The notes under the pieces: generated by a model | Seen by the model: the letters and a program-made list of their open reading frames with translations, nothing else | Database searches by the model: none | What the model was told of the DNA's origin: nothing | Translations under genes and position numbers: made by a program | Source: a virus | Taxonomy: Duplodnaviria > Caudoviricetes | DNA length: 24,260 bases | IMG/VR virus record: IMGVR_UViG_3300033067_000934 | Location: 1-24,260 of that record | Direction: 5' to 3' (one strand) | In this document: positions 1 to 24,260 of the stretch, piece by piece | Layout of the letters: each line of letters opens with the position of its first letter | Position numbering within the stretch: position 1 is the first letter of the stretch

Positions 1-339
1 AACGATATTCGTTCCGGCTGAATCGACTACGCTTACGCTTGGGCGCTTGCCCAGGTTGTGCGCGATCGTCCATGACGCGGACGGGGTGGATTGAACGTGA
101 CGGTAGTGAAGGTCGGCATCGGCGCCGTCTCTACCTGGTCGGCCTTGCAACCCCTGCCGCGCGATCTGTACGGTCGGCTGCTGCACAATCGGCTGCACGG
201 TGTTCGCGCGTTCGACGACTTGCGCCGCCGTACCGCCTTGAATCGTCACGTTGCGTGGCAACGCTGCGATCTTCGCAACGGTATCCCGACTCACCGTGAC
301 AACGGTATTGCCCGTGCGCTTGATGGTGACGTTCCCCAT
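1..339 (-). CDS. Virion/tail-associated protein (3' end runs off the window)
   Basis: Not in the ORF track. ATG at 339 overlaps the upstream stop (TGATG) and the frame is open to base 1. It encodes MGNVTIKRTG..., a short collagen-like GLQGRPGRDG and HVQSTPSASWTIAHNLGKRPSVSVVDSAG, a motif I recognise from phage tail proteins. Confidence 0.75.
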   Translation of the reverse strand, partial: MGNVTIKRTGNTVVTVSRDTVAKIAALPRNVTIQGGTAAQVVERANTVQPIVQQPTVQIARQGLQGRPGRDGADADLHYRHVQSTPSASWTIAHNLGKRPSVSVVDSAGTNIV

Positions 340-767
340 CAGAACGTCACTCCCGGCGTGAAAATGCACTTCCCGCTGACAACTGGCTGGATCGTGCCAT
401 CGGCCGCGACGAGCACGATGTCCCAGACGTACCTTATCTTCGAGTTTGTCGGGTTAAGCACTGGCAGGAACGTGTCACGCGGCACGTTCAAGACGATGGT
501 GCCATTCGTCGGCGTAGGCGCAGACAGGCCTTCGTAGACAGGCCATGCCGGCGGCGCGCCGTAGTACGCGGCGGTCGTGAGGTCCAGGATCGGGTTCGTC
601 GCCGGGACGCCAGCGGACGCCACTGGAACGGCGGTTCGAAGCTGCGCGTGAATTTTCAGGCCGGTCAGGTCGATGGCGACTTGGTTCTCGTCAACCAGCT
701 CGATGGACTCCTGCCAGCTCGTGTTCGACGGTATCACCGGTGAGTAGGAACCAAACTGGGTTGCCAT
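339..767 (-). CDS. Putative virion structural protein (BppU-N-like beta-sandwich)
   Basis: 142 aa. C-terminal YVWDIVLVAADG...VSGKCIFTPGVT pattern; lies in the structural module. Confidence 0.6.
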   Translation of the reverse strand: MATQFGSYSPVIPSNTSWQESIELVDENQVAIDLTGLKIHAQLRTAVPVASAGVPATNPILDLTTAAYYGAPPAWPVYEGLSAPTPTNGTIVLNVPRDTFLPVLNPTNSKIRYVWDIVLVAADGTIQPVVSGKCIFTPGVTF

Positions 768-798
768 CGCTAGTCACCGTGTGCCTTTACATTCCGGT

Positions 799-826
799 AT
801 TGAACATGATCTAACGTGATGGTCAA
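799..826 (-). promoter_or_regulatory. Candidate late promoter motif, copy 1
   Basis: - strand TTGACC-ATCACGTTAGATCATG-TTCAAT, intergenic upstream of 339..767; matches copies at 9972 and 12840. Confidence 0.6.
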
Positions 827-848
827 GACATGCGCGCACAAACCAAAG

Positions 849-1538
849 TCACACGAACTGCGGCAGTGAGCCTACGATCGGCGACACGCCCCAGAGTCGA
901 ATCTCGGTCGCGCTCGGCAGGCGGCCAACCTTTGCAGTGAAGGTTTGTGCCGCTGCAGTCGCGCGCGCTTGCTGTTCGGTGTCCGAGTCCGGCTTGCTGA
1001 ACGCGCGATACACCACCCAATCGAGCAAATCCACGTGCCATGCCGGGTTGACGACAGGCTCGGCCGTCGGGTCAGCCAGCGTCAATTCTTCGTCCTCAAT
1101 CGGTAGCCGCCACACGTTGAGTTTGAGCACGATGTCTGCCGTGGGGAGCGGGAACAGGGCAATAAACCCGTTCTGGTAGTCCGGAACCCAGTATTCGAGA
1201 TCGCCAGTGGTGTCCGTGTCGGTATCCCACGTGGCGTGCAGCTTGAAGAATCGCTTTGACGTGATCCCGGCTGGCTGCATGTTGGACGTGCTGCCATCCT
1301 GGCGCAGGAAGCGAATCGCCAAGATGTGTGGATCGACCGGCACGAGCTGCGTGCCGGCCGCCACATTGATGGTGCAGAACGATTGCGTGCTTTCGAGCAG
1401 GCACCGTTGGCGGATGCACACCTGACGAACGGCGTCGTTGAGGAACGAAACCAGTTCGTCATCGCTCCACAAGTACGGCTGTACCGCGTCATCCAGACGC
1501 GATACTCGCAGCTCGTTGAGCAGGTCCGCCAGTGTCAC
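849..1538 (-). CDS. Head-tail adaptor/head completion protein
   Basis: 229 aa. N-terminal LDD...YLWSDDELVSFLNDA and C-terminal HVDLLDWVVYRAFSKPDSD resemble podovirus adaptor proteins; downstream of the capsid genes. Confidence 0.6.
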   Translation of the reverse strand: MTLADLLNELRVSRLDDAVQPYLWSDDELVSFLNDAVRQVCIRQRCLLESTQSFCTINVAAGTQLVPVDPHILAIRFLRQDGSTSNMQPAGITSKRFFKLHATWDTDTDTTGDLEYWVPDYQNGFIALFPLPTADIVLKLNVWRLPIEDEELTLADPTAEPVVNPAWHVDLLDWVVYRAFSKPDSDTEQQARATAAAQTFTAKVGRLPSATEIRLWGVSPIVGSLPQFV

Positions 1539-1951
1539 GCCGCGTCGCCCAGGTAGGCGGTCACGACTTCACACCACGAATCGCGCGGCTTGTCCTCGGT
1601 CTGCGCCTTCTCGGCCGCAAGCGCGGCAATCAGGTCCTCGTTGGAGTAGGTGGCGATCTTGGCCTTGAGATCGCGCACGGACAGCGAGCGGATTTCCTCG
1701 ACATTGCTCGAGGCGGGTTCGGGTTCCGCAACGGCGGTCGGCCGCTTCGGTGCCGGTGCAGGCTTGGTGCGGCCGTTGTACTCGCGGTAGGCCTCGGGAA
1801 TCGAAAGCAGCCGGTCCACGTGGGCGTCGTGCTTTACTTCGGCCAGGTGCGGAGCGTCTGGAAGTTCGGGCCGCGGCGCGAAGTGATAGCTCGCCTCGGG
1901 AAAATCAATCCTCGTGCCACCTTTGCGTTTCAGTTTGCACTCGATCAGCAT
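1535..1951 (-). CDS. Hypothetical phage protein
   Basis: 138 aa, GAGGA RBS, GTGA overlap with the next gene; two domains joined by a Pro-rich linker. Confidence 0.75.
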   Translation of the reverse strand: MLIECKLKRKGGTRIDFPEASYHFAPRPELPDAPHLAEVKHDAHVDRLLSIPEAYREYNGRTKPAPAPKRPTAVAEPEPASSNVEEIRSLSVRDLKAKIATYSNEDLIAALAAEKAQTEDKPRDSWCEVVTAYLGDAA

Positions 1952-1970
1952 CTTCTTGTCCTCGCTGGTG

Positions 1971-2013
1971 AAAAAGGACGGCGACGGATGTTTTGCGCGC
2001 GTCCGCCGCCGCC
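1971..2013 (-). terminator. Rho-independent terminator after the capsid/decoration genes
   Basis: - strand GGCGGCGGCGGACG-loop-CATCCGTCGCCGTCC followed by TTTTT. Confidence 0.65.
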
Positions 2014-2052
2014 AAAATCACGCCCTGTGGTCAGTGCGTGATAGTTGGAGCC

Positions 2053-2544
2053 TTAGCCGACGGTGCCGTTATCCGGGTCGTCGTTGCGGAACGGACGCGA
2101 CACTTGGTGGAAAACGATCTTGCCGGTGGTGGCCAAGGTCGCAGCAGCGCCAGTGAACTTCAGGTATACCGGCGTGTCCACGTTGGCATCGCCCACGTCT
2201 GCCGTGGCCAGCGCGAAGTTGGCGCCGACGAGGATCTTGGCGGTCGCGCTCAACGTCTGCGAGCCGGCGACAGCGGCGGCCGATCCGGTGATGCCGACGG
2301 TTCCGGTTGCGGTCGGCGTACCGTTGGTATCGAAGATCGGAAGATCCAGCCGGCTCAGGTGCGAAACGAGCTTCTCGCCAGCCGGCACGGTGCCGATCTG
2401 GATGGTGTCGCCGACGCCGAGCGAAGCGGGCTTGTACGCCGTGTTGGCCAGGTCGAACACGAACACGTTGACGGTGACGTCGCCGGCGTCCTCGGCGGTG
2501 CGCAGGTTCTTCTGCACATCCGGGTTGAAGTAGTTGGTAGGCAT
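2053..2544 (-). CDS. Putative capsid decoration/minor capsid protein
   Basis: 163 aa, Thr/Ala/Gly-rich, directly after the major capsid gene, GAGGA RBS. Confidence 0.6.
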   Translation of the reverse strand: MPTNYFNPDVQKNLRTAEDAGDVTVNVFVFDLANTAYKPASLGVGDTIQIGTVPAGEKLVSHLSRLDLPIFDTNGTPTATGTVGITGSAAAVAGSQTLSATAKILVGANFALATADVGDANVDTPVYLKFTGAAATLATTGKIVFHQVSRPFRNDDPDNGTVG

Positions 2545-2582
2545 GGTCTTGTCCTCAAATGGGTTGGTTTGGTCTGCGGATC

Positions 2583-2606
2583 GCTGCGGCGGTTGCCCGC
2601 CGCAGC
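2583..2606 (-). other. Intergenic RNA hairpin with GNRA loop
   Basis: Perfect 10-bp stem GCTGCGGCGG/CCGCCGCAGC, loop GCAA on the - strand, no U tail. Confidence 0.6.
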
Positions 2607-2626
2607 TCAGATCAGGCGGTCAGCGA

Positions 2627-3733
2627 TCAGGTCGGATCCGGGCAGTACACGTCCGCGGCGATCGAGCCGTAGCGCATGCTGTTGAACTGCGTGGCCTTGA
2701 TGCCGAAGATGGTCGCCGTGTCGATGACCAGTTCGTTGCCGCGGTCGTCCTCCTCCTCGTGCCAGTCGAAGCGCAAGCCGTTGCCGGGCGAGCCGTAGGC
2801 CTTGACCAGCGCCTGCACGCCCATCAGGTGGTTGCGCGACGCGGGCAGGTTGTTGGACGCGCCGTAGTCGTTGAACCGCGTCACGTTGCGGTGCGAGTGC
2901 AGGATGACGTTGTTGTAAACGCCCATTCCGCCCTTGAACAGCACGTTGTCGGGACCCTGCGCGGCCGCCGCGGCTTTCTGGATGTCCACCCACGTGCCGG
3001 TGCCCGAGTCGCGGCGCAGCTGGTACGCGTCGAACTCGTGCATCAGGTAGATGAAGTGGTCCTCGCCGTTGATGCGGACCGGACGCACGCGAGGCGTCTG
3101 CGTGGCATCGCCGCCCATCGTGTTCGCCTTGGCCACGAGCTTGTCGATCAGGGCCAGGGTGAAGTGGTCGGTGTTTGCCAGCGAAGCCTTGGACGTGGCG
3201 GCGCCGCCGTACGTCTGGTGCAGCGCGTCGGGCGCCATGAAGGCGTTGCCGGCGAAGCCGGTCCAGCTCAGGTCCTCGATGTAGCCGGTGTCGATACCGC
3301 GCGCGCCGGCGAGGTAGCAGTTGGTCGTTTCGTCGTTGAAACGCGCCCACCAGTCGCCCTGCAGCTTGCGCGCGACCATGCGCAGATCGTGCAGGACGCG
3401 CTTGCGCGACATGCGGCCACCGGCCGACACGCCACAGCGCACCTGGTCGACCTTGATCGAGTCGGTGTACTTCTTGAGGGCTTCCTCGGTGTTCTTGATG
3501 CGGTTGTCACCGTACACCGGCTTGTTGCGCAGCTGCGCGAACAGGTCGAAGGTGATGGTGTCGCCCGCGTCCGATTCCAGATCGGTGAGCACCTGAACGG
3601 GAACGGTTGCGTCGTTGCCCTTGCGCTCGAAGCGGTTGGAGAAGTAGCCCTCTTTCGCCATGTCGACGAAAAGCTGGGCGGAAAAACGCTTTACAGCACT
3701 GGGGTCATTGACCCCGACGATAGTCTGCGCCAT
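2627..3733 (-). CDS. Major capsid protein, N4-gp56 family
   Basis: Motifs DLESDAGDTITFDL, G.MSRKRVLHDLR, LFKGGMGVYNNVILH and DWHEEEDDRGN. Start moved to ATG 3733, which has AGGAG 8 nt upstream. Confidence 0.93.
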   Translation of the reverse strand: MAQTIVGVNDPSAVKRFSAQLFVDMAKEGYFSNRFERKGNDATVPVQVLTDLESDAGDTITFDLFAQLRNKPVYGDNRIKNTEEALKKYTDSIKVDQVRCGVSAGGRMSRKRVLHDLRMVARKLQGDWWARFNDETTNCYLAGARGIDTGYIEDLSWTGFAGNAFMAPDALHQTYGGAATSKASLANTDHFTLALIDKLVAKANTMGGDATQTPRVRPVRINGEDHFIYLMHEFDAYQLRRDSGTGTWVDIQKAAAAAQGPDNVLFKGGMGVYNNVILHSHRNVTRFNDYGASNNLPASRNHLMGVQALVKAYGSPGNGLRFDWHEEEDDRGNELVIDTATIFGIKATQFNSMRYGSIAADVYCPDPT

Positions 3734-3734
3734 G

Positions 3735-3761
3735 ACGTGCACTCCTAGATGGGAGGCACGT
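3735..3761 (-). promoter_or_regulatory. Hairpin sequestering the capsid Shine-Dalgarno sequence
   Basis: mRNA ACGUGC-CUCC-[CAUCUA]-GGAG-U-GCACGU; the GGAG of the SD is base-paired. Confidence 0.55.
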
Positions 3762-3818
3762 AAGCGCCTTTACTTTGGTTTGTGGCGTGCACATGAGCGC
3801 ACGCCGGAAGGTTTGCTG

Positions 3819-4019
3819 CTACACCGGGCGCTTGATCGGCGCCTGCGGCGGCGGATGTGGCGGCCCGTGTTCGTTTTCGGACCGCGACATCTGCATGTTG
3901 TACTCGGATTTTACACGGATTTTTGCCCGTTGTCCTGTTTTCTTCACCAAGGCGATGACTGTACCGTTTCCGATCTTGAGTTCATCGCCCGGTGCAAAGT
4001 CGAAAAAGACAACGGCCAT
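3819..4019 (-). CDS. CsrA/RsmA-like small protein
   Basis: 66 aa. PGDELKIGNGTVIALVKKTGQRAKIRVKS aligns by eye with the CsrA pattern ([29 protein letters not shown]); divergent. Confidence 0.55.
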   Translation of the reverse strand: MAVVFFDFAPGDELKIGNGTVIALVKKTGQRAKIRVKSEYNMQMSRSENEHGPPHPPPQAPIKRPV

Positions 4020-4031
4020 CGTCGTGCGTCC

Positions 4032-4970
4032 TTACGCCAGTCTCGGGTTGTCGCGTAGGCCGCCCTTGGCGGTTGCGAGGTATTCCTCGACCTTGTTGGC
4101 AGGCATGCGCGACAGCGTGTTCTCGAGCTCGTCGATCGACAAGGAATCGAGCGTGGCAAAGTTGTTGTCGCCGCCAGCCGGAACGCCAGCCGATGGCAGC
4201 GCGGAGATGTTGGGAGGTGTCCCCGGCTTCTTGCCAGCGCGCTCGGCCACGGCCGCGTCGATCTTGGCCTTCGGATCATCAGCTGGCTTGAGGCCGAATG
4301 CCGTCATCACGCGGTCGCGCGCGGTCTGCATGGCAGCCAGGTATCCCTGATTCGGGTTTTCCTTCCACACTGCCTGCAAGGTCGCATTGAACGCGGCAGC
4401 GCGCACGGGGTCGCCCACGAACTTCTTGTTGTTCTCGTCCGCGCCGAAGGCGGCGAGCGCCTGATTCCAGTCCTGTTCGGCTGCCGTTTCTGCCTGCTTG
4501 GCCAGGCGCGATGTCAGCACTTCGTCGATGCGCTTGGTCGCCTTGTAGTCGGCCTTCTGCTCGATCAGGTCCTCGCGCTGCTTCTCGTACTCGTCGTCGT
4601 CGATCTCGCCGGCGTCGTACTTGGCCTTTAGTTCGGACTTCTTCGCGTCCCAGTCCGGCTCTGCCTGCGCGGCGGAGGCAGGATCTTCCTTCTGCGGCGG
4701 CTGGCGCGACGCGGCAAGTTCGGCCGCGGCTGCGCTGGCGGCTTCGGCTGCCTTGGTAGCCGCAACGGCCAGCGTGCGTATGTCGTTGCCCTGGTCGTCG
4801 CCATCGTCATCTTTGCCTTCGGGAGTTTCCTGATCGGCAGCACCAGTTGCGCCGGTCGCTCCTGCGGCTGCCGGATCGCCATCGCCCTGCGAGGCCAGTG
4901 CAAGCTCCTCATCGGTGAGGTCGATTTCGTTGCCGGTGTCCGTCGTCGGGTTCTTGTTCTCGTCGCTCAT
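4032..4970 (-). CDS. Capsid scaffolding protein
   Basis: 312 aa, acidic disordered N-terminus and helical coiled-coil, between portal and capsid genes. Confidence 0.75.
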   Translation of the reverse strand: MSDENKNPTTDTGNEIDLTDEELALASQGDGDPAAAGATGATGAADQETPEGKDDDGDDQGNDIRTLAVAATKAAEAASAAAAELAASRQPPQKEDPASAAQAEPDWDAKKSELKAKYDAGEIDDDEYEKQREDLIEQKADYKATKRIDEVLTSRLAKQAETAAEQDWNQALAAFGADENNKKFVGDPVRAAAFNATLQAVWKENPNQGYLAAMQTARDRVMTAFGLKPADDPKAKIDAAVAERAGKKPGTPPNISALPSAGVPAGGDNNFATLDSLSIDELENTLSRMPANKVEEYLATAKGGLRDNPRLA

Positions 4971-4983
4971 GCTCGTTTCCTCG

Positions 4984-7221
4984 TTACGTGGCCGGGTAGC
5001 CGTTTGGTTGGGCTGGGATTTTTACGGGCGGTGTGAGTTGCGGTGCTGGCAGCGGCGGCAGCGACGCCAGGCGGTCGGCGGCAGGCGCCAGCGGCAGCAT
5101 GTTGGAAAGCAGGCCGGCTGTGTCGAGCGCCTTCGCCTTGGTCTGCACGCCGATGTTCTGCGTCTCGGCGTTCATCTTGGAAGCCGCCGCTGCATCGCGC
5201 TGGGCTTTGGCTTGCGTTGCTGCGAGCTTAGCCTGCCGATCTTCTTCCGCCTGCTGCTGGGCCGCTTGCTGCGCCGCGGCCTGTGCCGGGTCCGGCGGCT
5301 GCGGGTTCGCGCCGTTCATCTTGCGAATGCGCTGGACGATCTCGTCCTTGTTCGGGATGTCTGTCAGGTCCACGGCCAGGTCGAGGAGCTGGATGCCCAG
5401 TTCCGGCGGCATCTTGGAGATGGTTTCCATCAGCATTTCCGCCATCGCCATGCGCACTGTTTCGCGGAAGTCCTGCTGGTCGACGACGAACTTCGATTCC
5501 TGCGCGGTCAGGTCGTTTTCGAAGATGACCTTGCCAGTCACTGGGTCGTACTGCGGGTTGTTGATGGCGAGCCATTGCTCGGCACCATCCGGACCGGTAA
5601 TGCGCAGCTGCATCGGCAGCGTCATGTACTGCTCGATCAGGGACAAGGTTTTGCGGCCGCTCCATTGCAGCGAGCGGCGCTCGTTGTCGAACAGTTCGGC
5701 GGTCGAAACGCTGCCTTGCTGCTGCTTGGCTAGGATTGCGCGGCCTGACTGCGCCGAGCTGTTCAAGCCAAGGTTCTCGCGCGTGACGCCGGAACCTTCG
5801 AACATGAATTGCCGCGTCGACTCCATAAGCTTGACGTGCGATTCGCCGACGTCGGTATTGCTTTCGATCTTGAACTTGCCGTTCTGGAGCGCGCCAGCTG
5901 CCAGTTTCACCTGTCCGTTGGGCTTGGCGGCCTCGGCAAGTACCTCCTCCTCGTCCGATCCTTCGGCAATCGCATCTTCCTCGTACAGTACTCGATTGGT
6001 AGAAAGGGCGAACAACGCCTTGCTGCGGCGCTTGTTGTACTCGTCCTGCGGGTCGCGCAGCCCGCGCACCACGCCATACGGCATGCCGTCACGGTGACGG
6101 CGGAAAGCCCACGTCGGCGTCAGGCTGAACCGGTTGTGCTTGTACGGCATCCGCATGTTGGCGCAGAAGAAACCCGGGTGCCAGATCGCCAGCCAGATGG
6201 TGTCCGTCATGCGGTCCTCGACCGTGACGCGCTGGCGGGTGATCAGGTCCGTCATCGCGGCGTCTTGCGGGTCGTAGAGCCTGCCTACGACATCATCGTA
6301 TCCGGCCATCAACGCCTTGATACGCCGTTCAACGAGCGGGCGGCGATACTCGGTTTCGAGCAAGCGCACGCGCGATCGCATGTTGCGCATGCGCGCCGTG
6401 GTATGCGCACCGCTAGCGACGCCAGGACGCAGGCCAGCGAACAGTCCCGGAACCATCATGTCGTCCTGCAGCAGTTCCAGGCTCGGGTCGATCATTCCGC
6501 TGGCCGCGCTTTTGAGGTTCTCTATGCGGTTCGGGAACATCGCCAGCACGTAGTCCAGATCAATGAAATGCTCGATCGTGATGCTGCGGCAGTCGCTCAG
6601 ATCGTCGGCGCGGCTGTACGGATCCCAGCGCACCGCTTTCCAGTTCACGTGCTTGATCGAAACCGGCGGACCGTCGCGGGCTTCGGACTGCGCGAACTCG
6701 CGCGTCCAGCCAACGCCGCTGATTGCCGCGTCCTTGAACGCCTTGCTGCGCTCGAACGAGGCTTCGCTGGTGTCGTCGACGAACTTGAGCACCTTTTCCT
6801 TGGCCTCCGCTGGCGCCACGTCCTCGTCGTTGCGCGGATGAACAGCCCAGTCCACGCGCGTGCGGCGCTCCGTGCCGACGAGCCAGTCGACGATCGGGTG
6901 GATCAGGTCGAACACGAGCGGCGCCTGATTGCGCGCCAGCAGGATCGCCTTGGTTTCCGGGTCGTACTGCTCGCGGTCGTAAAAGTCGCAGTCGATCAGC
7001 TGCTCGCGGCGGCTGTCCGCGTGCAGGTCAACCTGCTCGGCGTACCATGACTCGATCTGCGAAAGGACCTGACGGCTGTCCTCGCTGTCGAGTGGGTTGA
7101 GCGCGTCCGGGGCCTGATCGCTCGGCCCCTGTGGCGTGCCCAAGCCGTCCAGCGAAAGTGGCGCCTTGTCGGTGCTGGCGCCGTTGAAGTCGGGCGCGAT
7201 GCCCATGCTCACGCCGGCCAT
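4984..7221 (-). CDS. Portal protein (P22-like)
   Basis: 745 aa. RNQAPLVFDLIHPIVDWLVGTERRTR, GMPYGVVRGLRDPQDEYNKRRSK, SGRAILAKQQQG, and a Gln/Ala-rich C-terminal tail. Confidence 0.92.
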   Translation of the reverse strand: MAGVSMGIAPDFNGASTDKAPLSLDGLGTPQGPSDQAPDALNPLDSEDSRQVLSQIESWYAEQVDLHADSRREQLIDCDFYDREQYDPETKAILLARNQAPLVFDLIHPIVDWLVGTERRTRVDWAVHPRNDEDVAPAEAKEKVLKFVDDTSEASFERSKAFKDAAISGVGWTREFAQSEARDGPPVSIKHVNWKAVRWDPYSRADDLSDCRSITIEHFIDLDYVLAMFPNRIENLKSAASGMIDPSLELLQDDMMVPGLFAGLRPGVASGAHTTARMRNMRSRVRLLETEYRRPLVERRIKALMAGYDDVVGRLYDPQDAAMTDLITRQRVTVEDRMTDTIWLAIWHPGFFCANMRMPYKHNRFSLTPTWAFRRHRDGMPYGVVRGLRDPQDEYNKRRSKALFALSTNRVLYEEDAIAEGSDEEEVLAEAAKPNGQVKLAAGALQNGKFKIESNTDVGESHVKLMESTRQFMFEGSGVTRENLGLNSSAQSGRAILAKQQQGSVSTAELFDNERRSLQWSGRKTLSLIEQYMTLPMQLRITGPDGAEQWLAINNPQYDPVTGKVIFENDLTAQESKFVVDQQDFRETVRMAMAEMLMETISKMPPELGIQLLDLAVDLTDIPNKDEIVQRIRKMNGANPQPPDPAQAAAQQAAQQQAEEDRQAKLAATQAKAQRDAAAASKMNAETQNIGVQTKAKALDTAGLLSNMLPLAPAADRLASLPPLPAPQLTPPVKIPAQPNGYPAT

Positions 7222-7748
7222 CAGCTGTTCACCTTCTCGTCGTTGATCGTGAACTTGAAATCATCCGCGGCGGCGGCTTTCAGGAACTCTTGCGACGTCA
7301 TCACGCGCGGTGGCTTGGCGTTTTTCAGGTCCTCGGCGAACTCGAACAGGGCATCGGTGAGCTTCATGCAGTCGAAGCGCGTGGCGAAGCCGAACAGCTT
7401 GTCGCACAGCGCGTTCGCCATCATCACGTTCTGCACCGGATCGACCATCCGCCACATTTGCGACAGCGGGATGTAGACGTGGCGTTCGCGCGGGTTGGTG
7501 ACGTTGGCGATGACCAGGCACGGCTCGGTTGTGCCGTCGTCGAACTGCGCTTGTGTCAGAACCGCGCTCAAGACGCCAACCTTGCCGACCTCGGAGAAGT
7601 TGCGCAGGCCGCAGGCCATCGCAACCAGGTGCGGCGCGTAGTCCTTCTGCACGTCGGTGGCTTCTCGCGGCTTGGCCTCCACGTACGCCGGCAGCACGAT
7701 CGTCTTGCCGTTCTTGTCGCGTTCGATTGTCGGTTGCCCATTTTTCAC
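7221..7748 (-). CDS. Hypothetical protein between terL and portal
   Basis: 175 aa, start and stop both overlap neighbouring genes. Confidence 0.75.
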   Translation of the reverse strand: MKNGQPTIERDKNGKTIVLPAYVEAKPREATDVQKDYAPHLVAMACGLRNFSEVGKVGVLSAVLTQAQFDDGTTEPCLVIANVTNPRERHVYIPLSQMWRMVDPVQNVMMANALCDKLFGFATRFDCMKLTDALFEFAEDLKNAKPPRVMTSQEFLKAAAADDFKFTINDEKVNS

Positions 7749-8017
7749 GGTTGTTCTCCGTTTCCGTATTCCTTAAACCAGTCCGTGAACATCCGTGCTG
7801 CGAAGCGCGCAATATCCGATGTTGTTCTTCGCGCCGTTGGCCTTCCTCCGCACGACACTCCGCACCGCTTGTCATCGCTTGTTCTGGTACAAGTGATGCA
7901 GAACCCGTCATGTTCATAAGTGACGACGACTGTTGCGTCGACGCCGGCGTTAGCCATTTCGGCTTCACATTCCGCCTTCAACAGTTCGCACGTGTCTGCT
8001 GTATGTTCAACGCTCAT
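7745..8017 (-). CDS. Hypothetical protein
   Basis: Start reassigned to ATG 8017 (ATGA overlap with the terL stop, GGAGG RBS); 90 aa with several Cys. Confidence 0.65.
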   Translation of the reverse strand: MSVEHTADTCELLKAECEAEMANAGVDATVVVTYEHDGFCITCTRTSDDKRCGVSCGGRPTARRTTSDIARFAARMFTDWFKEYGNGEQP

Positions 8018-9462
8018 GCTGCCCTCCAGTTGCTTGCGCGGTTGCGGCGGGTGTCGCTGGTGTCTGCGGCGCGGCTGGCGCGCGTGCGCCCGACGTCGGC
8101 CATGCCGAACTGCTGGAAGGCATCGGCGTAGTTGCTGAACCGGTCGTGCTCTGGCTCGTCGAGGAACACTTCCTGCCGGGCGTTCCATTTCTTCCTATAC
8201 GCGTCCAGCGCGGCCAGGCCGTCGGAACACTCCTCGGCATCGAACCAGCACGAATCAAACTTGGCGCGCGCCTGCTGGATCGAGTTGAACTTGTGGTCAA
8301 CGCGAGGCACGACCACGAACTTGTGCGACGGGAGCAGGCTTTTGAGCTGGCTGAGGATGCTCTTGCCGGTTCCGCTGTTGGCGACCAGCCGCTCGTTTTC
8401 CGCATCATGCGGCAGGTAGTGCGTGCCGTAGACGTAGCCGCGTTCGTTGGAAAGCCGCTGCAGGTACGCCGAGAAGTAGTCCAGGTACTTGCCGTTGTCC
8501 TCGTACGCGTGGATGAAGCGGTTTTGAAGCGACGAGTATTGGTGGAACCAGATCGCGGTCGTGTCGTTGTGGCCGAGGTCCCAGAAGGTGTTGACCGGAA
8601 CGCTGCGCAGATGCGGGATGCTTGGCAGGATCCTTCCCTGCACGCGCGCGCGCTGCATTTCGGACTGGAAGTAGGCGCCGCGCACGCGGTTGCCGGTCCA
8701 CTTGCCCTCGAGCAGCGCCTCGCGGTCGTCCGGCGGCAGGTCAAGCAGCGTTTCGCGGTAGCCTGTGCCGGCCAGGTACTTGTTGTCCTTGAGCTTGGCC
8801 GGGATGAAGCGGCGGCGCACGATGCGCGGGCGCAACACGATCGAGCCGTCCGGCTGGACCTCCTCGAACTCCCGTTCGAACTCTTGCACGGTGGCCGCGC
8901 CGTTCTCGGCGATTGCCCATCGCTTCATCACCCACGCTTGGCCAGGTCCGTCCGGATTCGACGTCGAGCGCACGTAGCGCGGCAGCGAACGGTCGGTGGT
9001 GCGGCAGCGCGAAGTCAGGTAGGTGTAGGCGATCGGCGTCGACCACAGCGTCAGTTCTTCGAAGCCCAGGTAGTTCCAGTTGCGCCCGCGGTACTGGAAG
9101 CGGTCCGCGTCGTTGGCGCAGTAGGCCAGTTCGAGCTTGGCGCCGGCTGGCGTGATGAATGTGTGTTCGTTCTTGTCGTACCTGACCCCGCGGATGAATT
9201 GCGGGAACAGCTCGTTCGCGCGGTCGATCAGGTCTTTGAGTTCCGGGAATGACTTGCGGAAGATGACGGCGCGGTGGTGCTTGTTGTTCGGGCCGTTGTG
9301 CTGCGTGCACCACGCGTCGACGAGCAGGCCGTCGGTCTTGCCGCCGCCGGCGGCGCCGCCGTACAGCACTTCGAAGTCGTCGCACTCGAGCAGTTCGACC
9401 TGTTTCGGGCTCGGCTCCCAGACGACAACCTGATCCGGCGCGAGTTCGATTGCGTCAAGCAT
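8014..9462 (-). CDS. terL: Terminase large subunit
   Basis: Walker A YGGAAGGGKT, Walker B LGFEE, coupling motif STSNP, nuclease WDLG and C-terminal H...ADAF. Confidence 0.95.
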   Translation of the reverse strand: MLDAIELAPDQVVVWEPSPKQVELLECDDFEVLYGGAAGGGKTDGLLVDAWCTQHNGPNNKHHRAVIFRKSFPELKDLIDRANELFPQFIRGVRYDKNEHTFITPAGAKLELAYCANDADRFQYRGRNWNYLGFEELTLWSTPIAYTYLTSRCRTTDRSLPRYVRSTSNPDGPGQAWVMKRWAIAENGAATVQEFEREFEEVQPDGSIVLRPRIVRRRFIPAKLKDNKYLAGTGYRETLLDLPPDDREALLEGKWTGNRVRGAYFQSEMQRARVQGRILPSIPHLRSVPVNTFWDLGHNDTTAIWFHQYSSLQNRFIHAYEDNGKYLDYFSAYLQRLSNERGYVYGTHYLPHDAENERLVANSGTGKSILSQLKSLLPSHKFVVVPRVDHKFNSIQQARAKFDSCWFDAEECSDGLAALDAYRKKWNARQEVFLDEPEHDRFSNYADAFQQFGMADVGRTRASRAADTSDTRRNRASNWRAA

Positions 9463-9964
9463 TCGCGCTCACCTTCTTGGCCGGCACAACGATGACGCCT
9501 GTTGGCATCGGGTTGTCCGGGTCGTTGGAGTGCTTGATCATTTCCCCGTAGCGTTTCGGGTCCCACTTGGCTAGGAGCTTGAGCCGGGTTTCCACTCGCA
9601 GTTTGCTGCGCTGTATCCACTCCTTGTCCTGGATTTCACGGCCGTCATCGGTCGTGATCGTGTCACTGCGACCGTCATCGGCAATCGCTATCGCTTCCAG
9701 CGCGATCTTGTCGAACCCCAGTTCTCGCCCTCGCGCGATGGCACGAGAAACCTCTGGCATCTTTTTGCCCCAATCCCGCACGGTGTCGTCGTTCGGCATT
9801 CCCGGTTCGGAGCAGATGACGGTCAGCGGCGTGCCTTGCGACAGCCCTGCGACGATCTTTTCGATGATTTGCGGCGTGTAAAGGCTTGGCCGCCCGCCGC
9901 GGTTTTTCTCGTCGGGCTTCTTCGACTTGTCGGATTTCGCGCGTGTCGCAGTAGATCGCGTCAT
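9455..9964 (-). CDS. terS: Terminase small subunit
   Basis: GGRPSLYTPQ..., HTH region, RSKLRVETRLKLLAKWDPKRYG (Sf6-like TerS); directly upstream of terL. Confidence 0.9.
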   Translation of the reverse strand: MTRSTATRAKSDKSKKPDEKNRGGRPSLYTPQIIEKIVAGLSQGTPLTVICSEPGMPNDDTVRDWGKKMPEVSRAIARGRELGFDKIALEAIAIADDGRSDTITTDDGREIQDKEWIQRSKLRVETRLKLLAKWDPKRYGEMIKHSNDPDNPMPTGVIVVPAKKVSANA

Positions 9965-9971
9965 GTCGCGG

Positions 9972-9999
9972 ATTGGACACGATCCGCGATGATGGTCAA
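9972..9999 (-). promoter_or_regulatory. Candidate late promoter motif, copy 2
   Basis: - strand TTGACC-ATCATCGCGGATCGTG-TCCAAT, ending 7 nt before the terS ATG. Confidence 0.65.
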
Positions 10000-10063
10000 T
10001 ACTTCGAGAAGTTACTTGATCGCGACTGAATTTTTAAGCCAGATCGCCTATTTTTTGATCAAG

Positions 10064-10357
10064 TCACTTGATCGCGTCTGCGGCGCGCGCGCGATCGAGT
10101 GCGTCGACGCAACCTTGGCGCGCGGTGTCGCACTTCTGCACGCACAGTTTGCGCAGCTTGTGCTCGCGCACGGCCGCGTCGGGAGCCGAGTACGGGTCAC
10201 TGGTGATCACGGACGGTTGCGCATCGCACGTGCACGACTGCCTGCACTCGGGTGCGACGTGAACGTCTATCGGGTCCGGCTTGACCGGCACCGGCGTCGT
10301 GCCGCATGCGGAAAGAAGCGCCGCGGCGGCGGCGGCGGCCATGAAGGCGCGCGTCAT
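10064..10357 (-). CDS. o-spanin (Rz1-like outer-membrane lipoprotein)
   Basis: Signal peptide with lipobox LSA-C, Pro-rich segment and further Cys residues; last gene of the lysis cassette. Confidence 0.8.
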   Translation of the reverse strand: MTRAFMAAAAAAALLSACGTTPVPVKPDPIDVHVAPECRQSCTCDAQPSVITSDPYSAPDAAVREHKLRKLCVQKCDTARQGCVDALDRARAADAIK

Positions 10358-10461
10358 GGCACGTTCCCCCGTGGAACCATGCCGCTCATCTGCGCCAGCG
10401 CGATCCAGATTGCGACGACAAGCGCGCTGGTTTTCGGCTGGCGAGTCACGTGTGGTTTCAC
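10354..10461 (-). CDS. 35-aa single-pass membrane peptide
   Basis: Not in the ORF track. MKPHVTRQPKTSALVVAIWIALAQMSGMVPRGNVP exactly fills the spanin gap, with GTGA and ATGA overlaps. Confidence 0.55.
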   Translation of the reverse strand: MKPHVTRQPKTSALVVAIWIALAQMSGMVPRGNVP

Positions 10462-10943
10462 TTGGCGAGTTCCTTGTTCACGGCCGCGACGGTTGCCGGG
10501 TCTAGCTTGCAGTCGGCCGGCAGCGGCTTGGGTGGCTTGTAGTGGGCCTGATCGTACTGTTTCAGATCGTCGATTTTCTTCTGCAAGTCGTTGAATTGAC
10601 TACTTATCTCCGCGTTGCTCGGTCCTGCCATCGCGTCGATCTTGGCCTGCAGCGTGCGTTGCTTCTCGTCCGCCTTGTTCTTGGCCTGCGTGAGCGTCTC
10701 CTGCCACCGCGCATCCGCGGCGGCTGCGACCTGGCTGCTGATCTGGGCAATCGTGGCCACGTGGTACACGACAGCAACGACGCCGACAGCGAGCGCGACC
10801 CACACCCGCGCCGGCACCTTCTTGGCGATCTCGGCGACGGCGACAGGCGCCAGCGCCCAAGCAGCTGCCAGAATGCATATCGGCACGCCGATACTCCATG
10901 CCAGCAGGTGCCAAGGGACGAAATGCGTCCAGAGCGGCAGCAT
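10458..10943 (-). CDS. i-spanin (Rz-like)
   Basis: N-terminal hydrophobic segments, periplasmic coiled-coil, C-terminal PLPADCKLD Cys motif. Confidence 0.75.
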   Translation of the reverse strand: MLPLWTHFVPWHLLAWSIGVPICILAAAWALAPVAVAEIAKKVPARVWVALAVGVVAVVYHVATIAQISSQVAAAADARWQETLTQAKNKADEKQRTLQAKIDAMAGPSNAEISSQFNDLQKKIDDLKQYDQAHYKPPKPLPADCKLDPATVAAVNKELAK

Positions 10944-10946
10944 GGG

Positions 10947-11618
10947 TCAGCGTCCCGGGGAGAAGCCGATGCCGCTGCCGGTGTTCGTACCGTAATCCGG
11001 CAGCTTCGCGCAGTAATCAGCCACTTCCTGCATCGTCGTCAGATCGTTGGAAATGGCTACGCAGTCAGAAATAGACTTGAACGGCACTTCACCCGTCGCT
11101 TGGCCCCACAAATGGAACGCAGGGCCGCCGACCGCAACCGCGCTTGCAGGGTTGGCCACCGCCGCAAGAGGCTTGTAATTCGAGAAGTCTGGAACGTTGA
11201 CGAACGCGCCTTCGAGAAACTTCACGTTCTGACAGTTCGCCGCGATGCAGAACGCCTGCGCCGAACCTTGCGGCACAAACGGCAGCGCCGCGACGGTCAG
11301 GAAACGCGAGTTCGGCGGGAACTTGCTCGCAATGGCCGGGATAGCAATCGCGCCATTGGCATCCGGCGTGTCGCCACCGGGCACTGCGCCAGTCTGCGTT
11401 CCGGTAGCGCCAGCGTTTGCGGGCGGCGTGGCGCCGTGATCGGCAGGAGGCGCAACAGGCGGCGGCGCAGTCGTTGGCGGCGAAACAGAATTTCCAGGCG
11501 CATTGATAGACGCGCCGGCTCCGAGCAGGCTGTGGAACGCGCTCTTGATGTCCACGATGTGCTTGCGGATCTCGAACAGGACGAGGATGAGCAGTGCAAA
11601 GAGCAATAGGCTTAACAT
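10947..11618 (-). CDS. Membrane-anchored hypothetical protein in the lysis cassette
   Basis: Start reassigned to ATG 11618 (AGGAG RBS); 223 aa with N-terminal TM, Pro/Ala/Thr linker and a Cys-containing domain. Confidence 0.7.
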   Translation of the reverse strand: MLSLLLFALLILVLFEIRKHIVDIKSAFHSLLGAGASINAPGNSVSPPTTAPPPVAPPADHGATPPANAGATGTQTGAVPGGDTPDANGAIAIPAIASKFPPNSRFLTVAALPFVPQGSAQAFCIAANCQNVKFLEGAFVNVPDFSNYKPLAAVANPASAVAVGGPAFHLWGQATGEVPFKSISDCVAISNDLTTMQEVADYCAKLPDYGTNTGSGIGFSPGR

Positions 11619-11661
11619 TTCGTTCTCCTGAATTGAGCGCGCGAAGTGCGCGCGGTAAATG

Positions 11662-12159
11662 TCACGGTTGCTGCCAGTCTTGGCCGAGGCACATGTGGAA
11701 CTCGGCGTTCCTGCGTTTGACGAGTCCTGGCAGCTCGAGCGTGACGCCGAATTTCGTCGCGTACGTCCAGCGCAACATCTGCGCGCACCACACTTCGGGA
11801 GCAGCACCTTCGTTGGCCAGGCGCGCCAGCGTCGAATTGCACAGTTTGTTGCGGCCGACGTTGTAGGTGAACGACACCAGCGCAGCGGCTTGCGGCGGCG
11901 ATGTGCCGATGCCGATGCAGTGATCGACGTCATCGAGCGCGCGGCGCAGGCCGTCTGTGAGCATCTTGTCGCATTGGCTTTTGGTGTACGTCTTGCCGGA
12001 TTGGATGTCGTATCCGGTGTTGCCGTAGCACGCCGTCGTGATGCCAACCGGGTCCGCGTAAGAGTGCGGGACGTATCCCTCGTAGTACGTGACGCAAGGC
12101 GACGCCAGCGCGCAGATAAGCGCCGTTGCGGCGGCCGTGCGTTTGCCGTTAGCGGTCAT
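11662..12159 (-). CDS. SAR endolysin (GH24 lysozyme)
   Basis: E27-X8-D36-X5-T42 catalytic triad, SFTYNVG, LPGLVKRRNAE, and a weakly hydrophobic Ala-rich N-terminal SAR segment. Confidence 0.92.
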   Translation of the reverse strand: MTANGKRTAAATALICALASPCVTYYEGYVPHSYADPVGITTACYGNTGYDIQSGKTYTKSQCDKMLTDGLRRALDDVDHCIGIGTSPPQAAALVSFTYNVGRNKLCNSTLARLANEGAAPEVWCAQMLRWTYATKFGVTLELPGLVKRRNAEFHMCLGQDWQQP

Positions 12160-12625
12160 CCGGTTTCACTGCCGTTTCTTGGTTTAAGACGCGGCTCGGA
12201 TTGGGTGGTTTTGGATTTCGCAGTTCTGCGGCGCGCGCGAACTGTGCTGTAGCTGGTGAAATTGAAAGCACGTAATCGTTGCGGTCGACGCGCCGCATCA
12301 GCGTTTGCAGTTCTTCGTCGTGCTGGGCGTCTTTTGCTTCTCCGGATTCGAGCCTGCGCTCGATGCGCGCGAGAATGAGCGATGTTTCGTTGCGGGATGC
12401 GTTGACATCGTTTGCCAACCTGGCTACTTGGCCAGGCAATCCGGCGAAAACCGTCAGGATCGAAACGATGGTTCCGGACGCGATCATGGCGATGATTCCT
12501 AGGATCCACGTCTGCAAGCGGCGCTCGCCAAGTGCGAGCTTTGATGCTTTGTCCTTGTCGCCGCCGAGCGATGCGTCGATCTTTTCACCAATTCTCTGGA
12601 TGATCGGGCTCTTGTCGTGGTCCAT
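12149..12625 (-). CDS. Putative holin (single TM plus coiled-coil)
   Basis: Start reassigned to ATG 12625; TM WILGIIAMIASGTIVSILTVFAGL; directly upstream of the endolysin. Function is inferred from position. Confidence 0.5.
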   Translation of the reverse strand: MDHDKSPIIQRIGEKIDASLGGDKDKASKLALGERRLQTWILGIIAMIASGTIVSILTVFAGLPGQVARLANDVNASRNETSLILARIERRLESGEAKDAQHDEELQTLMRRVDRNDYVLSISPATAQFARAAELRNPKPPNPSRVLNQETAVKPDDR

Positions 12626-12632
12626 CGTTCGG

Positions 12633-12830
12633 CTACCCCTGTGTGCTTTCGATAGGATTCTTTGCGGATGCTTCTTCCGCGATGAAGTCGTGGCAATGGC
12701 CGTCCGACGCGTTCGGGATGAGGCGCAGATTCGCAAATTCGATGCGGCTGTGCGTCTCGATGAAACGAGCGCAGTTGAAGCAGGCTTCGAGGCCAGCCCC
12801 ATCACACCACCGGAGGAATCTTTGGCTCAT
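12633..12830 (-). CDS. Small Cys-rich hypothetical protein
   Basis: 65 aa from ATG 12830 (WCDG...CFNCAR...CHDF); lies just downstream of promoter motif copy 3. Confidence 0.55.
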   Translation of the reverse strand: MSQRFLRWCDGAGLEACFNCARFIETHSRIEFANLRLIPNASDGHCHDFIAEEASAKNPIESTQG

Positions 12831-13143
12831 GGGAATCGGATTGGACACGATTCGCACGCGTGGTCAATACATAATTCATGTCATCCATGAGCTGTTCCAA
12901 GGTCGGGGAACGGTACAGGCCGATCACCATCGCGTGCAGCTCGTTGACCATGCGGTAGCTCACGCCGCTATCGGGCAGGATGTAGACGTACAGGTCGGAA
13001 TCCATCAGCACGTAGCCGCCGCGCATCACGTCCAGGCGGCGCTTCACGTGCGCGGCGACAGCGTAGACGTCTGACGCTGCGCCTATTGCGTCGATCGCGC
13101 GCATGCGAGTGATGGTGTACCGACCACCCATTTTCCTAGGCAC
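12802..13143 (-). CDS. Hypothetical protein
   Basis: 113 aa ORF continuing the operon; start uncertain. Confidence 0.6.
   Translation of the reverse strand: MPRKMGGRYTITRMRAIDAIGAASDVYAVAAHVKRRLDVMRGGYVLMDSDLYVYILPDSGVSYRMVNELHAMVIGLYRSPTLEQLMDDMNYVLTTRANRVQSDSHEPKIPPVV
12840..12867 (-). promoter_or_regulatory. Candidate late promoter motif, copy 3
   Basis: - strand TTGACC-ACGCGTGCGAATCGTG-TCCAAT upstream of the lysis cassette; shares CGGATTGGACACGAT and TGGTCAATAC with copy 2. Confidence 0.65.
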
Positions 13144-13735
13144 TCCCGGTCGCCAATGCGTGTGCCTTGTTGAATGCCTGCTGCGCTATGTCGTTCCATT
13201 TCGCGTACGCGGCGCCAGGAATTTCTTGAATAACGCGCTTGCGTTCTAGGATGATGCGCATCGCTTCCTTGCGTGTCTCACGCTTCGCCGATGAAAGTGC
13301 GTCTTTCATCCTTTTCACGTCCGGCCAGAATGCCAGCGCGTGTTCGGCATAGTCCCGCGGCGAGTCAACGGCATCGGCCTGGGCATGACGGCGTGCGGCT
13401 TTACTAGCCGCGATGCGCTCGCGCCGGCGCTCGGCGGCGGCGGCGTGTTCGGCATTACGAGCAATCCTCTCCTTGACGACCTGCTGCGGGTCCTTTTTCG
13501 GTGCGCGCGGCGTCGGCGGCGTGAAGTCCGGATTGACCGCATACACATTGCGCGATCGACCCGTTTGAAGAACCGGGCCTTGCTTGCCGACCACCAAAAG
13601 AGCGCCGCGGCTTGCAAGGTTCAACAGGTGATTCTGCACACTCTTTTTCGGTTGCCTTAGCACGGCCACAACAAGTTCTGCGGTGTTGTGGCCTTCGCGC
13701 ACGGCGTCCATCAGCATGTGTCGTCTGATTCTCAT
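13136..13735 (-). CDS. Basic protein with N-terminal winged-HTH; possible late regulator
   Basis: ATG 13735 overlaps the VRR-NUC stop. TAELVVAVLRQPKKSVQNHLLNLASRGALL...RNVYAV has a wHTH pattern; lies near the position of lambda Q. Confidence 0.55.
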   Translation of the reverse strand: MRIRRHMLMDAVREGHNTAELVVAVLRQPKKSVQNHLLNLASRGALLVVGKQGPVLQTGRSRNVYAVNPDFTPPTPRAPKKDPQQVVKERIARNAEHAAAAERRRERIAASKAARRHAQADAVDSPRDYAEHALAFWPDVKRMKDALSSAKRETRKEAMRIILERKRVIQEIPGAAYAKWNDIAQQAFNKAHALATGSA

Positions 13736-14196
13736 CGAACTCCGTCCACGTAGTCTTTCCAGGCAGCAACCGCGATTTCCGCGCCGCGGCACACGTGCGC
13801 GCAGTAACCGCAGGCGATTGACTTCTCCACCCACTCGCGTTGTTCGCGGCTTGGGTATCCGGTCAGCGACTTCATTTCGATGAAAAGGCCGTGATGCGGT
13901 CCGCACGCGAGCGCGCAGAAGATGTCCGACACGCCGGCCTTGACGCCTTCTGCCTTGAAGCGTCCGGCCTCGCGCTTGGACCTGCGGCCGCCATTCGGAA
14001 TGGCGAATGTGCGTTCTATCGCCAGCGCGTACTGCGGCTGGTTTTCTGCCAGCGCGCGGATGCGGTTGAAGAACACGACCTGTTCGTTGTGCTCGTCGTC
14101 GCGGCGAGGCTTGCGCACTTGGCGCGGCTGCGTTTCCTGTCCAAGCCTACGCATCAAGAGTGGAAAATCCTCTTTTCTTACTCGCATCAACGTCAT
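13732..14196 (-). CDS. VRR-NUC domain nuclease
   Basis: EHNEQ, FAIPNGG, EGVKAGVSDI, GLFIEMK and SREQREW; start ATG 14196 (ATGA overlap). Confidence 0.9.
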   Translation of the reverse strand: MTLMRVRKEDFPLLMRRLGQETQPRQVRKPRRDDEHNEQVVFFNRIRALAENQPQYALAIERTFAIPNGGRRSKREAGRFKAEGVKAGVSDIFCALACGPHHGLFIEMKSLTGYPSREQREWVEKSIACGYCAHVCRGAEIAVAAWKDYVDGVR

Positions 14197-14516
14197 ATCC
14201 GCGCTGCCCTCTCGTTGCTGGACTGTGTGCGCCATGCCTCGATCTTTGCCAGCGCGGCCTCGCGCAAGAACCTGCAGCGTTCGTCCTCGGTGACAGCCTC
14301 GCGGATGGCTTCCATGTGCGCCTTGTACCGCGGGTCCGCGTAGGCTTCACGCTCCTGGGCGCCGATCGAAAGATCGGTGTGCTGCTGCATCAGCTCGGCC
14401 TTGATAACCTTGCGGTATTCCTCGGTAACGATGCGCTGCGCTCGCGCAACGGCCGCTTTTTCGGCACCGACGCGCAGGAAGTCGAGCGCGCGTTCAACCT
14501 CGTCGTCTGTGATCAT
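14193..14516 (-). CDS. Helical phage protein (unknown function)
   Basis: 107 aa, coupled on both sides; AQEREAYADPRY motif. Confidence 0.75.
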   Translation of the reverse strand: MITDDEVERALDFLRVGAEKAAVARAQRIVTEEYRKVIKAELMQQHTDLSIGAQEREAYADPRYKAHMEAIREAVTEDERCRFLREAALAKIEAWRTQSSNERAARI

Positions 14517-14902
14517 CCTGTTTTCCTTTCCCCGACATCAACGACAGCGCCCGTCTGATTGAGCAGGAACAAAACCTTTGCCTTGTTGGCCTCGAGCTGC
14601 TCGTCGGTGAGCAGTTTCTTGAGCGCCAGCGTTGTCGGGTTCCATGCTGGAAGCGCGATCAAGAACGCCGCAGGCGGAGGCCATGTTTCGCGGTCGCGCG
14701 CGAGGATCCGGAACGCTTCCGCGATCCTCGGTTCGTGGATGTCCTGACGCCAACAGCGCGTTGGCCAAAGCGTTTCAATCCAGGTCAGCGCGGTGCCTGG
14801 GATAACATCACGGGCCGGCGTCCTGTCCAAACTCAAGAAAGCGAGCTTCTGCAACCCCGTCAGGATCGCATCGTGGAACCATTCCTCTACCGGTTTTGCC
14901 AT
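14513..14902 (-). CDS. Putative helicase loader/inhibitor-like replication protein
   Basis: 129 aa downstream of the initiator; the IAEAFR...TWPPPAAF motif resembles G39P/P-type proteins. Function is tentative. Confidence 0.5.
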   Translation of the reverse strand: MAKPVEEWFHDAILTGLQKLAFLSLDRTPARDVIPGTALTWIETLWPTRCWRQDIHEPRIAEAFRILARDRETWPPPAAFLIALPAWNPTTLALKKLLTDEQLEANKAKVLFLLNQTGAVVDVGERKTG

Positions 14903-15701
14903 GTTTCATACCCTCCAAAATTGCGACTGCCGACGCTGTTTTGCTGGGCGCGGATCTTGGACTTCCGCGAGATTGCGGAGCAGGCTTCGCGCCATCGGCA
15001 TGCTGGCCTCGAGCGGTCTGGATCACGTATCCGGCAGACTTGCCCATGTGCAGCTCGGCAAGATCTTCAAGCGCCTGCGGAGTTACCCCCTCGGCAATGG
15101 CAGCGATCAGGTCCGGGTTTGATGGGGTGACACGGCATCCGAGCTTGTTCATCAGGATCGAAGCCAGCACGACGGGAGAAATTCCTTCGCGCGCGCGCGG
15201 CTCTTGCTTTTCTTCTGTCTGTGTATGTATCTGCTGTATGCTATGTGCGACATCCGCGACTATTGGTGGATGTTCGCTACCACTTGCGACTGTCCGCGAC
15301 TGTCCGCGACTGTCCGCGACATGTTGCGACGTGTTTGATTTTGCTCGCTTTTCCGCCATCCGAACCCTGTCTGCATCGCGCTTTTCGTCCCTGCTTATGC
15401 GGTCGCGGTACGCCTTGTGGTTGACGATGAACCAGCCCCAGTCGCGGTGATCATCCAAGAGCTTGATACGCACGCCTTCCATGTCCGGAGTGCGCGAGTG
15501 CGGATCAGGAGCCTCGAGGACGGTAATGCCCTTTCGTATGATCTCGATAGGAATCCCGGTCCTGCGAGAAATCGCACATGGCGTCATGTCGATAACGCCG
15601 TCTGCGGTGCACAGGATCAGAAGTTGCTGGAACGTGACGAGCGCCTCCCAAGTGTCGGAAAGCGTGCCGTCGTACATCTCGTCGAAAAGTTTGCCGTACA
15701 C
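14808..15701 (-). CDS. Replication initiator protein (O-like)
   Basis: MYGKLF..MYDGTL N-terminus with HTH, RDADRVRMAEKRAK helix, and an iteron-bearing linker. Confidence 0.75.
   Translation of the reverse strand: MYGKLFDEMYDGTLSDTWEALVTFQQLLILCTADGVIDMTPCAISRRTGIPIEIIRKGITVLEAPDPHSRTPDMEGVRIKLLDDHRDWGWFIVNHKAYRDRISRDEKRDADRVRMAEKRAKSNTSQHVADSRGQSRTVASGSEHPPIVADVAHSIQQIHTQTEEKQEPRAREGISPVVLASILMNKLGCRVTPSNPDLIAAIAEGVTPQALEDLAELHMGKSAGYVIQTARGQHADGAKPAPQSRGSPRSAPSKTASAVAILEGMKHGKTGRGMVPRCDPDGVAEARFLEFGQDAGP
15200..15330. repeat. Putative replication origin: iterons and AT-rich tract
   Basis: Three exact tandem TGTCCGCGAC (15291-15320), further GCGAC cores at 15247, 15256, 15286 and 15326, next to an AT-richer stretch at about 15200-15245. 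Confidence 0.75.
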
Positions 15702-15703
15702 GG

Positions 15704-16867
15704 CTATCCAACCTCCGAAAAAAGCGGTGAATCGCCGCAGACGCGGCGGCGCGCGATGGCGGCGTACTCGGCATTGAGTTCGATCAGGATGGCGTCGAAT
15801 CCTTCGATGCTTGCCGCGCGCCCGGTGCTGCCGCTACCGGCGAACGGATCGAGCACGGTGCCTGCCGGCGGCGTGACCAGCCGGCAAAGGTAGCGCATCA
15901 GTTTCGTTGGCTTGACGGTCGGGTGCGTGTTTTGCTTCGGCGCGCAGGTCAAGCCGTTGGCTTGAACATGGGCGTCGTTTCGCATGTTCATGCAGCCGGC
16001 CAGCTTGGGTTCCAGTCCCTCGCAGCCTTCGTTCCGATCCTTGCGGCTCGCCTTCGCGCAGTAGAAGAAACGGGCGGCGCTGCCAGCATCTAGGCGGCGT
16101 GCGCCAGGCTTCATCTTAAAGCCTACCGAACATTCGTTATCGCTATCTGCACTCGGTTCGTTGCCGCGTCCACGACGCATTGCACCGTAGACGTTTTGCG
16201 TTTTGCGTGAATCTGCGCTTGTGCTGGCTTCGGCTATCTGCCCAGGCGCAATCGGAAACGCCGCCAGCACTTCCTCGCTGCCGTCGTGGATGACGTTGGC
16301 TGGCCAGCGGCCAATGCCATAATCAACTGGCTGCGTACTGCCGATGTGGCCATAGATTCCGTTCGTTCCTGCAGCGCGGCCATTGTTGCGCGCGCCACTA
16401 TCTCCAATCCTGCACCCGTCGATGTTCAACGCTCCGGTGCCGTGCTGCATGACATTCGCCGCGACGGTTCCGATCAATGGCTTGCGCGCCACGACGATAG
16501 GCTCGTGCGCTGGCTTGAGCGCGGTGCCAAATCCTTTCCAGTCGCCGTCAAGATTCTTCGATTTCGGGAATCCTGACGCGTAAATCCACATGATTTGATC
16601 GCGAACCTCAAAACCCGCGTCCTCGATCGCGCAAGCGAGCCGGTGATACGTGCGCGATCCGCCGAATGCGAGCAGATGACCGCCCGGCTTGAGCACGCGC
16701 AGGCATTCGCGCCACACGTCCGCATCGTAGGCAATGCCGGTCGAATCCCACGCTTTGCCCATGAATCCGAGTTCGTAGGGCGGATCCGTGACGACCGAAT
16801 CTACGCTCGCATCCGGCAGCGTGCGCAACACGTCCCTGCAATCCCCAACGAGTATCCGAACGGTCAT
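15704..16867 (-). CDS. DNA methyltransferase, N6A/N4C beta class
   Basis: VTDPPY near the N-terminus; HPTVKP and VLDPFAGSGSTG at the C-terminus; start ATG 16867. Confidence 0.92.
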   Translation of the reverse strand: MTVRILVGDCRDVLRTLPDASVDSVVTDPPYELGFMGKAWDSTGIAYDADVWRECLRVLKPGGHLLAFGGSRTYHRLACAIEDAGFEVRDQIMWIYASGFPKSKNLDGDWKGFGTALKPAHEPIVVARKPLIGTVAANVMQHGTGALNIDGCRIGDSGARNNGRAAGTNGIYGHIGSTQPVDYGIGRWPANVIHDGSEEVLAAFPIAPGQIAEASTSADSRKTQNVYGAMRRGRGNEPSADSDNECSVGFKMKPGARRLDAGSAARFFYCAKASRKDRNEGCEGLEPKLAGCMNMRNDAHVQANGLTCAPKQNTHPTVKPTKLMRYLCRLVTPPAGTVLDPFAGSGSTGRAASIEGFDAILIELNAEYAAIARRRVCGDSPLFSEVG

Positions 16868-17184
16868 GGACGGCTGAAGTTCAACGGCTTGCCGTCGCCG
16901 AACACGAGCTTGCGCATGTCGTCCAGGTGGCGCTGCGTGGCCGCAAGCGCGCCGGCGCTGCCGGTTCCTTCCGATGGGCGGAAACCGCATTGCCACAGGG
17001 CGTCCATCAGGCTTTGGCACTGCGTAGGGCGAAGGCTGAACGACGGCTGCTGGATCAGGTCGTCGCCGATGTCCGTAAATTCGACGCGCGTAGCAAGGAA
17101 CCTGCTGTTTTGCTTGTATTCGACAAGGAGGAAGTCGACACGGTTGCCGTAGTCGACGCGCTGGCAGTGCAGTTCGAGTGCCAT
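16864..17184 (-). CDS. Hypothetical phage protein
   Basis: Start ATG 17184 (TGATG overlap); CQSLMDALWQCGFRPSEG...ATQRHLDDMRKLVF. Confidence 0.75.
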   Translation of the reverse strand: MALELHCQRVDYGNRVDFLLVEYKQNSRFLATRVEFTDIGDDLIQQPSFSLRPTQCQSLMDALWQCGFRPSEGTGSAGALAATQRHLDDMRKLVFGDGKPLNFSRP

Positions 17185-17480
17185 CAGCCGGCCTTCTGCG
17201 CGTACAGCGCGATGGTGCCGCGCAGCGCGTCCCAATCGGATTTTCTTACCGTGACGAGGCCTCCGGCGCTGCCGGTCAGGCCAAGATTCAGGAACGCAAG
17301 CAGGTCGCACAGGTTCTCGATTCGGATGCCGGTGTCGCCGGCCAGCCACTTGCTGAAATTGCCCTCGCTCATGTCCAGCGAGTCGGCGCAGCCCTTTTGG
17401 GTCGCGTCTGCAACCGCGCGCAAGATGCTGCTGTGTATCTTACGTGCGGTTTCCGCCTTGGTGTCGTTTGATGGCAGCAT
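17184..17480 (-). CDS. cII: CII-like transcriptional regulator
   Basis: ARKIHSSILRAVA..TQKGCADSLDMSEGNFSKW resembles the lambda CII HTH; follows cro. Confidence 0.75.
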   Translation of the reverse strand: MLPSNDTKAETARKIHSSILRAVADATQKGCADSLDMSEGNFSKWLAGDTGIRIENLCDLLAFLNLGLTGSAGGLVTVRKSDWDALRGTIALYAQKAG

Positions 17481-17481
17481 G

Positions 17482-17697
17482 TCAACCTACTCCCCTTCGT
17501 ACTTGCCGTTTGCGCGAGCCATTGGTGCCGAAGATTCCGCGGCGGTCCTTGATCGCGCGCCAGCACCACGCGTCCGGCACCGGGTCGTCATCTTCCTGAC
17601 GGCAAACGGCCTGCTTGGAGATGCCCAGTTCGGCCGCGAGGTCAGAGTCGCGGTCGATGCCAAGGCGCGATTTGAGCTGTTGTTTTGTCGGGTTCAC
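17482..17697 (-). CDS. cro: Cro-like HTH repressor
   Basis: DSDLAAELGISKQAVCR HTH followed by PVPD; first gene of the leftward unit; likely start GTG 17697. Confidence 0.75.
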   Translation of the reverse strand: MNPTKQQLKSRLGIDRDSDLAAELGISKQAVCRQEDDDPVPDAWCWRAIKDRRGIFGTNGSRKRQVRRGVG

Positions 17698-17703
17698 CCG
17701 CGT

Positions 17704-17743
17704 AGTAAACCATCGTTTACCGTTGGCGTCAACCACTATTTAC
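17704..17743 (-). promoter_or_regulatory. PR-like promoter with two operators
   Basis: -35 TTGACG (17732-17727), 17 bp, TGn-TTTACT (17709-17704). Operators GTAAAC-catc-GTTTAC (17705-17720) and GTCAAC-cact-ATTTAC (17728-17743). Confidence 0.75.
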
Positions 17744-17811
17744 CGTAACGGCAGGATGATCGCGTCATGATCGGCAGCCGGCGACTAGCCGAAGCATCCA
17801 AAGTTCCTGAC

Positions 17812-17835
17812 GCCGCCCGCCGGGCGGTTCTTTTT
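17812..17835 (+). terminator. Rho-independent terminator within the switch region
   Basis: GCCGCCC-GCC-GGGCGGT followed by TCTTTTT. Confidence 0.7.
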
Positions 17836-17864
17836 CGCCCGCGGCGCGGCCGTGCGACTACACG

Positions 17865-17904
17865 GTAAACACTTGTTGACACCACCAGTCAACTATGCTT
17901 TACT
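17865..17904 (+). promoter_or_regulatory. PL-like promoter with two operators
   Basis: -35 TTGACA (17876-17881), 17 bp, TGn-TTTACT (17899-17904). Operators GTAAAC-actt-GTTGAC (17865-17880) and GTCAAC-tatg-CTTTAC (17888-17903). Confidence 0.78.
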
Positions 17905-17935
17905 CGCAATCGCTATCTGCATAGGAGATAGAACG

Positions 17936-18265
17936 ATGCGTGAAAATCAGTTGGCAGACACCCGTGCCGCACTCGTGGTGAAGTCCATTTCGAGCGCGGC
18001 GCACAAGTGGAACATGCAGCCGTTGCACCGCCAAACGGCGCTGCGCATCGGCACCGACGTTCTCATCAACGGGGGGGGCGTTTCGCAGGCGATCGACGCC
18101 GCGAACCGTTACATCGCCGCGCGCGTGGTGCGCGAAAAGCTGGTTGCTATGGAGCAGCAGCCCAAGCCCTATACCGTTTCGGAATGGGTCGGCTGGGTCG
18201 TGTTCGGCGCGGCCATCATCGTGATCTGCATCGAAGCCGCGAAGGCGGCTGGGGTGCTGGCATGA
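17936..18265 (+). CDS. Early hypothetical protein with C-terminal TM
   Basis: AGGAG RBS, ATG 17936; hydrophobic WVGWVVFGAAIIVICI. Confidence 0.75.
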   Translation: MRENQLADTRAALVVKSISSAAHKWNMQPLHRQTALRIGTDVLINGGGVSQAIDAANRYIAARVVREKLVAMEQQPKPYTVSEWVGWVVFGAAIIVICIEAAKAAGVLA

Positions 18266-18579
18266 ACGCACAGACTAAGCACACCGCTGGGCCGGATGTA
18301 GTGTCAGCAATGGTTTCCAAGCTCTATGTCGGTGGCAACTTCGGGCCGCGAGAAATGGTTTTGCATTGGAATGAAAACCCGAGGCCAACCGGCCTGATTG
18401 CGAATTGGGTTTCGGCAAAAACGCCAGAAACATTGCGTGCGCTTCGCAAAGCCGAGCGTGACGGACTTGTCGAATGCTCCGGAACGCAAAAACCAGCGCG
18501 CAGTTGGAACGCAGCAGACCGAAAGGAATTGCACTGGAAACTCACTAGCGCCGCCATCGCCAAGGCGGTGACGCCATGA
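18262..18579 (+). CDS. Early hypothetical protein
   Basis: ATGA overlap; starts MNAQTKHTAGP and ends AAIAKAVTP, termini typical of phage early proteins. Confidence 0.65.
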   Translation: MNAQTKHTAGPDVVSAMVSKLYVGGNFGPREMVLHWNENPRPTGLIANWVSAKTPETLRALRKAERDGLVECSGTQKPARSWNAADRKELHWKLTSAAIAKAVTP

Positions 18580-18764
18580 GCGAACTCACCGTTGACGCGC
18601 TGGGTGACGAGAACCTGATCGCCAAACGCGATTCCGAAATGCGCCTACTGGCCGAGATGATCGACGAGAACGCCACGCCGGCCACAGCCGCGTCGCGCGG
18701 CCTTAACGAATGGTTCAACCGGAACATGCACCTGGCCGACACGCGGCACCCGCCGGAGAAATGA
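18576..18764 (+). CDS. Early hypothetical protein
   Basis: 62 aa, ATGA overlaps at both ends. Confidence 0.65.
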   Translation: MSELTVDALGDENLIAKRDSEMRLLAEMIDENATPATAASRGLNEWFNRNMHLADTRHPPEK

Positions 18765-18976
18765 CCGTGCAGCGCATGGTGAAGATCGAGGGTCAAATCG
18801 CACCGTGCCAAGGCTGCGGAAACCAGCCTCGGCACTGGCTCGAAACCACGCACGGCGGCCAGCACTTCATCGAGTGCTCGCCGTGCAACACACGCACACC
18901 AAAGTTTTACACCTTTCAGGAAGCGGTCGAATCGTGGGAACGCAACGACGTCGCGGCCGTGAATATCGCCGCGTGA
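18761..18976 (+). CDS. Lar-family (restriction alleviation) zinc-ribbon protein
   Basis: PCQGCG...FIECSPCNTRT...EAVESWER; ATG 18761 with GGAG RBS. Confidence 0.7.
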   Translation: MTVQRMVKIEGQIAPCQGCGNQPRHWLETTHGGQHFIECSPCNTRTPKFYTFQEAVESWERNDVAAVNIAA

Positions 18977-18992
18977 CACAGGAGAAATCACG

Positions 18993-19805
18993 ATGAATGC
19001 AGTAGTGCAACACCCGCAATCGCGTCAGATGGTCAGTCGGCAAGATGACATTCGCACCGCGCTGAGTACGAGCCTCTACCCGGGCGCGTCCGACGAGAGC
19101 ATCAACATGGTGCTCGCGTACTGTTCTGCGGCTGGCCTGGACCCGATGCAGAAGCCCGTGCACATCGTCCCGATGTGGGATAGCAAGGCGCACGCGATGC
19201 GCGATGTCGTCATGCCAGGAATCGGCCTGTATCGAATCCAGGCGTCGCGCAGCGGGCAGTTCGCCGGCATGAGCGAGCCGGAATTTGGACCGATGCTCAC
19301 CGAAACTATCGGCAACGTCCAGGTTACGTTCCCGGAATGGTGCAAGGTCACAGCAAAGCGCCAACTGGAAACCGGCACCATCGCGGAGTTCACGGCCGTC
19401 GAATACTGGATCGAGAACTACGCGATCAAGGGCGGCAAGGAAAAGGACCAGTCGCCCAATGCCATGTGGATGAAGCGCGCGCGAGGCCAGCTGGCGAAGT
19501 GTGCCCAGGCCCAGGCTTTGCGCATGGCGTTCCCCGAAATCGGCGCGCAGCCGACGGCCGAAGAAATGGATGGCAAGGAAATCATCCAAGACGAACCGCG
19601 CGTGATACGCGCAGAGCCGCGGCCGCAACTTGCGGCGTACTCCAACGAAAGGTTCGACAAAAACCTGCCCGCGTGGCGCGAGGTCATAAAGTCCGGCATG
19701 AAAACGGCCGACGACATCATTGCGATGGTAGAGACGAAGGGCACGCTCACCGACGGGCAGCGTGCCGCGATCCGCGCCGTGAAGGCGCAGGACGGTGCGC
19801 AATGA
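18993..19805 (+). CDS. bet: Phage recombination protein Bet (RecT family ssDNA annealing)
   Basis: YCSAAGLDPMQKPVHIVPM, GIGLYRIQASRSGQFAG and MW.KR.RGQLAKCAQAQALRMAFPE. Confidence 0.92.
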   Translation: MNAVVQHPQSRQMVSRQDDIRTALSTSLYPGASDESINMVLAYCSAAGLDPMQKPVHIVPMWDSKAHAMRDVVMPGIGLYRIQASRSGQFAGMSEPEFGPMLTETIGNVQVTFPEWCKVTAKRQLETGTIAEFTAVEYWIENYAIKGGKEKDQSPNAMWMKRARGQLAKCAQAQALRMAFPEIGAQPTAEEMDGKEIIQDEPRVIRAEPRPQLAAYSNERFDKNLPAWREVIKSGMKTADDIIAMVETKGTLTDGQRAAIRAVKAQDGAQ

Positions 19806-21460
19806 AAACTGTCCAGCACGTTCAGGGCTCGCCAGGCTGGCACGATCATCGCCGCACCACGCACAACGCCAGCGACGCGCCGGCGATGATGGGCGTATCG
19901 CCATACGTTACCCGCGCCGATCTGGTGAAGCAGCGCGCGACCGGCATTGAGCGCGTCATCGACGAGCAGACGCAGGCCGTATTTGACCGTGGTCATGCGG
20001 TTGAACCGCTGCTGCGCGCGATGGCCGAGAAGATGATCGGCGAGGATTTGTACCCGATCACGGCCACCAGCGACGACGGCTATATCAGCGCCAGTTTCGA
20101 TGGCGTGACGCTGGACGAGTCCATCATTTTCGAGGCCAAGCAACCGAATGCAGCAAAGTGCGCAGCCATAGACGATGACTGTATTCCGGAAATGGATTAC
20201 TGGCAGATCGTGCAGCAATTTGCCGTGAACGAATCGGCGGAACGTTGCATCTACATGGTCGGTGACGGCACCCAAGACAACACATGGCGCATGTGGATCC
20301 ATCGTTCGAAGATCGAGGCGGACATTCCGAAGATGCTGGCAGGCTGGGCACAGTTCGATGCGGACGTCGCCGCCTACGTTCCGGAGCAAACGTCAGCGCC
20401 CGCGCCGATCGCAAAGCCGGTAGAAGGTTTCGGTTCGCTCGCGCTGCGCGTCGAGGGCCGCGTGCTGGCGTCGAATCTGGACGCATTCCGAGAATCCGCC
20501 GATGCTTTCCTCGCGCGCCTGCCGAAGCCTGCGGAACTGGAAACCGATCAGGACTTTGCCGACGCCGACGCGGCGGTCAAGGCGTGCACCGAGGCCGAGG
20601 GTCGGATCAAGGCCGCCAAGGATGCGGCGCTCGCGCAAATGGCTGACGTCGATGCTGTGCTGCGCACGGCCGACACCATCGCCGAGACGATCCGCGCCGC
20701 GCGGCTTGCGCTGGACAAGGCTGTCAAGTCCGAGAAGGAACGCCGCCGCGCCGAGATCGTCGCTGCCGGTGCTGATGCGGTGCGCGCGCACTACGCGACG
20801 ATCAACGCCACGCTCGGCGCGCATGCCATCCTCGCCCCGCAATCGCTGTCGCTGGACATCGGCGCCAGCATCAAGGGCCTGAAATCGCTGGCCAGCATCA
20901 AGGATGCCGTCGATACGGCCGTGGCGAACGCGAAGATCGACGCGAGCCAGCGGGCGGAAACCGTGCGCGCAAGCGTTGCCGCGCTCACCGAGGCGATGTC
21001 CGGCCACGAAACGCTGTTCCCGGATCGCGTGGCGCTGTGCGCGTCCAAGGCACCGGACGACATCCGCAACCTGGCCGCGGCACGCATCGCCGAGCACAAG
21101 GCGCGTGAAGCCGAACGTCAGGCACGCGAAGCGGAGTGCGCCAGCAAACAAAGCGAGATTCTTGCCGGGCAGCCGGCACACCAAGCGCAGAGCATGGCGC
21201 CCGCCGCCGCCGTGTCTGCCACCCACGCTCAGGGTCAGGCCGCGGCGGTTCGGCCTGGCGCGAAGATCAAGCTCGGAGAAATCAATGCTCGCATCGCGCC
21301 GCTCAAGATCGACTCCGAAGGACTGGCGCAGCTCGGGTTCAGTCCGGTCGGCACCGAGCGCGCCTCGAAGCTCTACAACGAACGCGACTGGCCGGCGATC
21401 TGCGACGCCATGATGGCGAAGATCGTTGCGGCCGCCACCAACGCGGCGAGGGCCGCGTGA
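19802..21460 (+). CDS. YqaJ-like (lambda Exo family) exonuclease with long C-terminal domain
   Basis: QGSPGWHDHR, ASDAPAMMGVSPY, GHAVEP, SASFDG, FEAK and WQIVQQ; ATG 19802 overlaps the bet stop. Confidence 0.9.
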   Translation: MKTVQHVQGSPGWHDHRRTTHNASDAPAMMGVSPYVTRADLVKQRATGIERVIDEQTQAVFDRGHAVEPLLRAMAEKMIGEDLYPITATSDDGYISASFDGVTLDESIIFEAKQPNAAKCAAIDDDCIPEMDYWQIVQQFAVNESAERCIYMVGDGTQDNTWRMWIHRSKIEADIPKMLAGWAQFDADVAAYVPEQTSAPAPIAKPVEGFGSLALRVEGRVLASNLDAFRESADAFLARLPKPAELETDQDFADADAAVKACTEAEGRIKAAKDAALAQMADVDAVLRTADTIAETIRAARLALDKAVKSEKERRRAEIVAAGADAVRAHYATINATLGAHAILAPQSLSLDIGASIKGLKSLASIKDAVDTAVANAKIDASQRAETVRASVAALTEAMSGHETLFPDRVALCASKAPDDIRNLAAARIAEHKAREAERQAREAECASKQSEILAGQPAHQAQSMAPAAAVSATHAQGQAAAVRPGAKIKLGEINARIAPLKIDSEGLAQLGFSPVGTERASKLYNERDWPAICDAMMAKIVAAATNAARAA

Positions 21461-21660
21461 CGAAGTGCACGACCGTCGACGTGCCCGGGCCGGTGTCCAT
21501 CCCCTTCACCGGCCCAAACCCCTATGCCGCTACGCCAGCGGCGGTTCGTTCGGAAGCTGGCCTATTCGACCACCCCGCTGCGCAGACGTGTCAAGGAAGC
21601 CACAGGGCTTCGCGCGGCGGGATTTTTCTTCCAACGCAGGAGACGGCAACCCGTGAATGA
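21457..21660 (+). CDS. Possible small hypothetical protein
   Basis: GTGA overlap with the exonuclease stop; 67 aa; no recognisable motif. Confidence 0.35.
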   Translation: MTKCTTVDVPGPVSIPFTGPNPYAATPAAVRSEAGLFDHPAAQTCQGSHRASRGGIFLPTQETATRE

Positions 21661-21739
21661 CATCGCATCCAACAAGACGATCCTCCTGCGTGAGATCGGC
21701 GACGCCGCGACGATGGTCATAGGCTCCTTCAATCCGTAA
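21653..21739 (+). CDS. Possible 28-aa peptide
   Basis: AGGAG at 21638-21642 and GTG 21653; stop lies just before the next gene. Confidence 0.35.
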   Translation: MNDIASNKTILLREIGDAATMVIGSFNP

Positions 21740-21742
21740 ACC

Positions 21743-22078
21743 GTGAGCCACCAGGACGCCCAGCTACCGCTTGACTTCACACGGCCACGGCCGTGTGGGG
21801 TCGGCTACAAGGAGCGAGGAGGCGCGTCGCAGGCAGTTGCCGAGGAATTGGCCGAGTCCGGTCGCGCGCAACGCCTGCGGCAGCTGGTGACGAGCTACTT
21901 CGACGCCGGGCACCAGGCAACAGCCGACGAAGCCGCCGCGGCACTTGGCGAGAACATCCTTGCGATCCGGCCACGCGTGTCCGAGCTGCGCAAGGCCGGA
22001 ATCATCATCCCCGCCGGAGAGCGCAGGCCATCGTCGAGCGGGAAACCGTCAACAGTCTGGAAAAGGAACGCAGCATGA
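21743..22078 (+). CDS. Winged-HTH DNA-binding protein
   Basis: TADEAAAALGENILAIRPRVSELRKAGII...RRPSSSGKPSTVW. Confidence 0.75.
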   Translation: MSHQDAQLPLDFTRPRPCGVGYKERGGASQAVAEELAESGRAQRLRQLVTSYFDAGHQATADEAAAALGENILAIRPRVSELRKAGIIIPAGERRPSSSGKPSTVWKRNAA

Positions 22079-22269
22079 AAACCCGTATCTACCTCGTCAC
22101 CGACTCGGCCGACTTGTCGCATCGCTTGGTGCGCGCCAGCACGCCGGCACAAGCGCGCACTCACGTCACGCGCGATCGCTTCGCAGTCGACGTTCCAGAC
22201 CAGGACGAACTAGTCGAATTGACCAAGCTGGGAATCGAGGTCGAGAACGCCGCAGAACTTGGCGAGTAA
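22075..22269 (+). CDS. Small phage protein
   Basis: MKTRIYLV...RLVRASTPAQARTHV; ATGA overlap, AGGA RBS. Confidence 0.75.
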   Translation: MKTRIYLVTDSADLSHRLVRASTPAQARTHVTRDRFAVDVPDQDELVELTKLGIEVENAAELGE

Positions 22270-22313
22270 GCAATGGCGTTCGTCCGGGCGGTGCGCTGGC
22301 CTGCCGCATTCGG

Positions 22314-22375
22314 CGCTAACGCCCAAGCTAAGGCGCCGTAGCGAAGCGAAGGTCGCCTTGAGCGCGTAGTTATGC
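22314..22375 (-). mobile_element. attC site 1
   Basis: - strand: R'' GCATAAC, 5 bp, L'' GCTCAAGG ... L' CCTTAGC, 6 bp, R' GTTAGCG. The + strand folds with unpaired G22360 and T22353. Confidence 0.85.
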
Positions 22376-22392
22376 CGCAACGCGAGGACACG

Positions 22393-23244
22393 ATGAAGGA
22401 ATGCAGACGCCCGATTGTGCGATACCACGGCGGCAAGTGGAGACTCGCGCCTTGGATTATTGAGCACCTGCCGCATCACCGCGTTTACGTGGAGCCGTTT
22501 GGCGGCGGCGGTAGCGTGCTGCTGCGCAAACCGCGCAGCTACGCCGAGGTGTACAACGATCTTGACGGCGAAATGGTGAACCTGTTTCGGGTGGCGCGCG
22601 ACAACGGGCGCGAGCTGCTTGAGCAGTTGCGCATGACCCCATTCGCGCGCGCCGAGTTTGCCGAAGCATGGGAGCCAGCCGAGACGCCACTTGAGCAGGC
22701 GCGGCGTACTGTGGTGCGCGCCTTCATGGGCTTTGGGAGCGCAGCGATTACGTTGATGCGCGCACCCGAGAAAGCTGCACGCGGTGGCACACCAGGTACG
22801 GGCTTTCGGGCGAACAGCAATCGTAGCGGAACTACGCCGGCGCACGACTGGAAAAACTACCCGGACGCGCTGGACGCGATTATTGAGCGCCTGCGCGGCG
22901 TGGTGATTGAAAACCGGGATGCTTTGGATCTGATGCCGCAACACGACGGCGAGGGAACGGTGTACTACGTTGACCCGCCCTATGTAGCCGAGACGCGCGA
23001 CAAAGGTGGCGACTACCGGCACGAAATGACCGACAGCGACCATGAGCGGCTTGCGAACGTGCTGCACGGACTGACTGGCGCGGTGGTGCTGAGCGGCTAC
23101 GCGTGCGATTTATACGACAGGATGTATGCAGGCTGGCAGCGCATCGAGCGCGCCGCGTATGCAGACGGCGCCAGAAAACGAATTGAAGTGCTGTGGCTTT
23201 CAAAAAACTGCCCAGCGGCGGGACTTTTTAATAATGCGGCATAA
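22393..23244 (+). CDS. Dam/D12-class N6-adenine DNA methyltransferase (cassette A)
   Basis: YHGGKWRLAPWI, YVEPFGGGGSV, EVYNDLD and YVDPPY; GAGGA RBS before ATG 22393; TAA stop lies inside the attC2 core. Confidence 0.92.
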   Translation: MKECRRPIVRYHGGKWRLAPWIIEHLPHHRVYVEPFGGGGSVLLRKPRSYAEVYNDLDGEMVNLFRVARDNGRELLEQLRMTPFARAEFAEAWEPAETPLEQARRTVVRAFMGFGSAAITLMRAPEKAARGGTPGTGFRANSNRSGTTPAHDWKNYPDALDAIIERLRGVVIENRDALDLMPQHDGEGTVYYVDPPYVAETRDKGGDYRHEMTDSDHERLANVLHGLTGAVVLSGYACDLYDRMYAGWQRIERAAYADGARKRIEVLWLSKNCPAAGLFNNAA

Positions 23245-23299
23245 CGCTTGAGCTAAGCGGCGGCACGAAGTGCCGTCCGACTTGAGCGAATAGTTATGC
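23239..23299 (-). mobile_element. attC site 2
   Basis: + strand GCATAAC-gcttga-GCTAAGCGGCGGCAC-GAA-GTGCCG(T)CCG(A)CTT(G)AGC-gaata-GTTATGC; unpaired bases lie in the right arm. Confidence 0.9.
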
Positions 23300-23325
23300 G
23301 ACATGCCGAACAATGAGAGAGTGAT

Positions 23326-23622
23326 ATGCCAGCATACTACGAAACCCACGAACCGCCGCACTGCCCTACGTGCAACTGCGGAATGCCCGACAGACATGAG
23401 GCGCAGGCGCGCGGAGCGCATGCCGCGCCGTGCGGCAAGCATTGTGAGGCGACCGCATTCAATGTTGAATTTCGCAGCTTACGCGCATTGTTGAGGCTTG
23501 CGTTGGTGCACGTTGAGGCAAGCGCCGAAGCCAGCCATTTAACGGATGGATTCAGACGTGGGCCGGAAAACGAACTGGACAAATTGGCCGCACGAATCAG
23601 GTGCGCTACACATGGCGCATAA
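23326..23622 (+). CDS. Cys/His-rich hypothetical protein (cassette B)
   Basis: 98 aa with HCPTCNCG and PCGKHC; fills the cassette; stop lies in the attC3 core. Confidence 0.7.
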   Translation: MPAYYETHEPPHCPTCNCGMPDRHEAQARGAHAAPCGKHCEATAFNVEFRSLRALLRLALVHVEASAEASHLTDGFRRGPENELDKLAARIRCATHGA

Positions 23623-23671
23623 CGCTTGAGCTAAGCGGCCCGTAAGGGTCCGCTTGAGCGAATAGTTAGCC
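23617..23671 (-). mobile_element. attC site 3 (55 bp)
   Basis: + strand GCATAAC-gcttga-GCTAAGCGGCCC-GTAA-GGG(T)CCGCTT(G)AGC-gaata-GTTAGCC. Confidence 0.9.
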
Positions 23672-23690
23672 GACATCTAGGAGAATGATA

Positions 23691-23918
23691 GTGAAGAAGT
23701 GGGAAAAACTGGCTTGCGTTTCGTACATTTGTTTTTTCACCGGTATGGCGGTCGCCGAGATTGGTCAGCCAATAGCAGCAAGCGAGCCAATCACAATTAG
23801 CACTGCGATATCGGTCTTTTGGTTCATGGCGATACCTGCAATGCTCGGGTACATGGCTGGCAGGAAAGATGAAATGGCGGCTAACGCAGAGTTAAGCGGC
23901 AGCCGCCGCGAGGAATAA
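23691..23918 (+). CDS. Small two-TM membrane protein (cassette C)
   Basis: AGGAG at 23679-23683 favours GTG 23691 (ATG 23685 is the alternative); two hydrophobic segments; reads into attC4 (ANAELSG). Confidence 0.7.
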   Translation: MKKWEKLACVSYICFFTGMAVAEIGQPIAASEPITISTAISVFWFMAIPAMLGYMAGRKDEMAANAELSGSRREE

Positions 23919-23968
23919 CAGACTAGCGCAGCCGATACGCGGCTATCCGCTTGAACGCTGAGTTAGAC
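23879..23968 (-). mobile_element. attC site 4 (90 bp)
   Basis: + strand GGCTAAC-gcaga-GTTAAGCGGCAGCCGC...GCGGCTA(T)CCGCTT(G)AAC-gctga-GTTAGAC. Confidence 0.85.
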
Positions 23969-24000
23969 TTCGCCCGGCAGATACCGATAGGAGACTCAAA

Positions 24001-24195
24001 ATGGAAAAGTTCCCGCCGATTCTTGGCATTCCGTGCGACAACTTGCATAGCCTCGTTGGTGATGCGCTACCGAGCAATGGCGAGTGGCATACGCTCACGG
24101 CATGCGTTAGGAAAACAGAGGACGGAGTATTCCAGGTCGATGAGTTGTTACTTCGGTTAGGAATAGACCAAATAAAAGCGAAGCCTAACGCTTGA
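24001..24195 (+). CDS. Hypothetical protein (cassette D)
   Basis: AGGAG RBS; 64 aa; ends PNA* inside attC5. Confidence 0.7.
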   Translation: MEKFPPILGIPCDNLHSLVGDALPSNGEWHTLTACVRKTEDGVFQVDELLLRLGIDQIKAKPNA

Positions 24196-24242
24196 GCTAA
24201 GCGGCGCCGTGAAACGGCGTCGGCTTGAATGAACTGTTATGA
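24183..24242 (-). mobile_element. attC site 5 (aadA-like)
   Basis: - strand TCATAAC-AGTTC-ATTCAAGC-CGACGCCGTTTCACGGCGCC-GCTTAGC-TCAAGC-GTTAGGC. Confidence 0.9.
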
Positions 24243-24260
24243 CTCACGTTGCCGCCATTT

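What the first reader, a model, noticed from the sequence alone, without database searches (positions are those of the whole stretch)
22314..24260. Phage-borne integron-type gene cassette array at the end of the early operon
Seen: five imperfect palindromes with attC anatomy (TAAC and GTT cores, 5-6 bp spacers, L boxes, unpaired G and T), each separating single ORFs with no room for promoters. Each cassette's two ends are complementary, as expected of units that once circularised: A GTTATGCCGCA/TGCGGCATAAC 11/11; B GTTATGCGACATG/CATGGCGCATAAC 12/13; C GTTAGCCGACAT/ATGGCGGCTAAC 11/12; D GTTAGACTTCGC/GCGAAGCCTAAC 11/12. Units are 22320-23244, 23245-23622, 23623-23884 and 23885-24188, and a fifth runs off the window. 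Known: IntI recombines folded single-stranded attC; integrons are typically chromosomal or plasmid-borne. Inference: the phage uses attC/IntI recombination, with its own or the host's integrase, to acquire and shuffle accessory early genes.
Basis: partly seen in the sequence, partly recalled or inferred. Interest (0 to 1): 0.95.

Follow-up and report, generated by a model that had tools for sequence, protein, structure and literature searches.

The report
Backwards integron gene cassettes in phage
A bacterial virus carries a row of small swappable genes separated by five integron-type recombination hairpins, each gene written backwards compared with bacterial integron cassettes, and it likely borrows its host's integron enzyme to gain and exchange them.

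Summary
Five attC sites (22314-24242) score 38-63 bits against a bacterial attC model (next hit 10 bits), and site 5 is 83-89% identical to aadA attC sites. The unit boundaries and end complementarity are as stated.

In viral contigs 263 of 407 cassettes are antisense, 3 sense, 141 unclear; in bacterial loci 2 antisense, 29 sense, 135 unclear. In shared cassettes the site travels with the gene behind it, and breakpoints bracket the IntI crossover. Many related arrays end distally in an attI-like core. Only 1 of 50 such viral records encodes IntI, so host IntI is the likely catalyst (untested).

Caveat: contigs tie only site 1 and cassette A (a Dam-type methylase) to this phage. The B-E order may be an assembly path through repeats.

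Phage attC clusters are published (Qi 2023), but the one I checked, TJE1, has normal polarity. I found the inverted layout in no paper searched; this scan noted it in at least 25 other genomes. New variant of a known kind.

The parts
22314..22375 (-). attC site 1 (top strand on minus); promoter-proximal end of the array; crossover 22319|22320 joins it to phage backbone
   Evidence: 38.2 bits; weak fold alone; on one 4.7-kb contig with the backbone in run X1
22320..23244 (+). Cassette A: site 1 body plus Dam-type (D12 class) DNA adenine methyltransferase gene, 22372 or 22393 to 23244; its stop codon is the TAA of the next core
   Evidence: PF02086 E 2.6e-24; phrog_56; ends 11/11 complementary
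23239..23299 (-). attC site 2
   Evidence: 62.6 bits; fold z -4.4
23245..23622 (+). Cassette B: site 2 body plus 98-aa ORF 23326-23622 of unknown function
   Evidence: 11 homologues including near-identical ones, no Pfam; a 70% relative lies in L289 with no attC detected
23617..23671 (-). attC site 3 (may be a mosaic of two site variants seen in public runs)
   Evidence: 60.2 bits; variant letters at 23638, 23645, 23657 in contigs that continue into C
23623..23884 (+). Cassette C: site 3 body plus 77-aa hydrophobic ORF 23685-23918, which reads into site 4
   Evidence: ORF list; one near-identical cluster only; 50% GC against 64% backbone
23879..23968 (-). attC site 4 (90 nt, long loop)
   Evidence: 43.2 bits; fold z -3.4
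23885..24188 (+). Cassette D: site 4 body plus 64-aa ORF 24001-24195 of unknown function
   Evidence: 4 homologues at 67-71% besides itself, no Pfam
24183..24242 (-). attC site 5, aadA-like
   Evidence: 62.8 bits; 83-89% identity to class 1 attC sites
24189..24260 (+). Start of cassette E; ORF begins at 24239 inside the site's core and runs off the window
   Evidence: Same site type and same first 7 residues as an inverted cassette of phage locus L058 (phrog_12600); likeness begins at the core
18993..21460 (+). RecT-like annealing protein (18993-19805) and RecE/YqaJ-like exonuclease (19802-21460) of the same early operon; context, and candidate for extra exchanges between site arms
   Evidence: PF03837, PF09588; phrog_2449, phrog_7655

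Best explanation
This is an integrase-less array of integron-type gene cassettes at the far end of a phage early operon, with each gene antisense to its attC site, and it is likely serviced by the host's integron integrase (IntI).

Shown: each unit is [attC body - gene - half core] when read along the genes, so the strand known to recombine (bottom strand) is the coding strand; such units change neighbours between phages with breakpoints around the AA|C of the core.

Inferred: IntI excises units as circles and inserts them at other attC sites or at a double-stranded attI-like core at the promoter-distal end (seen in relatives; beyond the window here). The phage's own early promoter upstream would transcribe the row from the end opposite to an integron's Pc, so only antisense cassettes would be expressed and kept. 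Some extra exchange probably occurs within the shared site arms by homology (RecT/RecE or slippage). The cargo is phage-type; the methylase likely protects against restriction.
For: Sites and polarity. In both class 1 controls gene and top strand are co-oriented. The bottom strand printed for attC aadA7 in Table S3 of PMC9892861 reads like the window's + strand.

Polarity in bulk: 263 antisense, 3 sense, 141 unclear of 407 distinct cassettes in 143 viral loci. First pass: viral 81/0/62 against bacterial 2/29/135, Fisher p 8e-25 on the called ones, cassettes not independent.

Mobility: of 14 pairs of near-identical cassettes in different loci, 4 keep both sites, 6 keep only the site in front of the gene, 0 only the site behind, 4 neither. 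In the 6, left differences stop by position 4 and right differences start at position 9 or later of the site, bracketing the crossover at 6|7. Ends match at 7 or more of 9 in 264 of 451 units against 21 for random pairing. All four window units fold better as circle junctions than in the array, by 3-7.5 kcal/mol.

Neighbours differ in public runs: in X9 one 806-nt contig carries B and a site-3-like attC and then another sequence instead of C. Cassette E recurs behind a different neighbour in L058.

Distal core: AAC-N6-T[ACG][GT][AG]C at 31 of 70 array ends, against 0.96% of 40,738 background positions and 1 of 451 internal sites.

Catalyst: IntI over cut-off in 1 of 50 viral records, but in 5 of 5 bacterial genomes tested that carry this site family. 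IntI1 recombined 5 of 6 phage attC sites in PMC9892861. Location: 38 of 45 model hits in 80 RecE-relative loci lie downstream of recE on the antisense strand.
Against: No recombination assay exists for these sites. The right end of the array and any attI or integrase beyond 24260 are not seen.

In 4 of 14 shared-cassette pairs both sites differ, and contigs show gene B behind three different site bodies. A single IntI crossover does not explain either.

The distal motif was defined after looking at the data. None of the 4 bacterial array ends examined in IntI-bearing loci meets the strict motif (2 share TAG at positions 7-9, one lies 2.6 kb from intI), and attI1 has one more base, so 'attI-like' is an analogy.

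Site 1 folds poorly alone. No promoter was identified. The host is unknown. In run X1 the pieces right of 23264 have depths of 28-170 against 30 for the backbone contig, and no listed contig bridges A to B. The polarity counts sample only site families reached by window-derived patterns, and TJE1 shows that sense-polarity phage arrays exist.
Confidence: 0.72

Rival explanations
1. The sites came from integrons, but today the phage's own RecE/RecT (Red-like) system or replication slippage shuffles the genes, using the 17-25 nt shared arms as homology.
For: recT/recE sit 850 nt upstream. Shared arms are near-identical. Gene B is seen behind three site bodies; 4 of 14 pairs differ at both sites. 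PMC5371416 (passages) reports integrase-independent loss between similar sites.
Against: Homology exchange does not predict 6 upstream-only against 0 downstream-only pairs, nor breakpoints confined to the core, nor end-to-end complementarity specific to each unit, nor a distal two-box core.
Confidence: 0.13
2. A dedicated non-IntI recombinase (phage-encoded beyond the contig end, or a host Xer-type enzyme) acts on these sites.
For: The window is 41% complete. 8 of 22 records carry some tyrosine recombinase. The distal core differs by a base from attI1.
Against: 5 of the 9 records at least 90% complete have no tyrosine recombinase at all, including the closest RecE relative G044. The sites are close to proven IntI1 substrates. 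PMC4889954 (passages) found non-IntI recombinases near attC sites not to be dedicated enzymes.
Confidence: 0.08
3. The right end is a piece of host integron captured whole in reverse, or joined by the assembler, and not a phage feature.
For: The same site arm occurs in Lysobacterales chromosomal arrays. Contig depth jumps right of 23264 and no contig bridges A to B. GC falls to 50-58% in B-D.
Against: A captured host array would keep genes co-oriented with the sites; these are antisense, as in 263 of 266 called viral cassettes and 2 of 31 called bacterial ones. Backbone, site 1 and A lie on one contig with 0 differences. A is a phage-type methylase. E recurs in phage L058. Mis-joining of B-E among co-occurring phages remains possible but would not remove the feature.
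Confidence: 0.07

Closest known systems
CALINs (clusters of attC sites lacking an integrase) in phage genomes, Qi et al. 2023, PMC9892861, e.g. phage TJE1
   Same: Several attC sites separating single ORFs in a phage, no intI, methyltransferase cargo; sites of similar size and anatomy, of which 5 of 6 tested recombined with IntI1.
   Different: TJE1 has normal polarity: top strands and genes both on +. Here all genes are antisense. The paper (main text read, figures not seen) does not describe consistent antisense arrays, cassette exchange between phages or a distal attI-like core.
Class 1 and Lysobacterales/Rhodanobacteraceae chromosomal integron cassette arrays
   Same: Same attC family (83-89% to aadA sites; identical left arm in Rudaea, Dokdonella, Rhodanobacter and related genomes); same cassette-end complementarity; same crossover position.
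   Different: There the attC follows its gene, intI and attI are adjacent and the row is read from Pc. Here the site precedes its gene, no intI is present, and the likely entry point is distal to the promoter.
attG off-site cassette insertion (Loot et al., bioRxiv 10.1101/2022.09.11.507474)
   Same: Offers a route by which a first cassette enters a genome without an integron, at a GWT core recombined as double-stranded DNA (passages).
   Different: attG needs only GWT and shows no strand bias; the phage array ends share a second box 6 nt from the core and a strong polarity bias.

Membership tests
attC site | R''-spacer-L''(extra base)...L'-spacer-R' anatomy with conserved AAC/GTT | tested here: met
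   All five, on the minus strand
attC site | Bottom strand folds into the recombinogenic hairpin | tested here: inconclusive
   Sites 2 and 4 fold fully; 1, 3, 5 lack full core pairing in array form; all four circle junctions pair through the core
attC site | Recombined by IntI as folded single strand at G|TT | not testable with these tools
   Only indirect: breakpoints bracket the core in 6 of 6 upstream-only pairs from other phage loci
CALIN (cluster of attC lacking integrase) | Two or more co-oriented attC sites within a few kb | tested here: met
   Five sites in 1.9 kb
CALIN (cluster of attC lacking integrase) | No neighbouring intI | tested here: inconclusive
   No tyrosine recombinase in the window, but the array runs off the end; IntI in 1 of 50 related records
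Complete integron | intI gene next to the array | tested here: not met
   None within the window; contig is cut at the side where it would lie
Complete integron | attI site at the array's entry end | tested here: inconclusive
   Beyond the window; attI-like core at 31 of 70 ends of related arrays
Canonical gene cassette | Gene on the attC top strand, followed by its own attC | tested here: not met
   Genes are antisense and preceded by their site; controls L138, L139 are canonical
Canonical gene cassette | Complementary unit ends as left by a circular intermediate | tested here: met
   11, 12, 11, 11 of 13 against 5-10 for other pairings

The most novel reading that the evidence does not exclude
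Phages run their own cassette pool on the host's integron machinery, and the inverted polarity is a firewall. A host cassette (often anti-phage) entering the phage row lands antisense to the phage promoter and stays silent; a phage cassette entering the host integron lands antisense to Pc and hides there. Ordinary phage genes are converted into cassettes inside phages (the cassette A methylase family is plain in 16 and attC-flanked in 2 of 18 other loci), which makes phage early regions a place where cassette birth can be caught.
Probability: 0.3. Interest if true: 0.85.

Novelty: new variant of a known kind. Interest (0 to 1): 0.62.

Why it matters
Integrons are treated as bacterial tools, lately as stores of anti-phage genes (two preprints seen only in the search listing). 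A phage-side array that uses the same sites with opposite gene polarity and no enzyme of its own would mean that phages parasitise IntI to diversify their counter-defence and accessory genes, and that two cassette pools share one chemistry but are kept apart by strand.

It also makes an open question testable (recalled knowledge: how cassettes are first made is unresolved), because the same phage genes occur with and without attC. Practically, tools that assume the gene lies before its attC will assign the wrong site to each gene in such arrays.

Tried and rejected
Rfam at E up to 1 over the window: 0 matches. My first anatomy scan was stricter and found 3 of the 5 sites; a looser one found all 5 plus strays, so the covariance model was used for significance.

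Promoter scan: 0 sites in 17400-24260, uninformative. Annotated phage genomes held no close relative of the array, only methylase matches and the class 1 integron of a P1 phage. The capsid protein is about 50% identical to Bcep22-like podoviruses, too far to name a host. The metagenome scan with protein B gave a single locus.

Tree of cassette A and 15 relatives: the three cassette-borne copies are not grouped, but one clade is not rejected (p-AU 0.42), so single or repeated cassette birth cannot be told.

No RNA holder listed; no evidence on expression. Run X5 has no cover over 23100-23216 while B and C-D are deeply covered, and X7 and X8 have gaps over parts of the array; uncovered parts are not counted as evidence. 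The contigs in X5 and X9 that continue from D into another site body do so for only 9 and 21 letters, under the 31-letter rule, so they are a hint only. Joints of type 'between: not known' were not used as excision evidence, as they fit other cassettes with similar ends.

A lagging-strand argument (bottom strand on the lagging template raises recombination, PMC5371416 passages) was considered but no origin was located; left as a lead. B, C and D have no Pfam match; no folds were run. The G049 record with a true IntI was not studied beyond its ORF list.

Literature searches that did not return a description of antisense phage arrays: (open-access library only; the Dryad annotation file and figures of PMC9892861 and bioRxiv supplements were not seen and may bear on novelty).

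Full report
Context. The window is the whole held record, a 24,260-nt virus fragment, 41% complete. It carries major head, portal, terminase, endolysin and cII-like genes on the minus strand, and a divergent plus-strand early operon with Lar-like, RecT-like and RecE-like genes. The array follows two small ORFs at the far end of that operon and runs off the contig.

Observation. The five elements are present at the stated coordinates. A model from 27 bacterial attC sites (2 class 1, 25 chromosomal; picked as the first five short sites per locus from 14 loci scanned) scores them 38-63 bits, next hit 10. The training loci were found with window-derived queries, so this is not a blind test. Independent support is the 83-89% identity of site 5 to annotated aadA attC sites. 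Each unit's two ends match at 11-12 of 13, other pairings at 5-10. In-silico circle junctions fold 3-7.5 kcal/mol better than the array forms. Site 1 alone folds no better than shuffles.

Polarity. The extra base of L'' and the spacer lengths place the top strand of all five sites on minus, while the ORFs are on plus. In the class 1 controls gene and top strand are co-oriented. Each cassette was called by the strand bearing a ribosome-site-led ORF over 60% of the gap. First pass: viral 81 antisense, 0 sense, 62 unclear; bacterial 2, 29, 135. Enlarged viral set: 263, 3, 141 of 407 distinct cassettes in 143 loci. Of the 263, 102 stop at the TAA of the next core, as A and B do here, and 58 start inside the preceding site. 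The published phage array of TJE1 has normal polarity.

Mobility. Among 451 units, 14 cross-locus pairs were at least 90% identical over 85% of their length: 4 share both sites, 6 only the site in front of the gene, none only the site behind, and 4 neither (front site more alike in all 4). In the 6, the breakpoint lies between positions 4 and 9 of the site, which includes AA|C at 6|7. L012 and L049 differ by one inserted cassette. Cassette E begins like a cassette of L058, the closest RecE relative, with likeness starting at the core. In 80 RecE-relative loci the model hits 13; 38 of 45 hits lie downstream of recE, antisense.

Public runs (7 distinct runs laid of 23 listed; contigs only). In X1 one contig with no differences spans 18537-23264 at depth 30, joining backbone, site 1 and A. 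To the right the pieces are short and mostly deeper (B 86-142, C-D 103, site 5 169), and none listed bridges A to B. So the order B-C-D-E in this very phage is not secured. Two letters of B differ from the window in every covering contig of the six runs that cover them. In X9 an 806-nt contig has B, a site-3-like attC, then another sequence; the contigs leading into C carry a variant of site 3. Gene B is seen behind three site bodies, which IntI crossover alone does not explain and which points to extra exchange in the shared arms or to repeated cassette birth.

Entry site and enzyme. For arrays with at least 700 nt of downstream sequence I located the last unit's matching end: 80 ends, 10 dropped as undetected attC, 70 kept, a few of which are still attC. 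Of these, 31 read AAC-N6-T[ACG][GT][AG]C, against 0.96% background and 1 of 451 internal sites. The motif was defined. It resembles the second box of attI1 (one base longer) and the ends beside intI in L152 and L216, but none of 4 bacterial ends meets it strictly. IntI over cut-off occurs in 1 of 50 viral records. 5 of 9 near-complete records lack any tyrosine recombinase. 5 of 5 bacterial genomes tested that carry this site family encode IntI. Most multi-site bacterial matches with a named taxon are Lysobacterales, a possible but unproven host group.

Cargo. A is a D12-class adenine methylase. 18 other loci hold relatives at 46-71%; 2 are attC-flanked, and the closest is not. The tree is inconclusive. 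B, C, D are of unknown function.

Mechanism. Shown: real attC anatomy, inverted polarity, unit exchange at the core in related phages. Inferred: host IntI as catalyst, distal entry site, transcription from the phage early promoter as the reason for the polarity, restriction defence by A. Confidence 0.72.

Literature seen. PMC9892861: parts 1-4 of 7 (main text) and supplement part 1 of 2; figures and Dryad file not seen. It reports 17 phage CALINs in 10,705 genomes, five methylase cassettes, and IntI1 recombination of 5 of 6 sites. Passages only: 10.1101/2022.09.11.507474, PMC5371416 (bottom strand preference ensures correct orientation to Pc), PMC4889954, PMC8618304, PMC13323075 (not relevant). 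Searches returned no description of antisense phage arrays; subscription papers are not covered. This scan's earlier notes report inverted phage arrays in at least 25 other genomes and attI-like ends; I had noted both before those look-ups, and they are not independent support.

Verdict. Real feature; works like an integron cassette array; fits a CALIN as far as can be seen; fails the canonical-polarity test. New variant of a known kind, interest 0.62.

Noticed in passing
window:17727-17893: Long imperfect inverted repeat with a terminator-like stem inside, in the gap between the divergent cro-like gene and the early operon; candidate operator/promoter region. It triggers the loose attC scan but not the model.
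   Followed up: no
window:17187-17736: cII-like and cro/cI-like HTH genes on minus, with no recognisable repressor or integrase on the plus-strand side within the window.
   Followed up: no
window:15704-16861: A second DNA methyltransferase (N6/N4 type, PF01555) outside the array, without attC.
   Followed up: partly
L022:5998-7689 (G049): The only viral record of 50 with an IntI over cut-off, next to one attC in the classical divergent layout and a second tyrosine recombinase; may be a host integron piece or a phage-borne integron.
   Followed up: partly
L102:527-1851: Five model hits on the plus strand upstream of recE, apparently a second array in the opposite operon of the same contig.
   Followed up: no
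L160:6075-13047: Bacterial locus with two attC arrays of opposite orientation facing each other.
   Followed up: no
L168: 3.4-kb contig of a bacterial bin made of an attC array with at least one antisense ORF; possibly a mis-binned phage array.
   Followed up: no
L525:244-1519 (phage TJE1): Published phage CALIN has normal polarity though its cargo is also phage-type (methylase), so both polarities occur in phages.
   Followed up: yes
L332, L452: The only viral loci of 143 with more sense than antisense cassettes.
   Followed up: no

What the first reader, a model, noticed from the sequence alone, without database searches (positions are those of the whole stretch)
22314..24242. All cassette ORFs are inverted relative to their attC sites
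Seen: in all five sites the extra base lies in the right-hand L box of the + strand (GCT-AAG versus CTT-G-AGC), with a second unpaired T. The canonical R''-L''-L'-R' order therefore reads on the - strand, yet 4/4 ORFs with RBSs are on the + strand. Known: in typical cassettes the ORF is co-oriented with attC and the unpaired G/T bases are on the non-coding bottom strand; inverted ORFs are the exception. Inference: these form a distinct phage-adapted cassette class, expressed by read-through from the phage early promoter at about 17876 rather than from an integron Pc. They would be antisense to Pc, and so probably silent, if captured by a host integron.
Basis: partly seen in the sequence, partly recalled or inferred. 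Interest (0 to 1): 0.88.

Follow-up and report, generated by a model that had tools for sequence, protein, structure and literature searches.

The report
Phage gene cassettes in mirror polarity
A phage carries four small genes between five integron-type recombination sites that face the opposite way to those of bacterial integrons, a layout seen at most of the phage sites examined; the same genes occur reordered in other samples, so phages likely keep their own mirror-image pool of swappable cassettes, probably shuffled by the host's integron enzyme.

Summary
Confirmed and general. Five attC sites (22314-24242) carry their extra bases on the + strand. That strand of site 5 is 51/60 identical to the bottom strand of the aadA1 attC, and all four ORFs lie on +. 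Across viral contigs, RBS-bearing starts follow the bottom strand at 171 of 303 sites and the top strand at 4; in bacterial genomes the counts are 14 and 46 of 218. PHROG hits: 25 of 75 bottom-strand ORFs, 0 of 75 top-strand. The Dam cassette recurs near-identical behind other cassettes, joined at the left end of site 1, so the mobile unit is attC plus the gene after it. Only 1 of 50 array-bearing phage records has an IntI; host IntI is the likely recombinase. Published phage PH101, whose sites IntI1 recombined best by the bottom strand, is also inverted, unremarked in the text I read; TJE1 is canonical. The 17876 promoter and silence under Pc are untested. I found no paper describing this; the scan noted it before on other DNA.

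The parts
22314..22375 (-). attC site 1 (strand given = canonical top strand; bottom strand is +); travels with the Dam gene
   Evidence: junctions at 22315/22316
22393..23244 (+). cassette 1 ORF: D12-class/Dam adenine DNA methyltransferase, 283 aa; stop codon TAA lies in the R' box of site 2
23239..23299 (-). attC site 2
23326..23622 (+). cassette 2 ORF, 98 aa (most relatives 78-94 aa), no family; one relative sits in a phage-like region without attC
23617..23671 (-). attC site 3
23685..23918 (+). cassette 3 ORF, 75-77 aa, hydrophobic, likely start GTG 23691; reads 40 nt into site 4
23879..23968 (-). attC site 4 (90 bp, 5/5 spacers)
24001..24195 (+). cassette 4 ORF, 64 aa, no family
24183..24242 (-). 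attC site 5, 51/60 identical to aadA1 attC; L boxes imperfectly paired
18993..21460 (+). upstream early genes: Bet/RecT-like annealing protein (18993-19805) and YqaJ/RecE-like exonuclease (19802-21460)
17876..17904 (+). candidate early promoter: perfect -35, poor -10; not called by the scanner
14808..15701 (-). likely replication initiator with 10-bp iteron-like repeats at about 15253-15330 (inferred origin)

Best explanation
This is an array of integron-type attC sites at the end of a phage's early gene block, with every gene on the attC bottom strand, and its cassettes are likely excised and inserted by an integron integrase that the host probably supplies. The mobile unit runs from the AA|C of one site through that site and the gene after it to the AA of the next site (shown by breakpoints). 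New cassettes would enter at attC sites or at a half site on the promoter-distal side (inferred). Genes would be transcribed from the phage early promoter upstream, not from a Pc (inferred). Because IntI fixes cassette direction by the attC strand, phage cassettes would face away from a host Pc and host cassettes, many of them anti-phage, would face away from the phage promoter, so the two pools share an enzyme but not expression (inferred). The cargo is ordinary phage accessory genes, often DNA methyltransferases.
For: Site anatomy and polarity. Bottom strand purine-rich and lower in folding energy at 5 of 5 sites, by 0.5-3.6 kcal/mol, as PMC5027507 describes for bottom strands. Gene-flanking core sites are perfect complements in 3 of 4 cassettes against 1 of 4 within a site; 105 against 52 of 145 viral intervals; 75 against 26 of 112 genome intervals. 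Dam cassette with 0-1 differences starting at 22315/22316 after unrelated DNA in runs X2, X7 and X9 (three studies); in X7 one contig reads ORF2-site 3-232 other bases-site 1-Dam, a different order. Only 5-6 shared bases precede the crossover there, too few for homology-driven exchange. Shared tracts between viral loci stop at the next site's left arm 14 times and run through it 2 times, of 28 right ends; genome control 0 and 13 of 15. One phage record has a true IntI (TIGR02249 427 bits, cut-off 265) directly after an inverted array and a half site. PH101 is inverted, and IntI1 recombined its two tested sites better by the bottom strand (PMC9892861). In five records with sites in both directions, every site given an RBS-bearing start had it on the bottom strand.
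Against: No recombinase in this 41%-complete record, and the sequence beyond site 5 could not be found. The host is unknown, so a host IntI is not shown. 8 of 30 left breakpoints fall inside the upstream site rather than at its end, and 19 of 58 ends were at no detected site, which leaves room for homologous exchange. Sites 1 and 5 do not fold fully into the attC hairpin in their minimum-energy structure. TJE1 is a phage with a canonical MTase cassette, so inversion is not required. No expression data.
Confidence: 0.72

Rival explanations
1. The sites came from integrons but now act as short homology blocks: the phage's own Bet/Exo system swaps the genes between similar attC arms, with no integrase needed.
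For: Bet-like and RecE-like genes lie 0.9 kb upstream. Sites 2, 3 and 5 share 20-22-nt arms. 8 of 30 left breakpoints lie within the upstream site. Site 5 looks like a hybrid of two arm types. 17 of 23 near-complete array phages have no tyrosine recombinase.
Against: The Dam cassette keeps its unique site 1 whole and joins other cassettes within 5-6 bases of the AA|C. 15 of 30 left ends are at the site's outer end. Extra bases and a single polarity are conserved across hundreds of sites, which homology alone would not need. Only 4 of 80 Exo-relative loci have an array downstream (many have short flanks).
Confidence: 0.15
2. A phage-encoded recombinase (IntI or a Xer-like enzyme beyond the contig end) acts on the array, making this a self-contained phage integron.
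For: Record G019 has an IntI at the matching position, on the same strand as the cassette genes. This record is truncated exactly where such a gene would lie. Two earlier scan notes proposed a Xer-type enzyme.
Against: 13 of 50 array records hold any PF00589 gene, 6 of 23 among those at least 90% complete. 12 of the 13 have only non-IntI integrases (best TIGR02249 score 48 bits). The one such neighbour I read in full (G026) looks like an ordinary prophage integrase followed by a tRNA-like att sequence (read by eye).
Confidence: 0.12
3. The reason for the inversion is replication: with early genes co-directional with the fork, the coding strand is the lagging-strand template, where a bottom strand folds and recombines more often. 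This complements rather than replaces the best explanation.
For: PMC5371416 reports higher excision with bottom strands on the lagging-strand template. A likely initiator gene with iteron-like repeats lies 7 kb left of the array, so a rightward fork would have this geometry.
Against: A fourfold-site GC-skew test gave no consistent sign: 8 positive, 9 negative, 1 not computable of 18 genomes. Origin and replication mode are inferred only.
Confidence: 0.3
4. The array is a captured piece of a host integron that happens to hold inverted genes.
For: Phages that captured host integron pieces are published (PMC9892861), and L286 is a canonical array with intI in a viral record.
Against: In genome loci with intI, 9 sites score canonical and 0 inverted, of 36. 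Four strongly inverted genome loci (L135, L153, L157, L158) are short MAG contigs with phage-type genes. The cargo here has phage relatives without attC: 15 of 16 Dam loci and L433.
Confidence: 0.03

Closest known systems
CALINs in phage genomes (Qi et al. 2023, PMC9892861)
   Same: Clusters of attC sites without intI in phages; MTase cargo; sites recombined by IntI1 through the bottom strand.
   Different: The text calls TJE1 and PH101 'typical' and does not mention gene-versus-attC polarity (sections read and term search; figures not seen). By my check PH101 is inverted and TJE1 canonical. The paper found 17 CALINs in 10,705 genomes; one strict pattern here hit about 140 IMG/VR stretches.
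Integron gene cassettes of class 1 and sedentary chromosomal integrons (attC aadA1/aadA7)
   Same: R''-L''-L'-R' anatomy, two extra bases, purine-rich bottom strand, complementary core sites around each gene, 51/60 identity of site 5 to attC aadA1.
   Different: The gene lies on the bottom strand and follows its own attC instead of preceding it; no intI, attI or Pc in the record; cargo is phage early genes.
SALINs and attG insertion (Loot et al., bioRxiv 10.1101/2022.09.11.507474)
   Same: IntI can insert cassettes at genomic sites away from attI, a route by which an array could start in a phage operon.
   Different: attG insertion does not change a gene's direction relative to its own attC, so it cannot by itself explain the inversion.
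Toxin-antitoxin cassettes with an opposite-facing promoter in Vibrio integrons
   Same: Transcription opposite to the array (parDE3).
   Different: Single cassettes with their own promoter in a canonical array; here whole arrays are inverted and appear promoterless.

Membership tests
attC site | R''(RYYYAAC)-5 nt-L''(8 nt)...L'(7 nt)-5/6 nt-R'(GTTRRRY) with pairing arms | tested here: met
   5 of 5 sites, read on the minus strand; 0.02 per shuffled window
attC site | Extrahelical G (and T) on a purine-rich, more stable bottom strand | tested here: met
   G at 5 of 5 on +; purine fraction 0.55-0.58; + strand lower in energy at 5 of 5
attC site | Minimum-energy fold is the full recombinogenic hairpin | tested here: inconclusive
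   Full for sites 2 and 4; site 3 once its own R' is restored; site 1 about 0.5; site 5 not
attC site | Recombined by IntI, bottom strand preferred | not testable with these tools
   Shown for the inverted PH101 sites in PMC9892861, not for these
integron gene cassette | Core sites flanking a gene are complementary (circular intermediate) | tested here: met
   3 of 4 perfect, 1 with one mismatch
integron gene cassette | Found in different neighbours with boundaries at the crossover point | tested here: met
   Dam cassette junctions at 22315/22316 in three studies
canonical integron cassette | ORF on the attC top strand, upstream of its own attC | tested here: not met
   4 of 4 ORFs on the bottom strand
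complete integron | intI, attI and Pc beside the array | tested here: inconclusive
   No PF00589 in the record, which is 41% complete and ends where they would lie; no extension found
CALIN | Two or more attC sites without a nearby intI | tested here: inconclusive
   Met within the available sequence; one flank is missing

The most novel reading that the evidence does not exclude
Tailed phages run a widespread mirror-image integron cassette system: they turn their own accessory genes into cassettes with the attC at the gene's 5' end, trade them between unrelated phages using the host's IntI, and the reversed polarity keeps host defence cassettes silent in the phage and phage genes silent in the host. 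Gene families found both with and without attC, and sites whose loop holds the gene's RBS and start codon, would make phages a place to watch cassettes being created.
Probability: 0.45. Interest if true: 0.88.

Novelty: new variant of a known kind. Interest (0 to 1): 0.72.

Why it matters
Gene-to-attC co-orientation is treated as essential to integron function (PMC5027507). A large phage pool that reverses it shows that integrases may diversify viruses as well as defend hosts, whose integrons store anti-phage cassettes (bioRxiv 10.1101/2024.07.02.601686). It changes the reading of phage CALINs as a route of gene delivery into host integrons, since most such genes would arrive facing away from Pc. 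It also offers paired gene families with and without attC for the open question of how cassettes are made.

Tried and rejected
Promoter scan: 0 sigma-70 sites in 17000-24260; terminator-like sites (13 against 8.3 +/- 3.2 in shuffles) are not above chance. Rfam: no match. Extending the contig past 24260: no match in viral or metagenome contigs. Relatives of ORF3 and ORF4 in viral contigs: none. ORF-length-only strand calls were noisy in high-GC DNA (49 inverted, 21 canonical, 75 unclear of 145), so RBS and PHROG tests were used. A first site detector had a spacing bug and was replaced. The direct test of which site travels with a gene had only 3 viral pairs (2 upstream, 0 downstream, 1 tie; genome control 0, 9, 11 of 20). 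GC-skew test of the lagging-strand idea: inconclusive. RNA runs hold only small shares and are contigs, which show no strand. X9/X10 and X13/X14 look like data sets filed twice and count once; X1 may be the source sample. Short joints inside attC arms (side under 30) were ignored. Atlas search of ORF2 gave no family. A dedicated Xer-type recombinase was considered and not supported for this set.

Full report
Context. The window is a 24,260-base linear virus record, 41% complete by CheckV. The minus strand carries P22-like portal, capsid, terminase, lysis, an MTase and a CII-like gene; the plus strand from about 17.9 kb carries a Lar-like gene, a Bet/RecT-like annealing protein and a YqaJ exonuclease. 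The best portal matches are Bcep22-like Burkholderia phages at 37%; the host is unknown. The finding lies at the far end of the plus-strand early block.

The observation. Five sites have attC anatomy with the 8-base L box, and so the extra G, in the right arm of the plus strand. My detector finds these five only, against 0.02 per shuffled window. To fix polarity independently I searched plasmids with the minus strand of site 5: 4691 records match, and in the three opened, the cassette genes (aadA1, qacF) lie on the strand of the match. The plus strand of site 5 is 51/60 identical to the aadA1 bottom strand and 30/60 to its top strand. The plus strand is purine-rich and folds lower at all five sites, as reported for bottom strands (PMC5027507, passages). 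The four ORFs are on plus: a Dam-type MTase, ORF2 and ORF4 with diverged relatives, and ORF3 with only its own cluster. Three have clear Shine-Dalgarno motifs; ORF2's is weak.

It is a phage rule, not an accident. One pattern written in top-strand order was run on both collections (126 viral loci from 57 of 64 parts; 130 genome stretches from 18 of 64 parts). After dropping duplicates and sites within 250 bases of a locus end, a heuristic called 84 inverted, 6 canonical and 17 unclear of 107 viral sites, and 16, 90 and 22 of 128 genome sites. With a weight-matrix detector over the viral loci (L286 and L105, a canonical intI array, left out) and the genome loci, an RBS-bearing start followed only the bottom strand at 171 and only the top strand at 4 of 303 viral sites, against 14 and 46 of 218 genome sites. 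In genome loci that also hold intI the count was 0 inverted and 9 canonical of 36. As an objective check, for the first 75 of 94 eligible viral intervals I scanned the longest ORF of each strand: 25 of 75 bottom-strand ORFs and 0 of 75 top-strand ORFs hit PHROGs, including five MTases, two HNH nucleases, an RNA ligase and a PAPS reductase. Loci chosen by protein similarity rather than by attC agree: 4 of 80 Exo loci and 1 of 16 Dam loci carry a downstream array, all inverted. Four strongly inverted genome loci hold phage-type genes; four weak calls (L140, L152, L165, L169) look bacterial and are probably noise. In five records with sites in both directions, every site given an RBS-bearing start had it on the bottom strand, so polarity follows local gene direction.

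The cassettes move, and the unit is site-then-gene. Core sites flanking each gene are complementary in 3 of 4 cassettes; this marks a circular intermediate but not its polarity. Polarity comes from breakpoints. In public runs, the Dam cassette appears with 0-1 differences starting at 22315 or 22316 after unrelated DNA (X2, X7, X9; three studies), and the X2 contig leaves the window at 23248, just inside site 2. One X7 contig of 806 bases reads ORF2, site 3, 232 other bases, site 1, Dam. X7 and X9 have little or no cover over most of the backbone. These are metagenome contigs, so misassembly at repeats is a caveat, but the sides are 180 and 394 bases. Among viral loci, shared tracts end at the next site's left arm 14 times and pass through it twice (12 ends unassigned); left ends are at the upstream site's outer end 15 times, inside it 8 times, unassigned 7 times. 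The genome control gives 0 and 13 for right ends. This is what a crossover at AA|C on the plus strand predicts.

Which enzyme. This record has no tyrosine recombinase and could not be extended. Of 50 array-bearing records (50 of 63 chosen), 13 have one, 6 of 23 among those at least 90% complete. One is a true IntI, placed after the array and a half site, on the strand of the cassette genes; the other twelve score far below the IntI cut-off. So most arrays need an enzyme in trans, most simply host IntI (inference). Published data bear on this. Qi et al. (PMC9892861; abstract, methods, Tables 1-2, section 3.4 and supplement part 1 of 2 read; figures and the Dryad file not seen) tested six phage sites and found bottom strands better for the five that recombined. 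Locating their sequences, PH101's sites have the bottom strand on the annotated coding strand, two of them followed by a strong RBS and ATG. TJE1 is canonical. In P12002L, attC1 is inverted but gave no verified junction, and attC2 lies at a strand switch. Inverted phage sites are therefore IntI1 substrates, and inversion is common but not universal.

Why inverted. Two ideas, both inferred. First, separation of pools: IntI sets direction by the attC strand, so each pool is silent in the other's array, and host arrays hold anti-phage cassettes (passages). Once a pool exists, expression alone would maintain its polarity. Second, replication: bottom strands on the lagging-strand template excise more (PMC5371416, passages), and a likely origin lies left of this array, but a skew test over 18 genomes was inconclusive. 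The proposed promoter has a perfect -35 at 17876 and a poor -10 and was not called; read-through over 4.4 kb is untested.

Novelty. Ten literature searches (open-access PMC and bioRxiv only) gave no paper describing inverted phage cassettes as a class; the phrase searches returned nothing. Subscription papers are not covered. Seven earlier notes of this scan report the same layout on other phages; none matches this sequence. They are not independent evidence, and the Xer-type enzyme that two propose is not supported in my set. Verdict: a real, widespread new variant of a known system; interest 0.72.

Noticed in passing
L415:5402-5521; L413:4268-4371; L369:14302-14395: Long attC types whose central loop holds the RBS and start codon of the next gene, so the ORF begins inside the site and reads through the L'' and R'' boxes; a possible trace of how cassettes are made.
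   Followed up: no
L056:38-1190 (record G019): A phage with a true IntI after an inverted array and an attI-like half site, the integrase on the same strand as the cassette genes; a second, prophage-type integrase lies next to it.
   Followed up: partly
L437:30900-33050 (phage PH101, NC_029094): Published CALIN is inverted; a TTGACA-17-TAGTAT promoter-like site directly precedes the first attC on the coding strand, and long stretches are duplicated between cassettes.
   Followed up: partly
L369:16630-16660; L413:3360-3390; L056:1150-1190: Arrays end on the promoter-distal side in a half site (AAC core without a hairpin), attI- or attG-like.
   Followed up: no
window 15253-15330: Tandem 10-bp repeats inside a likely replication initiator gene: probable origin iterons.
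   Followed up: partly
window 23282-24205: In run X1 the contigs over cassettes 2-4 have depth 86-143 against about 30 for the backbone, as if several phages in one sample share them.
   Followed up: no
window 18259-18566: A 308-base gene-sized block outside the array assembles as its own contig at higher depth in X1 and X2 and is present in X7 and X9: another shared module, without attC.
   Followed up: no
window 15704-17020: A second DNA methyltransferase (N6/N4, PF01555) outside the array, on the minus strand.
   Followed up: no
window 17875-17893: Inverted repeat GTTGAC-7-GTCAAC overlapping the -35 hexamer: possible operator between the divergent blocks; no cI-like gene was recognised there.
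   Followed up: no
L286: A viral record from an isolate genome holds 16 canonical attC sites and an intI: likely a host integron included in a prophage call.
   Followed up: partly
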